Both the position numbers and the translations under genes were made by a program. Below are positions 1 through 64,000 of a stretch of 64,000 nt of DNA, one piece after another. The number at the start of each line of letters is the position of its first letter. Position 1 is the first letter of the stretch. This stretch comes from a virus. The notes beneath the pieces are model-generated. The model ran no database searches. It saw only the letters and a list, made by a program, of their open reading frames with translations, and was not told where the DNA came from. Where the stretch lies: positions 1-64,000 of IMG/VR virus record IMGVR_UViG_3300017991_000077; one strand, given 5' to 3'.

Positions 1-42
1 AACCGGACTCGAAAATAATCGGCTTAAAAATGGTTAACAGTG

Positions 43-195
43 ATGCCAATTAAAATGGGTAATTACAAACATGGTGAGAGTAAAGTTGAATGCAGATTTT
101 GGGAAGACAAAGATGGTCCCCTGGAAATAGAACCGTGGTCAGGAAATCGGCCTAGAAAAAAATATGAAGAAACTGCATACCCCGTAATGTACTAG
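43..195 (+). CDS. small hypothetical protein (50 aa, MPIKMGNYKH...)
   Basis: ATG 43 to TAG 195 read manually; below the ORF-track cutoff; no recognisable motif. Confidence 0.4.
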   Translation: MPIKMGNYKHGESKVECRFWEDKDGPLEIEPWSGNRPRKKYEETAYPVMY

Positions 196-442
196 GACAT
201 TGACAAGTCTACTTTGAAGAAACCAAAACACCCCTCAAAAAGAAGAAAAAGCGCCCCTCAAAATAAAGAGAAAACGCCCTAACTAGTTAAAAGAAAAGCG
301 CAATTCTAAAGAAGAATTAAAAAGAACTTATATAAAGACTAAGAAGAAGAAGATAGAGCTCCCTCTAGATACTCATCCCATAGTGCCTCCCCAATTCCCA
401 AGATCCTCGTAGTCTTCACTTCGGTTTAAAACGAGAATGGCC

Positions 443-627
443 AGATCGCTGGGACCCCTGGTATCATTGGCTTATATGCAGATTGAGGCAATCCCCGGTA
501 TTACTGCATAGTCTTAAGATCGCTGGAGTCCCTGGTACTATTGGCTTATATGAAGATCGCTGAGACCCTTGATAGCACTGCATAGTATGACGATTGCTGA
601 GACCCGCACGGTGTCTACGTTTCCGCG
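443..627. repeat. tandem array of five imperfect 37-bp units (AGATCGCTGgracCCcTGGTA...)
   Basis: Units start at 443, 480, 517, 554, 591; 3' halves alternate between TTGGCTTATATG and CTGCATAGT types; fifth unit degenerate. Confidence 0.85.
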
Positions 628-1018
628 TTTCTATCAGCAGTAATACGAGAGCCCGAAGAAAGAAGCTGAGGTCTATTTTGAATACCGGACGCAGTATATA
701 CCCTCATAGAGGGCATAGTATCGACCCCTTTTAGCGATTCAGCGATTCGGTAAAACGTGCTCAGATTGAACAATAGTTCGGCCCCTGAGACCGAACGTTA
801 TTAGGTTGATCCCCATACGAAAACACCAACTTGGCCGAATATAATTCAGTTTGAGGGGTATCAGACTCCATACTATATATAACTACCCACTACCTGGAGC
901 CCTACGATTAGTCTCCAAGGCAATTATTCAAAGATATTTAACAGTGATTCGTAAGACTCAATCATAGCCTACTCGGTATTAAGATGAAGGAAACATACTC
1001 ATAGAGGGAATAGTATGA

Positions 1019-1092
1019 AGATCGCTAGGACCCCTGGTACTATTGGACAATATGAAGATCGCTGGAGCCCCCGGTATTACTGCACGGTCTCA
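1019..1092. repeat. two further copies of the 37-bp unit
   Basis: AGATCGCTAGGACCCCTGGTACTATTGGACAATATGA (1019-1055) and AGATCGCTGGAGCCCCCGGTATTACTGCACGGTCTCA (1056-1092). Confidence 0.85.
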
Positions 1093-1402
1093 TGCACGAG
1101 ACAAAATAAAAGTCAAGCACAATTAGGTCCGAAAATCAGTTTTAGATTCTAGCACGAGTTTTCGACCCTTAAAGGGCCGGTCACGGTGTGGTGCCCCACC
1201 TACTTCTCACACTAGGAAGAAGATACGAAATGTAGCCTTTCGAGAAGCACAGCCGATAGCAGAAATCGAGGAATCCTTCTACCGAGCCTCATGAATGAGT
1301 GTGAGTATATCTTTAAACAGCTGGGGTATGTGAAGTAGCGGAGCCTGACGAACTAGGTGGACTAGACTGAGCCCTAACGGAGGGGATAGAAAGTAGTATT
1401 CT

Positions 1403-1621
1403 TTAGGGCGCGAGTTTTTCCAGGGATTTGATGATGGAGTGCAGTCTATTTATTTCGACTAATAGGAGGTCGACGAGGCAGTACTGACAATACAGTTGGT
1501 CATCGAGTCTAAAGAATGCGAGTTCTTTACAGCGGGGTGATGAGCAGATGAACGGATGTGTATAGACTCTTTCGACGTTGAAGATTTTGAAGGTAGTGTG
1601 TTTAGTGTGTTTATTTGGCAT
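1403..1621 (-). CDS. small putative zinc-finger protein
   Basis: CSSPRC...CQYC; GGAGG Shine-Dalgarno just upstream on the minus strand (plus-strand CCTCC at 1626-1630); the only convincing minus-strand gene. Confidence 0.7.
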   Translation of the reverse strand: MPNKHTKHTTFKIFNVERVYTHPFICSSPRCKELAFFRLDDQLYCQYCLVDLLLVEINRLHSIIKSLEKLAP

Positions 1622-1997
1622 GAATCCTCCAGTCTTCGGTTACAGATATATATCCTATCATACATCGTAAATTTCGGTTGTTTCGGTTGTTGGCGGGGAA
1701 TTGAAACTTTTAACGGGCTAAAAAATCGAATTCTCAGTATCTGAGGTTGGTGATACCTCGATTTTTTGCAAAAGGACTAGTTAACTCCTTCTAAAATCCG
1801 TGATTTTATTTGAATTTTGAGCTGCATTTTATGGGATTGCTTATTTTGATCCAAAAGGTAGCGAAAAGGCGGATTTTCGGCAGATTTTCGGCAAAAATTG
1901 ACCCAAATTTCGTGCTAAACTACTCCGACATGTGAGATTTTTTACCTACGATTTCGCATGGTTACCCACTGAATCAAGTATTTGTTCAGTTTCGCTA

Positions 1998-2026
1998 TTG
2001 ACAAAACTGGCCTATACCCTTAAATT
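1998..2026 (+). promoter_or_regulatory. sigma70-type early promoter P1
   Basis: TTGACA-N17-TAAATT; shares TTGACAAAAC...ACCCTTA with P2 and P3. Confidence 0.8.
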
Positions 2027-2067
2027 TTACTCATGGCAGGCAATTGCCCAACAACAAGGAGTCGAAA

Positions 2068-2667
2068 ATGACCAAAACAAGCAAAAAATCAAAAAAACAA
2101 CAAACCAAAAAACAACAAACCAAAAAAATGACTGCTAAAAAAACGAAAAACGTCAAAACGACTGCTAAAACCGACACCAAAAAAACGACTGCTAAAAAAA
2201 CGAATAACGCCCCTTTCGTCGTTTATTCGTGCAAGCTTCCAGACGGCCAAACGTTCCATAAACGATTCCGCGAAAATTACGCACCCGTAAACGTCGTTGT
2301 TATGCGACGTCTCGACAAAAAGAATGTCTGGGCTACCCTGCGGTGGACGTCTTCCGAAAAATCTGCTCAACGCGAATTAAACGCTGTCAACGCGCATTAT
2401 ATTGACAAAAAATCTGAAACGTTTATCGAAAAACGTTATGCCGAGGCGAAAATCCTTCCTGTGAAATTCGTTCGAAAAATGAAATCTGACGAATCAAAAC
2501 TTGATTCTGAATTGACCGAAGATCGTACATGGGCTCGCGAAATCCGCAAACTTCGCAAAATCGCGAAGGCCGCATCTGTGTCCACGTCCATGATGTTTCC
2601 CTTCTTCCATCTTTTGGGCGAATTGACTGTCAACGAAATCCTTCCCTTCCTTCCTAACCTCTCCTAA
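2068..2667 (+). CDS. early protein with Lys/Thr-rich basic N-terminal repeats (TAKKT)
   Basis: AAGGAG RBS upstream of ATG 2068; directly downstream of P1; low-complexity basic N-terminus. Confidence 0.7.
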   Translation: MTKTSKKSKKQQTKKQQTKKMTAKKTKNVKTTAKTDTKKTTAKKTNNAPFVVYSCKLPDGQTFHKRFRENYAPVNVVVMRRLDKKNVWATLRWTSSEKSAQRELNAVNAHYIDKKSETFIEKRYAEAKILPVKFVRKMKSDESKLDSELTEDRTWAREIRKLRKIAKAASVSTSMMFPFFHLLGELTVNEILPFLPNLS

Positions 2668-2798
2668 CCTCTAACCCTTCCTAACCTCTAATCCTTCCCT
2701 TCTCTAACCTTCTCTAACCTTCTCTAACCTTCTCTAACCCATACGTGTCTATACCCTGTCTATACCCTGTCTATACCCTGTCTATACCCTGTCTATAC
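2653..2798. repeat. pyrimidine-rich simple repeats: CTAACCT variants, (TCTCTAACCT)x4 and (GTCTATACCCT)x4
   Basis: 10-mer at 2701-2740 and 11-mer at 2747-2790 read directly. Confidence 0.9.
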
Positions 2799-3090
2799 TC
2801 TATATACGATACACTATCCAATACATTAGACGCGCGAAGACTCATAGGCGGCAAGGCATTGTCCGCAAATGCTGACCCTACTCCATGTATGCACTGACCC
2901 AAAGCAATCCAACAGGTGCCCCAGGGCGTCCAGTCAGCCCTAGTTCCGCGTTGTATTCTTGCCTGATTAATTCCTACCCTGCCAAAATCCCGAGTCGTAC
3001 TCTGTTTTTTCGATTCCATAACGTCTTTTCAATGGCGAAAATAATTCCCCAATAATTTCGACCAGTTGAAAAGTATTTCCCAGCAAGGTA

Positions 3091-3119
3091 TTGACAAAAC
3101 CCATTTGCACCCTTAAATT
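3091..3119 (+). promoter_or_regulatory. sigma70-type early promoter P2
   Basis: TTGACA-N17-TAAATT (TTGACAAAACCCATTTGCACCCTTAAATT). Confidence 0.8.
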
Positions 3120-3166
3120 TTGCCTATGGCGGAAAATCCGCACAACAACTACCCAGGAGGTACTCT

Positions 3167-3376
3167 ATGAAAAGAAACAATACACAAAATCGAATAAATC
3201 TATGTATTGCATGTGAATATTCTTTATGTGTACCTAATACAATACGAGGTACTATTTTCATATGCCAATCTGAATTAGAAAATGAGAATCTAGACATTAA
3301 AAGGTTGCTCGTAATACGTCTCGATGATGAAGAGTGTGACGATTTCAAAGAAAAAACTTTGGAATATCAATTTTAG
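3167..3376 (+). CDS. small Cys-containing hypothetical early protein
   Basis: AGGAGG RBS; CxxC...C...CDDF pattern. Confidence 0.65.
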   Translation: MKRNNTQNRINLCIACEYSLCVPNTIRGTIFICQSELENENLDIKRLLVIRLDDEECDDFKEKTLEYQF

Positions 3377-3414
3377 AAAGAGAGGCTTTCTAAAAAGAAA
3401 TATGGAGGTGAAGT

Positions 3415-3777
3415 ATGTTTATACATAGGGCAAAGGAACTTGCGGTCATTCTGACTTTTCTTCTTTTTTGTATCTATCAGTTTACAAAAGAGGATAATGA
3501 ATCTGTAGTTGAATATAGCCCTTCGATTAGACTTATTCCTTCGTCAAAAACGATACCCACCACAAAAGAAAAACTTCAAGAAGAATTGAAAACGTTCGAA
3601 GGAAAATCGATATTCGAGGCCACTACAGCAGAATTCAAAATACGATATGGACCTCCAAGTCAGATAACCCATCGAGGCGAATGGAGTTATTATTACTATC
3701 CAAAAGCACATACAACCTTACAAATTAATCTAGCTGAAAAAAGAATTTATAACGTGTATGCATTCAAGGTTCCATAA
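3415..3777 (+). CDS. membrane-anchored hypothetical protein, C-terminal SmpA/BamE-like signature
   Basis: GGAGG RBS; N-terminal hydrophobic helix; YGPPSQ...WSYYYYP pattern. Confidence 0.55.
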   Translation: MFIHRAKELAVILTFLLFCIYQFTKEDNESVVEYSPSIRLIPSSKTIPTTKEKLQEELKTFEGKSIFEATTAEFKIRYGPPSQITHRGEWSYYYYPKAHTTLQINLAEKRIYNVYAFKVP

Positions 3778-3792
3778 AAAGGGAGGAAAACA

Positions 3793-3999
3793 ATGGTGGA
3801 TATTTCAAAAATAGTGGACATCCCAAAACTAGCAAACGCAATCATGGACCGTGATTCTGACCACATTCGAGAAGTTATTTCGAGTGTTTCGGAGGATCAG
3901 ATAACCGAATTATTGGATGTAATTCAAGAAGAAGTTGCTCGTCGAGTAAAAGTTCGATGGTTAAAAAACGTAGTCAATGTAGATTTAGGAATCAAGTAG
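3793..3999 (+). CDS. hypothetical protein
   Basis: GGAGG RBS; tight packing after the previous gene. Confidence 0.65.
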   Translation: MVDISKIVDIPKLANAIMDRDSDHIREVISSVSEDQITELLDVIQEEVARRVKVRWLKNVVNVDLGIK

Positions 4000-4031
4000 A
4001 TAAGTTATTTTCGTTTATTTGTCACAGGGCA

Positions 4032-4060
4032 TTGACAAAACTAGTATGAACCCTTATATT
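4032..4060 (+). promoter_or_regulatory. sigma70-type early promoter P3
   Basis: TTGACA-N17-TATATT (TTGACAAAACTAGTATGAACCCTTATATT). Confidence 0.8.
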
Positions 4061-4124
4061 ATATATGGACGATGGACGATGAAACAAAAACAATAGGGTC
4101 AGAAAACAAAGAAGGAGCGAAGCA

Positions 4125-4505
4125 ATGTATACAAAAGAAGACGCGATGTTTGATGCAGAACAGATGGGAGTAGATTTGTATCCCGGACTTTGCAGGTATT
4201 GTGGCAAGCCAAAGATTAAGTGTCGTGCTCATTGTACGTGCGAAGAATGTTCAGAGTGTGGGGATTTCAAAGGCGTAGGTGGTTCTTGTGATTGTGAGGA
4301 AACGAAATCAGTAGAAGAAAAACAGCTAGAGCTAAAAGAAATGCGGGATGAATTGTACGCAGAGTTAGATACTTTAGCAGACCAGGATCTTGACGACACC
4401 AGCATACAAGAATATATCGAACGAGAAATCGAGAGTCTTCAGTTTGAAATTGACGAAATGGATACTCAGTTAGCCCGCCCCGAAAAAGTAGGACCAAAAG
4501 TCTAG
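4125..4505 (+). CDS. Cys-rich (metal-binding) plus acidic coiled-coil early protein
   Basis: CRYC...CRAHCTCEECSEC...CDC followed by an Asp/Glu-rich helix; AAGGAG RBS. Confidence 0.7.
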   Translation: MYTKEDAMFDAEQMGVDLYPGLCRYCGKPKIKCRAHCTCEECSECGDFKGVGGSCDCEETKSVEEKQLELKEMRDELYAELDTLADQDLDDTSIQEYIEREIESLQFEIDEMDTQLARPEKVGPKV

Positions 4506-4571
4506 AATCCCCAGACCGTCAAAAGTTTTCCAAATAGTTGAGTCATGTTATGCTCCTTTTAGGAGTTAGAT

Positions 4572-6341
4572 ATGGATAAGATACACGAGAACACTCAGCA
4601 GGCTGAAGAAGTAGCAATCGACGCATCGTCAGGTATTCCCAAAAGAAGACTTACGGATTTAGAAATTTCTAGATTAGCCGATGCAGTGATTCAGTTTTCT
4701 CAGTCTATGTGCGGTATTGAGTTATACCCTTACGAGGAAGAATTTGGGTGGCGGATTGCCTATTCAGTTCTTCGAGAAGATGCCGATGAGATAACGGCGT
4801 TGTTTTCTAGGCAATCTGGAAAGACTGAAACAGTCGCAGTCGTAGTATGTGGTATGGCAGTAATGCTTCCGAGTCTTGCAAAGCATCTAGAACATGATGA
4901 GCGTTTGGCAAAATTCAAAAATGGATTGTGGTGTGGTATCTACGCGCCAGGATACGACCAGGCGGGAATCATGTGGGCTCGCATGAAAACCCGAATGTAT
5001 TCTAAAAAGGCCATTTCTACCTTGCTAGATCCAGACATCAATATGGACCTCTCAGGTGCAACTGAAAATCTAGTTCTTCCAAACGGGTCCTTTGTTGATT
5101 GCGGTACTGCGGCACCGCAGGCAAAAATTGAAGGTAAAACGTATCACCTAATTTTGTTAGAAGAATCGCAGGATATTGTTAGTTCTATGATGCGGTCTGC
5201 TATCCATCCGATGGCGGCGGCAACGGCCGGCACGCTAGTAAAAATTGGGACGTGCAATCGTCTTCGGTCTGATTTCTACGATGCATGTCGGAGAAATAAG
5301 CGATCGGATGTGAATAATGGAAGAGTGCGGTCTAAGTATCGGTTGCACTATGAATATGATTATACGGTCGCTCAAAAATACAACAAAAAGTATCGCAAGT
5401 ATGTCGAAAAAGAGAAGATGCGGCTTGGAGAAGGTTCTGACGACTTTAGAATGAAGTATCGATTGCACTGGATGTTGGAACGAGGGATGTTCATCAATCC
5501 AGATTTGTTTGATGAGTGTGGCATTAAAGGTGAAAAACAAAGTCTATATATTTCAGTTGGAAGAGGTAGAAGAAAACGAAAAATCGAGTTTAAACGGCCA
5601 CCGAACGTAGTAACCTTTGATTCTACTACTCCGAATATGGTTGCAGCCATTGACGTCGGACGAGAGGCATCTACAGTAATCACTGTTGGCAAAGTCTTTT
5701 GGGATTCTCCTATTCAACACGGTGATTCTGACCGATACCCGATCCACGTCATGAACTGGTTAGAACTCTATGGAGATGACCATGAGGCGCAGCATCCCCA
5801 GATTTTAGATTTTCTTAAAAACTATCAGCTCTCGGATGTTATTGTGGATGCTACTGGTAAGGGTGACCCAGTATATTCACGACTGGCGGCAGACTTGGAC
5901 AAAGTGAATATTCAAGTAACTCCTTTTGTATTTACCGCCCAGTCAAAAGACATCGGCTATAAAGTATTTAGTCAAGAAATATCTACCAGGCGGTTTACCT
6001 TTCCAGCCGGATCTAGGGCGTCCCGTCTTCAGAAATGGCAAAAGTTTTGTGGTCAAATGTACGACCTACAAAAGGATTGGCGTGGACAGAGGATGGTCGT
6101 GAGTAAGCCAAAAGACTCTGTAGAAGCTTCGGACGACTTTTGCGATTCAGCTATGATGCTTTGTTGGGCTGTAAATGTCAGAGGAACTATGGAGATTGAA
6201 GAAGGCCCGAATCCGTTCCTCGGACGAGAATCTCGGTGGGTTGCGGCGGAAATGTTCAAAAACGCAGGAGCGTGGTATCGTAAAAAGATGGACCCAAGAT
6301 TTAAACAAACCCGCAAAGGCCACAGAGGTAGGTGGGATTGA
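4572..6341 (+). CDS. terL: terminase large subunit
   Basis: Walker A SRQSGKT, Walker B LILLEES, GT coupling motif, RNase H-like nuclease residues AAIDVG / VDATGKG / DDFCDS; upstream of portal. Confidence 0.93.
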   Translation: MDKIHENTQQAEEVAIDASSGIPKRRLTDLEISRLADAVIQFSQSMCGIELYPYEEEFGWRIAYSVLREDADEITALFSRQSGKTETVAVVVCGMAVMLPSLAKHLEHDERLAKFKNGLWCGIYAPGYDQAGIMWARMKTRMYSKKAISTLLDPDINMDLSGATENLVLPNGSFVDCGTAAPQAKIEGKTYHLILLEESQDIVSSMMRSAIHPMAAATAGTLVKIGTCNRLRSDFYDACRRNKRSDVNNGRVRSKYRLHYEYDYTVAQKYNKKYRKYVEKEKMRLGEGSDDFRMKYRLHWMLERGMFINPDLFDECGIKGEKQSLYISVGRGRRKRKIEFKRPPNVVTFDSTTPNMVAAIDVGREASTVITVGKVFWDSPIQHGDSDRYPIHVMNWLELYGDDHEAQHPQILDFLKNYQLSDVIVDATGKGDPVYSRLAADLDKVNIQVTPFVFTAQSKDIGYKVFSQEISTRRFTFPAGSRASRLQKWQKFCGQMYDLQKDWRGQRMVVSKPKDSVEASDDFCDSAMMLCWAVNVRGTMEIEEGPNPFLGRESRWVAAEMFKNAGAWYRKKMDPRFKQTRKGHRGRWD

Positions 6342-6352
6342 AGGGATAGATA

Positions 6353-7957
6353 ATGGGCGAGTATGCTACTCCGACAGTGAGTCACGGTATTTCGAACGCT
6401 TTCGAGTTACTTTTCCACGACGACCTAAACCGGAACCACACACGCAGGCTGCAGGCGTATCGAAAATATTGGTTGTTCTATTTAGGGAAACATTGGTCTT
6501 ATGCTCGAGATTCCGGAGAACCTACCGTCACGGTGAATTACACCAGAGCCCTTTTAGACAAACATGTGGATTTTACCTTTAAAAAGGGTTTTAAGGTGGC
6601 GATACCTGATAACCCAGCTACACCACAAAATGAGCAGGAAAAAAGAGAATTCGTTCGACACATGTTGGAATCAACATGGGAGAAAAATCAAAAAGACCTA
6701 TGGATGATGGAGGCAGGGCAACAGGGTGGCGTGACCGGGGACGTGTTCGCACGGGTAGCTTGGGATAAAACAGACCCGTTAGAAGATCCGTATGCTCGAG
6801 TAGATATCCTCCCCAGTCATTTATGTTTTCCAGAACTCGGAGGACCGCACGGAGTAGACCGAAAACGGCTTACTCGAATGCTAATCGTAATTCCGGTTTT
6901 CAAAGAAAAATCAAACGTAGCAGTCTCGGGAGCTTTCTTTTCTAGGCGAACGAAGTCTCAAGAAGCGTTGGAGATGATTGTTCAGTCTGAAGAGTGGACT
7001 CCGAAAATTGTAGACAAAGAAGGAAGAGAAAAGTTTCCCGCTCGAGTTACTTATTACGAAGACAAAGAAGTAATCGAAACAAAGATAAACCCCCTTGGGG
7101 AGATTCCGGTAGTTCATATTCCTAATTATCCTTTATCCGGGGAGTTCTACGGAATATCAGATTTAGTAGACGTGATTGAGCTGAACCGCGAATACAACGA
7201 AAAGGTCACAGACGTTTCAGACATCATTAACTATCACGCATCACCTACGACGGTTGTGTACGGTGCCAAGTTGAAAGATTTAGAAAAAGGTGCCAATCGG
7301 ATGTGGGGTCTACCTGAAGGGGCTCGGTTAGAGAATCTAGTTTTAAGTGGAGATCTTAACGCGTCAAATACTCACATTGATCGACTGAAGAAAACCATGC
7401 TGGAGCTGACAGGAACTCCAGAACAAGCTTTTGGGAAAAGTCAAGGAATCAGTAACACCCCCGGTATCGCTCTTCAGATATCATACCTTCCGATGATCGA
7501 ACGGCGAGACCTCAAAGTATTGACTTATGGATATGGTCTCAGATTAATCAATCGGTTAATGCTAAAGACGACAGAAATCGCGGATTCAGGTTTTGCTGCG
7601 AAGATGAATAAGCTGGAAGGAAACAAGTATCGAAACAAGATCGTATTCCCAGATCCCATGCCTTACGATGAAGCCGCAGAATTAGAGAAAATCCGTATCC
7701 GGCTTGATTTGGCTATCACTACTCGGAAACGAGAACTTGAAAAGTTGGGACATTCGCAGGCAGAAATCGATGCGATTCTAGCGGACGTCAAAAAGGAAAT
7801 GGAAGAAGAAGCCGAGGCAATGTTCCAGATGGAAGGGCCATCTTTAGGTCCAGGACCTGGTAGTGGTAATGCAACATTTCAGCGGGGTGGGCCTCCAGAA
7901 CTTCGAGGCCGGAAAATCGACGCGAAAATCCAGAAAAAGATAACTGAAGGCAAGTAA
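6353..7957 (+). CDS. portal protein (SPP1 gp6-like)
   Basis: NPLGEIPVVHIPN...YGISDL motif; 534 aa; follows terminase. Confidence 0.9.
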   Translation: MGEYATPTVSHGISNAFELLFHDDLNRNHTRRLQAYRKYWLFYLGKHWSYARDSGEPTVTVNYTRALLDKHVDFTFKKGFKVAIPDNPATPQNEQEKREFVRHMLESTWEKNQKDLWMMEAGQQGGVTGDVFARVAWDKTDPLEDPYARVDILPSHLCFPELGGPHGVDRKRLTRMLIVIPVFKEKSNVAVSGAFFSRRTKSQEALEMIVQSEEWTPKIVDKEGREKFPARVTYYEDKEVIETKINPLGEIPVVHIPNYPLSGEFYGISDLVDVIELNREYNEKVTDVSDIINYHASPTTVVYGAKLKDLEKGANRMWGLPEGARLENLVLSGDLNASNTHIDRLKKTMLELTGTPEQAFGKSQGISNTPGIALQISYLPMIERRDLKVLTYGYGLRLINRLMLKTTEIADSGFAAKMNKLEGNKYRNKIVFPDPMPYDEAAELEKIRIRLDLAITTRKRELEKLGHSQAEIDAILADVKKEMEEEAEAMFQMEGPSLGPGPGSGNATFQRGGPPELRGRKIDAKIQKKITEGK

Positions 7958-8838
7958 TGACCGCGGAGAATTTAGCAGAAGCTCGGAGTAAGCTATTTCG
8001 TTCGTGGACTAGAGATTCATACTCATTAAGAAAACCTTTAGTAGAAGCGTACAACGAATCAGTCAAGGATTTAGATGTTCGCATTTCAGCGGACGGAACC
8101 AAAATAAAGCCAAGCAGCCTCAAAGGATTAACAAAAAAGTTAGACCGCACTACTTCTCGTGCATTTCAAAAAATCGAAGTCGAGATTCAGCAAGGAGTGG
8201 AACGGGCCATTCGTAGGACCACTCGGGCACAACTAGAACATCTTCGGTCTATAGGTGCAAAAGAATTGAGTCGCGCGCAAGTACTAGAAATTCAGAAGTC
8301 GGTGATGAAAGAACTTGGAAAGGAGTTTCCCAAGGGTTCAGGTCTTAATTTCAGAGACCGAATTCTTCGAGTAGAAAGACATCACCAGGCCCAAATGCGG
8401 AAAGTACTAAAGAGAACCCATTCTTTAGGGGACGGGGTTTCTAAGATTTCCCGTGAAATGAAGACTGGTTTGACCCACATTAGGCCAGGAAGAACTCCTT
8501 TAGTTGGAGGAAGTGCCACCAAGAATATGCAACGGATAATGGTGGCAGAAGAAACTCGGATGGCACATATCGTAGAACAACGTCTAGCCCAAGCATCCGG
8601 TATTGAGTTAGCATATTGGAGACTCAGTTCAGTCCATCCAAATTATGGTGGAAACGAAATTTGCGACTTTTTAGCTAAAGGGACAGGCGATGATGTAGCA
8701 CAAGTCTTTAGAAGAAATAAGGTCGCAATCAATTCTTTAGTTTCAGATGGTTTATACACTATTAGAAATTGGCCGAGCTATCCCCATCCTTTTTGTAAGT
8801 GTTATATGGAAATGGTCTTGACACCCACCAGAAATTAA
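7957..8838 (+). CDS. minor head morphogenesis protein (SPP1 gp7 / Mu gpF-like)
   Basis: RIMVAEE...W...C...PHPFCKC C-terminal motif; position after portal. Confidence 0.75.
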   Translation: MTAENLAEARSKLFRSWTRDSYSLRKPLVEAYNESVKDLDVRISADGTKIKPSSLKGLTKKLDRTTSRAFQKIEVEIQQGVERAIRRTTRAQLEHLRSIGAKELSRAQVLEIQKSVMKELGKEFPKGSGLNFRDRILRVERHHQAQMRKVLKRTHSLGDGVSKISREMKTGLTHIRPGRTPLVGGSATKNMQRIMVAEETRMAHIVEQRLAQASGIELAYWRLSSVHPNYGGNEICDFLAKGTGDDVAQVFRRNKVAINSLVSDGLYTIRNWPSYPHPFCKCYMEMVLTPTRN

Positions 8839-8938
8839 TTAATTTGAATGCACAGTTGATTTAGTGTATTTTTTAAGGGAGAGTACAATACTTGACGTTA
8901 AATGGCCCTAACAGTACGCTGGTACTAGGAGGTATCAA

Positions 8939-9136
8939 ATGGGAAACAACAGCGCAGGAAAGACAGGTGGAGGAAACGATGGTCAGATCGACAAGGGTCG
9001 AGGTTCCGTCATGAAGTTTTCATTCACGAAATCAGGTCGAAAGACTGGTAAGGTCGGAGGCGGTGGAAGAGATTCTTCTAACAAACTGTCCGAAGACGGA
9101 AACAAAAGGGTAGTCAAGGATTCCAGGCTTACCTAA
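8939..9136 (+). CDS. small basic Gly-rich protein
   Basis: AGGAGG RBS; lies in the head operon. Confidence 0.6.
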   Translation: MGNNSAGKTGGGNDGQIDKGRGSVMKFSFTKSGRKTGKVGGGGRDSSNKLSEDGNKRVVKDSRLT

Positions 9137-9184
9137 CAAATCATTCAGTAATAAGGCATAGATACAAGAGAATAGGAGTGGGTA

Positions 9185-9967
9185 ATGGCAACTGAAGGCA
9201 AAACTGCAGTAAACACATCAGGTACGGAAGATGCGGGTGATGGAGTCCAGCAGCCGTCAGGCACGTCCTCAGTACAAACATCGGAACCAAAAGAATCAGT
9301 AAATCAAGGAACAACCCCAGAAAAGAAGTCTTTTGACGAAGACGCGGTTGCAGAAAAAATCAAGAAAGCTCGAGCTGACGAGAAAAGCAAAGTCTATAGC
9401 AAACTTGACGAAATGAAGCAGGCCGAGACTAAAAGCCAGACCAAGATAGCCGAGTTGGAGAAAGCATTAGCGGATACACAGTCTGATTTAGACAACATCC
9501 GTAAAGGTAAAGCTTCCGAGTTGGAGTCGATCGCCCAGGAGTTAGCGAAACAGCGAGAGACGAACGAAAAGTTGAATAAGGCCATCGAGCAGGTAGCCTC
9601 AGATTCGGCGGATCGTATTCGCGAGTCAGATTTGAAAGCCTATCGAGAAAAAGTTCTTCGTGAGAACAAGATTCAGTTTACAGAACAGATCGTCGGAGAT
9701 TCCGAGGAAGCTATTGACGAGGCTGTGAAGAAGACACTCGAAAAGGAAGAGAAGATTCGGGAAGAGTTGAGAAAAGAAGTCAGAAAAGAAGTAGCAGATA
9801 CTCTACCGGAACCCCTTTCTTTAGATGGGCAGCACGGTCGAGGTCCGACACCGCACGTTTCGGCCTCGAATCGAGAAGCCATTGCGAGTCTCAAAGGCGA
9901 AGCCTGGGTAAAAGAACGGAAGCGGTTGCTGGAAGAAGCTAAACAAAAGGCCGGTTTTACTACGTAG
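9185..9967 (+). CDS. capsid scaffolding protein
   Basis: Acidic coiled coil (ARADEKSKVY...) immediately upstream of the major capsid gene. Confidence 0.8.
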   Translation: MATEGKTAVNTSGTEDAGDGVQQPSGTSSVQTSEPKESVNQGTTPEKKSFDEDAVAEKIKKARADEKSKVYSKLDEMKQAETKSQTKIAELEKALADTQSDLDNIRKGKASELESIAQELAKQRETNEKLNKAIEQVASDSADRIRESDLKAYREKVLRENKIQFTEQIVGDSEEAIDEAVKKTLEKEEKIREELRKEVRKEVADTLPEPLSLDGQHGRGPTPHVSASNREAIASLKGEAWVKERKRLLEEAKQKAGFTT

Positions 9968-9995
9968 TCGGCCATAACTTTGAAGGAGAAGTTAG

Positions 9996-10958
9996 ATGGC
10001 AGCCTATTCAGGTGTAGCAACAGCGGGGGATTTTGTCGCCCTTTCACAAGCAATCCTAGATGTATACTCCACGGATATCTTGCATGAGGCCCTGGCTATC
10101 ATGCGGTTCGAGGAGTTCGGAGTCAAAAAGACTGAACTAGGGAAATCTCCGGGTCAGACAATAACGATGACTCGGTACAACAATATCACCCGTGGCGGAC
10201 AGCTCGATGAGCAGACCGAAATGGATGAGAAGAACATGTCAGCCGCTCAGCACTCTGTGACGGTAACTGAGTATGGAAATGCTATCGGTGTTTCTGAAAA
10301 GTTGCTTCAGATGTCTTTCGATGATCAGATGGCAGAAGCGGCAATCTTGCTCGGGCGAGATTATGCCATCGTGAACGATCTCATGTGTCGAGACGTCGTC
10401 GCGGGCGCAACCCAGGTTCTGTACGCAGGCGCTCAGACTGCACGTGCAGATCTGATCGGCGGAACAGACTATTTCGACGTAGAACTTCTCAGGCTGGGTG
10501 TCGAGATTCTCCAGACCAAAAACGCTCCCAAGTTCAACGGCGATTTCTACGTCTGTTTTGTGCATCCACATCAGGCTGCATATCTCAAGAGAGACCCCGA
10601 TTGGGTATCGGCCAACAACTACGCGAATACTCGTGCACTGTTCACAGGCGAGCTTGGACGGTGGGAAGACGTCATTTTCATCAGTACTACGCATTGCCGG
10701 AACGGTGCGGCGGCAGCCACAGATGCAGGTTATCTGGCAGCACTCGTTAACGCAGCAACAGGTGGCGCAACCAATGCTGACGTATACGAAGCTCTCTTGT
10801 TTGCAGACAGTGCTTGGGGCAAAGCCACGGGTCTGCCGGTAGAGATGAGAGACAACGGTGTTCGCGACTACGGTCGTAAACACGGGTTGGCTTGGTATGG
10901 TATCCAGGGTGCGGGTATCCTCGAAGACGATTTCATCGTTAGGCTTGAGACAGTCTAG
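9996..10958 (+). CDS. major capsid protein (N4-gp56-like, HK97 fold)
   Basis: PGQTITMTRYNN, VTVTEYGNAIGVSE, FVHPHQ, GELGRWEDV, DYGRKHGLAWYGI motifs. Confidence 0.92.
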   Translation: MAAYSGVATAGDFVALSQAILDVYSTDILHEALAIMRFEEFGVKKTELGKSPGQTITMTRYNNITRGGQLDEQTEMDEKNMSAAQHSVTVTEYGNAIGVSEKLLQMSFDDQMAEAAILLGRDYAIVNDLMCRDVVAGATQVLYAGAQTARADLIGGTDYFDVELLRLGVEILQTKNAPKFNGDFYVCFVHPHQAAYLKRDPDWVSANNYANTRALFTGELGRWEDVIFISTTHCRNGAAAATDAGYLAALVNAATGGATNADVYEALLFADSAWGKATGLPVEMRDNGVRDYGRKHGLAWYGIQGAGILEDDFIVRLETV

Positions 10959-11002
10959 AACACTTCAGTGTTCTGATACTTTGTAGTGCCAAGGAGATAG
11001 TT

Positions 11003-11308
11003 ATGGCGGCGCAGAAAATGAAAAAACAAAGCAGAAAGCCAAAGAAAAAAGGCGTCGAAACAAAAGCACCCAGGCCGGAAGAGATTCCTGAGCTTAAGCC
11101 CAATCTTAAGGTGGTTGAAGACCAGGAAGATTTGAAAGAGGTTCGTCGTGCGGTTCCAACGTCAGATGTATTGTCGCACGAGACAACCATGGCTCTGAAA
11201 ACTTGTAGTAAGTACATTGCCGGATGGCGGTATTTAAAAAAAGGCGTACTTTTCACTGCTCCGAAAGAAGTCATCGAAGTTCTTCGGGGTGCTGGGTACG
11301 TAGAGTAG
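11003..11308 (+). CDS. hypothetical head-associated protein
   Basis: AAGGAG RBS; lies between capsid and neck genes. Confidence 0.65.
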   Translation: MAAQKMKKQSRKPKKKGVETKAPRPEEIPELKPNLKVVEDQEDLKEVRRAVPTSDVLSHETTMALKTCSKYIAGWRYLKKGVLFTAPKEVIEVLRGAGYVE

Positions 11309-11317
11309 GCAGGTAGT

Positions 11318-12076
11318 GTGGCAACTGAAGCACAAGTCATTCGTCAGGTTAGGCGTCGGGTAGCCGATTACAAGGAGACTACGATCTATGAAGACGAGTA
11401 TTATCAAGACGCGATCAGTTTTGCTCTGGGAAAACTGGGAACAGATTTAGGTACTACCTACGCTACAGTTCCTTCTGTAGAAGTAGGTTATGTTTACCTT
11501 TTAGTCTTGGTGGCTTCAGTTGACGTCTGCTACATGCGAGCCGCAGACGATGCCTCCGATGAAGAGGACTTAGGAGATATATCCTCCATTTCGGTTCCAG
11601 ATCTTTCTATTTCAAGTTCCACCGATAGCGATACCCAAGATGCAGCTAGCTGGTTGGATCTCGCTGAGCGGTATCAACGACAGTACGATGACGGTATTTC
11701 TCAAGCAGGCGGGGCGGCATTAGCAGCCACGATACAGGAAAGTACTCTCAATCGTACTTCGTTGACTACCGGAGGTTTGGCTAACAGAAAACTAGACCCC
11801 GGGTTGGACGCAGTAACTGTGGCCGCTTCAGTATCCGGATCTACGGTGACGCTTACATGGGATACTCTCTACAGTAATCACTTCAAGTATTACGAGGTAT
11901 ACCGGTCTCAGAGTGCTACGATGGCAGGTGAAGAACGAATTAAGATAATCGACGACAACCATACCGTAACTATGGACGATGAAAACCTGGTTGCTGGCAC
12001 CTATTACTACAGAGTCAAAACAGTCAATCCGAATGATTTGAAAACGGATAGCAATATTGTTTCGGCGGTAGTTTGA
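11318..12076 (+). CDS. head-tail adaptor with C-terminal fibronectin type III-like domain
   Basis: N-terminal VRRRVAD helical adaptor pattern; C-terminal VTLTW...YYEVYRS...YYYRVKTVN FN3 pattern. Confidence 0.7.
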   Translation: MATEAQVIRQVRRRVADYKETTIYEDEYYQDAISFALGKLGTDLGTTYATVPSVEVGYVYLLVLVASVDVCYMRAADDASDEEDLGDISSISVPDLSISSSTDSDTQDAASWLDLAERYQRQYDDGISQAGGAALAATIQESTLNRTSLTTGGLANRKLDPGLDAVTVAASVSGSTVTLTWDTLYSNHFKYYEVYRSQSATMAGEERIKIIDDNHTVTMDDENLVAGTYYYRVKTVNPNDLKTDSNIVSAVV

Positions 12077-12495
12077 TGGTTACGGAAGCACAGGCAGAAC
12101 TGAAAGTCGATGCGACGATTACAAAGTACAAGTCGACCACAATCAGTTACTATCCGTACACTTCCGGTGCTACGGATGTCTACAAACAGAAAACCAAAGT
12201 CTTTGGATCTGCCGTAGCCCTGATAGGGCGGGCAATCCATCGCCCTACGCCAGAGATACTAACAGTAATCGGCAGTGGAGAAGAGTACGAGATTGCCTTT
12301 CTGTTTAGCCGAGTACAAATGGTCGCAAAATTTCCATCAGCCTTAGAAGGAGAATGGATAGATCCTTCGGGTCAGATGGAATGGAGAAATAGGAGATACA
12401 AAATCAAGAGAGTAGCTCCTTCGGGCCAGGTAGGAGAAAAATTCCTATTGATGATAGTTTTAGCTAACTCAATACCAGGGCAAAGAGACTCATGA
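12076..12495 (+). CDS. head closure / neck protein
   Basis: Beta-rich, ends WRNRRYKIKRV; synteny; ATG overlaps the previous stop. Confidence 0.6.
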   Translation: MVTEAQAELKVDATITKYKSTTISYYPYTSGATDVYKQKTKVFGSAVALIGRAIHRPTPEILTVIGSGEEYEIAFLFSRVQMVAKFPSALEGEWIDPSGQMEWRNRRYKIKRVAPSGQVGEKFLLMIVLANSIPGQRDS

Positions 12496-12980
12496 GAGTA
12501 GGAGTTTTTACAGGAGATTGGGAAGAAACTCGGATGAGGTTACGAGAGATCCGTCGTAAAAAAGTAGCCACCGCAGTAAATAAGGAATTGAGAAACCTAG
12601 GAAGAGCCACAGTCAAACTTATTAAGGAACACATCGACAAACAGGATTTAGATTGGATTCCTTTGAGTAGTTCGACAATCAATACTAAAGGACACGACAG
12701 TGTGTACCTAGAAACAGGGACTTTTAGAAATAGCATTAAGTATCGAATTCAGAGTCCGAGTGTTCAGGCTGCAATATTAGACATAAAGCCGGAAGGGGAT
12801 CACCCCTCTGGACTGCCTATAGAAGTGTTGTCTCGATACTTGGAATACGGAACTTCTAGGATTCCAGCTCGCCCCTTATGGCGACCCTCTTTTGAGGAAA
12901 TGAAAAGACTTCCAGAATTTGATGAATTGTTGGAGGCTTTGAGTAATTTAGGCATGGGTGCAGAGGTTAACATCGGATGA
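12492..12980 (+). CDS. neck / virion morphogenesis protein (HK97 gp10 / Mu gpG-like)
   Basis: W.PLS.STI..KG...LETG.FRNSI and LEYGTSRIPARPLWRP motifs. Confidence 0.8.
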   Translation: MRVGVFTGDWEETRMRLREIRRKKVATAVNKELRNLGRATVKLIKEHIDKQDLDWIPLSSSTINTKGHDSVYLETGTFRNSIKYRIQSPSVQAAILDIKPEGDHPSGLPIEVLSRYLEYGTSRIPARPLWRPSFEEMKRLPEFDELLEALSNLGMGAEVNIG

Positions 12981-13678
12981 GTATAGCAGTGGACATTGAG
13001 CACATAGATGCTGCATTGGCTGCGAAATATTCGGGGATAAATGTGTATGTCTCAGGAGTTTTGAAACCCGTAGAAGTCTTCATAGAAGAACCTAATATTG
13101 AGGAATATCCCGAAAGAATTTTCCCTTCTATATCTTTGAAATTTATGGGTTTATCCGAAGATGTAGATTCACTAGAGTCTTTAGACGACGAAGCAGAAGA
13201 AGTAGATTATGATGCAGTAAGTACTCCGAATGTTCGGTCGATGAGAGACCGGCCTGTACCTTGCAAGTTAATGTACTCAGTAGATACTTGGCATCGGGGT
13301 AAAGTAAGCGAGTCTCGTGATTTACTGCAGTATGCAGTATTACGAAAAACGCCACCCAGAAGTTATCTTACAGTTCAGAATATCGATGGAGAGAATGTAG
13401 ACCTATGGGTATTTTGGTCTGGAGGAATCGCGGGGAATGACGAGCGATTAGAAGATGAGGTGATTTACCACAAGACTTTGACTTTAGAGATTCCGGCGCA
13501 CATTACGAAGGTTGACTACGATGACGTTGAAGAGACAAAAGTTGCGATGGAACTTCATTGGAAGACTTATGTGGCGAAAACCATCATGGACCAGACAGGC
13601 ATACAGTGGGTTTCGGGAGCGGATGTCCTAGATCTAGGCATCAAGGTAACAGATACGACAGAGGAGCCGCTTCCATGA
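12977..13678 (+). CDS. tail terminator / sheath-capping protein
   Basis: FPSISL...P....MYSVD pattern; immediately upstream of the sheath gene. Confidence 0.6.
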   Translation: MSIAVDIEHIDAALAAKYSGINVYVSGVLKPVEVFIEEPNIEEYPERIFPSISLKFMGLSEDVDSLESLDDEAEEVDYDAVSTPNVRSMRDRPVPCKLMYSVDTWHRGKVSESRDLLQYAVLRKTPPRSYLTVQNIDGENVDLWVFWSGGIAGNDERLEDEVIYHKTLTLEIPAHITKVDYDDVEETKVAMELHWKTYVAKTIMDQTGIQWVSGADVLDLGIKVTDTTEEPLP

Positions 13679-13767
13679 TAAAAACAGAAAAATTTCCTCC
13701 TCGTCAGACTCGAATTGTCCTACTCGGGAGGAGGCTCAACGAGCGCAAGAGCGCGGAGGAGTGAAAT

Positions 13768-16224
13768 ATGCCAGTATATACTCGACCAGATACATATGCT
13801 GAAGAAGCAACCCAGCTTGAGGGACCGATTCGAGCCACGGCTTTAGGTTTTGGCGGAATGCAGGCGATCACCAAAAAAGGCCCCGCAGGAGTCCCAACAC
13901 GGACGCGGTCTTTTCAGGCATGGCAACGAATTTTTGGCGGAAGAGAGGCAGTAGCCCGAGGGGATGCTGCATACGAAGCCAAAGAATTTTTTGATGAAGG
14001 TGGTTTCGAGCTGATAACCATCCGTCAAGTTCACTATTCAGACCTCGACGACATTACGTCTTATACCGGTGGTGTTTCGTACAGCACCAGTATTACAGAC
14101 GGAGTGGCAGCAACTGCGGCAACGAAGGCTTGCGGGGCTGAGACCTATGAAATGGACCCTGGAGATGACATCGATTTAGACGTAGACAATGTAGGCGTAG
14201 CTACAGCTACTTTCGATGCGGCAGCCGGAACTGATACGGATACCACAGCGTATCCAGTAGCAGATCAAGACACCCTCACCGAAAAAGTCACTATTGACGG
14301 TGGGTCCGAACAGACTGTTACTTTTTCGGGAGTAACTACAACGGCCGCGAGTATGGCATCTCAGATGAATGCCCAGCTCATTGGGTGTTCGGTGGCAGAA
14401 GTTGGTGGTCAGGTAAAGATCACTTCAGATAGCAAAGGAACAGGGAGTTCAGTTGCCATCGGAACCGGTACTTGTGCGCTGACTTGGGCTGCAGCTGTAG
14501 CGGGAACGGGTGATGTAGCTGACATCAAGGCAGTTACTGCGGCAGAGATCAAAACGGTTATCGAAGCAGACACCACGGCAACAGTGGCAGTAAGTGGTGG
14601 GATTCCGACAATCAGTTCCCCAACGACGGGAGCCGCATCTGAGTTGGACTTTCAAAGCGGTACGGCACTTTCGGTTCTAGGACTTTCAGTAGAGGTCCTT
14701 ACAGGAACCGCGGCAGGTGCTACCTACAACACGCTCAAGCTCCACGCGGGATACAAGGGAGTGAAATCTCCAGGTGTGGATGGGAACAGTCTCAAGAAGA
14801 AGATAACCCAGAATCCAAAACACCCGACTTTAGGTGTTGGTAACGATCTTGCGGCAACAGCAACTGCGGCTGATACCACGATTCAATTGGTGACTACCAA
14901 AGGCATTAATGCGGGATCTGTCATCAAGATTTACGATGTTACCAACACAGAGTATTTCGAAGTTACCCAGGTTCGAACGGTGATTTCGGGAGCCGTGGTA
15001 ACTTTCTTCGCAGACATTGACGGAGCGCTTTCGAACACCTACACCACAGGAGCCGGTCAGGTAGCTTCTTGTGAATTCGACATCGAGGTATACGATGGGT
15101 TGGTACTAAAAGAAACTTTTAGCCAACTCTCGATGTTGGACACTGCAGACAACTACGTTGAGACCATTATCAACGACGAAAATCTTGGCTCGGAATACTT
15201 CGTGGCAGAGGACTTGGATGCTGCTTGCGGTATCGGAGCAGATCTTCCTGCAACCGATTCAGCTGCGGTATCTCTAGCCAGCGGAACTGATGAGACTTCG
15301 GGTCTTGTCGATGCAGATTGGGTTGGTACCCAGGTTGGAGGCACTGGACTTTACGGATGGGATTCCATTCGGGAATTTATGCCTTTCTGTACTGTAGGCA
15401 AGAATACCGTAGGCGTATTTCAAGCGGCGTTGGCTTATGCCGAAAGCCGAATGTTCATGGAATACATCGGTTTCGTCACTGCCGGATTGACCACAGCGCA
15501 AGCGGTGGCTTATCGGGAAAATACTCTGGGAGCCAGTTCTTCCTACGGGTGTTTGTATGCAGGCGGAATCAAAGTTTTCGATCCTATCGGAGCCGGTTCG
15601 AATCCTCAGCGTTCGATTTCAGGAGTAGGGGCTCTCATGGGATTGCGGGCGAGAGTCGACACCTTGCCAGATCCGAATGGCGGGCCGTGGCAGACTCCTG
15701 CAGGTGAAGGCGATTATGGCGTGTTGCGCGGGGCAACGGATGTTGTTACGGAGTATCGGGATTCTGATGCTGGAACGTTGAACGATGCCAGTATCAATGT
15801 CATTCGGAAATTCGGGAACACATCTCCAGTCACAGTCTGGGGTGGACGAACCCTAGATACAGCCGTCAATCTTCGGTTCCGGTATATCAATGTGCGGAGG
15901 TTCTTTCAGTATGCTCAGAAATCAATCGTCGATTCTACTCGATGGGGCGTGTTTAGGAATAACGATTTCCGTCTCTGGTCTTCATTGAAAGACCGAATCG
16001 ATACGTGGTTGGTTTCACTCATGCCACGTAGGGCTTTCCCAACGCCAGAAAAAGCGTTGGCTTTCTTTGTTTCTGTAGGCATCACCGATGGAGTGATGAC
16101 ACAGACCGACGTAGATAACGGTAAAGTTATCGGCCATATCGGTCTCGCACCGAACAAACCAGGTGAGTTTATCATCTTTATTTTCTCTCAATACGACAGT
16201 GGGTACGATGTAGCTGAGGCGTAG
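13768..16224 (+). CDS. contractile tail sheath protein with inserted domains
   Basis: N-terminal RPDTYAEE, KGP..VPT; C-terminal VWGGRTL, YINVRR, VFRNND..LW, GLAPNKPGEFIIF. Confidence 0.95.
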   Translation: MPVYTRPDTYAEEATQLEGPIRATALGFGGMQAITKKGPAGVPTRTRSFQAWQRIFGGREAVARGDAAYEAKEFFDEGGFELITIRQVHYSDLDDITSYTGGVSYSTSITDGVAATAATKACGAETYEMDPGDDIDLDVDNVGVATATFDAAAGTDTDTTAYPVADQDTLTEKVTIDGGSEQTVTFSGVTTTAASMASQMNAQLIGCSVAEVGGQVKITSDSKGTGSSVAIGTGTCALTWAAAVAGTGDVADIKAVTAAEIKTVIEADTTATVAVSGGIPTISSPTTGAASELDFQSGTALSVLGLSVEVLTGTAAGATYNTLKLHAGYKGVKSPGVDGNSLKKKITQNPKHPTLGVGNDLAATATAADTTIQLVTTKGINAGSVIKIYDVTNTEYFEVTQVRTVISGAVVTFFADIDGALSNTYTTGAGQVASCEFDIEVYDGLVLKETFSQLSMLDTADNYVETIINDENLGSEYFVAEDLDAACGIGADLPATDSAAVSLASGTDETSGLVDADWVGTQVGGTGLYGWDSIREFMPFCTVGKNTVGVFQAALAYAESRMFMEYIGFVTAGLTTAQAVAYRENTLGASSSYGCLYAGGIKVFDPIGAGSNPQRSISGVGALMGLRARVDTLPDPNGGPWQTPAGEGDYGVLRGATDVVTEYRDSDAGTLNDASINVIRKFGNTSPVTVWGGRTLDTAVNLRFRYINVRRFFQYAQKSIVDSTRWGVFRNNDFRLWSSLKDRIDTWLVSLMPRRAFPTPEKALAFFVSVGITDGVMTQTDVDNGKVIGHIGLAPNKPGEFIIFIFSQYDSGYDVAEA

Positions 16225-16241
16225 GCCGAAAGGAGAAATCA

Positions 16242-16697
16242 ATGGACCCATATCGCAATTTTAAGTTTGAAGTCGAGATCGAAGGCTTTGTTCGAGCCGG
16301 CTTTTCAAAGGTTTCCGGACTCAAACGAACCGTAGAGACGATCGAGTATCGGGAAGGTGGTGAAAACGAGACTCCCAGAAAACTTTCCGGCCAGGTAAGT
16401 TTCGACGATGTAGTCTTAGAACGAGGTGCTTCTACCGACAGCGATTTCATCACATGGAGCAATCAAATCTACGACGTAGACAACGTTGACGGTTCTCAAG
16501 GCGACAATGAAGAGTACCGGAAAACGGTTATCATCTATGCCAAAGACAAAGCCGGTACTCGAAAGATCAAGTGGACCATCTACAGAGCCTGGCCTAAAGA
16601 AGATGGTAACGGAGATCTCGATGCAAGCGCCAACGACGTACTGACCGAGACCTTGACTCTAGCCAACGAGGGTATCAAAAAAGAAAAACTCGCTTAA
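16242..16697 (+). CDS. tail tube protein (T4 gp19 / Afp1-like)
   Basis: DPYRNFKFEVEIEG...AGFSKVSGL...IEYREGG...KLSGQ..F..VVLERG...AWP...LDA.ANDV..ETLTLA. Confidence 0.95.
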   Translation: MDPYRNFKFEVEIEGFVRAGFSKVSGLKRTVETIEYREGGENETPRKLSGQVSFDDVVLERGASTDSDFITWSNQIYDVDNVDGSQGDNEEYRKTVIIYAKDKAGTRKIKWTIYRAWPKEDGNGDLDASANDVLTETLTLANEGIKKEKLA

Positions 16698-16764
16698 TAA
16701 AATAGACGTAATACAATAGTGATTAAGAAATAGTTACTAAAGAAGACATAACAGGAGAAACGAC

Positions 16765-17628
16765 ATGCAGGAAAAAACCTCCCAAGAGATAGAGCAATCC
16801 ACAGATTCTTGGCTAGGCGAGGCCGGAGAGACCGAAGACAAATCCTTTGTTCCCAGCGATCAAGTAACCCTTCCCGTAGGTGTCATAAAAGACGGACAGA
16901 ATTATCGGAATTTAGTGATAGATGAGATGTCCGGAATTGATGACCACCTAGTATCAGGGAAAAAATCGGGGAACAATGGAGCGAAGGCTCTTTCCTTGGT
17001 CATCTGTCGCAGTACTCAGGAAGTAGAAGGATTGCTTCCAAGAAAACAGGATTCAGAAAAACTGTTCGACCGAGAATTTGCTAGGCGCATGACGCAGCCC
17101 GACCGGGATTACTTGATCACTCGAATCTTTATGCTTTCAGGCAATAACCATGCGATCATGGCTGGGAGATGTCCCAGATGTGGTGACGTGTGGGAGGAAT
17201 CTGTTCTACTTTCGGATCTACCCGTAGTCTCGTGGCCCGAGGATAAGCCACGGGAGTTGGATTTTGAGTTGGAGGTAGGCTTCAAAGAAATGAAGAATGG
17301 GAAAGCAGTTTTCCACAAAAAAGGAAAGATTCGATTTCCAACAGGCAAAGAGCAAGAGTTGACGGGTCAGATGGATGACCAGGCGTCAATAATGGACGCC
17401 ATGATTGCGGCTTGTGTTACGAAGGTAGGAACCTTAGAACATATTGACCAAGAGCAGGCAAAACGATTGAAGAGACGAGATCGAGAACTTCTGATGTCCG
17501 TTATTCAGAACGAACTTCCAGGCTTAAAGCAGTGGAAAGATGTGAGGTGTAATTGTGGAAACACATTGCAGATCACTCTAGATCTCGCCTCTTTTTTCGG
17601 AGGTCGGCGGAGGAGAATGAAAAAATAA
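16765..17628 (+). CDS. tail/baseplate assembly chaperone (gp26-like, CxxC motifs)
   Basis: VTLPVG...MSG.D, DRDYLI, CPRC and C.CG motifs; lies between tube and tape measure. Confidence 0.75.
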   Translation: MQEKTSQEIEQSTDSWLGEAGETEDKSFVPSDQVTLPVGVIKDGQNYRNLVIDEMSGIDDHLVSGKKSGNNGAKALSLVICRSTQEVEGLLPRKQDSEKLFDREFARRMTQPDRDYLITRIFMLSGNNHAIMAGRCPRCGDVWEESVLLSDLPVVSWPEDKPRELDFELEVGFKEMKNGKAVFHKKGKIRFPTGKEQELTGQMDDQASIMDAMIAACVTKVGTLEHIDQEQAKRLKRRDRELLMSVIQNELPGLKQWKDVRCNCGNTLQITLDLASFFGGRRRRMKK

Positions 17629-17774
17629 TTGATGCGTTGTTCAGCCACATACATGCCATAGCTACAAGATATGGCTGGACCGAAGCAGAAATCCTTCGCC
17701 TTCCGAATTCACATAGAAACCAGTACATCGAGAGAATAAATACCGATGTACAGCGAGAGAATAAAGGGAGGTAG
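17592..17774 (+). CDS. second tail chaperone segment, probably made by -1 frameshift (DUF6760-like)
   Basis: AIATRYGWTEAEILRLP..HR motif in the -1 frame; slippery T TTT TTC at 17592-17598; no evident start or RBS of its own. Confidence 0.65.
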   Translation, partial: FFRRSAEENEKIIDALFSHIHAIATRYGWTEAEILRLPNSHRNQYIERINTDVQRENKGR

Positions 17775-17776
17775 AG

Positions 17777-20428
17777 ATGCCAGGAACTACTGGAGGACAG
17801 ATGCTACTAGGTATCCGTCTTCAAATGGATGCCAAAGGCGTAGTTACTGGCGCATCGCTGGCCGAGGGGGCTCTCGATAGAATTCAGGGTAAAGCTCGAA
17901 GGACTCAGACTGCTGTAGCTAATGCTGCAACGGGAATGGGCGATGCCATGGCTGCCAGTATGGGAATAGGAGCAGTCGGTGGAGCCTTAGTAGGAGTTGG
18001 AGCAAAAATAGGGCAGGTAATACAGCCCATGGCTCAACAGGCAAAAACTTTCCAGACAGGATTAAGTAGATTAGGATTTGTTGCTCGAGCAACAAAAGAA
18101 GAGATGGCAGAACTTGAGGGTGTAGCTATCAAAACGGGTCTTGCTACGCAGTGGTCTCCCCAAGAAGCAATCGATGGATTGAGAACTCTTCGACAGTCTG
18201 GTTTGACCACCAAAGAATCTTTGGACGCATTAAAGCCAGCTTTGGACTTAGCTACAGGTTCCGCAGGAGAGTTGGGGCTCGCACGAGCGGCGAAAACTGC
18301 AGCCGTGGCCATGATGAAATTTAAGCATACAGGTGCCCCTGTTAGAGAACTTATGGATGCATTGACTCATTCAACTAGAGAATCCAATATTGAATTTAGG
18401 GATCTACCTATAATTTTGAATTCGTTAAGAACTGCTCCCCAGCAATTGAAGATGACTTCGACTGAGGCTTTGACCTTAGTGGGTGCATTAAAGAACTCCG
18501 GTATGATGGCAGCTCAGGCTGGTCAATCCCTCGCAGGTTTTGCGAGAGGATTAGTAAATAATGAAAAGATTTTAGACCGGTATCTCCTCAAGCAAAAGAT
18601 GACGACAGCTGAATTTCAAAAGATGGACGTGACAGACATCACAAAAGGCCGAGGTCTTATGAAGGTAAGGGCCATAAAAGAACTCGGAGTTTCGATGTTT
18701 GATTTGGCTGGCAAGCTACGAAAACCAAAAGACATAATCTTAGACCTAGTACGTAATTTAGAGAGATTGAGCGGAGAGAGTGAAGCAAAATATCTTAAGA
18801 CGGTATCTGCGGCGTTTACTGAGCAAGCCAGGAGCTTGTTGATCGGTCTTGTTGGTTTGGAACGAGGAACTTTGAAGGGTTCAGAAGCGTTTAAAGACAT
18901 GATGGCCAGTATGGGGGATTTTGCAGGTGCCAGTAGAGAAGCTTCAGCGGCAATAGAAAACACTCAGCAGGGTTTAGAGAAGTTCATTGAGGGTACAGAA
19001 GACACGATCAACATTCTTATGGGCAAGACCCTGTTACCGTACATGCAGTCCTTCAACATGAGTTGGAGAACGATGCTAAACGGGTTTTTAGAATACATCG
19101 AAGAAAATCCAGCTGTAGCAGAGGCTTTGGGTATCACGATGGTTGCTTTGTCCGCGGTAGCGACTGCGGCCGGCAGCGCGATGTTGGCTCTTGCTGGATT
19201 ATACTTTTGGACGCAGGTAGTAGGCCCAGCATTAGTTGCTGCAGGTGGATTTGCAGGTATTGCTGCAACAGGTTTTGCTGCACTACAGGCGGCTTTGTGG
19301 CCTATGCTGATAATAGGGGCAGTGATCTTAGGCGTTTTTGCTTTGGCTATGGCCGGCGTAAAGCTCTGGAAGATGATCTGGGAAGAAGATGCTGGAGCTT
19401 TCCTAACGACGATTCGGTATTTCATTCAGAATGTTCAGATGATTTGGCGGGGACTAAAAGAATTTTGGGACGGTGAGGGGGACATCAATTTTAAGGAAAA
19501 ACTCGAGGCGGCAGGTCTGTGGGGAACTGTTCAGAGGATTCTCGCAGTAAAAGATAGAATCGTAGCGGTCTATAAAGGTGTCTGGGAAGGAATTAAGGAT
19601 GTCTTTATGCCAGTAGCAGTGGTCTTTAAGTGGATCGGAGATGCTTTAGGATATGTTATCGACGGAATCAATTGGCTCGTACTTCAATGGAAAGGTGTAG
19701 ACATCGGTAAGATGTCAGACGACTGGTTTAAATTCGGTCGTTTGTTGGGATGGTTTGCCGGTATCGTTCTAGGTGCTTTGATAATCAAAATGGTCTTATG
19801 GATTGCTACTTTAATCGGGGCTACGGCTGTTCAGATAGCTCATGCTGCGGCGGTGATGTATACCGCTTTTGCCTATTCAGCTTTTCTAATCTTGTTTGGT
19901 GTAGTTGTGGTCGCGTTTATCGCACTGATGTGGAAATGGATAAAAGTATTATGGGAATTCGGTAAGAATATTTGGGACGTTTTTACCCAGAGTCGGGATG
20001 CAGGTCTCGGACTGATGCAATCGCTTCTAAATGGGCTAAAGAGTGGATGGAACGCTATCGTAAATTTTCTGACAAGTGCGGCTCAATGGATAGCAGACAT
20101 TCTTCCTGGTTCTGATGCCAAAATTGGGCCTTTGATGCATATCACCGAGTCGGGTGGTGGTTTGATGCGGGCTTTACAGACTGGAGTTGAAGCAGAAGCG
20201 CCAGCAATGCAGGCCACAGTTACTCACGCAATGGCTGGTGTGAGTACCGCAGTAACGCCCCATGTGGGAGGAGCGGTCGCATCAAAAGGCCCGACAACGA
20301 TTAATGTTCAGAAAATGGAGTTTCGAGTTTCCAAGGGTACTCCTGAAGAATTGGAGCAAATCGCCAAGCAAATCATGGACAAGATTCGAGAGGCAACAGA
20401 CGATGATCAGGAGGTAGCGTTCGCATGA
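17777..20428 (+). CDS. tape measure protein (TP901-like core)
   Basis: ATQWSPQEAIDGL..L.QSG...L.PALDLA, Ala/Gly-rich with hydrophobic segments, LPGSDAKIGPL near the C-terminus. Confidence 0.92.
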   Translation: MPGTTGGQMLLGIRLQMDAKGVVTGASLAEGALDRIQGKARRTQTAVANAATGMGDAMAASMGIGAVGGALVGVGAKIGQVIQPMAQQAKTFQTGLSRLGFVARATKEEMAELEGVAIKTGLATQWSPQEAIDGLRTLRQSGLTTKESLDALKPALDLATGSAGELGLARAAKTAAVAMMKFKHTGAPVRELMDALTHSTRESNIEFRDLPIILNSLRTAPQQLKMTSTEALTLVGALKNSGMMAAQAGQSLAGFARGLVNNEKILDRYLLKQKMTTAEFQKMDVTDITKGRGLMKVRAIKELGVSMFDLAGKLRKPKDIILDLVRNLERLSGESEAKYLKTVSAAFTEQARSLLIGLVGLERGTLKGSEAFKDMMASMGDFAGASREASAAIENTQQGLEKFIEGTEDTINILMGKTLLPYMQSFNMSWRTMLNGFLEYIEENPAVAEALGITMVALSAVATAAGSAMLALAGLYFWTQVVGPALVAAGGFAGIAATGFAALQAALWPMLIIGAVILGVFALAMAGVKLWKMIWEEDAGAFLTTIRYFIQNVQMIWRGLKEFWDGEGDINFKEKLEAAGLWGTVQRILAVKDRIVAVYKGVWEGIKDVFMPVAVVFKWIGDALGYVIDGINWLVLQWKGVDIGKMSDDWFKFGRLLGWFAGIVLGALIIKMVLWIATLIGATAVQIAHAAAVMYTAFAYSAFLILFGVVVVAFIALMWKWIKVLWEFGKNIWDVFTQSRDAGLGLMQSLLNGLKSGWNAIVNFLTSAAQWIADILPGSDAKIGPLMHITESGGGLMRALQTGVEAEAPAMQATVTHAMAGVSTAVTPHVGGAVASKGPTTINVQKMEFRVSKGTPEELEQIAKQIMDKIREATDDDQEVAFA

Positions 20429-20976
20429 GTATGGTAACTGGAAGTGAAATCGCCCACGGATATTTTGCTAGAATATCCGGAGGACGAGTGGAATCCTTTT
20501 TTAGTTTTCCTTTCAATCCTACGGAAGATGAGAGAATTCGGTCTGTTGAGTACGCTTTTACTTCTTCGCCAGGATCTCCCCAGCCAGTAGCCACCTTCAA
20601 GCATATCGGTGGTGAGGAGATGACTATAGAGCTGTTGCTCGATGCTACAGACCCTTACTATGAAGAATGGGAAGGCGTTACTGCGATGTTGGCCGAGTTG
20701 GAGAGTTACACACAGCCCGACATATCGAAGTTCACAGCAGACCTCGGTCAGTTTATTCCGCCCCCTCAAGTTCGATACGGTATGGGCAATGAATATTGGG
20801 ATGTCGTTATACCAAGAATTAGTATCCGAACAGTGAGAAGAAACAGAAGACACGAACCTACTCGGGCATACGTCACAGTGGAAATGCGGGCAATCTTTAC
20901 TGACATATCAGCTATTTCTAGTCGATTACAACGGCTTAGACGTTTTCGAGATATGGTAATCATAGAGGGGATGTAA
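20425..20976 (+). CDS. tail tube initiator (CIS tube / Afp7-like)
   Basis: FPFNPTE...SVEY...PG...GG.EMTIELLLDA...PPQVRY...PTRAYVTVEM. Confidence 0.75.
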   Translation: MSMVTGSEIAHGYFARISGGRVESFFSFPFNPTEDERIRSVEYAFTSSPGSPQPVATFKHIGGEEMTIELLLDATDPYYEEWEGVTAMLAELESYTQPDISKFTADLGQFIPPPQVRYGMGNEYWDVVIPRISIRTVRRNRRHEPTRAYVTVEMRAIFTDISAISSRLQRLRRFRDMVIIEGM

Positions 20977-20978
20977 CG

Positions 20979-21278
20979 ATGACTATCTTTGGTGGATCTA
21001 GATATCGAAATGTAGAAAAAACTCGGGTAGTTTTTGAAGATGGTGAGACTGCAGCCATGTATGTTCCCAGGACTACGACGGTTGTTCCTCCGGAGGGGTT
21101 GGAAGGACATTTAGTTAAAGCGGGCGAAACCTTCGAGTCGATGGCCTTTGAGTTGTTTGGTGACGCCAACAAGTGGTACGTGCTAGCAGATTTCAATCCA
21201 CATATTTTCTTCCCTCTGGACTTAAAAGTTGGAGATCGAATAGTTCGACCAACGAAAGCATACGCGGCACAGGTATGA
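20979..21278 (+). CDS. LysM / tail-X type baseplate protein
   Basis: SRY...HLVKAGETFESMAFELFGDANKWYVLADFNP...LKVGDRIVRP. Confidence 0.85.
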   Translation: MTIFGGSRYRNVEKTRVVFEDGETAAMYVPRTTTVVPPEGLEGHLVKAGETFESMAFELFGDANKWYVLADFNPHIFFPLDLKVGDRIVRPTKAYAAQV

Positions 21279-22798
21279 GTACTCAAACTGCAATTTGTAT
21301 TATTTGGGTTAACGGACGAGAGATGTCGCCAGACCTCGTGCGTCGAGTTCAAAGTCTGACTCTGAATTCACCTCGAAGAAAAGCCAAATCAGGAACCATA
21401 GTCTTTAGAGATGAGAATTTTGAATTGTTCGATTCTCGGATTTTTAGAAAAAAACAGGCAATCCATTTCTTATGTGGATGGATAAACGAAGCGCTTCCTG
21501 CGGGACCTTTCGTAATCAAGTCTTATATTCCGAATGCACCAGAATCAGGAGTTCCTACCCTTACAGTCAAATTTCAAGACGTATCGCACAGGCTGAATAA
21601 AAAGCAGAAACAAAAAAGGCATGTGGGAAGTGCTAAGAGCATTTTGAAGAAAATCGCGAAGAGTCACAATTTAGGATATGACCTTGATTCTATCGAAGGT
21701 TTTACTTTCACCGACGACTTTCCTTTAATACAGGCTTCAATGACGGACGCTGCATTGATTCAACGGCTTGCTACTCGATATGGGTATATTTGGGGAGTCG
21801 ATGGGGGAACTCTTTTTTTCAAGAAGCCAGCATCGAGGCAGAATAAACGGAAGTATGATCCACCAGTTTTGTCGTATCGAATGAATGACTGGTCCTTAAA
21901 GTCTTTTCGACCAGAAATCAAATATACGAGCGGACGAAAAAGGAAGAAGGCTCAACAGGGTTTTAGGAACATCAATTTATTGGACGGCAAGGGATTGGGG
22001 GAGTTTATCTCCGATAAGCTTGTTTCAATGGTTGTTACAGATAAGGAAAAGAAGAGGCTTTTTGACGAGAATCCTCATGACAGTAAAGCCGCGTTAATCG
22101 TCGAAGAGGGCGTTGCCAAGGGTGTGGCGAAAATAACGGGAAGTGAGAGTGTAGGTAGTTTCTACCATGAAGCAGTGGATTCGATGGAACGACTTGTTAG
22201 TTGGTTCAATGATACGGGGTATCAAACTACAGCAGAATCTCAAAGTAAGGTTGTCAAGGCTGCAGCGAAAATAGCAAATCCTACTCCAGAAGATACCGAA
22301 GAGACGGAAGAAGAAGAAAACGAAGAACTCGAACAAGGCGACGAGAGCGGGGCGGCTGCTCCCGATAATGAGGATGAGGCTAAACGGAGGGCATTAGGAA
22401 ATGCCGCCAAATCGGCCGAAATCATAAAGGGAAATGCGTCGCCCACTGTAGCTTCAATGCTATATACTCCAAATAGAAAAGTAACTCTCGTGGGTTTAGG
22501 TAAATTTCTTTCGGGAGAATATCTCATAACAGAGACCGTACAGACCTTTGGAGAAGGGGCAACTTCCTTTAGTACCTTGCTTAAAGTATCTAGGACTCGG
22601 TTCTTGCCAGGTGCGCGTACCACTAAGTTTCTTTATGATGTTAAACCAATAGTCTCAAGTCCTACATGGGGAGGTATTCTTGGTCCTAGAGGTGCCAGTA
22701 ATCCAAACCAAACTCCAGTAGAAGATATGCTTTTGCCTTATTCGGAGGGTGGAAATTTAATTTCAGCCCTAGTAGATGACATGGAGGAAGAGATTTAG
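21275..22798 (+). CDS. baseplate hub protein (P2 gpD / T4 gp27-like)
   Basis: ILKKIAKSHNL, QASMTDAALIQRLATRYGY...GTLFFK, VTLVGLGKFLSGEYLI; ATG 21275 overlaps the LysM stop. Confidence 0.85.
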   Translation: MSTQTAICIIWVNGREMSPDLVRRVQSLTLNSPRRKAKSGTIVFRDENFELFDSRIFRKKQAIHFLCGWINEALPAGPFVIKSYIPNAPESGVPTLTVKFQDVSHRLNKKQKQKRHVGSAKSILKKIAKSHNLGYDLDSIEGFTFTDDFPLIQASMTDAALIQRLATRYGYIWGVDGGTLFFKKPASRQNKRKYDPPVLSYRMNDWSLKSFRPEIKYTSGRKRKKAQQGFRNINLLDGKGLGEFISDKLVSMVVTDKEKKRLFDENPHDSKAALIVEEGVAKGVAKITGSESVGSFYHEAVDSMERLVSWFNDTGYQTTAESQSKVVKAAAKIANPTPEDTEETEEEENEELEQGDESGAAAPDNEDEAKRRALGNAAKSAEIIKGNASPTVASMLYTPNRKVTLVGLGKFLSGEYLITETVQTFGEGATSFSTLLKVSRTRFLPGARTTKFLYDVKPIVSSPTWGGILGPRGASNPNQTPVEDMLLPYSEGGNLISALVDDMEEEI

Positions 22799-24160
22799 AT
22801 GGAAGGTGGAGACGAATTTAGGCAGAGATATTCTGGCAGGTACTTTGGAAAGTATCGCGGGATAGTTTCTCGAACAGACGACCCCAGGGAATTGGGTCGA
22901 ATTATGACTAAAGTTCCAGTAGTCATGGGATTCGACGATGACATCGGTTGGGCACTTCCCAGTCCTTCTTCAGGTGGCGGGGGAAATTCAGGGGATTTTT
23001 CTTGCCCCGAAATAGGTGATCTAGTTTGGGTAGAATTTGAAGAAGGAGATCCCTCAAAGGCTGTGTGGTCTCCAGGACCTTGGGCTATGCGCGAAGGCGA
23101 AAATATGCTTCCCAAGCATTCTAGGGGAGAGGCTGATGATACTGATTATGCAGGAAGGGGTGTTGGAACAGCTCCTCCTTCTCAGTTTGAGGGAGGATAT
23201 GGAAGTGTTCGATTCATCCAAAATCGGTCTGGCGGGAGTTTTCTAGAGTTTGATGATACTTCCGGCGTGGAGCGGCTTCAGTTAAGCCACAGGACAGGAA
23301 CTCGTATCGAGATGACCTCTGATGGGGGTTTGCAGGAAATCGCAGTAGCGGGCGTCAGAAGGCGGGTAGGAGGGACACACAAAGTAGAAGTAGCAGATGG
23401 GGAGGATTATTCTGTTACGGGCATAAGTACTTTCACAGCAGAGGCTTCTCGGACAGAAACTTTCGGAGCTAAGCTGGTTCAAGACTACTCCGGCGATATC
23501 GAAAGAACGGGTCAATCGAAAACAGATACCTGGACGGGTAGTATTACCACTCAATTAGGCGGTGGTTATTCCCTTCAGGCAGGGGGCCAGGGATCTCTTA
23601 CTTTCGGTGGTGGATTAGCTTTTATGGTTCGTCAAAATCTTCAGATGACAGTTCTTGAAAATATGGAGATTTGCGCTTCTAATTCTTTGGGGTCTCCTAC
23701 GGCCAATTCATTACTACTCCATGGATATAACGGTCTGGCTGTTATGAAGAGTACTGACCCAACGGGTTTGGCAAGTTCAGCCAGCTTAGAATTAGATGGA
23801 ATTATAGGCGTGAGTTCTGCGACATTGGCCGCAGGTCTTTCAGGCACTCAAGTAGTTTTGGACGGCACTCCGGTTTCGGGATCTGTTAAATTAGAAGGAG
23901 GAACCGGGGGTGGAGCGATTCATGTAATGGCAACCCCGGCAGTAAACAATGTATTGTTGGGAGGTACAGGAGCAGCCGAACCTTTTATTAAAGGGAATTC
24001 GTGGTTTACTTTCATAACAAGTTTACTCACAGCTCTTTCGACGCATACGCATCCGTCAGCCATGGGACCTACATCATTCTCAGCAGATTTTGTAGCACAG
24101 GTTGCAGGTTTGACCTCTCAGGCTACGGCGGCAAAATCATTGTCCATAATGGGGAAATAA
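22799..24160 (+). CDS. baseplate spike protein (gpV / gp5-like)
   Basis: YFGKYRGIV...DDPRELGRI..KVP...WALP...PEIGDLVWVEFEEGDP OB-fold; beta-repeat region; C-terminal HTH apex motif. Confidence 0.92.
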   Translation: MEGGDEFRQRYSGRYFGKYRGIVSRTDDPRELGRIMTKVPVVMGFDDDIGWALPSPSSGGGGNSGDFSCPEIGDLVWVEFEEGDPSKAVWSPGPWAMREGENMLPKHSRGEADDTDYAGRGVGTAPPSQFEGGYGSVRFIQNRSGGSFLEFDDTSGVERLQLSHRTGTRIEMTSDGGLQEIAVAGVRRRVGGTHKVEVADGEDYSVTGISTFTAEASRTETFGAKLVQDYSGDIERTGQSKTDTWTGSITTQLGGGYSLQAGGQGSLTFGGGLAFMVRQNLQMTVLENMEICASNSLGSPTANSLLLHGYNGLAVMKSTDPTGLASSASLELDGIIGVSSATLAAGLSGTQVVLDGTPVSGSVKLEGGTGGGAIHVMATPAVNNVLLGGTGAAEPFIKGNSWFTFITSLLTALSTHTHPSAMGPTSFSADFVAQVAGLTSQATAAKSLSIMGK

Positions 24161-24876
24161 TGAAGTGGATGAATCAAGATTTTTTGGTTGAACAGTTTGA
24201 GGCGCTGGATAGGGAGTCCATGGTCGATGAAGAGACTACGATAGAGGCTTGGGTAGATTTGTGGTGTACTTTCTTTGGTGCTTCTTACGTAAACCAGCTA
24301 TCAGATCTACCAACGGTTATTGAGGTATCTGGAAGTGGACTAAAAATTGGGGTCGATTCAGTAACGGGGTCAGCAGATGCTACAGGAACTCCAGTACGAG
24401 TAGAATACAAGCCCACAGAAGCTTTCGACACTTCAGTAGTTGTTTTTGATAGTGCGAATTATATTGAAGTTGGGATGTTAGGCCAGAGCGGCACGCCCAG
24501 TTTTATTCCAGCAGATTACGCTTTGTACATTGCTCCGTGGAATTATGTAAACGAAGGTCACGCTAAAAATGCCATGCGAGAGGCGATGAGTGGATTTCTA
24601 GATGAGGGTGTTTTAAAACTGTACAACGGTATAAATGCATGGTGGGGATTTATTCAGGATACTCCGAGCAATTTCTATCAGAATGGAACGGCTATAGAAC
24701 TTCCGCCTAATTTGCTAAATCTAGTAGCGGATTTAGATACTATTTTCATACAGAATACAGAAGCAGATCCACCGCTAACAGCGAATGAGGCTATGGCAGC
24801 CGTAGCGGAGGTTATCGTCGAGGCAAATACTGGAGGAGTACTTTCAGTAGGATTATTGGAGTACGACATCGAATGA
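24160..24876 (+). CDS. hypothetical baseplate-region protein
   Basis: ATG 24160 overlaps the spike stop; acidic. Confidence 0.65.
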   Translation: MKWMNQDFLVEQFEALDRESMVDEETTIEAWVDLWCTFFGASYVNQLSDLPTVIEVSGSGLKIGVDSVTGSADATGTPVRVEYKPTEAFDTSVVVFDSANYIEVGMLGQSGTPSFIPADYALYIAPWNYVNEGHAKNAMREAMSGFLDEGVLKLYNGINAWWGFIQDTPSNFYQNGTAIELPPNLLNLVADLDTIFIQNTEADPPLTANEAMAAVAEVIVEANTGGVLSVGLLEYDIE

Positions 24877-25118
24877 CAAAAGGCGCTTTAACGTTACCGA
24901 ATGGTAAGCTGGCTTATCCAGACGAATTGAACGAGAGACGAGATTCCTTAATCGTTCGAGGGAAAGAAGCGCTTGAAAAGAAAGACGTGCGTGAGAAGTT
25001 GATCGTCATTGCAGATATTTTTAATCTGTTGGGAGACCAGATGGAGTATGAAACAGCCATACAGACAAGGGCACTTATGGTTACGATGAGAGATAGGAAA
25101 GAACGAGGGGCTATCTAA
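24873..25118 (+). CDS. hypothetical protein
   Basis: Overlapping start/stop packing. Confidence 0.6.
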   Translation: MTKGALTLPNGKLAYPDELNERRDSLIVRGKEALEKKDVREKLIVIADIFNLLGDQMEYETAIQTRALMVTMRDRKERGAI

Positions 25119-26065
25119 TGGCTGAATGGGTTTCCTTTGATCCGTCTACGTTATACCCTTCGGACATCGCTTCGTTAGTGAGCAGTATAAACACCACAGG
25201 TGAGGCAATAGCGTCTGCTTTAGATCTTGCCGCGAATGTCGTAGACGTAGCTGCTCTTTTTGTTCAGGGGTTTCAAGATGCACAGGCTGTTGTTATCAAT
25301 ACCCTGCAGTCTTTGATCGCCAGTGCTGTCCAGCAATTAACTCAAACTGGAATCTACATGTTGGTCAATGCCTCTACTTCTTTTAAGGCAACACCGAGTT
25401 TTAACCAATGGATGCAGGCATTATCGACATCAATAGATGACAGCTACGACGAAAATCGGCCAATTTTAGTAGACCCCTATGCCTATGTAGGAAGTGTCAC
25501 CATAGTAGGCGTTAATTCAGATTATTTTCGTCTGATGTCATTGTTTCGACAGTTGTTCGAATTGTTCGGAGCGCTAGTTCCAACGTCGGCAGAGATACTT
25601 GCATGGCCAACAGTCGGAGAAGCTTTCGAAGTAATCCCAGGTGTAGGAAAAGCTCCTGATTGGAATTCTAAGAAGCTGAGTGCAGTAGTCCCCGGAATCG
25701 ACACCCTAGTGACAACGTTATTGGGATACTCCAACAGTATTTCAGCCGCAGCTTCCGCTTCCAGTATCTATACGAATTTTGCAGGTCAGTTACGAGATAA
25801 GGCTACTCTGCTTCGGGCTATCGGGGCAACACTCCAAGCGGCCTTAGATACTTTGGCAGGAGCTTTGACTATGGAAGGGGCTTATGTGCTACCTGTATAC
25901 GGGCAAGGCGATGGCGATTGGTTGCAGTCTCAGTGGTTAGGAGCTACCGGGGGACCGTGCAGTGTATCTGGAGATACATACTGTGCGGGTATTTCTTTTT
26001 TGGCCATGGGAGGAACCACGGCTCCAGCCGATGCACTATTTAGTCTTTTTGGAATAGTGCCGTAA
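25118..26065 (+). CDS. hypothetical Ala-rich helical virion protein
   Basis: 315 aa; translationally coupled in the baseplate operon. Confidence 0.7.
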   Translation: MAEWVSFDPSTLYPSDIASLVSSINTTGEAIASALDLAANVVDVAALFVQGFQDAQAVVINTLQSLIASAVQQLTQTGIYMLVNASTSFKATPSFNQWMQALSTSIDDSYDENRPILVDPYAYVGSVTIVGVNSDYFRLMSLFRQLFELFGALVPTSAEILAWPTVGEAFEVIPGVGKAPDWNSKKLSAVVPGIDTLVTTLLGYSNSISAAASASSIYTNFAGQLRDKATLLRAIGATLQAALDTLAGALTMEGAYVLPVYGQGDGDWLQSQWLGATGGPCSVSGDTYCAGISFLAMGGTTAPADALFSLFGIVP

Positions 26066-26077
26066 TAGGAGGATACG

Positions 26078-26455
26078 ATGGCGACATACCCAAGCGGAAT
26101 AGCATTTCCTTTTAGATTTAGAGCTTCAGGTGGTGTGGCTAAGGTTTCTGCAGGTCAGAAAATAAGTGCCAATCTTATGGCTCTTATAACATCTTCGGTT
26201 AAGGAAAGACTCATCCGGAAAGAAGTAGGAACAGTGGGTTTTCATCGAGTACTTAGGTCTGCCCACAATAACACCGGCCTTGTAGAATCTTTAGTATTAG
26301 AGGCTATTACGAGATTTGAGCCAAGAGCTAAAGATGTGCAGGTTAACGTTTTTCCGCAAGAGTACGAAGAAGGGGAGATGCGAGTATATGTCGAGATTTC
26401 GTTTATTTTTAAGTATTCTTCAGACCCTGTTATACTGAGAACACGGATACAGTAA
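26078..26455 (+). CDS. baseplate wedge protein gp25/gpW-like
   Basis: GIAFPFRF...KERLIR..VG...EAITRFEPR. Confidence 0.9.
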   Translation: MATYPSGIAFPFRFRASGGVAKVSAGQKISANLMALITSSVKERLIRKEVGTVGFHRVLRSAHNNTGLVESLVLEAITRFEPRAKDVQVNVFPQEYEEGEMRVYVEISFIFKYSSDPVILRTRIQ

Positions 26456-26466
26456 GGAGGCAGTGA

Positions 26467-28236
26467 ATGCCAACAGTTACGACACTATCAGGTACGCAAA
26501 TAACTTTGGATTTAGGTACTCGGGATTTTGAAGGGTACCGGTCTGACGTAATTTCGTCGGGAGGATTGGCAGATCAGTATACACCTGATTGGACTGACCG
26601 ATCTGAATTAGACCTTGGCGTAGCTTTAACCGAAGTTTTTGGTTATATAGGGGATAGTCTTTCATACTATCAAGATCGGTGTGCCAACGAAGCGCTTCCT
26701 TTAAGTTGTACCAGACGAAAATCGATGATCGAGCACTCAAGGTTTTTAGGCTACGAATTAAGGCCGAACATAAGTGCTAGCGTAGAACTTACCTTTGTAG
26801 CAAACGGGGCAGGAACACTTCCCATAAAAACACAAGTAAGTGTTGATACCTCGGATGGGTCAGAAGACCAGACTTTTGAGTTAGAGGCTGCGTTTGTAGT
26901 TCCAGGTGCTGGAACCTATACTGGAAAGGTTGCGTTGCATGGGGAATCGACTACAGATACTCCGACTTCCAGCGATGGTTCGGCTGGCCAGACTCTAGAA
27001 CTTGAAGGATCTCCGCTAGCAATCAATCCAGATGGAACTTCGAGTCTAGAAATATGGGTTACCGAAGGTGGTCCCGCAGAGTTGTGGACGGAGGTAACAA
27101 AGTTTCACGAGTCAGAGCCAACGGACAAGGTTTACCGAGTAGAAATCGATGAAGATGATATTGTGACCGTCATTTTCGGGGATGGTGTTACCGGAAAGAA
27201 GCCGGCCAGTGGAATTGACAACATTCAGCCGATATATCGGGTTGGAGGTGGAACCGACGGAAACCAGGTAGGAATAGGAAAACTCACTCGGTTAGTGGGA
27301 TCTTATTCGTTTATCGACAGTGTTACGAATCCAGCAGTTCCCTCAGGCGGTAGGCCAAAAGAGACGATTGAAGAAGCTCGTATAAATGCACCTTTGAGTC
27401 TTGTGGCGCTCAACAGAGCAGTGAGACATGGGGATTACAAAGCCTTGGCGTTAGAAGTTTCTGGGGTATCCAAGGCTAAGGCGTATAAGGACCCCTACGT
27501 AGGATTCAAAGAGAGGGTTGTAATTTCTGCCGGAGGAAGCAATCCAGTGCCTACGGGAACTTGGAATTCCAGAACGGGAGTAGGAACAGGTTTGATCGGT
27601 TCAGTAGGTGCGTATCTAGACGCCAGAAAAACGGTGCCTTGCATTATAGAAATTGATCCGGTTTGTGTCGTAGAAATATCGATGAATATACGGGTCAATC
27701 TATTTCCGAATATTCGACAGGAGATAGCCCAACGATATATAGAGGATGCTCTATCAACCACTTTAGATGTAGATGCCCAGGATATGGGAGAACAGATTCC
27801 GCTTTCGCTAATTTCAAAAGTAATCGAAGATCTCCAAGGAGTCGATTATGTAACCTTCCTTAGATTTCAACGAAAACCGTATGCAAGGAAGATTTCAGAT
27901 ACCTCTTCAGACTGCACTTTCGACGATGTAGTTTATGGCGCAGAGACTCCGACAGATACGTGGAGTGTCGAATTTACAAGTCCTACTGCATTCAAGGTGT
28001 ATGGAGTAGATACCGGTCTTCAGGTCAATACAGGAACTATCGGAGTAGCTTATCTAGTAGATAACGGGGGATTTGGATTTACGGTTACTGCAGGGGCGGT
28101 TGCGCCAATCGTAAGTGAAGTTTGGGAAATCGTCACAGGAAAATACATCTGTCAGAATATAGATCCAGATGAATTTGAGGTATGCAAGTTATTGGGGGAC
28201 ACTTTTACGCTCTCTTTGGTGGGAGGAGTGGGTTAG
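26467..28236 (+). CDS. baseplate J-like protein (Afp11 / T4 gp6-like)
   Basis: RDF...PDWTD.SE.DLGVAL.E...LSYYQDR.ANE, FGDGVTGKKP, YRVGGG..GN, RAVRHGDYKALA. Confidence 0.92.
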   Translation: MPTVTTLSGTQITLDLGTRDFEGYRSDVISSGGLADQYTPDWTDRSELDLGVALTEVFGYIGDSLSYYQDRCANEALPLSCTRRKSMIEHSRFLGYELRPNISASVELTFVANGAGTLPIKTQVSVDTSDGSEDQTFELEAAFVVPGAGTYTGKVALHGESTTDTPTSSDGSAGQTLELEGSPLAINPDGTSSLEIWVTEGGPAELWTEVTKFHESEPTDKVYRVEIDEDDIVTVIFGDGVTGKKPASGIDNIQPIYRVGGGTDGNQVGIGKLTRLVGSYSFIDSVTNPAVPSGGRPKETIEEARINAPLSLVALNRAVRHGDYKALALEVSGVSKAKAYKDPYVGFKERVVISAGGSNPVPTGTWNSRTGVGTGLIGSVGAYLDARKTVPCIIEIDPVCVVEISMNIRVNLFPNIRQEIAQRYIEDALSTTLDVDAQDMGEQIPLSLISKVIEDLQGVDYVTFLRFQRKPYARKISDTSSDCTFDDVVYGAETPTDTWSVEFTSPTAFKVYGVDTGLQVNTGTIGVAYLVDNGGFGFTVTAGAVAPIVSEVWEIVTGKYICQNIDPDEFEVCKLLGDTFTLSLVGGVG

Positions 28237-28244
28237 GAAGAACC

Positions 28245-28949
28245 GTGAGTAGAGATAGCGATCATGATTTGCGGAATACTGGAGTATTAGCACCCTCAAA
28301 GATAGATGCATGGGTAGTCGACCAGTTTGGAAGAAGAGTGAAATATTCTTTTTGTGAAAAAACGAGGGCAAAGAAACAGTCTGATTGCGAAAGAGCAATG
28401 GAGAAGAAGGCGGACATTTCTTGGATTAAATTAAAAGATAAACAAATTGAAAAAGACCTCATGGAGATAAAAAGAATGTTCGATATTACTCGTGAAAAGG
28501 TAAGTCTTGCTCCAAAATCTATGGAAGTAACCGAATTAAGGACCGTGGTTTCCGATTGGTCTAAGTGGTTTCGTAGAAGTATGATCGGAGTAATTGTATT
28601 TCTCGTTACTACTGGAGGTGCGGCAATGTGGCAATATTCCGCATTATCCTCTAAAGTTGTAATTACACAGGGAGCCATGGACACTATATCGACAGATGTA
28701 AAGGAGATGCACGCAGGTCAGATTAGGTTTATGGACGAAATAAAAGAAGGTCAGAAGGAGATTCAAGAGTCTCAGGAACATCTTGAACGAAAGTTTGAAA
28801 TTGTATTGCTAAAGGGAGCAAGTCACAGAAGAAAACAGGAGAGTAGACATGTCAAAAACAAAAAACAAAAAATCGGACGTTCACAAAAAAGATCTAGAAG
28901 CAGTACCGTGCGCAGACTCTCAGCCGCCAGAGCTGCAGCCTCCCGCTAA
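28245..28949 (+). CDS. membrane-anchored coiled-coil hypothetical protein
   Basis: GTG 28245 after the baseplate J stop; one hydrophobic helix (IGVIVFLVTTGGAAMW) followed by coiled coil; start uncertain. Confidence 0.55.
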   Translation: MSRDSDHDLRNTGVLAPSKIDAWVVDQFGRRVKYSFCEKTRAKKQSDCERAMEKKADISWIKLKDKQIEKDLMEIKRMFDITREKVSLAPKSMEVTELRTVVSDWSKWFRRSMIGVIVFLVTTGGAAMWQYSALSSKVVITQGAMDTISTDVKEMHAGQIRFMDEIKEGQKEIQESQEHLERKFEIVLLKGASHRRKQESRHVKNKKQKIGRSQKRSRSSTVRRLSAARAAASR

Positions 28950-29109
28950 TCAAGGGCTTCCGGAGCGAATGATTCTAGTAACCGCTCAAGGGATCGAGTG
29001 GCGTGGATTCAACAGCACCTATGAGGTGTTGGGGTTTATAGATCTGCACATAAATCCAGTTGAGATGAAACAAGGAATCGTAGACGCAATTGCGAAGAAG
29101 GGGAGGTAG
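28849..29109 (+). CDS. hypothetical protein
   Basis: AGGAG RBS; overlaps the tail of the previous ORF. Confidence 0.6.
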   Translation: MSKTKNKKSDVHKKDLEAVPCADSQPPELQPPANQGLPERMILVTAQGIEWRGFNSTYEVLGFIDLHINPVEMKQGIVDAIAKKGR

Positions 29110-29265
29110 ATGCCAAGGATTTCTATAAGCTGGGTCGATTCTCCGGTAGCTGTAGCGGTTGAGGTTTTTGTTGATCTACTACTCGAGTCTATCGATACCC
29201 AGCTTGTAGAAGAGGTAAGCGAGCTTTCGGTAGTATCGGAAGTAGACACAGAATTAATCGAATAA
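29110..29265 (+). CDS. small acidic hypothetical protein (51 aa, MPRISISWVD...)
   Basis: GGAGG RBS; fills the gap exactly; read manually. Confidence 0.55.
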   Translation: MPRISISWVDSPVAVAVEVFVDLLLESIDTQLVEEVSELSVVSEVDTELIE

Positions 29266-29275
29266 GGAGTAAGGG

Positions 29276-29629
29276 ATGTCGGAAATACCAGTAGTTCTTA
29301 ATTTCATCACTAAGCGTCATTCTCGACGTCCTTACGTTCGCCTTCAGGTAAAAGATGCAGATGGAAACGCCTATGATTTGACCAGCGTTTTCAGTGTTCG
29401 ATTTCTTATGTACGACCTTGATGGAGTGCAGAAGGTAGATGCAGCCGGTTCCGTAGAATCTCCAGCTACGGCGGGAATTATAAAATACGAGTGGGCTGCA
29501 GCGGACGTAGATACTGCAGGGAATTACAACGCAGAGTTCGATCTTGATTGGGGAAGCGGTGTGGTTATGACTTTACCGTCAAATGGATTGATCCGAGTAC
29601 GAATTCATGAGGATTTGGATAATTCGTAG
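29276..29629 (+). CDS. BppU N-terminal-like Ig-fold virion protein
   Basis: DLT..SVRFLM...GIIKYEWAAADVDTAGNYNAEF.......TLPSNG.IRV.I. Confidence 0.75.
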   Translation: MSEIPVVLNFITKRHSRRPYVRLQVKDADGNAYDLTSVFSVRFLMYDLDGVQKVDAAGSVESPATAGIIKYEWAAADVDTAGNYNAEFDLDWGSGVVMTLPSNGLIRVRIHEDLDNS

Positions 29630-29648
29630 CGGCCAAGGAGGGCCTTAG

Positions 29649-32600
29649 ATGACTATCAGTATTGATGTAGTAATCGACGTTGCAGGAGAAGCTGCAGGAT
29701 CACCAGGAATAGCTAGAGAGTTTGCTTACTCAAAGGTAAGTCCTGCGCCTCCTTTAGTAACGCTTTCTTTGGCAGATACCACGGGAGTAACTTCGTATCA
29801 GTGGTCGATTATCGGGCAAACTGACGGGGCATCAGCAATTCTTTCGAGTGTTACGGCTGCGTCTCCGACCTTTACCCCGACAGCCAACGTTGCGGCCACA
29901 TATATCGTGGAATGTATTGTCAATAGTGGAGAAGCTTACGCCAGAAATGCTTTGGCGTTTTCTACCCAGTATCTGGGTCTTAGAAAACCAGCTCCAGGCG
30001 AGACGATACAGTTTGGATCGAGTTTTGGATGGGAAGAAGCTCTGTCCGAAGTAATCGAGGCGATAGATTTAACCACAGGATCTTTTCGAATACGAACAGT
30101 AATTGATTACGTGGATTGTACCGCAGCGCCTCCGACTGAGGTTATGGGGGATAGATATATTCTCGATCAAACCGTGGGAGCAGTTCACGCAGACTGGGAT
30201 GGCGCAGCTAAGCTTGACGTCGTGGAATTTAACGGGTCAGTTTGGGAGGCTTTTACTCCTTCCGAGGGTTGGATAGGATATGTCGATCTTAAAGACATGG
30301 ACTATCGATATATCGATGACGGTGTTCCTGATTGGGAGCCAGCACCACATGCAGGCTCCTTAGATCAGGCATACGATAATTTAGGCGCAGGTGCTGGTAG
30401 GTCGATCACAGCAGATAGTGGACCGGTCGAAATTACTGTTCCTGACACGACAAACGATGTTGGGCTTAAGGTAATCAATAATGATGACACGAATGATCCA
30501 TCAGCTTTAGAAATAGAAAATAATACTTCAAGCGGAACTAGTATAGAATTTACAGGATCGGGAGATGGAAGAATTATCGGAACGAATAGGGATGTAAGTT
30601 TTTCAGCTTCTAATTCTTCTGGTAGTAAGTATACAGCTTCTTTAGGTGCAGATGGTTCAGGTGCAGGAGACGTTTCTGCAATATTATTAGCTCTTGCTAC
30701 TGGTGCAGGAGATGCGGATGTCGAGATTATAGCAACTAGTATAGGTGCAGGTGCGGCTGGAGTTTCAATTAGTGCAGATGACTTGATAGATATTGATGCA
30801 GGTACTGCGCTATCTATTAATTCAAGTGGTGGGGTTATCAATATCGGTAATGACGCAGATGCACAAAATATCAATATGGGAACCGGTGCTGCAGCAAGAA
30901 CAATAACAATAGGTAATGCTACGGGTGCAACGGCTGTAGATCTCAAATCAGGTACTGGCGGTATAAATTTAAACGATGGTGTTGCACAGTTGGATCTAGA
31001 TGGAGCTGGAGCATTAACAGAAAATTCGTTGGTTAGTGCGGATATTACTCCTTCGGGAGCGTTGACTCTTCGAGGAGGGGGAGTCAGTCAATTTGGAGAT
31101 GATACTGGTTATTTTGATTTTGGTGGAACGGGAGCATTATCAACTTCGGGGATTACTACGGTAGATTTAGATTGTTCAGGTGCGCTATCTATTAATTCAA
31201 GTGGTGGGGTTCTCAATATTGGCAACGATGCAGATGCACAAAATATCAATATTGGAACGGGTGCTGCTGCAAGAACAATTACAATTGGCAATGCCACTGG
31301 TGCAACAGCTGTTGATATTCTATCTGGAACTGGCGGTATAAATTTAAACGATGGTATCGCACAGTTGGATCTAGATGGTGCTGGTGCTTTAACAGAGACG
31401 TCACTTGTCAGTGCGGATATAACTCCGTCGGGGGCGTTAACTCTTCGAGGTGGAGGAGTCAGTCAATTTGGTGATGACACAGGCTATTTTGCTTTTGGGG
31501 GAACTGGGGCATTGTCGACTTCCGGTATCACTACTATTGATTTAGATTGTTCTGGAGCACTTTCACTCAATTCAAGCGGCGGGGTTATCAATATCGGTAA
31601 TGACGCAGATGCACAAAACATAAATATTGGCACAGGAGCGGCTGCACGAACAATTACCGTTGGTAATGCTACGGGTGCGACAGGAGTGGCGATTAATACT
31701 GGGTCTGGTGGACTAGTGGTCACTTCTGGAGGAATATTGACTCTAGGAGGAACGACAGCTTGTACATTAACGGGCAGTTCTGTTTCTATTAATTCAAGTG
31801 CTAGTAATATAGATATTGGAACAAACGCACTTGCACAAAGTGTAAATATTGGAACGGGAGCTGGAGCTAAAGCGGTAACAGTAGGGAGTTTAACGACTAC
31901 ATCTTCTCTGGCGTTATTGGCTGGAACTGGTTTGATGTCTTTTGCGGATGGCTACAAAGCTGGTTCTACTTATTCATCTGATTTAGTTTTGTCGGATAGT
32001 AGTGCGGAATGGAGTAATTTTGAGACTCTATTCGGAGAAGTCAGTTTAGTGAATGCTGTCAATCAAGCAATGTCCGTAGTTAATACGGGTTTTGGGGGAA
32101 ATATTGATAGTGCTGCTACTACAGTTCAGGATGTTTTTGATGAATATGATAGAGAAGCATCCGAAAGAGAATGGGACGGGTCATTTGTAAATTCTTCACA
32201 CAAAATTGCCTCAACAAGGGGACAAGCTCAAGATGTTTTCAGTGTTTCACTTTTTGGTAGTTTTGTTACTTCGGGAACTTGCAATCTAACACCGGATGGA
32301 ACTTCAGGAACTGAATTAGATTTAGCAAACGATGCGGCTTATACTGGTAAGGGAATTATTCAAGCTGCAAGAGCAGATATGACTTCTGGTACTCCATTAG
32401 TAAAAAGTTGGGAAGTCAGCTTTACTGTATTCAATGATGGCGGGACTTTGCGATTAATTGGTTCTGATGTTAATGAGCTTCATTCAACCAATAATGGAAA
32501 TGAAAGTGATTGGGAAGTTTATCTAGATCTTAATCAAACAGATGAAGAATTGGAGATTATTGGGAAGTCTTCAACAAGTGTGGGAACGGGTTACACTTTA

Positions 32601-32660
32601 GCTTTTCAAGGTGGTTTTCGAATTGAGAAACTAGATACTTCGTTGCTCGTGGGACCATAA
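29649..32660 (+). CDS. large fibre-like virion protein (PKD-like N-terminus, DUF2793-like domain, 125-aa repeats)
   Basis: SYQWSI...SPTFTP; APP....GDRYI...W..FTPSEGW..YV; tandem Gly/Thr-rich repeats. Confidence 0.75.
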   Translation: MTISIDVVIDVAGEAAGSPGIAREFAYSKVSPAPPLVTLSLADTTGVTSYQWSIIGQTDGASAILSSVTAASPTFTPTANVAATYIVECIVNSGEAYARNALAFSTQYLGLRKPAPGETIQFGSSFGWEEALSEVIEAIDLTTGSFRIRTVIDYVDCTAAPPTEVMGDRYILDQTVGAVHADWDGAAKLDVVEFNGSVWEAFTPSEGWIGYVDLKDMDYRYIDDGVPDWEPAPHAGSLDQAYDNLGAGAGRSITADSGPVEITVPDTTNDVGLKVINNDDTNDPSALEIENNTSSGTSIEFTGSGDGRIIGTNRDVSFSASNSSGSKYTASLGADGSGAGDVSAILLALATGAGDADVEIIATSIGAGAAGVSISADDLIDIDAGTALSINSSGGVINIGNDADAQNINMGTGAAARTITIGNATGATAVDLKSGTGGINLNDGVAQLDLDGAGALTENSLVSADITPSGALTLRGGGVSQFGDDTGYFDFGGTGALSTSGITTVDLDCSGALSINSSGGVLNIGNDADAQNINIGTGAAARTITIGNATGATAVDILSGTGGINLNDGIAQLDLDGAGALTETSLVSADITPSGALTLRGGGVSQFGDDTGYFAFGGTGALSTSGITTIDLDCSGALSLNSSGGVINIGNDADAQNINIGTGAAARTITVGNATGATGVAINTGSGGLVVTSGGILTLGGTTACTLTGSSVSINSSASNIDIGTNALAQSVNIGTGAGAKAVTVGSLTTTSSLALLAGTGLMSFADGYKAGSTYSSDLVLSDSSAEWSNFETLFGEVSLVNAVNQAMSVVNTGFGGNIDSAATTVQDVFDEYDREASEREWDGSFVNSSHKIASTRGQAQDVFSVSLFGSFVTSGTCNLTPDGTSGTELDLANDAAYTGKGIIQAARADMTSGTPLVKSWEVSFTVFNDGGTLRLIGSDVNELHSTNNGNESDWEVYLDLNQTDEELEIIGKSSTSVGTGYTLAFQGGFRIEKLDTSLLVGP
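30807..31710 (+). repeat. intragenic 375-bp (125-aa) tandem repeat, two full copies plus a partial third
   Basis: ALSINSSGGV.NIGNDADAQNIN.GTGAAARTIT.GNATGAT starts at 30807, 31182 and 31557. Confidence 0.9.
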
Positions 32661-32669
32661 GGAGTCAAG

Positions 32670-35432
32670 ATGACTAGTATCAATAACGTAGTTAAATGTC
32701 TGGCTAAAGGGGTATTTTCTACTACCGATGCAACAGCTACAGATATTGAAGTTAAAAACAATCTTGCGGAAATGTTACCCGAAAGTAACGATGAAGCAGT
32801 TGTTAGAGTGGCTTGTAAAGTAACGGCTAGAAATAGACATTTTGCAGCTATTGCTTACTATTTTGAAGTTCATGCGTTATTTGAATACAATCGATTTGAG
32901 AATAACGAATTTCATCAAATTGGAACGGCTACTTCAACCACGCATTCAGAACCCGCTTCATCTGTTTTAACGTGTACAATGAATGATGATAATAGTGATA
33001 TAAGCTTACAGATTGCAGGTGAAGCCGGTGAAACTTTCGATTGGAATTACGAAGCGCAAATAAACGCAGCGGTAATAGATGAACATTTGGATTGGCTTAC
33101 TTTTCAAATTTTTGACGGATTGAGTGGAGTTGCAAATTTAGATGAAGATATTGAAGTAAATGGAACAACCGTTTCTCCTACTTTTGTTTATTATGGTGGC
33201 GATGCAACCAATAGTGATTGGACTGCACAAGTAGGAGAAACTTTAACAAAAATTGCTGGAACACCTACACTTAACGATGGTTCGCCTTGTTTGGGAAGTG
33301 ATGACGATTCAGTATTGTGTGACGGTAGCACTTATTATCAAGATTCTGGTTCAAGTTTCGGTGATATTGGAACAAATGACGTTATATTTATGGGATTAAT
33401 TAAAGGAGGTTCGTCTAAATATCTTGCATCAAAAAGAGATGGGTCTAGTGAAGGTTGGAATATATCTTGTACGGGAACAAGAATAGCTTTAGTGATGGAA
33501 GATGGTTCCACTAATACTGCTACGGTATATGGGGCGTCTAATTCGTTTTTAGACGGTGAGTGGGGATTTTTTGTTATCTGTATCGATAGAGATGAAGCGA
33601 GTGTAAACGGTTCATCTATAATAACAAATGGATCATTGACTGGTACTGGAGTAGATTTTTCTAGTGTTGGGGATGCTGATAGTACAGTTAGTCTTACTTT
33701 TGGTGCTACTACTACAGGCACTAGTGGATTTGATTCTAACATAGCTTATTTTGCCATGTATCAGGGTGCCGATTTGTTTCCTGGTGGAAGTCTTAATGTT
33801 GAAATTTTTGAAAATTTAGCTGCTAAAAGGTTTGCTCAAGTATCCGGAAGGTACCCACAGAATTTTACGCATGATACCGTAATAACAGATGGAGATTGTG
33901 AAGCTGTTGGAACAGGCGATTGGAATGTTTTAGATTCTACCCTTTCTAAAGATACTACAGCTCCTTTATACGAAGGGACGCAGCATTTAAGAATAACTTC
34001 CACAACGGATAGTTTTTATGCTTATCAGTCAATTACTATATCAGGACATAAATATAGAGTAACTGGAGTAGCTAGATCTGTAAGCGGTTCAGCAATTCCT
34101 CAAGTTTATAGATCAGTTGGTGAAGTATGGGGTGGAACATCTTCAACGGATTGGCAAGAATTCGATGAAACTTTTGTAGCTTCAGCAACAAATTTATTTT
34201 TTGGTAGTAGTAGCAGTCATCCTGGGGTCGTTGATTTTGACGATATTACGGTCACAAGAGTTGACGAGCTTCCAATAGTCGCAACACGAGCATTTGCAGC
34301 TTACTTAGACAAAATCGAAAGTGACGGAACAAGAAAACTTTATTACGTTGGTTCCGAATGGTTAAGGCAATGCTATCGTAATGATGGGACGTATGACGTT
34401 TATGGATATTTGCCAGAAGCTCAGAGTACAAATCAGATATCTTATTCACAGGAATTAGACAATGCTGCTTGGGTACAGGTAAATATTGCATCAATTGATG
34501 TAGATGCAATTACTGCTCCTGATGGAACAACAACAGCGGATGGGTTGATTTCCGACGGTACATCCGGCAATCATACTGTGCATGATGTAGTGGCTACGAG
34601 TGCTGGTACAGATACTTTTTCATTTTGGGCAAAAAAGGGTGATAGCGTTTATGATTGGGTTAGAGGTTATATCACTACCATTGGCGCTTCTTGTTTCTTT
34701 GATTTAGATGCTGGAGTTGTTGGAACATCAGCAAATTGCACTGGTTACATAGAAAATTGGGGAAATGGTTGGTTTCGATGTATTCTTGTTTTTACTGGTG
34801 ATGGATCTAGTAGACATGCATATATCTATTCAGCAGAAGCTGACGGGGATGCTACTTTCTCAGGCAATAGCTCAGATGTTGACACTTATATTTGGGGTAT
34901 TCAATACGAACAAGGGATGGATTACGCTTCGAGTTATATCCCGACGTCTGGCGGAACGAGCACAAGACTTGCTGATCAATTGCGCCATAAAGGCGATGAT
35001 GGAAACATTACAGATAACGGACAAGGAGCGGTTGTTTGTGATTTTTATTTAGAGAATTACGATACTCAAAACACTAAAAGAATTATGTCCTTCAATGATG
35101 GTGGCGCAGCGGCAGATAGAATTAGTGCGTATGCGAGTAGTTCTAGCGACGTACTAGCAGGGCAAACTGCGGCAACAGCCGGAAATGCTGGTTTTTCTTC
35201 AACTGTAGGGGATATTAGTGATGGTTCTAAGCATACAGCAAGATTAGTATGGAAAACTGATCTTCTTACTGCATATTTAGATGGTGTTCCGGATGCTTCT
35301 CCAGATATATCTTGCGATATACCAGATGATATTGATCGAATCGAGATAGGATCTAGTTACGCTTTAGGCACTCAATTTTCTGGCTTACTTCGGAATCTTA
35401 GAATTTATAATACTCCAATTACTAGAGGATAA
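32670..35432 (+). CDS. LamG/ConA-like plus carbohydrate-binding-module receptor-binding or spike protein A
   Basis: LamG-like segments; CBM4/9-like DGDCE...VDFDDITV; spike-type APDGT..AD, NGWFRC, IWGIQYEQG...SSYIPT.G...TR.AD. Confidence 0.75.
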   Translation: MTSINNVVKCLAKGVFSTTDATATDIEVKNNLAEMLPESNDEAVVRVACKVTARNRHFAAIAYYFEVHALFEYNRFENNEFHQIGTATSTTHSEPASSVLTCTMNDDNSDISLQIAGEAGETFDWNYEAQINAAVIDEHLDWLTFQIFDGLSGVANLDEDIEVNGTTVSPTFVYYGGDATNSDWTAQVGETLTKIAGTPTLNDGSPCLGSDDDSVLCDGSTYYQDSGSSFGDIGTNDVIFMGLIKGGSSKYLASKRDGSSEGWNISCTGTRIALVMEDGSTNTATVYGASNSFLDGEWGFFVICIDRDEASVNGSSIITNGSLTGTGVDFSSVGDADSTVSLTFGATTTGTSGFDSNIAYFAMYQGADLFPGGSLNVEIFENLAAKRFAQVSGRYPQNFTHDTVITDGDCEAVGTGDWNVLDSTLSKDTTAPLYEGTQHLRITSTTDSFYAYQSITISGHKYRVTGVARSVSGSAIPQVYRSVGEVWGGTSSTDWQEFDETFVASATNLFFGSSSSHPGVVDFDDITVTRVDELPIVATRAFAAYLDKIESDGTRKLYYVGSEWLRQCYRNDGTYDVYGYLPEAQSTNQISYSQELDNAAWVQVNIASIDVDAITAPDGTTTADGLISDGTSGNHTVHDVVATSAGTDTFSFWAKKGDSVYDWVRGYITTIGASCFFDLDAGVVGTSANCTGYIENWGNGWFRCILVFTGDGSSRHAYIYSAEADGDATFSGNSSDVDTYIWGIQYEQGMDYASSYIPTSGGTSTRLADQLRHKGDDGNITDNGQGAVVCDFYLENYDTQNTKRIMSFNDGGAAADRISAYASSSSDVLAGQTAATAGNAGFSSTVGDISDGSKHTARLVWKTDLLTAYLDGVPDASPDISCDIPDDIDRIEIGSSYALGTQFSGLLRNLRIYNTPITRG

Positions 35433-35434
35433 TC

Positions 35435-38400
35435 ATGGAACCAGTTATCCACAAAATGAATTTGAAAGGGCAGTTTGAAACTTCAGACGCCACACCAACG
35501 ACATCAGCTTTAGAGAATTCTATTGCAACGATGTTTTCCGGAGAAGAAGGCGTTATCAGAGTTTCGTGCAAGGTATCTGCATATAATAAGGCTTCGTATG
35601 GTGAGGATTATTATTTTGGTTCCGAAACGACTTATATGTACAACCAACATGGTAATAACGAATTCGATCAAATAGATTCGAGTTCAGACACCACGTATTC
35701 AGAGACGGCAACTTCAGCTTTATCTTTTTCATTGGATGATACTGATGATGTTATTTCGATGGCATATACTGGTGAAGCTGGTGAAGATTTTATTTGGGAA
35801 TATGAAGCTGAAATAGAATTATTTGTTGGAAGTTTGCAAGATTGGTTGGATTTGTATTTAACCTTTCAAATATTCGATGGAAGAAGTGGAGTTGCAAATC
35901 TAGATGAAGATATTGAAGTAAATGGAACAACCGTTTCTCCTACTTTTGTTTATTATGGCGGCGATGCTGATGGAACAAATTGGATTCCAAGAACTGGCGG
36001 ACAGACTTTAACGTTAACAGCAACACCAGTTCCAACTTACAACGATGGTTCACCTTGTCTTGGAACAAATGATGATTCGGTTAAATTTAATGATGGTGGA
36101 TTTTACGATGGTACTGATAACGACGTTGCAACTGAAGACTTTGTTATTGAGGTTTTATTTAAACATCAGGCTGATGCAGGAAGATACCTTATAAGCACTT
36201 ACGATGGATCTACCGGATATATTCTTTATACAAATTCAGATAATGCACGGCTTTATATAGAAGATAGTGGTGGAAGTTCAACGCTTAATACAGGTGCTGT
36301 ATTAACTCCAGGTTGTTGGTATTATTTATTAGCATATGTCAATCGGGATGAAGCAAGCGTTAATGGTAGTTTTTTCTATATTAATGGGGTTGCTGTAGGT
36401 TCCGGAAAAGATTCTTCAGCAGTTACTGGAACATTAAACACTAATGAATTTCAGCTTGGAGCTTCTTATCTAGGATCAGCCAAATCAACTTGTAATTTAG
36501 CTTATTGTTCGATGTGGAAATATTCCGATTTGTTCTCAGCAGGTGCTCAAGGTGAAGCAGAAGCGGCTAATTTAGCGGCGAGTAGATTTGCTCAAGTATC
36601 TGGTCGTTATCCTCAAGTTTTTACGCACGATGATGTTTTAATTGATGGAGACATGGAAGCAAGTCCTATAGAGGTTATTGTTGATGGAGATTGTGAAGCT
36701 GTTGGAACAGGTGATTGGACTGCGACAGATGCTACGCTTTCAAAAGATACGACAGCTCCTTTGAATGAAGGTACCCAACATCTTAGAATAACTTCAACAG
36801 CTAATACTTTTTGGGCATCACAGACAATCTTAACAGTAGGAAAAACATATAGAGTAACTGGATCAGCTAGATCGGCTGGTAGTTCGGCAATTCCAAAAAT
36901 TAATTCTGTTGGAACTGTTTGGACGGGAACAACAAGTACTGATTGGCAGGATTTTAATGAAATTTTTGTAGCTACAGGTACTGTTATTTATTTTGGAAGT
37001 AGTAGTACACATCCTGGAATTGTAGATTTTGATAACATACAGGTACTAGAACAAGACGGGGATTGGACTGTTACCACAGCAACCCTATCTAAAGATACAA
37101 CTGCTCCATTATACGAAGGTACACAGCATTTAAGACTTACTTATTTGTCAGCTTTTAATGGATATGCTCAACAAGCAATTCAAATAGTAGGTCATAAATA
37201 CCGAGTTACAGGTGTAGCTCGAAGTGACGGAACAGGAATTCCAAAAATAAGTGAGATAGGTGCTACCCATTGGACTGGTACTACTTCCACGTCTTGGCAA
37301 CCTTTTGATATAACATATGTTGCGTTAACCACAGCTCTTAGACTTCAAGGCGGAACTTTAAGTGCAGGTGTATATGTCGAGTTTGACGATGTTACAGTTA
37401 CACGTGTCGATGAGCTTCCAATAGTTGCAACAAGAGCTTTTGCAGCTTATCTAGATAAAATCGAATCAGATGGAACAAGAAAACTTTATTACGTTGGTTC
37501 CGAATGGTTAAGGCAGTGTCATCGAAATGATGGGACATACGACATTTATGGGTATTTAGCTGAAGCTGCAAGTACAAATCAGGTTGATTATTCAGAAGAT
37601 ATTGACAACGTTGCATGGACGCCAACGCAGGCAACCTTTCATGCAACTAAAATTGCTGCTCCAAATGGTGTCGAAAATGCAATAGGCATGGTTGCAAGTT
37701 CTGTCGCTGGTAATCATGCAATACAAGATAGTATCACGTCTAGCGCTGGTACTGATACCGTGTCATTTTGGGCCAAAAAAGGTAATCAAGACTGGGTGCT
37801 CGGGTATTATGGGCTAGGTGCGGCGGCTCAATGTTATTTTGATTTAGATAACGGCGTTGTTGAAGGTACTCCAGTTAATTGCATTGGATACATAGAAGAT
37901 TGGGGGGATGACTGGTTCCGTTGTATTATGGTCTTTACAGGTGATGGTGCTGCCCACTCGTTTTATGTATTTTGCGCCGAAAATGACGGGGACACGTCTT
38001 TCTCTGGCGACGATTCTACAGTTTCGACATATGTATGGGGTGTTCAATACGAACAAGGAAGAGATTACGCGACTAGTTATATCCCAACTTCAGGTGGAGT
38101 TAGTACTCGACTTAAAGACCAATTAGAATTTAAGGGTGATGATGGGAATATTACTAACAACCAACAAGGCTCTATAGTTGCTAACATTTTACATCCTGAT
38201 AAAACTCCAATAGATGCCGGTTGGATATATTCATTGAGTGATGGTGCTGCTTCAGCTGATAGAATATACGGATTTACTACCAGTTCAGAACATTATATTT
38301 GTAGTATGCTTGCTTCTGTAGGAAATGCAGGAGCATCTGCGGGTACTGTTGATGTTTTTGACGGTATAATTCATACAATAAGGGGTAGATGGGAAATTGA

Positions 38401-38569
38401 TAATTTAATTGGTAGAACTGATGAAACAGATGCTACTGCAGATATTGATTGTGGAGTACCAGACGATATAGACAAAATAGCTATAGGTAACAATAGACTT
38501 ATGACCAATCAGTTTGGTGGTTTGATAGAAAATTTAAGAATTTATAATATTCCAACAACAAAGGGGTAA
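35435..38569 (+). CDS. LamG/CBM receptor-binding or spike protein B (paralog of A with an extra CBM)
   Basis: Colinear with 32670-35432 and shares near-identical blocks. Confidence 0.75.
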   Translation: MEPVIHKMNLKGQFETSDATPTTSALENSIATMFSGEEGVIRVSCKVSAYNKASYGEDYYFGSETTYMYNQHGNNEFDQIDSSSDTTYSETATSALSFSLDDTDDVISMAYTGEAGEDFIWEYEAEIELFVGSLQDWLDLYLTFQIFDGRSGVANLDEDIEVNGTTVSPTFVYYGGDADGTNWIPRTGGQTLTLTATPVPTYNDGSPCLGTNDDSVKFNDGGFYDGTDNDVATEDFVIEVLFKHQADAGRYLISTYDGSTGYILYTNSDNARLYIEDSGGSSTLNTGAVLTPGCWYYLLAYVNRDEASVNGSFFYINGVAVGSGKDSSAVTGTLNTNEFQLGASYLGSAKSTCNLAYCSMWKYSDLFSAGAQGEAEAANLAASRFAQVSGRYPQVFTHDDVLIDGDMEASPIEVIVDGDCEAVGTGDWTATDATLSKDTTAPLNEGTQHLRITSTANTFWASQTILTVGKTYRVTGSARSAGSSAIPKINSVGTVWTGTTSTDWQDFNEIFVATGTVIYFGSSSTHPGIVDFDNIQVLEQDGDWTVTTATLSKDTTAPLYEGTQHLRLTYLSAFNGYAQQAIQIVGHKYRVTGVARSDGTGIPKISEIGATHWTGTTSTSWQPFDITYVALTTALRLQGGTLSAGVYVEFDDVTVTRVDELPIVATRAFAAYLDKIESDGTRKLYYVGSEWLRQCHRNDGTYDIYGYLAEAASTNQVDYSEDIDNVAWTPTQATFHATKIAAPNGVENAIGMVASSVAGNHAIQDSITSSAGTDTVSFWAKKGNQDWVLGYYGLGAAAQCYFDLDNGVVEGTPVNCIGYIEDWGDDWFRCIMVFTGDGAAHSFYVFCAENDGDTSFSGDDSTVSTYVWGVQYEQGRDYATSYIPTSGGVSTRLKDQLEFKGDDGNITNNQQGSIVANILHPDKTPIDAGWIYSLSDGAASADRIYGFTTSSEHYICSMLASVGNAGASAGTVDVFDGIIHTIRGRWEIDNLIGRTDETDATADIDCGVPDDIDKIAIGNNRLMTNQFGGLIENLRIYNIPTTKG

Positions 38570-38572
38570 GTT

Positions 38573-39031
38573 ATGGCTGATGAATTTGAAGAACTAGCTC
38601 CAAAAATACCGAGAGAATATATCGATATTGCAGCATACAAACAGGATAAAGAATTCAAAGATGTTTCAAAAGAATGGGAAAAATTAAGAGAAGACCCAGA
38701 ATCTGAAAATATAGACCTTGATTTATTGCATCGGTTTTATTCTGAGCCAGTAAAAGTACATTTTGGCGAAGTTGAAGAAGGTGATCCAGAACCTGATTGG
38801 TTTTGGCATGTTCTAATTACTCGTGAACAGTGGTTGCAACGAATCAAAGATGAAAGATCCGTAATGGATTTTGAATTGCAGCCGATAACAATGAAAAAAC
38901 CTAAGCCAAATAAACCTACTGAATATCGACCTAGACATATGTTCGGTGGCGGTCAAAACGCCCATTTACCGAGAGAAAAACAGCCAGTAATTGAAGCTGA
39001 AGCACGAAGTCTAGAAATCAGAAAGGAATAA
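38573..39031 (+). CDS. hypothetical protein (possible fibre chaperone)
   Basis: Follows the fibre paralogs; ends with PRHMFGG pattern. Confidence 0.6.
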   Translation: MADEFEELAPKIPREYIDIAAYKQDKEFKDVSKEWEKLREDPESENIDLDLLHRFYSEPVKVHFGEVEEGDPEPDWFWHVLITREQWLQRIKDERSVMDFELQPITMKKPKPNKPTEYRPRHMFGGGQNAHLPREKQPVIEAEARSLEIRKE

Positions 39032-39034
39032 GTC

Positions 39035-40138
39035 ATGTCCGGTTTTGGTTTAGGGGCATATGGAATGGGTATACCCTACGGGTCGGTAGTCGCAGGAGGA
39101 CCTCAAGACTACAGGTCTTTAGGGGATTTCGATTTTTCTGCGGTGTCTCGGAGTGAAGGATATAAGATTCGGATTACTTTCACTATTCCGGCAATAGCTG
39201 ATGCTCCTCAGTGGATTCGTCGTTTACGCATTTTGAGGAAGACGGGAGAATGGCCGCAGTCTTGGGATGACGCAGATGCTCAAGAAGTGATCGACGATTA
39301 TTTCTTTACGGAGGCTACCCACTACATAGACCAAGACGAGTTGGTGCCAAGGCAGACTTATTATTATTCTTTGTTTGCGCTTCGAGATGACGGTACTTGG
39401 GTTAACGACAAGATTTACAACCGAGATTCCGCTTATCCCTATGATCGTTGGGGTTCGGGTTTGAATATGTTTGATTCGCTTCCAAGGGGATGGAGGTCAG
39501 CCGACGCAGACGAATCGGGAAACCCGTTAGAAAATTTCATGGCCATTTTTGGAGCTTTATCCGATAACATAAAGACCGATTGCGAAGCTCTTCTAGACCT
39601 CTTCGATATTGATGAACTGCACGATGACTTAGTGTATATCCAAGACAAACGAATCGGTTGGCCTACGTGGTATGCAGCAGGAGGATTGAAACGAAAGAAG
39701 GAAACCAAGGAGGCAGTAGATTTATACAAGCTTCTAGGCAGAGAAGTTGCGTATGAGCAGATGTTAGAAGAGGTTTCTGGATGGGATGCTTCTATCGAAG
39801 AGGGTTGGAAATATATCATGTGGTCTACAGATCTTGAGTGCACTACTCCAGATACTACGCTTCCAGGAATCATCACAGACCAAGGTACTCAAGATGATCT
39901 TCTGAAGTATACAAACGATAATAATTCGTGGCATTCAGCAAACGGGTTGGGATTATTCATGTCAGAGATTTTGACGGTTTCTGATGATCTCTCGCAAGAA
40001 ATGGTAGATAGATTTGAAGAGCTTCTTGACTGGGGCAAGGCCGGTTTTGTAACGGCTGACTTGATTGTATCCCCAAAGACAGAAGAGATTTGGTACTCAA
40101 ATTGGGTTATCGAAGACTGGGATGACGTAATCAGCTAG
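39035..40138 (+). CDS. baseplate wedge protein (tail protein I-like, partner of baseplate J)
   Basis: MSGFGLGAYG..; YYYSLF FN3-like part; LPRGWR.AD...LENFM..FG...IGW...AVDLYKLLG. Confidence 0.7.
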   Translation: MSGFGLGAYGMGIPYGSVVAGGPQDYRSLGDFDFSAVSRSEGYKIRITFTIPAIADAPQWIRRLRILRKTGEWPQSWDDADAQEVIDDYFFTEATHYIDQDELVPRQTYYYSLFALRDDGTWVNDKIYNRDSAYPYDRWGSGLNMFDSLPRGWRSADADESGNPLENFMAIFGALSDNIKTDCEALLDLFDIDELHDDLVYIQDKRIGWPTWYAAGGLKRKKETKEAVDLYKLLGREVAYEQMLEEVSGWDASIEEGWKYIMWSTDLECTTPDTTLPGIITDQGTQDDLLKYTNDNNSWHSANGLGLFMSEILTVSDDLSQEMVDRFEELLDWGKAGFVTADLIVSPKTEEIWYSNWVIEDWDDVIS

Positions 40139-40147
40139 GCGAGGTAT

Positions 40148-40675
40148 GTGATGAAGATAGTCGGGCGTTGGAAAGACAGGTGCTGTAAAAACGGTAGGTG
40201 GTATGACGGGGAACACGGTAAATTCGAATGGGATTTTAATCAGATTCAGAACACTTTTGCCACGTTACTCACGTGTTGGCTTAGAGAAGAAGCAGGCTAC
40301 AATCGAATAGGCTATATGGGCATCGGGTCTGGATTGATTGGTTGGGATACGTCCCCTCCAGCACAGCCTTACAGCCAAACAGCCTTGACCACCGAGTATG
40401 CGAGAATGACCATCGCTCAAGTAGACTTAGTTTTTATTGACCCAGCTACAGACCTCCCTACAGGTGGTACTCCGAGTTCTAAGATAGAGATTACCGTCAA
40501 CATGGGTGCGGGCGATGCCAACGGTACGATGAGAGAATTTGGACTATTCGGAGGCACGGCTACCGCGGCTTTAGATTCAGGGGAAATGGTAAATTGGGTT
40601 GTTCACAACAAAATTATCAAGTCACCAGCGATATCGATTCAACGCAAAGTCAGGATTGAATTCCAGACAAACTAG
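40148..40675 (+). CDS. tail collar / fibre-attachment protein
   Basis: YMGIGSG...QTALTTEYAR...ANGTMREFGLFGG motif. Confidence 0.7.
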   Translation: MMKIVGRWKDRCCKNGRWYDGEHGKFEWDFNQIQNTFATLLTCWLREEAGYNRIGYMGIGSGLIGWDTSPPAQPYSQTALTTEYARMTIAQVDLVFIDPATDLPTGGTPSSKIEITVNMGAGDANGTMREFGLFGGTATAALDSGEMVNWVVHNKIIKSPAISIQRKVRIEFQTN

Positions 40676-40684
40676 GAGAAAGAC

Positions 40685-43177
40685 ATGTCAGGGAATACGC
40701 CAAATATCAGCCGAGACAGTTTTGTATTTGGAAAACTGTACGATAGAGTAACGCTTCAGCAAGGAGTGCCTATACCAGATTCAGACTGGAATGAGCTGGC
40801 CGACGTTCTTTCCATGTCGCAGATCCTTGGAGGAATCTATACGCAGCGTGACGGAGTTTTCGGGCCGAACCCCACCGCAGCAATAGATTCAGGTTATCGA
40901 GTCATAGAAGCTTCAGCTCCTTCTCAGAATTTCGAAATCGAGGCCGGTTGGGCGATGGTTAAAGGCGTTTTAGTGCCTACGGTTTTAGGACATCCACCGA
41001 CAGACCACGATTATGAAGATGATACGAACCTCATGGGAGAAGGAACGGTCACGAGTACTGCCGTAGGCGGAACTGGATCTCAGTTGACCGATTCTTCCAA
41101 GTATTGGGAAACATTTCATAGTTTGGCCGGATGTCGGGTGAAGATGACTTCAGGGGCCGAAAGCGGAAACACCTTCGAAATCCTTAGTCGAACGAACAAC
41201 ACGACTTTTGAGTTGACCACGGTAGAAGCCGGAATCGTAGCCACCGATACCTTTATCATAAAGCCACCAGCGTTGACTTCAGCTGTGGCAGTTCCTCGGA
41301 CAGATGAAGTTTACATCATGGTTTGGTGGGAAGATATTAACGAAGACGAAGATTCGAATTGCGTTCATGCTGGCTTGAACATTGAAACGAGTCATAGAAG
41401 ACAACGGAGATGGTGTGTTCGAGTAGCTGAAGGTGGGTCTACTCCGTCAACAGTCGATGCCCACAGTTTCGATGCTCGGTATCTGAAGATAGCTGAGTTT
41501 GTACGGCCAGCAGCTACCGCAAATATTCTGACCGCTCATATTACCCAAGAAGTCTTTTCTGATTACATTGAGACAGGTCGAATATCTGTAAATCCGATTG
41601 CTGCTTACGGAAGTTATCCCGCAATCACAGCCGTAGGAAGTGGCACTGGGGAAGGTCTCAATGTTACAGGCGGCGCAACCAGCGGAAAAGGAATTATTGC
41701 GTTAGGTATCAGTACTGGGGAAGGAATTCATACCACGGGAGGAAGCGTCGGCGGTAGTGGAGTGACAGCCGTAGGTGGAGCAACAAACGGCGACGGAATT
41801 ACCTCCACAGGTGGAGCGACAAACGGCAAAGGAATCGTTTCTCAGGGAACAGGAACAGGAGCCGGTATCCAAGCAACCGGTGGAGTTTCAGCAGCAACAG
41901 GTGTTTTAGCCTACGGAGGAGCAAGCGGTGGTGTAGGAATAATTGCCACAGGAGGAGCTACTAGTGGTGTAGGAGGAGAGTTCGCTGGGGGATCTCCAGA
42001 CGGCGGTGGTCTTGTAGCTATTGGCGACGGTACCGGGGTAGGAGTTATTGCAGTAGGTGGAGATACTAGTGGAACAGGTCTCAATGCTACAGGTGGAAGT
42101 CCCAATGGGTATGGGATGGTCGTTGAGGGAACCGGATCTGGGCGAGGCATACAAGCGTCAGGTGGAGCTACAGGCGGCCCAGGTATTGTAGCGCTAGGAG
42201 GAGCGAGTAGTGGAGAAGGAATCATTACTACAGGGGGGACCCCAAACGGTATAGCCTTACTTGCTACAGGAGACGGTACCGGAGAGGCTATCGATGCTAC
42301 CGGAGGAGATTCTGACGGCGATGCAATAAAGGCGACAGGGGGAGCCACAAACGGTCATGGCGTTGTAGCAACCGGAGCGGGAACAGGTGAAGGTGTTGTT
42401 GGAATAGGAGGAACTACTAACGCAGCTGGCGTTGCCGGAATTGGTGGAGTCACTAATGGCATGGGAGTTTCGGGAACGGGAGCGGGAACAGGTATGGGAG
42501 TTTATGCGTTAGGAGGTTCGAGCGGTGGAGATGGTGTTTGGGGTGTAGGTCAAGGTGGCGGCGATGGAGTAAATGCAACAGGCAACGGTGCCGGCAGAGG
42601 AGTTTATGCGTTAGGCGGAAGTACGAGTGGCATTGGATTATTCGGTACGGGAGGATCTCCTAATGGTTCGGGTGTAAAAGGACAAGGTACAGGGACAGGA
42701 GATGGCGTACATGGAACTGGGGGACCGTCGGCAGGTAATAATGGCGTCGTAGGCGTAGGTGGCGGCGTCACGAGCGGTGTAGGGGTTCACGGAACCGGAT
42801 CGGGCATCGGTGCAGGAGTTCAGGGATATGGAGGTTCTGGGGGCGGTAACGGCGTAATGGCTTACGGGTATAGTGGAGGTTTTGGTATATATTCTGTCGG
42901 AAGTGCGGCCGCAGAAGGGGTCTATTCAATAGGTGGAACCTCAAATGGTTCTGGAGTAAAAGGTGTGGGAGGAGCTACCAACGGTGTCGGCGTTCAGGGA
43001 CAAGGAACAGGAACCGGGGCCGGAGTATATGCAACGTCAACAGGCAACGCAGCTCCTCTTAGAATAGAACTCACTGCAGGAGACCCAGCCGCTCCAAATG
43101 AAGGCGACATATGGATTACGGGAAATGTGATGCATTTCTATTCGGGCGGAGCAATAAGAACAGTTACGCATACGTAA
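40685..43177 (+). CDS. tail fibre with DUF6519-like N-terminus and Gly-rich beta-repeat shaft
   Basis: ISRDSF...YDRVTLQQGVPIPDSDWNE; RTDEVYI.VW..DI...ED...ETSHR; about 490 aa of G.G..A.GG repeats. Confidence 0.8.
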   Translation: MSGNTPNISRDSFVFGKLYDRVTLQQGVPIPDSDWNELADVLSMSQILGGIYTQRDGVFGPNPTAAIDSGYRVIEASAPSQNFEIEAGWAMVKGVLVPTVLGHPPTDHDYEDDTNLMGEGTVTSTAVGGTGSQLTDSSKYWETFHSLAGCRVKMTSGAESGNTFEILSRTNNTTFELTTVEAGIVATDTFIIKPPALTSAVAVPRTDEVYIMVWWEDINEDEDSNCVHAGLNIETSHRRQRRWCVRVAEGGSTPSTVDAHSFDARYLKIAEFVRPAATANILTAHITQEVFSDYIETGRISVNPIAAYGSYPAITAVGSGTGEGLNVTGGATSGKGIIALGISTGEGIHTTGGSVGGSGVTAVGGATNGDGITSTGGATNGKGIVSQGTGTGAGIQATGGVSAATGVLAYGGASGGVGIIATGGATSGVGGEFAGGSPDGGGLVAIGDGTGVGVIAVGGDTSGTGLNATGGSPNGYGMVVEGTGSGRGIQASGGATGGPGIVALGGASSGEGIITTGGTPNGIALLATGDGTGEAIDATGGDSDGDAIKATGGATNGHGVVATGAGTGEGVVGIGGTTNAAGVAGIGGVTNGMGVSGTGAGTGMGVYALGGSSGGDGVWGVGQGGGDGVNATGNGAGRGVYALGGSTSGIGLFGTGGSPNGSGVKGQGTGTGDGVHGTGGPSAGNNGVVGVGGGVTSGVGVHGTGSGIGAGVQGYGGSGGGNGVMAYGYSGGFGIYSVGSAAAEGVYSIGGTSNGSGVKGVGGATNGVGVQGQGTGTGAGVYATSTGNAAPLRIELTAGDPAAPNEGDIWITGNVMHFYSGGAIRTVTHT

Positions 43178-43181
43178 AAAG

Positions 43182-43210
43182 TTGCAGGCTCATTAACGAG
43201 CCAGTATCTT
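43182..43210 (+). promoter_or_regulatory. possible promoter of the repeat-protein unit
   Basis: TTGCAG-N17-TATCTT, with a GGCTC/GAGCC inverted repeat in the spacer. Confidence 0.35.
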
Positions 43211-43257
43211 TAGATAAGGCCATTGTCTCAGGCTAATGGGACGTAAGGAGGTAAGAG

Positions 43258-45999
43258 ATGGGTCAGAGTATTAGTAAACTGGACATCATCGCGATTACTG
43301 CAAGTAACGCTGCAGCTACCAAGCTATGGGAGTTTCTTCGGGATCTCCGAGAAGACGCAGCGAACGCTATCGCAGGAATCACAACGGTATTCCACAAAAC
43401 TCAGTTGGGCAGTTCTGTAGAGGACACAGCGAATGCGTCGGACTTAGCGACGGCGTATACACTTGCGAATTCCCTAAAGGCGAAGCTCAACATTCACTTG
43501 GCATCGACAGGTACTACGGGGGCGCACGCAGCGGCTTCCGCAGGGTCTATCACTGCAGCCAATGCAACCACAAGGGAGACTCTAGTTACGCTGCTCAACG
43601 AGTTGAAGGCTGATTACAATACCCATCTCACGGAGTCAGGTGTTCACTTAGTCAACGATTCGACTAACTCGACATCTTCAGCTGACGGTATGGGTCTTTC
43701 AGATCTTTACGATTTGGCCAACGATGTCAAAGCTCAGTACAACGCACACCGGGTAGAAGCGACCGTGCATAAGACCAATGACACTACCAACATAGTGTCT
43801 TCGGCAGATGCAACGGATCTATCTTCGGCGTTGACTCTGTTGAATGAGATCGACACCGATTATTCGGCGCACATTGGAACGGCAGATGTTCACGATGTAG
43901 CGGATTCGACGAATGTAGTCACTTCGGCTGATGCAACGACCAGAGATACTCTGGTCACTTTGCTTAACGAGCTGAAGACTGACTATAACGCACACCGGTC
44001 TCAAGCCACCGTGCACGCAGTGAACGATTCGGCCAATGCGGTAACCCATGCGGCCGGAAATCTGGCCACAGACCTCTATGACTTGGCCAACGACGTCAAA
44101 GCTCAGTACAACGCTCACAGAACTCAGGCCACTGTTCACAAGACCAACGATACTACAAATGTAGTAACCGCGGCCGACGCAACAGACTTGGCTTCTCTTC
44201 AGACTTTGCTTAACGACATCGACACTCAGTATGCTGCACACTGCGCCACCGCAGATGTTCACGATGCTGCGGATTCAACCAATGTCATAGCCTCTGCGGA
44301 CGCGACGACAAGAGACACCTTGGCCACTTTGCTCAACGAGTTGAAGTTGGACATCAATGCACACAGATCGCAGGCAAGTGTTCACGCAGTGAATGACACT
44401 TCGAATGCGATCACGGCAGCCGACACCAATTTGGCTTCGGATCTTTACGATCTGGCCAACGACATCAAGACTCAGTACAACGCACACTTGAGCGAAGCGA
44501 CGGTTCACTCCACGGACGATGCAGTGAATACGGTTGTCGCAGCAAATGCGACCGACCAGGCCACGCTCGAGACTTTACTCAACGAGATCAAAGTCGACTA
44601 CAACATTCACAGAGCGCTGGGCGCAGTTCATGATGCGGCCGACTCGACGAACGATGTCTCCTCGGCGAATGCTTCGGACTTGGCCTCGACTCAGACTCTG
44701 TTGAATGAATTGAAAACAGACTACAATGCACACAGAACCCAGGCTTCAGTTCACCCAGTGAACGACACTACCAACGTTATCGTAGCAGCCAATGCTTCGG
44801 ACTTGGCAACATCGATCACGCTGGCGAATGAGTTGAAAACAGACTTCAATCTCCACTTGGCAGAAGCCACAGTCCACACCACGGATGACACGAAGAATGT
44901 AGTTTCGACTACAAATGCTTCGGACCTCCCGACAGCACAGGCTTTGGCCAACGCCCTAAAAGCGGCCTACAATCTCCACCGGGTTTTAGTGGCAACGCAC
45001 TTGATCCCAGACGCAACGAACATTATCGCTTCGGCCAATGCATCCGACTTGGATACGGCCATCGCACTGGCGAACGAGATTGCGGCGGATTTCGATCTGC
45101 ACCGGTCTCAGGTAGGCGTTCACCCAGTTGCAGATGCAGTGAACGACGTTACGGAAGATCTGGCCACGACTTTGGCTCAGATGGTGACGTTCGTGAATGA
45201 GGTCAAGACCGACTACAACGCGCACCTTTCACAGTCCACAGTTCACACCACAGACGACGCGACCAATGTGGCTTCTTCTGCCAATGCATCGGATGAGTCT
45301 TCGGCTTACACCTTAGCTAACGAGATAAAAGCCGATTACAACGCCCACCGGGTTCTCACCGGTATGCACGAGCTGGCAGATGCGACTAACACAATCGCTG
45401 CGGCGGCTGCTTCGGACTTGGACACTTCTATCGCTCTGGCGAATGAGCTGGCTACAGACTTCGATCTTCACCGAGTGGAGACTGGAGTTCACGCGGTCGA
45501 CGATGCGGTAAACGACGTCACCCAGGACCAGGCGACAGCCCTCGCAGAGGCAGTGGCTTTTGTGAACGAAATCAAGGCAGACTACACAGCGCACCTTTCG
45601 CAGTCTACGGTTCACACATCGGACGATGGAACCAACACCATTGCGGCAGCGGACGCCACAGACCAGGCTTCGGCATTCACTCTGGCCAACGAGTTGAAGG
45701 CTGATTACAACCTACACCGGGCGACGACGGGTGTTCACGAGATCCAAGATTCTACGAACACCATTTCAGCTCCTTCGGCGACAGACCTCGATACTGCTAT
45801 CGATTTGGCCAACGAGTTGGCAGCAGATTTCGATGTACACAGAACCCAGGCCGGCGTTCACGCAGTGGACGATACAACCAACGATGTCACTGAGTCTCTT
45901 GCATCCACGGATGCAGCTCTCGTGACCCTAGTGAATGAATTGAAGACTGACAACAACGCCCACGTTATTTCGGCGATGACATCAGCAATCATTGAGTAA
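43258..45999 (+). CDS. 913-aa protein of 21 His-rich 41-aa repeats (probable virion fibre or decoration protein)
   Basis: Repeat consensus ADATDL.T..TLANELKADYNAHR....VH...D.TN; AAGGAGG RBS; capsid-like codon usage. Confidence 0.85.
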   Translation: MGQSISKLDIIAITASNAAATKLWEFLRDLREDAANAIAGITTVFHKTQLGSSVEDTANASDLATAYTLANSLKAKLNIHLASTGTTGAHAAASAGSITAANATTRETLVTLLNELKADYNTHLTESGVHLVNDSTNSTSSADGMGLSDLYDLANDVKAQYNAHRVEATVHKTNDTTNIVSSADATDLSSALTLLNEIDTDYSAHIGTADVHDVADSTNVVTSADATTRDTLVTLLNELKTDYNAHRSQATVHAVNDSANAVTHAAGNLATDLYDLANDVKAQYNAHRTQATVHKTNDTTNVVTAADATDLASLQTLLNDIDTQYAAHCATADVHDAADSTNVIASADATTRDTLATLLNELKLDINAHRSQASVHAVNDTSNAITAADTNLASDLYDLANDIKTQYNAHLSEATVHSTDDAVNTVVAANATDQATLETLLNEIKVDYNIHRALGAVHDAADSTNDVSSANASDLASTQTLLNELKTDYNAHRTQASVHPVNDTTNVIVAANASDLATSITLANELKTDFNLHLAEATVHTTDDTKNVVSTTNASDLPTAQALANALKAAYNLHRVLVATHLIPDATNIIASANASDLDTAIALANEIAADFDLHRSQVGVHPVADAVNDVTEDLATTLAQMVTFVNEVKTDYNAHLSQSTVHTTDDATNVASSANASDESSAYTLANEIKADYNAHRVLTGMHELADATNTIAAAAASDLDTSIALANELATDFDLHRVETGVHAVDDAVNDVTQDQATALAEAVAFVNEIKADYTAHLSQSTVHTSDDGTNTIAAADATDQASAFTLANELKADYNLHRATTGVHEIQDSTNTISAPSATDLDTAIDLANELAADFDVHRTQAGVHAVDDTTNDVTESLASTDAALVTLVNELKTDNNAHVISAMTSAIIE

Positions 46000-46037
46000 C
46001 CTATCGATCAAAAGTATCGATTAGAAGGAGGCTCCAA

Positions 46038-46427
46038 ATGGCTCTAAGAATTGGATATGATTTGTTTTCCGGCGCATCGCAGGCAGGTATCGACAACAGT
46101 GTTCCCGGTGTTGTCCAGGTAGAGACGGCCAAGGCTCTCAAGTACAAGTTGAAGATCCAGAGACTTGCCGACAACAAGGAATGGAACACGACTACCGGCG
46201 CTTGGGCAACAGCCACCGTAGCAGAAGCCGACGAATTAGATTTCGAGGGTTCGGTTACATCTTCGGGCAATGTCCCAGCGATTCGCAGAATTTCGATGCG
46301 GATTCCAGCAGAGGCTCTTGTCGGAATCGACGCGGACGGTTGCATTATCACAGCCTACGCTACCGGCGATACACCCTCTTCGGCCGGTGTCGCAATGACA
46401 CTTGCATTTAAGCCAACCACGCTGTAG
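46038..46427 (+). CDS. hypothetical beta-rich protein co-transcribed with the repeat protein
   Basis: AAGGAGG RBS; same codon style. Confidence 0.7.
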   Translation: MALRIGYDLFSGASQAGIDNSVPGVVQVETAKALKYKLKIQRLADNKEWNTTTGAWATATVAEADELDFEGSVTSSGNVPAIRRISMRIPAEALVGIDADGCIITAYATGDTPSSAGVAMTLAFKPTTL

Positions 46428-46462
46428 CATTAATAGACCATTGTTTGTTTGTTCCTTTCTTC

Positions 46463-46517
46463 GTCCATCGAGTGATCGCCCTCCCCAAGCCCTTGCTCGG
46501 TGGACATTTTTATTTTT
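46463..46517 (+). terminator. intrinsic terminator
   Basis: 13-bp stem GTCCATCGAGTGA/TTGCTCGGTGGAC (with G-U pairs) followed by ATTTTTATTTTT. Confidence 0.65.
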
Positions 46518-46556
46518 CCAGTTTTAGAGTATAATTTCGAATGAAGGAGGAAAGTT

Positions 46557-46943
46557 ATGGAAACACTACAAGGATTTATAGAGTTTCTGTCCACGACAGT
46601 TTGGGTTCATTGGCCCATTCTGATGTGGATTGTCGTCCTATCGATGTTAGCTCAGATCGTAAAGACCAGGATTTGCACCGTAGACCTAGCGAGGAAAAAT
46701 GTAGCAATCTTTTGGGTGAGGAGGATCTTCCCGATAATTTTGCTTTTGATGGGTTTAGTCATGGGGGCGATATGGCCCGGGGAATCTTCACCCGGTGTAG
46801 TAGGGCGTACGTATAATATGCTCTATTTTGCGGGGGGCTCGGCCATGTCCATTACTTTCTTTAACGTATTGAAACAATGGATAAAGCGAAAGTACGACGT
46901 AGAAATTGGCCTGCTAGGAAGTGCTTATCCGCCGAAGCCATGA
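46557..46943 (+). CDS. putative holin (three hydrophobic helices)
   Basis: 128 aa, 3 predicted TM segments, basic C-terminal part; AAGGAGG RBS; TATAAT at 46530. Confidence 0.55.
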   Translation: METLQGFIEFLSTTVWVHWPILMWIVVLSMLAQIVKTRICTVDLARKNVAIFWVRRIFPIILLLMGLVMGAIWPGESSPGVVGRTYNMLYFAGGSAMSITFFNVLKQWIKRKYDVEIGLLGSAYPPKP

Positions 46944-47272
46944 TATTTCAAAAAATCAAGAAAGCCGCATTGTGGATTGTCGGAATACTGGCAATCATAG
47001 TTGGAATCCTATTTGCACTAGACTACGAGAAAGGAAAAGTAGCCCGGCTGAAGGCAGAGGTTGCCATAGCGAAAGCTCGAGAGAAACTTCAGCATCTAGA
47101 AATACAGAAGAAATCCCTTTTAGAACAAGAAAGGCAAATCGGGCGTAAGGATTCGAATCTTGGAAAACGTTTGGCAAGTTTAGATTCTGAGATTCAGAAA
47201 GTGAAGTCAGATGTTAAGAAGAAAACGAGTGCAGAAATTGTTCAGAGGCTTAACGAAATATATCGTCGTTAG
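46940..47272 (+). CDS. putative inner-membrane spanin-like protein
   Basis: N-terminal TM (ALWIVGILAIIVGILFAL) plus coiled coil; ATG 46940 overlaps the holin stop. Confidence 0.5.
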   Translation: MIFQKIKKAALWIVGILAIIVGILFALDYEKGKVARLKAEVAIAKAREKLQHLEIQKKSLLEQERQIGRKDSNLGKRLASLDSEIQKVKSDVKKKTSAEIVQRLNEIYRR

Positions 47273-47690
47273 TTGGCTGCTTCTCATACCGTCGAGTGTT
47301 CTTGCCGAAGGTACGGACGCTTTGACTAAAGCCATTTCTTTGGAATACGAAGGCGAAGAAGGAATGTGGTTTCCTTCGGACATGGTTTCAGACATGCTTT
47401 TCGACATAGAACTCGCCCGAGTACTCCAAACGAAAGTAGATGTTTTAGAAGAAAGGGTTCGGGCTAAGGAGGATCGGATAATTCTTTGGAAGGATATTAA
47501 CAAGAAGTCCGAAGAGAAGCAGCTCGAGACGATGAAAATACTCGATAAGTCTATTGAAAAGTATGAAAAAATGGACCTTGCGAAGAATAAATGGTGGAAA
47601 CATCCGGCTTTATGGGTGAGTGTGGGCGTCGTTTTGACCGTTTTGGTGCAAGTAGGATCTACGCAACTATTCAAAGCTATTGACGATTAG
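47211..47690 (+). CDS. putative spanin-partner: signal peptide, coiled coil, C-terminal TM
   Basis: Overlaps the previous gene; ends WWKHPALWVSVGVVLTVLV; no lipobox Cys seen. Confidence 0.45.
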   Translation: MLRRKRVQKLFRGLTKYIVVSWLLLIPSSVLAEGTDALTKAISLEYEGEEGMWFPSDMVSDMLFDIELARVLQTKVDVLEERVRAKEDRIILWKDINKKSEEKQLETMKILDKSIEKYEKMDLAKNKWWKHPALWVSVGVVLTVLVQVGSTQLFKAIDD

Positions 47691-47730
47691 ACTATAACTG
47701 TACTTTTTTCATAAGACCCTAAATTATCTA

Positions 47731-47759
47731 TTTACAAAAATCCAACCATTCAATATCCT
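47731..47759 (+). promoter_or_regulatory. possible promoter of the replication leader
   Basis: TTTACA-N17-TATCCT in an AT-rich intergenic stretch; second candidate TTGAAC-N16-TATAAT at 47843-47870. Confidence 0.45.
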
Positions 47760-47769
47760 TATTTTACCT

Positions 47770-47990
47770 TTTCCTACGAGGTGTTAGTGGAACCGTTAAA
47801 GGTAGAAGTAGTGACTCTATCTAGAAGAAGTGGTTAATTTGGTTGAACGAAACACCAGTTGCCCTATAATCAAAATTGGCCGTCTCGGCATCGAGACCCC
47901 GTTGGTGATTGGTCGGGTCCTCATTCGAGGTGTTCTAACTACTTCGCCTGATTCAATCGTAGGAGCCAACGGGGTTTTCTTTTTCTCGGG
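47770..47990 (+). ncRNA. structured cis-regulatory leader / attenuator upstream of the replication initiator
   Basis: Stem 47893-47905/47966-47978 followed by a U-tract; hairpin 47832-47881; several alternative long-range complementarities. Confidence 0.55.
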
Positions 47991-47998
47991 AGATTCAT

Positions 47999-49129
47999 AT
48001 GACATCAAGTGAAGAATCGATGGTAGACAGTCTCGACCTTTCAGATCGAGACATCAGGTTGATATTCAAAATCAAGTCCCTTCAGAACAAAGGAGTTCGG
48101 GTTAGAATCGCAGATCTAGCAGAGTTTTTTCACGTCAGTAGACCTACTATAGAAAGATCTCTAAAGAAATTTAGAGAGCTGGAGATTCTCAATATGTCTC
48201 GTGAGGGGTCAGTTTTTTGGAGATATGAGTTCCATGATGGGTCACAAAAAATGGCCCATCATGCACCATCAAAAAGGGCAGGAGAAGTGTCAGAAATGAC
48301 CCATCATTCTTTTGCTAAAGAGGAGTCTTCCCAGCCAAAAAACAGACGAAAGATTCGCCTTCCCTTGTCTATACATACTAAGAGACAATTGTCCTTAGCC
48401 AGACAGAACAAAAATAGAAGGCGACCCATCAATTTGCTGGACCTCAGCAAAGAACGGAGTTCTTTAGGTTGTTTTAGGTCTTTAGAGAAACATAAAACAC
48501 AAGAAAACAAACTTCGATGTCGAATAGACAAACCATTAATATCACCAGAATCCAACATTATCTACTTGTTCCCCTTAGACACAGAAATGATACCAAAGGA
48601 GGAGGTCATGCCCAAAGTTTCAGGACCATCAGGCCCAATTAGGGATGCGGTCGAACAGGGTTTATCTCAGTCAAAAGAGGCTCATTGTCTAGCTAAAAAG
48701 AGGACATCTAAGGCCCCGAAACAGACTGAAGTATTCAAGGTAAAAAGGACACGCGCAGAGCAACAAAGAGCTGCTATGGAACAAAAAGACGTTTCAGAGT
48801 ATAATTGTAATGATATGTGGTATGTGTTTAAAGATTTTTGGAGATGGGAAGGTAAACCGATAGGGTGGACAAAAAGAGATCGAAAGCACATAAAAGAGTT
48901 GATAGATGAGCAAGGAGCAGAGGCTGTGGTTACTTATATCAAGTATGCAATTGAACATTGGAATGCTTTATGTTCTAGGTTCAATGTGTCAGGGAAACCC
49001 AGCGTACCTTGTCTATATGGCTATAGACGAACATGGCTTTATGAGGCCCTAGAAGGTGGACCGAAGGCTAGAAAAAACTATGGGGCGGAGTATTCAGATT
49101 CAGATATTCCGTCAGGAAGTTGGGGTTAG
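47999..49129 (+). CDS. putative replication initiator (N-terminal winged HTH)
   Basis: RIADLAEFFHVSRPTIERSLKKFRELEIL HTH; internal iteron-like repeats; upstream of a DnaC-like ATPase. Confidence 0.65.
   Translation: MTSSEESMVDSLDLSDRDIRLIFKIKSLQNKGVRVRIADLAEFFHVSRPTIERSLKKFRELEILNMSREGSVFWRYEFHDGSQKMAHHAPSKRAGEVSEMTHHSFAKEESSQPKNRRKIRLPLSIHTKRQLSLARQNKNRRRPINLLDLSKERSSLGCFRSLEKHKTQENKLRCRIDKPLISPESNIIYLFPLDTEMIPKEEVMPKVSGPSGPIRDAVEQGLSQSKEAHCLAKKRTSKAPKQTEVFKVKRTRAEQQRAAMEQKDVSEYNCNDMWYVFKDFWRWEGKPIGWTKRDRKHIKELIDEQGAEAVVTYIKYAIEHWNALCSRFNVSGKPSVPCLYGYRRTWLYEALEGGPKARKNYGAEYSDSDIPSGSWG
48202..48306. repeat. four iteron-like 10-mers (TGATGGGTCA consensus), two in each orientation; candidate origin
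   Basis: TGAGGGGTCA 48202, TGATGGGTCA 48235, inverted TGGCCCATCA 48252, inverted TGACCCATCA 48297. Confidence 0.6.
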
Positions 49130-49468
49130 TTGATGGCAGGGATGAGCAGTATGGCATTAAAAAGGTGCCGTCGAATGACGATAGACGTGAGTGAAACCTC
49201 GGGATATTTGGCCCGAATTCAGGTATTTGATCCCAGACGAAATGGGAGTTGCATATCTGAATATCTGGCCAGACACGCTATGGATACCGAGAGAATCAAG
49301 AGGGCTTGGATGTCTAAATTCCAGGTGCCTCCGGAGTTGATTACGGTAAAACATGAGGGTATACCCGTTTCGGATAATGCCGAGACAGATATTATAGAAG
49401 ATAAGCCTCCCGAGGGGAAAAGTGGAGGAAAAGAAAATGCCGATGAAATTGAGCGAAGCACATCATGA
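49130..49468 (+). CDS. hypothetical protein
   Basis: Fills the gap between initiator and loader; start uncertain. Confidence 0.5.
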   Translation: MMAGMSSMALKRCRRMTIDVSETSGYLARIQVFDPRRNGSCISEYLARHAMDTERIKRAWMSKFQVPPELITVKHEGIPVSDNAETDIIEDKPPEGKSGGKENADEIERSTS

Positions 49469-50051
49469 GTATATGAATATCGGTAAAGCGTACTGGGGTG
49501 CGGATACCGAGAATTTTACTCCCAAACAGAAAAAAGCGATAGCCGGATACCTTAGTGATCTGCCAGGCATGATTCGGTCTGGTATCGGTATCTATTTGTG
49601 GGGAGATAATAGCCGAGGTAAGAGTTATATCGCGGCTGCTTTATGCCGAAAGGTCTGGGCAGATTATCGAGTAACTTCTTACTACGTAACGGCATCTGAA
49701 TTGAAAGAAGCCTGGATTGATGACGTAGAAGCACATCCAGGATCTTCAGAGATGATGACAGACAGAGTTCAAGAAGCGAGATTCTTGGTTCTCGATGATT
49801 TCGGTAAAGAACATCGAACATCTTCGGGTTTTGCCGAGTCTAAATTCGGAGCTTTACTTCGGAGCAGAAAGAAAGAACTCTTGACTACGGTGATTACGAG
49901 TAATTTGGACCCGAGAGAGTTTGGGGAGGTCTACGGTCCATCTACGAAGCATTTAATGAGGGAATGCATGGTTCCTATCCGGCTCAAGGGACAAGATATT
50001 AGGGAACGGATAGCCAAGCGAATATACGACGTTTTTCAAGCAACGGCATAA
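49437..50051 (+). CDS. DnaC/IstB-like AAA+ helicase loader
   Basis: GIYLWGDNSRGKS Walker A, LVLDDFGKE Walker B, TVITSNL, GQDIR. Confidence 0.9.
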   Translation: MPMKLSEAHHEYMNIGKAYWGADTENFTPKQKKAIAGYLSDLPGMIRSGIGIYLWGDNSRGKSYIAAALCRKVWADYRVTSYYVTASELKEAWIDDVEAHPGSSEMMTDRVQEARFLVLDDFGKEHRTSSGFAESKFGALLRSRKKELLTTVITSNLDPREFGEVYGPSTKHLMRECMVPIRLKGQDIRERIAKRIYDVFQATA

Positions 50052-50065
50052 ACAAAGGAGCAGAC

Positions 50066-51025
50066 ATGAAGAGGATTGAATTCAAAAATTATGCAGGGGT
50101 TCGGGTTGGTGGCAAGATTCCGTTGGACCTTTCTGAGTCGACACTCCATATGGAACATGCGTTTTGGCTTACTTCTCAGGTAGAGAGTGGCGGCAAATTC
50201 GGGTGTGTCTTGAACTATGACGGTACCGGCATGACAGCAGGAATAGACCAGTGTATTGCCGTGTATCCGAGAGCGCTGGACGACGGGAAGAGAAAGAATG
50301 ACCAGGGACCCTTGTGGGGATTGCTCGCAAGTATTCGGGCAGCTCAGCCTGGTTTGTGGACTCATCGGAAACTAGACATCGCTCTTGAACGTGAGGGGTG
50401 GTATCTCTCTGGCGATGGTAAATGTCGATGGGCATTTAACGGACGTCTCGTGCCCGGTAAGAAAATTCGAGAAGTTTTTACTGGGGATAGAGATGGAGTT
50501 ATGCCGGAAGAAGGACCGGGAAGAAAAGCGGCCACGAAGTGGGTTAGATTATTTCATAGGCTTTTCAGTGATGAAGCCACTTTTCCGATCCAGGTTGCTT
50601 ATGGGTTACGCCACTTTCAAAAAAGATCTTGTAAGCGACTGTCCTACAGTAAATATGGTTTTAATCGAGCCATGACTATTAACGATGCGGTATATGAGTC
50701 TACGCATCTTTCGGCAGTCACGGATTGTTTTTCTGATGACTTCGATTTAGCTATGTCAGTATGGTGGTCTCATACTGTAAACGCCCCAGCAGTAACTTTG
50801 AAGAAGTTGTGCAAAATCATAGATAAGTATGGAAAAGCCACAGAAGAGAATCAACTCTCTATTGCACGGGCGATAATGAGATCTTTAGCTAATTCACATT
50901 GGGGAAGATGGAACGACGAGATAAAGAACGGACGATGGCAACGTACTCGTAAGTATGCCATGAAGGTCTGGCCAAAAGAACTCTTCGCAAAAGATGGGAT
51001 TATGCCGAAAAAGATAGTCGGATAG
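50066..51025 (+). CDS. putative lysozyme-superfamily peptidoglycan hydrolase
   Basis: VESGG.FG.V.NYDG.GMTAGIDQ resembles the catalytic E...YD...G..Q motif of lysozyme-like phage enzymes. Confidence 0.5.
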   Translation: MKRIEFKNYAGVRVGGKIPLDLSESTLHMEHAFWLTSQVESGGKFGCVLNYDGTGMTAGIDQCIAVYPRALDDGKRKNDQGPLWGLLASIRAAQPGLWTHRKLDIALEREGWYLSGDGKCRWAFNGRLVPGKKIREVFTGDRDGVMPEEGPGRKAATKWVRLFHRLFSDEATFPIQVAYGLRHFQKRSCKRLSYSKYGFNRAMTINDAVYESTHLSAVTDCFSDDFDLAMSVWWSHTVNAPAVTLKKLCKIIDKYGKATEENQLSIARAIMRSLANSHWGRWNDEIKNGRWQRTRKYAMKVWPKELFAKDGIMPKKIVG

Positions 51026-51029
51026 TTCT

Positions 51030-51275
51030 ATGCTTAAAGGATATGTTGAAAAGTCTTTTCGTACGGATAGTCGAGCGAAAGATTATATTAAGAAACATGG
51101 CAAGCTTAGTTGGGAGTTAGATGCTTTAGAGCCACGTGTTCTTGCTGAGATAGTGGAGAACTCTATCATGGCGGCTGTGGATCAACCTGCTTGGGATGAG
51201 GCATGGGAGCAGGAAAGACAGATGAAAGATGTATTACAGAAGGCTTCGCAGCAGTTCAATAAACTGATAGAATAA
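51030..51275 (+). pseudogene. truncated Toprim / topoisomerase VI-A-like phage protein remnant
   Basis: TDSRA..YI..HG..SWELDALEP..L..IV matches, from recall, the C-terminus of that family; only 81 aa. Confidence 0.5.
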
Positions 51276-51300
51276 TTCTTAACTTATATAGGAGGTGTTT

Positions 51301-51912
51301 ATGCGAAAATCAAAGCGATATGTTATTGTATATTTGTTTACCTTTCCAATGGACTTACTTACCTGGTTATCGGTGTTGTTTCTTTGGATTTGTTGGGGAA
51401 CTAAATTACAGTGGGTTTCGTATAGTGGGCTGTGGTGTGAGCTTAAGGTAAATTCCTGGCCAACCAAATCTTGGTATAGAGTTCCCTTTCGTGAAGGTAT
51501 CGCTAAGATACGGCCTATCACTGAGTGGGAACAATACGGAAAATGGTATACCTGGGCAGGAACTACTTTAGGTCATGGTGGATTTTTTGGACCCGGCCAG
51601 TCGGGAGGAGATGGGATTGATACCGATGTGGAAGTACACGAGAATGTACATGTAGAACAATTTGAAGTCAGTATGGTCACTTCTTTTATTATGGGCCTAC
51701 TCGTATTTGGAGTTCTTTTATTTGGAGGTCATATGCAAGTAGGAATTGTTCTCGGAGGTACTTTGTGGATATTGGGTTTTATTTTGATGTGCATGGGAGG
51801 CTGGTTGGTGGGTTTTCTTCAAGGTGAAGGAGCTTATCGAGGAAGTGTACATGAGGAGGGGGCGTACGCGATTGCTGCGGAATACGCTCGTAAGAAGAAC
51901 GGACTTGATTGA
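51301..51912 (+). CDS. membrane protein with HExxH zinc-metalloprotease-like motif
   Basis: GTTLGH...VHENVHVEQ...HEEGAY; hydrophobic helices; GGAGG RBS. Confidence 0.6.
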   Translation: MRKSKRYVIVYLFTFPMDLLTWLSVLFLWICWGTKLQWVSYSGLWCELKVNSWPTKSWYRVPFREGIAKIRPITEWEQYGKWYTWAGTTLGHGGFFGPGQSGGDGIDTDVEVHENVHVEQFEVSMVTSFIMGLLVFGVLLFGGHMQVGIVLGGTLWILGFILMCMGGWLVGFLQGEGAYRGSVHEEGAYAIAAEYARKKNGLD

Positions 51913-51915
51913 GGA

Positions 51916-52341
51916 ATGCAGCGCGGAGAACTGTCCAATCGGCCCGCAGCTATTTGTGGCGTTGATTACCGAGTGTTATTGGATATCAGATTTCCTTACG
52001 GATGGTTCCTCGTAAAAGTACCTGAGTTACTTCTAAGCAAACATTTTGAAGGTATGATGCGGGAGGCGTTACCTTGGCGTGTCGGTGCTCGGGGTTGGCT
52101 TGAAAGAAACTGGGAAAGGAGGTTCGCAAGCGTATCAGTAGGAGTGCCCTTGCTAGCACCAGCTATTGATATGATTTTAGGGGACTACATCGCAGAGCAA
52201 TATCATTTCGACACAGTTCAGGATTTCAGACAATGGGTCAGAATTACTCCCCAGGTATATCGAGTGTTCACTGAAGATGCAGCCTTGTTGGGGTTAGATA
52301 ACATTACTTCTCGATTATCTGGTTGGACGGAGAAAGCGTAA
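51916..52341 (+). CDS. conserved-type phage hypothetical protein upstream of the helicase
   Basis: MQRGELSN start; translationally coupled to the helicase. Confidence 0.6.
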   Translation: MQRGELSNRPAAICGVDYRVLLDIRFPYGWFLVKVPELLLSKHFEGMMREALPWRVGARGWLERNWERRFASVSVGVPLLAPAIDMILGDYIAEQYHFDTVQDFRQWVRITPQVYRVFTEDAALLGLDNITSRLSGWTEKA

Positions 52342-53606
52342 TGAACTACGAAGAGGCGTTGATTTCTAAGATATTGACGGAGGGGTGTCTTGAAGAGGTT
52401 TTGGACGCTAGAGTTTCTGTAGACCTTTTCGAATCGCATAAGGATGTTTGGGAATATGTTTTGGAGGTTTTTCGGGAACATGGGAGCGTTCCCCCAGTAG
52501 ATACAGTCGAACAACGGTTTCGAGATTTTTCGATGGAGGTTTCAGAAACCTCGATGACATTTTTCATATCGGAGCTTCGTAAGAGATGGGTTCACAATAC
52601 GATAGCCACGAGCATGAAGGTTCAGGCGGATCTCTTGAAGAAAAGAGAACCTTTGCAGGCTTTAGATGAAATGAGGGAAACTCTACTCAAGGCGGAGGTG
52701 GAATCGAGACCTGCAAAAGACTTGAATATTGTAGAAGAACCTGAGCGTCGTATTACTGCATATGAAGACATTGTAAAAGCAGGAGGTGTTACAGGTATTC
52801 CTACTCCTTGGGCATGTTTTAACGAGGTTACTCAGGGGTTTAATGGGGAAGAACTCATTATGATGGCTGGGAGGTCTGGAATTGGTAAAACGTGGTGTGA
52901 GGCAGTTTTGGCTTGTGCTCAGTGGTCGCTAGGTTATACGCCGATACTGTTTTCAAGAGAAATGGCGGTACATCAGATTGTTCGGCGTATTGATGCAGTG
53001 CATGCGCAGCTCCCGTACCAGAGATTTCGATCTGGGTTGTTGACTACTGATGAGTTTGAACGATGGTCGAAATCTTTGGCCGAAATGAAAGATGGGTTAC
53101 CTTTTTGGGTGACGGGTGATGATGAGGGAAGATTGGGCGTATCTGGTATTGCGGCAAAGATTCATCGATATAAGCCGTCAATAGTCTATATCGACGGAGG
53201 TTATCTTTTAGAAGATGAGAGAGGTGCTCGAGCATCTTGGGAGCGGTGGTCTAATGTATGTCGGGATTTGAAGAAGCTGGCGCAACAGGAGAATCTTCCG
53301 ATAGTCTTATCACATCAATTTAATCTGGAGGGTAAAGACGATAAAGGGGATGCAGATACTCTGAAGTATGGTGACGTACAGATGTGGTTTGATTTGATTG
53401 TCGGGTTATATCAGACAGAGGATTTGCGATTGAATAAGGAGATGCTTTTTAAAATAAACAAACAACGAGAAGGAGAGAGACTTGAGTGGGTGACTGAATG
53501 GGATCTAGATAAGATGGTTTTCGAAGTAAAATCTGAAGGACGAGATGATGTAGGAGAGGCTGTTCCTTATGAAGAAGATTCAGAAGGAGACAGAGTACCT
53601 TTTTAA
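52341..53606 (+). CDS. dnaB: DnaB-like replicative helicase
   Basis: GIPTPW..FNEVTQGF...ELI..AGRSGIGKT, FSREM, IVYIDGGYL, LKKLA....PIV..HQFN, KQREG. Confidence 0.92.
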   Translation: MNYEEALISKILTEGCLEEVLDARVSVDLFESHKDVWEYVLEVFREHGSVPPVDTVEQRFRDFSMEVSETSMTFFISELRKRWVHNTIATSMKVQADLLKKREPLQALDEMRETLLKAEVESRPAKDLNIVEEPERRITAYEDIVKAGGVTGIPTPWACFNEVTQGFNGEELIMMAGRSGIGKTWCEAVLACAQWSLGYTPILFSREMAVHQIVRRIDAVHAQLPYQRFRSGLLTTDEFERWSKSLAEMKDGLPFWVTGDDEGRLGVSGIAAKIHRYKPSIVYIDGGYLLEDERGARASWERWSNVCRDLKKLAQQENLPIVLSHQFNLEGKDDKGDADTLKYGDVQMWFDLIVGLYQTEDLRLNKEMLFKINKQREGERLEWVTEWDLDKMVFEVKSEGRDDVGEAVPYEEDSEGDRVPF

Positions 53607-53867
53607 ATGGCTGTATACGTTAGCGTTGAGTTGAAAGATGTTGGAAGTTTGATGGAAGCTATCCAATATGTAGTTGATCGAGAAGGCGAGCCTATAACTA
53701 AAGAAACAGCAGAATATTTACAGGAGACTCTTTCTCGGGTTCAACGGCATATTGATAACGAACATTATGGGGATGCAGCCGCTACGGAGATAACGCGGGT
53801 TTTAGATTTTCTTGGAGGAGGGAACTCATGGACGAAAGAAGAATCTTGGAGGTCTTGGAAGAGATAG
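53607..53867 (+). CDS. hypothetical protein
   Basis: Starts immediately after the helicase stop. Confidence 0.55.
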   Translation: MAVYVSVELKDVGSLMEAIQYVVDREGEPITKETAEYLQETLSRVQRHIDNEHYGDAAATEITRVLDFLGGGNSWTKEESWRSWKR

Positions 53868-54856
53868 ACGCCAAAAACATTTCAATTTATGATCGCAATA
53901 TTCAGTGTTCTTGTTTCTTAGCTCCTTATCGAAGAGGACACGACTCCTACAGTGACCATGCAGGTTCGATGGGGATTTCTATCGATTCCGAAGATGAAAG
54001 TAAGGTGCATTGTTTCAGTTGTGGATTCGGTGGTTCCTTTGTCAGAGCTGTTGAATTGTTGGATAAGTATAAAAGTCGGGTAGACCTTTCTAAGTTGCTT
54101 TCTCGAATGCGGGAGATTGAGGATAAGGACCCTGTTCAGGTGGCTGCATCTGTGGGAAGTTACGATGAGCCTTTGTTCCAGGCAGTGCGAAAGGCGTATT
54201 TGGGAGAATGTCTTTTGAGAATGTCCTTTTCTCCTGGAGCGCATACGAGCATTGTATCAAGGGGATTTTCTGTCGATACACTTAAAACCTGGGAATGTCA
54301 TTATGATGATCGCTATATGCGAGTAGTATTTCCTGTTCGAGACCGAGTACTTTCTTCGGGACTTAAATGTCATGCAGGTCTTGTAGGTGCAGTTGGCCGG
54401 ACAGTAGTCAATAGCGATATAAAATATTTCAATTATTTTGGATTAGAAAAAGCAAATCATTTATATGGGGAGCACTTAACTAAGACTGGACCAACTGTAG
54501 TGGTTGTAGAGGGAATATTAGATACTATTGCAGTTTGGCAGTCATTACAGAAAGCAGGTATGGGGGAGTATTGTGATGTAGTTGGTTTGCTTGGAGCCTC
54601 TGCGTCAAATAAGCAAATGGCAAAATTGGCGTCTACCTGGGAGGAAATGATAGTCTTTCTAGACGATGATCCAGCAGGTTGGTCAGGTCAGCTCAGGTTG
54701 GTTAAAGGGTCTGGTAGAAAGGTTATGGTGAAAGGAGTTCAGTATCCCCGAGGAGTTCAGTATCCCCGAGGTAAAGGCAATGACCCGGCGAGTTTGATGC
54801 AGAACGGAGTAGATTTAGTACGCCTGATTAAGACTGCAAGTCTGCTGGTCTATTAG
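53828..54856 (+). CDS. dnaG: DNA primase (zinc finger plus Toprim)
   Basis: CFL...H...HCFSCG; RVVFPV...GAVGR; VVVEGILD; FLDDDPAG; DPA. Confidence 0.9.
   Translation: MDERRILEVLEEIDAKNISIYDRNIQCSCFLAPYRRGHDSYSDHAGSMGISIDSEDESKVHCFSCGFGGSFVRAVELLDKYKSRVDLSKLLSRMREIEDKDPVQVAASVGSYDEPLFQAVRKAYLGECLLRMSFSPGAHTSIVSRGFSVDTLKTWECHYDDRYMRVVFPVRDRVLSSGLKCHAGLVGAVGRTVVNSDIKYFNYFGLEKANHLYGEHLTKTGPTVVVVEGILDTIAVWQSLQKAGMGEYCDVVGLLGASASNKQMAKLASTWEEMIVFLDDDPAGWSGQLRLVKGSGRKVMVKGVQYPRGVQYPRGKGNDPASLMQNGVDLVRLIKTASLLVY
54733..54771 (+). repeat. 18-bp in-frame tandem duplication in primase (GVQYPR x2)
   Basis: AGGAGTTCAGTATCCCCG twice, then AGG. Confidence 0.95.
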
Positions 54857-54873
54857 CATAGAAAGGAGATACG

Positions 54874-55476
54874 ATGTTTAGGTTTATGCTATTGTTGTGT
54901 CTATTGATGGGGGTTTCAGGAAGCAGTCTCGCGCAGAAAGCTATTTATGACCCAGTTTATTACGGCAAGCTTACGTCTCACAGAGGGCTGAAAGGTCTTG
55001 GTGTAGTTAGACCTCAGGGACGTCCAGTATCGCGGGAGCAGTGGACAGATATGGAACGTCTGTGGATGGCTCGGAGTGTTGTTGGCGAGGCGAGTTTTTT
55101 GGCTCTTGAAGAGCATGTGGAGATCGCCTGGGTATATGCGACCATTGCTCGGCAAAAAGGATTGTCTTTGTTGAGGGTTATCAAAGGGTATTCTGCAGCA
55201 GTCAAGCAAAGAAGTACTAAGACTCGTAAGTGGATTCTTGAGTTGAAGTTAAATGGAAGTAAGCCAAGACATTGGCCAAGTAATTTGAGTTGGAAGGTAC
55301 ATAAAAAATTATGGTTCCGGATACTCGATAATTTAGAGGAATGGGCCAAAGGTAATAGACCCAGTAAATTGGATGGGGCTAATCATTTTGGAGGAGATAT
55401 GGATACTCCTGGTATTCGATGGGTAAAGTTAGACGCTCCCTACGCCAATAGTTTTTATCGAGCCGAAGCTAAATAA
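54874..55476 (+). CDS. secreted SleB/Hydrolase_2-like cell wall hydrolase
   Basis: Signal peptide; LWMARSVVGEA...IAWV...GANHF...N.FYR pattern. Confidence 0.65.
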   Translation: MFRFMLLLCLLMGVSGSSLAQKAIYDPVYYGKLTSHRGLKGLGVVRPQGRPVSREQWTDMERLWMARSVVGEASFLALEEHVEIAWVYATIARQKGLSLLRVIKGYSAAVKQRSTKTRKWILELKLNGSKPRHWPSNLSWKVHKKLWFRILDNLEEWAKGNRPSKLDGANHFGGDMDTPGIRWVKLDAPYANSFYRAEAK

Positions 55477-55482
55477 TACTGC

Positions 55483-55511
55483 TTGACAAAACTTTTTAAT
55501 ATACTTATCAT
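55483..55511 (+). promoter_or_regulatory. promoter P4 upstream of ssb, same family as P1-P3
   Basis: TTGACAAAAC...CT-TATCAT with 17-bp spacer. Confidence 0.7.
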
Positions 55512-55585
55512 TATTATCTACCTACATACATCAGTGGTCTAAGGGGAATTACGGCTAAAAGCCCACAATCAACAAAGGAGAAAAG

Positions 55586-56287
55586 ATGTCAAAAGCCAGT
55601 TGGTATTCTACAGGTAGTGACGCCGATGAAGCGGTGAAAGATGAAGTCGCAAGACAAGAAGCAGCCAGAGAAGAAAGATCAAGAAATCAGATTCGTCGCT
55701 GGTGGATGAGGCCGACGGACGAAGACGATGAGAAGCATTTAGTATTTGTTGACGATGAGAAGCATCCAGATGGATATAAGCTTCCTTTCGTATTTCGAGA
55801 GCATAATATCCATTTGAATGGACACTGGAGGAATTGGTTTACTTGTATCGAAGGGTTGCCAGGAGAAGATGGAAAGCCACAGCATTGTCCGTTGTGTAGG
55901 GCGGAGAATAGGCCCTATTTAGCGGCTGCATACACAGTCCAGAATAGGGATTCCTATACTGTAAAGGATGGGTCTATTCGGAATGCTGACGGAACGGAGC
56001 TCAATCTGTTTGTATGTAAGACGAAGGTATACAAGATGATTCGGAAGGCCAGCAAGAAAAAGAAGGGGTTGCGGGGTTGGTTGGTGGAGGTTACCAGAAC
56101 TTCTTCGGATGCTCCGAATACGGGTGACCTTTTTGAATTTGAAGAGTGGAACCAATTGCCGAAGAATGTAGTTCCTTATGACTACATGACTCTTTTTATG
56201 CCAAAGAGTGAAAAGGAGCTTGTAGACATATTGGCAGGAGGAGCAGCTAAAGAGGTAGAGGCACAAGACGACTTAATACGGTTCTAA
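55586..56287 (+). CDS. single-stranded DNA-binding protein (gp32-like, Zn-binding)
   Basis: REH...FTC...CPLC, EVTR, acidic C-terminal tail ending DDLIRF. Confidence 0.75.
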   Translation: MSKASWYSTGSDADEAVKDEVARQEAAREERSRNQIRRWWMRPTDEDDEKHLVFVDDEKHPDGYKLPFVFREHNIHLNGHWRNWFTCIEGLPGEDGKPQHCPLCRAENRPYLAAAYTVQNRDSYTVKDGSIRNADGTELNLFVCKTKVYKMIRKASKKKKGLRGWLVEVTRTSSDAPNTGDLFEFEEWNQLPKNVVPYDYMTLFMPKSEKELVDILAGGAAKEVEAQDDLIRF

Positions 56288-56296
56288 CTCTTTGTG

Positions 56297-56331
56297 GGGG
56301 CCTGGTCACGTGGGGCTAGGCTCCTTTCATT
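56297..56331 (+). terminator. hairpin terminator after ssb
   Basis: GGGGCCTGGTC/GGCTAGGCTCC stem followed by TTTCATT. Confidence 0.5.
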
Positions 56332-56347
56332 AATTGAAAGGAAAACA

Positions 56348-56449
56348 ATGGATGCTCTATTTTTGGGGATTGTGTTTGTAGTCTCTTCCACCGTAGTTTA
56401 TGTACTTTTGTATAGCATTAAGGCACTAGTAGAAAAGATATTCAAATAA
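56348..56449 (+). CDS. 33-aa single-helix membrane peptide
   Basis: AAGG RBS; MDALFLGIVFVVSSTVVYVLLYSIKALVEKIFK; stop overlaps the polymerase ATG. Confidence 0.5.
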   Translation: MDALFLGIVFVVSSTVVYVLLYSIKALVEKIFK

Positions 56450-58302
56450 TGAATACCTTAACTATATTACCCAAGCATTTTCGAGAGCTTGAGCAGAAGC
56501 TTGAGCAGTTTCCTCGATATGGTCTTGATTACGAAACAACGAGTAGTCATCCACATCCGAAGGCGGCGCTGCATCATGATAAGTTGCGAGTAGTCGGTTA
56601 TGGGCTGGGGTTTCCTGATGGGAGCAAGACCTATGTTCCCATGGCTCATATTGATGGGGGTAACGCCCCGATGTCTGAGGCCATGACGACTTTAGAGAAA
56701 GCGGTATCTAATCCAAAGAAGGAGGTATGGGCACACGGGTTAAAATTTGAGATTCAAGCAAGTCGGGCGATTGGTCTCGAAATTCAGAATAAGAAGAGAT
56801 GTAGTCTTCTTGCTCAGTGGTTACTCGGAAAAGGTTTTCGAGGGAGTAGGGGACATGGGCTCAAAGCTGCAGCCAAAGAATATTTAGGTGTGCAGATGAC
56901 TGAATGGGGAGAAGTGATTTCTGAGACTAAACGAGCACATGAGGTATCCCCAGAAGTGATGGGTCCTTATTGCGGAGATGATAGTTTGCAGACTTTGCGT
57001 CTCGGCGAACTCTGGGTGCCGGAGATGCGGGAGTTGGATTTAATTCATGTGTTCGAAGATCTTGAGTGTCCTTTTGCTGAAGTGCTTACTCATATTCGTG
57101 AAGTGGGCTTTGCTATCAATCGAGATATGCTTTTGGAGATGCACGAGGATTTTTCGAAAGAGGAGAAAAGACTTGGGGACGCCTTTTACGATTTAGTAGG
57201 GGTCAGTATTTCTTCTAATCAGAAAATATCTAGGCGGTTGTATGAGGAACTCAAGTGGTGGCCTTGTAAGGGGTTCAAAAAAGGAGCCTCAGGGTATTAT
57301 TCGATAGATAAAGGCCATAGAGAAAAACTGAAGTCTAGGTTGAAGGAGGGGTCTCCCGGATGGGCAGCACTTAACCTCAAAAGTAAGCATGCCCAGATAG
57401 CAAAGCTGAATTCGACATATACTCATTCTCTAGTTAAAGCAGCCGACTCAAATGTAGATGGTCGTCTCCGATGTGAATTCAAGCAACATGGAACAGATAC
57501 CGGAAGGTTATCCTCAGCTGATCCGAGTTTTCAAAACATTCCAAGTAGAGGTGACGGAAAAATAATTCGAGACGCTTTCATAGCGGAGGAGGGATGGGTA
57601 ATTTGTGATGCAGATTATTCAGGAGCTGATTTAGTGATGATGGCTCATCTCTCTAGAGACCCCAAAATGCTAGAGTTGTTTAATCGGCCGAACAAGGAAG
57701 ATAGGGATCTTCATCAGTTGACTGCTACTGAGTGTGATTGTCCGAGACCTACAGGGAAGGTTTTGAATCTTGGTCTTATTTATGAGATGGGGCCAGAAAC
57801 CCTTTCGGGGAATTTAAAATGTAGTTTTCAAGTGGCGAAGATGATTCATGCGAAGTGGCACACTGCGTATCCAATGGTTAGAGCTTATCATGCGAGGCAA
57901 CATGCCTATGTTTTAAAGCATGGGTATGTGAGGACGATAACTGGACGTGTTCGGCTGCTTCCTGAAGTATATTCTAAGAATCCCCGAATTAGGGCTATGG
58001 GTTTACGAAACGCAGTCAATACTGCAGACCAAGGTTCGGTGGCCGATGTCATCAAAATCGCAATGAGGAATCTTTATCTAGAATGGAAAGAGCGAGGAGT
58101 TCTTTATGATTATTGGACTAAGCAAGGAAAGGCTAAAATCCAGAGTCAAGTGCATGATGAGGTAATCTGTTCTCTTAGAAAAGATTTCGCAGAAGAGGGT
58201 AAGAACGACATCCAGAGGCATATGGAGAATGCGGTGAAACTTCGGGCACCTATGATAGCAGAGCCCGGACTAGGGCCTACTTGGTTGTCTGCGAAAGTAT
58301 AG
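56449..58302 (+). CDS. polA: family A DNA polymerase with 3'-5' exonuclease domain
   Basis: ExoI LDYETT, ExoIII YCGDD, TGRLSS..P..QNIP, motif A ADYSGADL, motif B R..GK.LNLGLIY, motif C QVHDE. Confidence 0.95.
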   Translation: MNTLTILPKHFRELEQKLEQFPRYGLDYETTSSHPHPKAALHHDKLRVVGYGLGFPDGSKTYVPMAHIDGGNAPMSEAMTTLEKAVSNPKKEVWAHGLKFEIQASRAIGLEIQNKKRCSLLAQWLLGKGFRGSRGHGLKAAAKEYLGVQMTEWGEVISETKRAHEVSPEVMGPYCGDDSLQTLRLGELWVPEMRELDLIHVFEDLECPFAEVLTHIREVGFAINRDMLLEMHEDFSKEEKRLGDAFYDLVGVSISSNQKISRRLYEELKWWPCKGFKKGASGYYSIDKGHREKLKSRLKEGSPGWAALNLKSKHAQIAKLNSTYTHSLVKAADSNVDGRLRCEFKQHGTDTGRLSSADPSFQNIPSRGDGKIIRDAFIAEEGWVICDADYSGADLVMMAHLSRDPKMLELFNRPNKEDRDLHQLTATECDCPRPTGKVLNLGLIYEMGPETLSGNLKCSFQVAKMIHAKWHTAYPMVRAYHARQHAYVLKHGYVRTITGRVRLLPEVYSKNPRIRAMGLRNAVNTADQGSVADVIKIAMRNLYLEWKERGVLYDYWTKQGKAKIQSQVHDEVICSLRKDFAEEGKNDIQRHMENAVKLRAPMIAEPGLGPTWLSAKV

Positions 58303-58311
58303 GAGAGATTA

Positions 58312-58497
58312 ATGGAGATTTCAGTAGCAGAGGCAAGAGAAGTTATTTCAAAGGCTTTTAAGGAGGACCCACATTTCAAATTTGGTTACATCGCCAATAT
58401 TGCAGAGTTTCTTCATGATCGGGGTTATCTGAAACAGCCATTGAAAGATAAAAATGATGTAGCTGAGGCTGTGCTCGATTTAATATTTGAAGGGTAG
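58312..58497 (+). CDS. hypothetical protein
   Basis: AGGAG RBS; KEDP...GYIANIA pattern. Confidence 0.65.
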   Translation: MEISVAEAREVISKAFKEDPHFKFGYIANIAEFLHDRGYLKQPLKDKNDVAEAVLDLIFEG

Positions 58498-58580
58498 TCC
58501 TATAGATAAGGACGGTGCCGGCAGCTAAGATTTCGCGAGTTTTCGACAACAAAAGTACATAGCAAGAAGACCAGACAATA

Positions 58581-58862
58581 ATGTGTGGGTTCTTGAGGTT
58601 GTCGGCACCGTTTTATATTTGGAGAAACAATGTCCGAATCAAGAACTATTCCTTTGAAGCACCCTCCTTTTTAGAGGAGGTTTGTGAGGAATTGAGTTTA
58701 TATAGACCTCGTGTCTTGGAGTGTACGGTAGATGAAAGTTGGATTGATATGAAGCTTCGTTGTGGAATCAACAAAAAGCCTGTTTGGTTCATAGGGCGTG
58801 TTTGGTATGACCGTCCATATTATATGTTGCATACCGGGTGGATTTGGATTGGAGTCTGGTGA
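58581..58862 (+). CDS. hypothetical protein
   Basis: ORF track; start uncertain. Confidence 0.35.
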   Translation: MCGFLRLSAPFYIWRNNVRIKNYSFEAPSFLEEVCEELSLYRPRVLECTVDESWIDMKLRCGINKKPVWFIGRVWYDRPYYMLHTGWIWIGVW

Positions 58863-59020
58863 TGAAACGACAACGAAAGAAGAATGCTAAGAGAGAAGCT
58901 CTATGGCTTGCGTGTTTGATAAAGGCACATCCTGGTTTAATATTCTTTTCTGGACCACGGAAACTCTATTATGTGGGTGAAGAGTAGCTGAGGCTAGGTC
59001 AAAAAAAGGAAACTCAGCAT

Positions 59021-59218
59021 ATGATTAAAAATATACCCGATAAGCCAGGACACTACTGGTATTGTTTGCAGGGTAAAGACCCAATAATAATTAAGATAAT
59101 TAAGCTTCCTGGTAGAGAGGCATGGACTACGATTGATGGATATGGATGTAAGGTAGAAGACCTTCCAGGAGTCGTAGGGCCATTAAGAATCGAGGATTTT
59201 ATTCCTCCAGCCATTTAA
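59021..59218 (+). CDS. hypothetical protein
   Basis: PDKPGHYWY motif common in small phage proteins. Confidence 0.6.
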   Translation: MIKNIPDKPGHYWYCLQGKDPIIIKIIKLPGREAWTTIDGYGCKVEDLPGVVGPLRIEDFIPPAI

Positions 59219-59229
59219 CAGGTGAAATT

Positions 59230-59493
59230 ATGGCGACACATACTTTGAAGGCTTGGCCCAACTTTTTTGAGGCTGTGCGAAAAGGAATAAAGACTTTTGA
59301 AATCCGTAAAAACGATAGGGGATTTCGGGTAGGAGATATACTTAATCTTAATGAGTATGATCCTTCTAGAAAAACCTATTCAGGAAATGTTTTGGAAATG
59401 AAGGTCACTTATCTGTTGAGTGATCCCCATTTCGGTCTTCAAGACGGATACGTGGTGATGGGTATTGTTCCGAGGAGTTTTCATGAGTTTTAA
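59230..59493 (+). CDS. DUF3850 / ASCH-PUA domain protein
   Basis: HTLKAWPNFFEAVRKGIKTFEIRKNDRGFRVGDILNLNEY...GYVVMGI. Confidence 0.9.
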   Translation: MATHTLKAWPNFFEAVRKGIKTFEIRKNDRGFRVGDILNLNEYDPSRKTYSGNVLEMKVTYLLSDPHFGLQDGYVVMGIVPRSFHEF

Positions 59494-61711
59494 GAGTGCT
59501 ATTGTGGATAGTATGGTTCGAGTATTCGAGACTAAGGTGCCTGAGTATCTTTACTCTGAGTATACACTCAACACCGTAGAGGGAGGTTTTAAGCTCTATT
59601 CGGTAGATTCAAATTCTGGGGTAGTTTCTTTTCCACGTTCGGCCCAACGATATTTTGATTGTGAAGATCGTACTTCTCAAGGAAGAAGTATTGATCGGGA
59701 ATACGAGGCTAAGTTTAAGCCAAGAGAATATCAAGAAGAAGCTGTTGCGGCGACATGTCAGTACCTGTCTCGGCATAGGGGAGGAGTTCTTATTGCAGGT
59801 TGTGGAAAAGGAAAGACCGTTATGGCCACTGAAAGTGCACTCAGACTAAACAAGTCGACATGTATTTTAGTGCATAAGGAGTTTTTGGCAGACCAATGGG
59901 AAGCAGCTATAAAAATGCTTTCTGGAATTCATACTGTAGGTCGGTTGAAGCGGGATCAATGTGATACAGGTCAAGATTTTGATTTCGTCATTGCGAGTAC
60001 TCAGAGTCTTACTAATCCAAAGCGGGAGTATCCCAAAGAATTTTTTGATTCTTTTGGATTGTTAATCGCAGACGAATGTCACAGATACGGGGCTGAAATT
60101 TGGCACCAGGTATTTCAGCAGTTCCCCGCTCGGTATCGACTCGGGTTAACAGCCACCGCGGAGAGGTATGATGGGCTGTGGGGACTCGTGCAAGAACATG
60201 TCGGATATACCGCGACTTGTATCGATGCAGATCCTATCGAGAATAAAGTATTCATGGTGAAACTGACTACAGGAATTCCAGAATCGGCATGGAATCATAA
60301 GTGGTTGGACGATAATATGAAGAGGGCCAAGCTAGTATCTATTTTAGCAAACCACGATGGCAGGAATGAGGTGATTGCTCGGAATATTCTCAAGGCTTTC
60401 GAGAGCAATCGAATAACTTTAGTGATTTCAGAAAGACGGGCGCAGCTTGAGGAGCTTAGTAAGAAGCTTCAGAGTAGAGGCGTAGATGAAAAGCATATTG
60501 GATTTTTTGTAGGGGGTCGCAAGAAGAAAGATTTAGACGAGGTACAGTTGAAGCCGCTTATCATGTGCTGTTTGGAAGAAGATGCTTTGTGTTTAACTCT
60601 AACTGGGTGGAAGCATTATTCTCAGTTGAGTATCGGGGAGTGGGTAGCATCCTATAGTATAGAGAGAGAGGTTATTGAGTATGTCCCTCTAGTAGATATT
60701 AAGGTTTATGATTTTGATGGCTATCTCGCTGAAATAGATAGGAAAAGATTAAATGTTAGGATGACTTGGGGTCATAAGAATGTAGTTTATAGAGGAGGTA
60801 AAGAATTTCTTGAAAAGGCGTGTTTTTTACAGACTGGAGACAAAGTTAGAGTGTTTGCTCCTGTTGATTATCCAGAACATGGGGAGAGTATAGGAGTTTC
60901 GCAGGCAGAGTTGGTGGGATGGTTTATCGCTGAAGGTACATGTACGCGGGATGATGGTGTGATTTTATACCAAAACGAGGGGAAGACTGCTGAGCGGATA
61001 GACTATTTACTCGGAATAGCTGGTTGGGCGTATTCTCGAAGAGAGTATCGTCCAGGACAAATCAGTTGGCATTTCGGAGCAGCTCTTTCTAGAGCTACTT
61101 TTTTGAATTGGTCTCCAGATAAAGATTTAAATTCTTTTTTAATAGGGTTGCCTCAAAGGGAAGTAGACGCTTTATTTGTTGGTTTGGTTGATGGTGATGG
61201 GAGTTACTACAAAAACACAGTTGTTTTTACGCAGAGAAAAGTTTCTACGGTCGATTGGTTTACTATTTTAGCTCTTCGGTGTGGCTATTCACCTTATGTA
61301 GGTAAGGATGAAAGAATAGGTAGAGTCTTCTTAACTAAGAAGAAATTTGTTGGTCTTACGGATAGAGAGTTTCATGTAGCTCCAGTTAAGTATAGAGGGA
61401 AGGTATGGTGTCCGAAGACGAAGAATGACACTTGGATTGCTCGGAGTAGAGGTTCTATTTTTATTACTGGTAATACCTATCAGATGGCCAAAGAAGGATT
61501 AGATATTGAGGCGTTGGATGCTTTGTTTATGGCTACCCCTCAATATGGAGTTACGCAGACCGTAGGTCGAATATTGAGAGAGCTTGAAGGTAAGGCTGTT
61601 CCCGTTACAGTTGATTTTGTTGATTCAGATGTTGAGCGGTTGAGAGGTCAGGCGTTTGGACGGGTAAAACAATATCGCGCTTTAGGATGTGAAGTTGTAG
61701 GAGAGTTTTGA
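59483..61711 (+). CDS. SF2 DExH helicase (UvsW/Ssl2-like) interrupted by an intein
   Basis: PREYQ, GCGKGKT, IADECHR, GLTAT, TYQMAKEGLDI, QTVGRILR. Confidence 0.92.
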   Translation: MSFKSAIVDSMVRVFETKVPEYLYSEYTLNTVEGGFKLYSVDSNSGVVSFPRSAQRYFDCEDRTSQGRSIDREYEAKFKPREYQEEAVAATCQYLSRHRGGVLIAGCGKGKTVMATESALRLNKSTCILVHKEFLADQWEAAIKMLSGIHTVGRLKRDQCDTGQDFDFVIASTQSLTNPKREYPKEFFDSFGLLIADECHRYGAEIWHQVFQQFPARYRLGLTATAERYDGLWGLVQEHVGYTATCIDADPIENKVFMVKLTTGIPESAWNHKWLDDNMKRAKLVSILANHDGRNEVIARNILKAFESNRITLVISERRAQLEELSKKLQSRGVDEKHIGFFVGGRKKKDLDEVQLKPLIMCCLEEDALCLTLTGWKHYSQLSIGEWVASYSIEREVIEYVPLVDIKVYDFDGYLAEIDRKRLNVRMTWGHKNVVYRGGKEFLEKACFLQTGDKVRVFAPVDYPEHGESIGVSQAELVGWFIAEGTCTRDDGVILYQNEGKTAERIDYLLGIAGWAYSRREYRPGQISWHFGAALSRATFLNWSPDKDLNSFLIGLPQREVDALFVGLVDGDGSYYKNTVVFTQRKVSTVDWFTILALRCGYSPYVGKDERIGRVFLTKKKFVGLTDREFHVAPVKYRGKVWCPKTKNDTWIARSRGSIFITGNTYQMAKEGLDIEALDALFMATPQYGVTQTVGRILRELEGKAVPVTVDFVDSDVERLRGQAFGRVKQYRALGCEVVGEF
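60569..61474 (+). mobile_element. intein with LAGLIDADG-type homing endonuclease (302 aa)
   Basis: Starts CLEEDALCLTLTGWK; block B TWGH; LVGWFIAEG and LFVGLVDGDGS; ends VWCP...WIAR..GSIFITGN|T. Confidence 0.9.
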
Positions 61712-62299
61712 GTGATACGATGTAAAGACTGTGACTTCTGGTTGGGCAAATATTTTTTTGAGAGTGATTATTATACGGGAGAAGAAAAAACAGGGCCAGT
61801 TCCTAATTGTAGCCATCCCAAATGGGTAGAGGCTTCGAAAGAGGAGGTTCCTCCTTCGGATGGAGTGCACTATTGGGATTTTGAAGATTACGGGGCGATG
61901 TTTGCAACGGGTCCGGAGTTCGGATGTATCCATGGGGAAGCTCCTGATACGCTTGATCAGATTTACATAGATGAAGAATTTTGTAAGAAGGTGACGATTA
62001 AAAGCGGAGGGGAAGACGATGAAGAACTTGTGGACTGGTTTGAAGATGAATCGATAGCCTTTAATTGCGGTGGGTATTATGAGGCTCCAGTTCCTTTGTC
62101 AAAAGATCTCGGGAAGGAAGATGTATGTATTGTCTTCTATCCAAAAGAAGGAAAAATCATTGATGAAAGTGAGATGCTAAGTAGGTTGCACAACGGACCT
62201 AACGATTGGGTTGCTTTTCGATCAGATGGAAAAGACCTCCGGCCAGTACATGTTGATCGAGACGCCTCGAACGAGGTTGAATATAGCAAAACTCTCTGA
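61712..62299 (+). CDS. hypothetical Cys-containing acidic protein
   Basis: CKDCDFW...TGPEFGCIH motif. Confidence 0.65.
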   Translation: MIRCKDCDFWLGKYFFESDYYTGEEKTGPVPNCSHPKWVEASKEEVPPSDGVHYWDFEDYGAMFATGPEFGCIHGEAPDTLDQIYIDEEFCKKVTIKSGGEDDEELVDWFEDESIAFNCGGYYEAPVPLSKDLGKEDVCIVFYPKEGKIIDESEMLSRLHNGPNDWVAFRSDGKDLRPVHVDRDASNEVEYSKTL

Positions 62300-62435
62300 A
62301 TGCACTTTAGTAGAAGAGAATTTTTTCTTGGCTTTTGTCGATAAGGAAGGAAACAAAGTAGACCTTTTTATCCGAGAAACGAGGGAGGACGGAACAGTAA
62401 TCCCAATAGTCATTAAGCATAAGGAGAAGATATGA
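62250..62435 (+). CDS. hypothetical protein
   Basis: Fills a gap; stop overlaps the next ATG; start uncertain. Confidence 0.4.
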   Translation: MLIETPRTRLNIAKLSECTLVEENFFLAFVDKEGNKVDLFIRETREDGTVIPIVIKHKEKI

Positions 62436-62854
62436 AGGTTTCACATGTGCGTATCCCTAGAAAATCCGTCGATTTGAGACTTAATGGTAAGGATATATTA
62501 ATCAGTCTAGACATCCCTTGGTTTACTTATCTTTGGAGACGATTAGAGCTAGAAAACTTGTTGGTTAATGGTGTTGAGGGTTTTAAAGAATTGGTTTTAT
62601 TCGATGGAGATTTGTACTGGCCAGCCCTTACGCAGATTCGAAGTACGACGGATGGAATACATTTACGAGTATCGTGGGAGACTCTGACGAAAAAAGATTT
62701 GGTTGTTCTGTTTTGTGAGGAAGCAGCCGCTAATGCCGCATTACGGCATCGATTTGGGGGGGATGTAGTCGATGAGGTAGAAGATAAAAGGCATTCGATT
62801 TTTAAGCAGAGTCTTCAATCAATAGCCGCTGAACTGAGTGTAAGAAGGAGGTAA
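62432..62854 (+). CDS. hypothetical protein
   Basis: AAGGAG RBS. Confidence 0.65.
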   Translation: MKVSHVRIPRKSVDLRLNGKDILISLDIPWFTYLWRRLELENLLVNGVEGFKELVLFDGDLYWPALTQIRSTTDGIHLRVSWETLTKKDLVVLFCEEAAANAALRHRFGGDVVDEVEDKRHSIFKQSLQSIAAELSVRRR

Positions 62855-62987
62855 TAATGGGAAAGTTGAGTGAACTTGCTTCTGTTTTACAGGAGTCTTC
62901 AATCAATAGCCGCTGAACTGAGTGTAAGAAGGAGGTAATAATGGGAAAGTTGAGTGAACTTGCTTCTGTTTTACAGGAGTCTTCAAT
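62809..62987. repeat. exact 84-bp tandem duplication bounded by 11-bp microhomology GAGTCTTCAAT
   Basis: Copies at 62809-62892 and 62893-62976; third GAGTCTTCAAT at 62977. Confidence 0.95.
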
Positions 62988-63468
62988 AGTCGTAGACCAG
63001 GAAGTTTTGTTTTCTACTCCTGTAGAAGAAATGACCGAAGAAGCAGTTTTGGCTGCTTGGTCTTTTATTGATCGTATCGAGAAGGAGTTATTCAAAAAGA
63101 GGAAGGCGGAGTTGCGGACTGCTCTTATGGAGTTTGCGGAAGAGGGAGGTTCTAAGGACGCGAAGGGGTCCTTTATTTATCCTATCGGGGATGGTGAAGC
63201 GAAGAAGGAGCATAGGTCTGGCAAAATTTCTTTTGTGATGGAGGAAGTAGAGAAATTGATTGAGAGATGGGGAGATGATTCGAGGTTCGAGTCTCTTATC
63301 AAATACGTACCAAAAGTAGATGAATCTGTTTTCAAATTTCTTGTGGAAGCTGGTCTTCTCTCTAAGAGGGATATTGCACGGATAACTGATGTTGGGAAAC
63401 CTACTTATGCTTTGAAGGTTAAAAAGCCTTCTGCGGTAAAGAGGCTTCCTATTAAGAAGGGTAACTAG
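62941..63468 (+). CDS. hypothetical phage protein
   Basis: AAGGAGG RBS; G.KDAKGS...DE..F..LV..G pattern. Confidence 0.7.
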   Translation: MGKLSELASVLQESSIVVDQEVLFSTPVEEMTEEAVLAAWSFIDRIEKELFKKRKAELRTALMEFAEEGGSKDAKGSFIYPIGDGEAKKEHRSGKISFVMEEVEKLIERWGDDSRFESLIKYVPKVDESVFKFLVEAGLLSKRDIARITDVGKPTYALKVKKPSAVKRLPIKKGN

Positions 63469-64000
63469 ATGTCAGATTCAGTAGACACGGAGGGTGGGGG
63501 GAACAAAGCGGCTGAATACAATCGGACGTATTACACGAAGAACCAGGAGAGACTCAAAGAATACAGACGAAATCGCTATCGAGATGATCCTGAATATCGA
63601 GAGCAATGTATTCAACGGGCGCTTGAGAGAAAACAGAGATTGGCTGAACAGCGGTATCGAGAGGGAGGGCCGAAGCCGAGGAGGAATTTCTTGGAACCGG
63701 GTTACTTCTTGATCTCTTTAGGAGATACGGAAGTGAAGGTCAAGATGTTTACTATTGGTGTTTTGGCTAAACGGTTTGGAAGGGGAGTAAAAACTCTTCG
63801 AATGTGGGAGAGAAGAGGAACGATACCTTCGGCGATGTATCGAGATTCAGGGGGACGTTCAGGGAATCGATTATATACGGAGTTTCAGGTGGAGAAGTTG
63901 GTAGCTATCTTCAAGGAAGCTATCGAGGTAAATGGTCGTAGAATGGTGAAAAACCGAATAAACAAGACGGTGTTCCCAGAGTTGGCGAGGAAGCTTTGGG
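63469..64000 (+). CDS. MerR-like HTH DNA-binding protein (runs off the window end)
   Basis: Open frame from ATG 63469: FTIGVLAKRFGRGVKTLRMWERRGTIP...GNRLYTEFQVE; not in the ORF track. Confidence 0.8.
   Translation, partial: MSDSVDTEGGGNKAAEYNRTYYTKNQERLKEYRRNRYRDDPEYREQCIQRALERKQRLAEQRYREGGPKPRRNFLEPGYFLISLGDTEVKVKMFTIGVLAKRFGRGVKTLRMWERRGTIPSAMYRDSGGRSGNRLYTEFQVEKLVAIFKEAIEVNGRRMVKNRINKTVFPELARKLW

Follow-up and report, generated by a model that had tools for sequence, protein, structure and literature searches.

This locus raises the question of what lies in the 308-nt spacer (47691-47998) between the lysis-like genes of a phage and the first gene of its replication module, and whether the leader within it acts as an RNA switch. 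The window analyzed was the whole stretch of 64,000 nucleotides, the first 64 kb of an IMG/VR record of 97,475 bp (IMGVR_UViG_3300017991_000077, ~94% complete), and nearly all genes of the phage are carried on the + strand. The last gene of the lysis-like cluster (47211-47690) lies directly upstream of the spacer and is preceded by a gene with weak spanin-family matches (46877-47272). Downstream, the gene for a 376-aa winged-helix protein (47999-49129, + strand) opens with the SD GGGAGA (47988-47993) and an ATG (47999-48001), and is followed by those for a DnaC-like loader (49422-50051) and the DnaB helicase (52323-53606). For the 376-aa protein, the predicted structure gave a confident fold and a match for the N-terminal winged helix only (ArsR/MarR/DnaD-N-like); the C-terminal domain was conserved, yet had no match in structure comparison. 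As only the winged helix was recognized, the name ‘initiator’, used here for this gene, is a positional one. A tRNA/tmRNA scan of the window returned nothing, and blastn of 46800-49200 against the phage GenBank collection gave no match.

A first-pass annotation of the same DNA had proposed a kissing-loop antisense/attenuator switch with the logic of P4 CI and P1 c4 RNA, and every repeat, stem and promoter-like site that it named was present where it had been placed. The observation was thus confirmed, and the element is read here as the 5' leader RNA of the first replication gene, cis-acting and of the attenuator type, to which we assign a probability of just under one half (about 0.48); the kissing loop and the kinship with c4/CI RNAs were not upheld, and the suggested role in a lysis/latency decision found no support.

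The feature that stood out in the window was a long terminator-like hairpin on the + strand (47893-47978). Its closing stem (47893-47906/47965-47978) is built on a core, ACCCCGTTGG/CCAACGGGGT (47896-47905/47966-47975), that is 100% complementary and is lengthened by G-U pairs to GAGA.../...UUUU. The interior comprises a 6-nt 3' bulge (GUAGGA, 47959-47964), two inner helices, a 15-nt 3' internal loop and an apical CCUC-AUUC-GAGG. The U-tract UUUUCUUUUUCU (also written TTTTCTTTTTCT; 47975-47986, + strand), as read from the sequence, contains 10 U in 12 nt directly after four G-C pairs (CCCC/GGGG), and the ~80-nt hairpin with its tract (47896-47986) ends 2 nt before the SD of the winged-helix gene. 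A small hairpin, GUCUCG-GCAU-CGAGAC (47882-47897, + strand), which had also been noted earlier as a competitor of the stem, abuts the 5' arm (-8.5 kcal/mol, z = -3.05).

Folding energies were compared with those of shuffled sequences. The long hairpin alone reached -38.5 kcal/mol (z = -4.27) on the + strand and its complement -25.2 kcal/mol (z = -2.0) on the - strand, where it is weaker because of six G-U pairs and lacks an adjoining U-tract. It was unique in the 97-kb genome, and in a genome-wide ranking of U-tract hairpins it was the most stable (-35.2 kcal/mol). The whole 251-nt leader gave z = -1.69 and the - strand fold of the leader was no better than shuffles. In the window alone, the terminator hairpin is the only clearly non-random element.

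Protein searches identified two metagenome loci, L003 and L002 (the latter on a contig without upstream DNA), and DnaB together with a wider initiator alignment led to the viral contigs L049/L055, L052/L053 and L054; the related loci are syntenic with the phage over many genes. No relatives were returned when the initiator protein and its first alignment were searched against viral and genome contigs, when a later alignment was searched against genome contigs, or when the DnaC-like protein was searched against viral contigs. L003 is the only relative with the same order of spanin-like gene (28% identity), spacer (334 nt) and initiator (41%). It also carries the hairpin (-30.0 kcal/mol, z = -4.28 on the + strand; -22.5 kcal/mol on the - strand), with a closing stem AACCCCATTGG...CCAATGGGGTTTTCTTTT that, set against ACCCCGTTGG...CCAACGGGGTTTTCTTTTT of the window, has one G-C to A-U compensatory change. 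As in the window, 6 nt of the 3' strand bulge out just above the closing stem, GGGGTTTTCTTTT of the U-tract is identical, the SD follows 2-4 nt past the tract, and a small hairpin occupies the equivalent place (3033-3049).

Among related phages the element is thus rare: the hairpin was found in L003 and was absent from the other syntenic relatives examined (L049, L052/L053 and L054). One to three extra genes lie between the lysis cluster and the initiator in L049, L052 and L054. With three syntenic relatives lacking it, the hairpin must be dispensable for this gene family. A tree of initiator homologues did not separate gain from loss of the hairpin. A DNA pattern of the 3' arm and U-tract matched viral contigs four times, with the 5' arm in none. 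A gapped stem pattern matched 41 loci in viral contigs, all of them unrelated terminators or coding matches, and none of these loci encodes relatives of the phage's neighboring genes.

Measured against what is expected of an intrinsic terminator, a G+C-rich stem followed by a U run on the transcribed strand was found in both the window and L003. A compact hairpin (stem of ~5-14 bp, small loop) was not, as the stems enclose 60 nt (window) and 41 nt (L003); the consensus terminator scanner, which accepts loops of 3-8 nt, did not list the hairpin. At ~80 nt, and with 60 nt inside its closing stem, the window hairpin is atypical for an intrinsic terminator.

Two promoter-like sites on the + strand were scored against a sigma-70-type consensus, which may not be that of the host. 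The upstream site, P1 (TTTACA-N17-TATCCT, 47731-47759), matched at 9 of 12 positions, with a predicted start at ~47766-47768. This site, already marked as a candidate promoter in the first-pass annotation, proved to be conserved: its hexamers and spacing are identical in L003 (2900-2928), where the spacer letters are unrelated, and similar sites precede the initiator homologue in L054 (TTTACT-N17-TATTCT) and L049 (TTTACT-N17-TAGTGT), so that a P1-type site stands before the homologous gene in four of five lineages. The loose pattern has a background of 0.012 per 350 nt, and the strict form occurred three times in 286 kb, each time before an initiator gene. From this conservation and the consensus match, we infer that P1 is the promoter of the winged-helix gene. 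In the two genomes that carry the hairpin, the ATG lies 239 nt (window) and 206 nt (L003) past the -10 hexamer; where the hairpin is missing, the same distance is 32 and 51 nt. The conserved P1 and these distances place the hairpin module inside the gene's own transcription unit, rather than just at the end of the late operon.

Long-range complementarities connect the 5' part of the leader with the hairpin. Box A (UCCUACGA, 47772-47779, + strand) is complementary to A' (UCGUAGGA, 47957-47964), which consists of the 6-nt bulge plus 2 nt and abuts the 3' arm of the closing stem from its 5' side. Box B1 (GAAGUAGU, 47805-47812) is complementary to B' (UAACUACUUC, 47936-47945) in the internal loop, and box B2 (GAAGUGGUUA, 47827-47836) could also pair with B' (10 bp, one of them G-U). 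Within these lie the complementary pairs TCCTACGA/TCGTAGGA (47772 with 47957) and GAAGTAGT/ACTACTTC (47805 with 47938). The leader upstream of the hairpin is unstructured (z = +0.82 in the window, -0.9 in L003), as would be expected for free boxes. Direct repeats are present as well, namely D3 (TAGAAGTAGTG/TAGAAGAAGTG) and TCCTACGAGGTGTT/TCATTCGAGGTGTT, with copies at 47772 and 47921; the hairpin interior holds a direct copy of box A plus flank. Perfect inverted repeats of at least 8 nt numbered 3 in the 308-nt spacer against 0.77 expected (P = 0.047), and the pairings appear convincing only through comparison with L003.

There, the bulge GUGCACC (3095-3101) has its complement in GGUGCAC (2962-2968), the counterpart of box A, and the apical loop (3074-3082) has its complement in CAAUCGAAA (3008-3016), the counterpart of box B. 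Two of the further pairings listed in the first-pass annotation (TCCTACGA/TCGTAGGA and GAAGTAGT/ACTACTTC) thus have different-letter counterparts at the same structural places: A/A' and B/B' are nested in both genomes, their letters are unrelated, and the targets are unpaired parts of the hairpin. For comparison, ~6,350 natural decoy leaders were examined. A nested pair with a summed length of at least 16 occurred in 0.57% (window) and 0.31% (L003) of them, and a complement of at least 7 nt covering the bulge in 1.6% and 0.43%, respectively; as these tests were designed after the pairs had been seen, joint probabilities overstate the case. In a weaker test, the full duplex energy was equaled or beaten by 4% (window) and 5% (L003) of decoys. 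Even so, the way in which the box pairs of the two genomes fall on matching structural places is a coincidence that is hard to dismiss. With hairpin-bearing sequences limited to n = 2, covariation comprises one stem pair and two box pairs. The spacers of the window and L003 share 19 words of at least 7 nt, where shuffled sequences gave 11 ± 3.4.

Five DNA runs contained the stretch (shares of 0.06-0.34), and four that were examined gave low-depth contigs of 151-292 nt. The contig of strain X4, from a DNA run, was 96% identical and carried 8 listed substitutions (9 differing letters), all within 47728-47820 and none in boxes A or B. All of the runs found were of DNA, with no RNA run among them.

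These data bear on a simpler explanation, in which the hairpin is a plain intrinsic terminator or insulator at the junction of late/lysis and replication genes (possibly an RNase III site or 5' stabilizer), the pairings arose by chance or are duplication leftovers, and read-through is unregulated. The hairpin was found only in the two lineages in which the initiator gene directly follows a spanin-like lysis gene, and it is the sole strong terminator candidate after a 43-kb late block; inverted repeats within the window are only marginally enriched, and the direct copy of box A and its flank inside the hairpin is compatible with a history of duplication. However, the hairpin lies downstream of the gene's conserved P1, whereas a late-operon terminator would be expected upstream of it, the late/early junction of the relatives is without a terminator, and the nested box pairs occur at the same sites in both genomes and are rare in decoys. 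We regard a plain terminator as unlikely, though not negligibly so.

The attenuator-type reading takes its form from position. Lying between P1 and the SD, the hairpin must gate or shape the initiator mRNA; with a terminator-like hairpin between promoter and SD, the gene would be reached by read-through only, which is by definition an attenuator-type leader. Transcription would start from P1, and the ~230-nt leader would end in the GC-based stable hairpin and U-tract (47893-47986), which would act as an intrinsic terminator, so that polymerase would get to the winged-helix gene by read-through only. The single-stranded boxes A (47772-47779) and B (47805-47812 and/or 47827-47836) complement the exposed A' and B'. 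If A-A' and B-B' formed first during transcription, they would clamp the 3' half of the hairpin beside the 3' arm of the closing stem, and closure of the terminator would be hindered or delayed (an antiterminator or pseudoknot state). Transcripts without the boxes (from P2, the second promoter-like site, if it is real), or with boxes occupied by a factor, would terminate. Termination itself, its modulation by the boxes, the direction of that modulation and any factor releasing or occupying the boxes belong to this putative scheme.

Predicted energetics constrain it. At equilibrium, the terminator fold was dominant in both the window and L003 (P about 1), and the nested A-A'/B-B' alternative lay above it by 4.5 kcal/mol (window) and 16.5 kcal/mol (L003). 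In the window the nested alternative is therefore close in energy, and the predicted fold of the nascent RNA up to A' includes the A-A' helix. The pairs could instead coexist with the hairpin as a pseudoknot, and in L003, with the alternative 16.5 kcal/mol worse, such docking on the bulge and loop is more plausible. In classical attenuators the pairing is with an arm of the terminator stem; here the boxes match bulge and loops instead, so an effect on termination is a guess. It is possible, and we propose it tentatively, that the leader represents an undescribed class of phage cis-regulatory RNA, in which two boxes ‘double-clamp’ the bulge and loop of a terminator hairpin that lies downstream of them and ahead of the replication genes, and a co-transcriptional folding race, or a phage or host factor occupying the boxes, would set transcription.

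The second promoter-like site, P2 (TTGAAC-N16-TATAAT, 47843-47870, + strand), is a candidate promoter and matched the same consensus at 10 of 12 positions. It overlaps the conserved boxes GAACGAAAC (47845-47853) and CACCAGTTGCCC (47853-47864), both of which reappear in L003 in changed order and orientation. A different arrangement could be built on it, in which a small RNA of ~105 nt runs from P2 to the terminator and its bulge and loop act in trans on boxes A and B of P1 or late transcripts, in the style of P4 CI and P1 c4. P2 is the best sigma-70-type match of the region and resembles the phage's recurring TTGACAAAAC promoter family; L003 has a site just before its hairpin that was seen by eye (TGGACA-N17-TATAAA, ~3001-3029); and the hairpin as an isolated RNA folds identically, with A' and B' unpaired. 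Against this, GAACGAAAC lies at the -35 in the window and past the -10 in L003, so the P2-like sites are not homologous, and a trans-acting small RNA was therefore kept as a rival only. In the rest of the genome, sequences complementary to A' and B' occurred in near-chance numbers and not at start sites, and the boxes lie ~220 nt from the SD, leaving no obvious translational target. We consider such a small RNA improbable.

The Rfam results also count against it. At the gathering score no family was found in the whole window, and a search of 47500-48200 that included the c4 models at E up to 10 gave chance-level hits only (such as snoRNA, miRNA and a CRISPR-DR fragment), so no c4 match was obtained. 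No riboswitch model matched either, where a preQ1 or other riboswitch had been considered (the phage carries 7-deazaguanine genes). The proposed kissing loop, in which AACACC would face two CGAGGTGTT targets, fared no better: the pairing is 6 bp and the presenting hairpin (47832-47881) gave z = -1.17. L003 has one AACACCTC at the leader start and no GGUGUU partner in its leader, so the target/antisense/target layout on which the P4 CI and P1 c4 comparison rested is not common to the two genomes.

The leader could also be read through its open frames, with a ribosome on a leader ORF melting the hairpin and passing to the initiator start, as in pyrBI, repY-repZ or tap-repA. In L003, AGGAG-N9-ATG (2984-3000) opens a 46-codon frame across the whole hairpin, and this frame stops at the TGA at 3136-3138, overlapping the initiator ATG (3135) as ATGA; in the window, the frame 47830-48012 crosses the hairpin and stops 11 nt past the ATG. 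The window frame, however, has a GTG start without an SD, and its leader has no ATG at all. An open frame over the stretch from hairpin to ATG occurred in ~56% of shuffles. Apart from the residues encoded by the identical 3' arm, the peptides of the window and L003 are unrelated, and their reading frames differ across the 5' arm; among leader ORFs on both strands, similarity was limited to the nucleotide-identical arm. The 60-aa ORF 47830-48012, which might have explained the sequence as a conserved protein, accordingly has no conserved peptide in L003. We consider translation coupling very unlikely.

A role at the level of DNA was weighed on the same spacer, as a replication origin or an operator cluster whose repeats would be sites for the winged-helix or another phage DNA-binding protein. 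CCAGTTGC, AAGTAGT, GAGGTGTT and GAACGAAAC are common to the window and L003, with differing order and orientation, CCAGTTGC and its complement lie on both sides of P1 in L003, and a gene for a DNA-binding protein adjoins the region. Several of the motifs common to the two spacers measure 8-10 nt, a hint of protein sites. Yet these motifs are present in 1-3 copies with irregular spacing and are not enriched genome-wide, and there was no change of skew at the leader region. Owing to the G-U pairs, the + strand RNA of the hairpin folds far more stably than the complement does, and the U-tract is on the + strand only; this strand asymmetry and one-sided tract argue for a role at the RNA level, and we hold a DNA element to be very unlikely. 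Taken over the two sequences, the element is a conserved + strand RNA feature, in which promoter, leader and terminator are combined with pairings of boxes to bulge and loop.

Comparison with known systems was used to place the attenuator-type leader. In lambda, the early unit runs PR-nutR-tR1-cII-O-P, with tR1 Rho-dependent, and the PR'-6S RNA-tR' unit is read through by Q. As at tR1 and tR', the terminator-like hairpin separates an early promoter from the replication (or next-stage) genes, whose expression would need read-through, and a short promoter-proximal terminated RNA would be expected; unlike in lambda, neither a boxA/boxB nor a qut-like element was identified, nor was an N- or Q-like gene, and the conserved box GAACGAAAC was found only in weak hairpins. 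P4 immunity depends on the CI RNA with seqA, seqB and seqC, and the c4 RNA of P1/P7 on its a and b target boxes. With these the leader shares short same-strand boxes that pair with exposed loops of a stable hairpin ahead of early or replication functions, but its two conserved boxes both precede the hairpin, the ribosome site further downstream holds no target, and a tRNA-like processing signal is lacking.

Parallels were also found among plasmids. Antisense-driven attenuators in plasmid rep leaders (pT181 repC, pIP501/pAMbeta1 repR) and the IncI-alpha/IncB repZ leader, with its leader peptide repY and activator pseudoknot, are listed in a review (PMC5415839). The phage leader resembles pT181 repC and pIP501/pAMbeta1 repR in having a promoter, an untranslated leader and an intrinsic terminator just before a replication-protein gene, and in a 5' leader segment able to pair with the terminator region, which gives two competing folds. 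It differs in that the other strand of 47700-48000 showed no promoter-like site from which a countertranscript could start, and in that the partners of the boxes are a bulge and a loop within the hairpin instead of the terminator's 5' arm; its hairpin is also far longer, and the sequences are unrelated. Like repZ, it has a hairpin loop that pairs with a distant leader segment upstream of a replication gene, and the L003 leader ORF overlaps the gene start as ATGA; unlike repZ, the window offers no credible start for a leader ORF, the partner segment lies away from the ribosome site, and there is no antisense gene. A literature search for an equivalent phage element gave general reviews only. 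On these comparisons, the element would best be classed as leader attenuation before replication genes and not as a c4/CI-type RNA.

The leader is thus probably an RNA gate on replication-gene expression, as judged from two examples. Control of replication genes by leader RNA is textbook knowledge for plasmids, P1 and P4, and to our knowledge has hardly been charted in the large uncultured phages that dominate in sediments and seawater. Two lineages appear to have acquired or kept an RNA module of ~200 nt between a conserved promoter and the ribosome site, and the same gene with and without the gate offers a natural comparison in a small, testable element. If the pairings of boxes to bulge tune termination, this would be a new attenuator geometry, in which boxes clamp a bulge and loop inside the terminator, and it may, if true, provide a compact part for synthetic control of transcription.

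Nine strong candidate sigma-70-type promoters, identified from sequence, shared the extended -35 motif TTGACAAAAC(T) across the phage genome, and all were located on the + strand. Four were found in the window (1998, 3091, 4032 and 55483) and five in the genome coordinates of the same phage, G000:C1 (69562, 85634, 86555, 87336 and 89431). Early or non-structural genes lay downstream of every one, and none of the nine was placed inside the structural block (4.5-47.7 kb). The motif was likewise found ahead of early genes in two syntenic viral contigs that lack the terminator-like hairpin, L049 (4357) and L052 (about 1250). Within window 1-2043, no ORF of at least 80 aa was identified on either strand; this opening 2 kb of the viral record contains CCTACGATT twice (901 and 1945), the latter copy a short distance upstream of the promoter at 1998.

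Outside the window, at G000:C1 89431-89500, the TTGACAAAAC promoter was followed by a short hairpin (CGGCUGAAAAGCCG + AAUUUUUU), with an SD immediately after. The phage thus has another predicted terminator-like leader close to a promoter, this one compact.

At P1, the promoter-like site upstream of the hairpin, strain variation was assessed using X4, a short contig of a 96%-identical strain (2024 sediment run). Seven of the 8 listed substitutions fell within 26 nt (window 47728-47753), corresponding to the -35 and spacer of P1 and including TTTACA to TTTAGA, and 47821-47907 was without change. The 10-mer CCAGTTGCCC/CACCAGTTGC was common to the window (47853-47864), where a single copy lies within the spacer of the second promoter-like site, P2, and to L003, a metagenome locus that keeps the hairpin, where two copies (2874-2883 and 2956-2965) form an inverted pair either side of the conserved P1 promoter; this 10-mer is possibly an operator. 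A 9-mer, GAACGAAAC, was also conserved (window 47845, L003 3035).

In L049, a 12-bp perfect palindrome (TAGACATAATCA-N11-TGATTATGTCTA, 5505-5545) spans the point where translation of the initiator homologue starts, its start codon included, and may represent an operator or a start-codon-sequestering hairpin. In the same contig the 46038-like gene is duplicated, with the additional copy (3894-4310) 3' of the spanin-like gene, and a small extra HTH gene (5037-5423) lies immediately upstream of the initiator homologue. As read from gene content, genes are apparently inserted with particular frequency at the late/replication junction in these phages, making it a hot spot.
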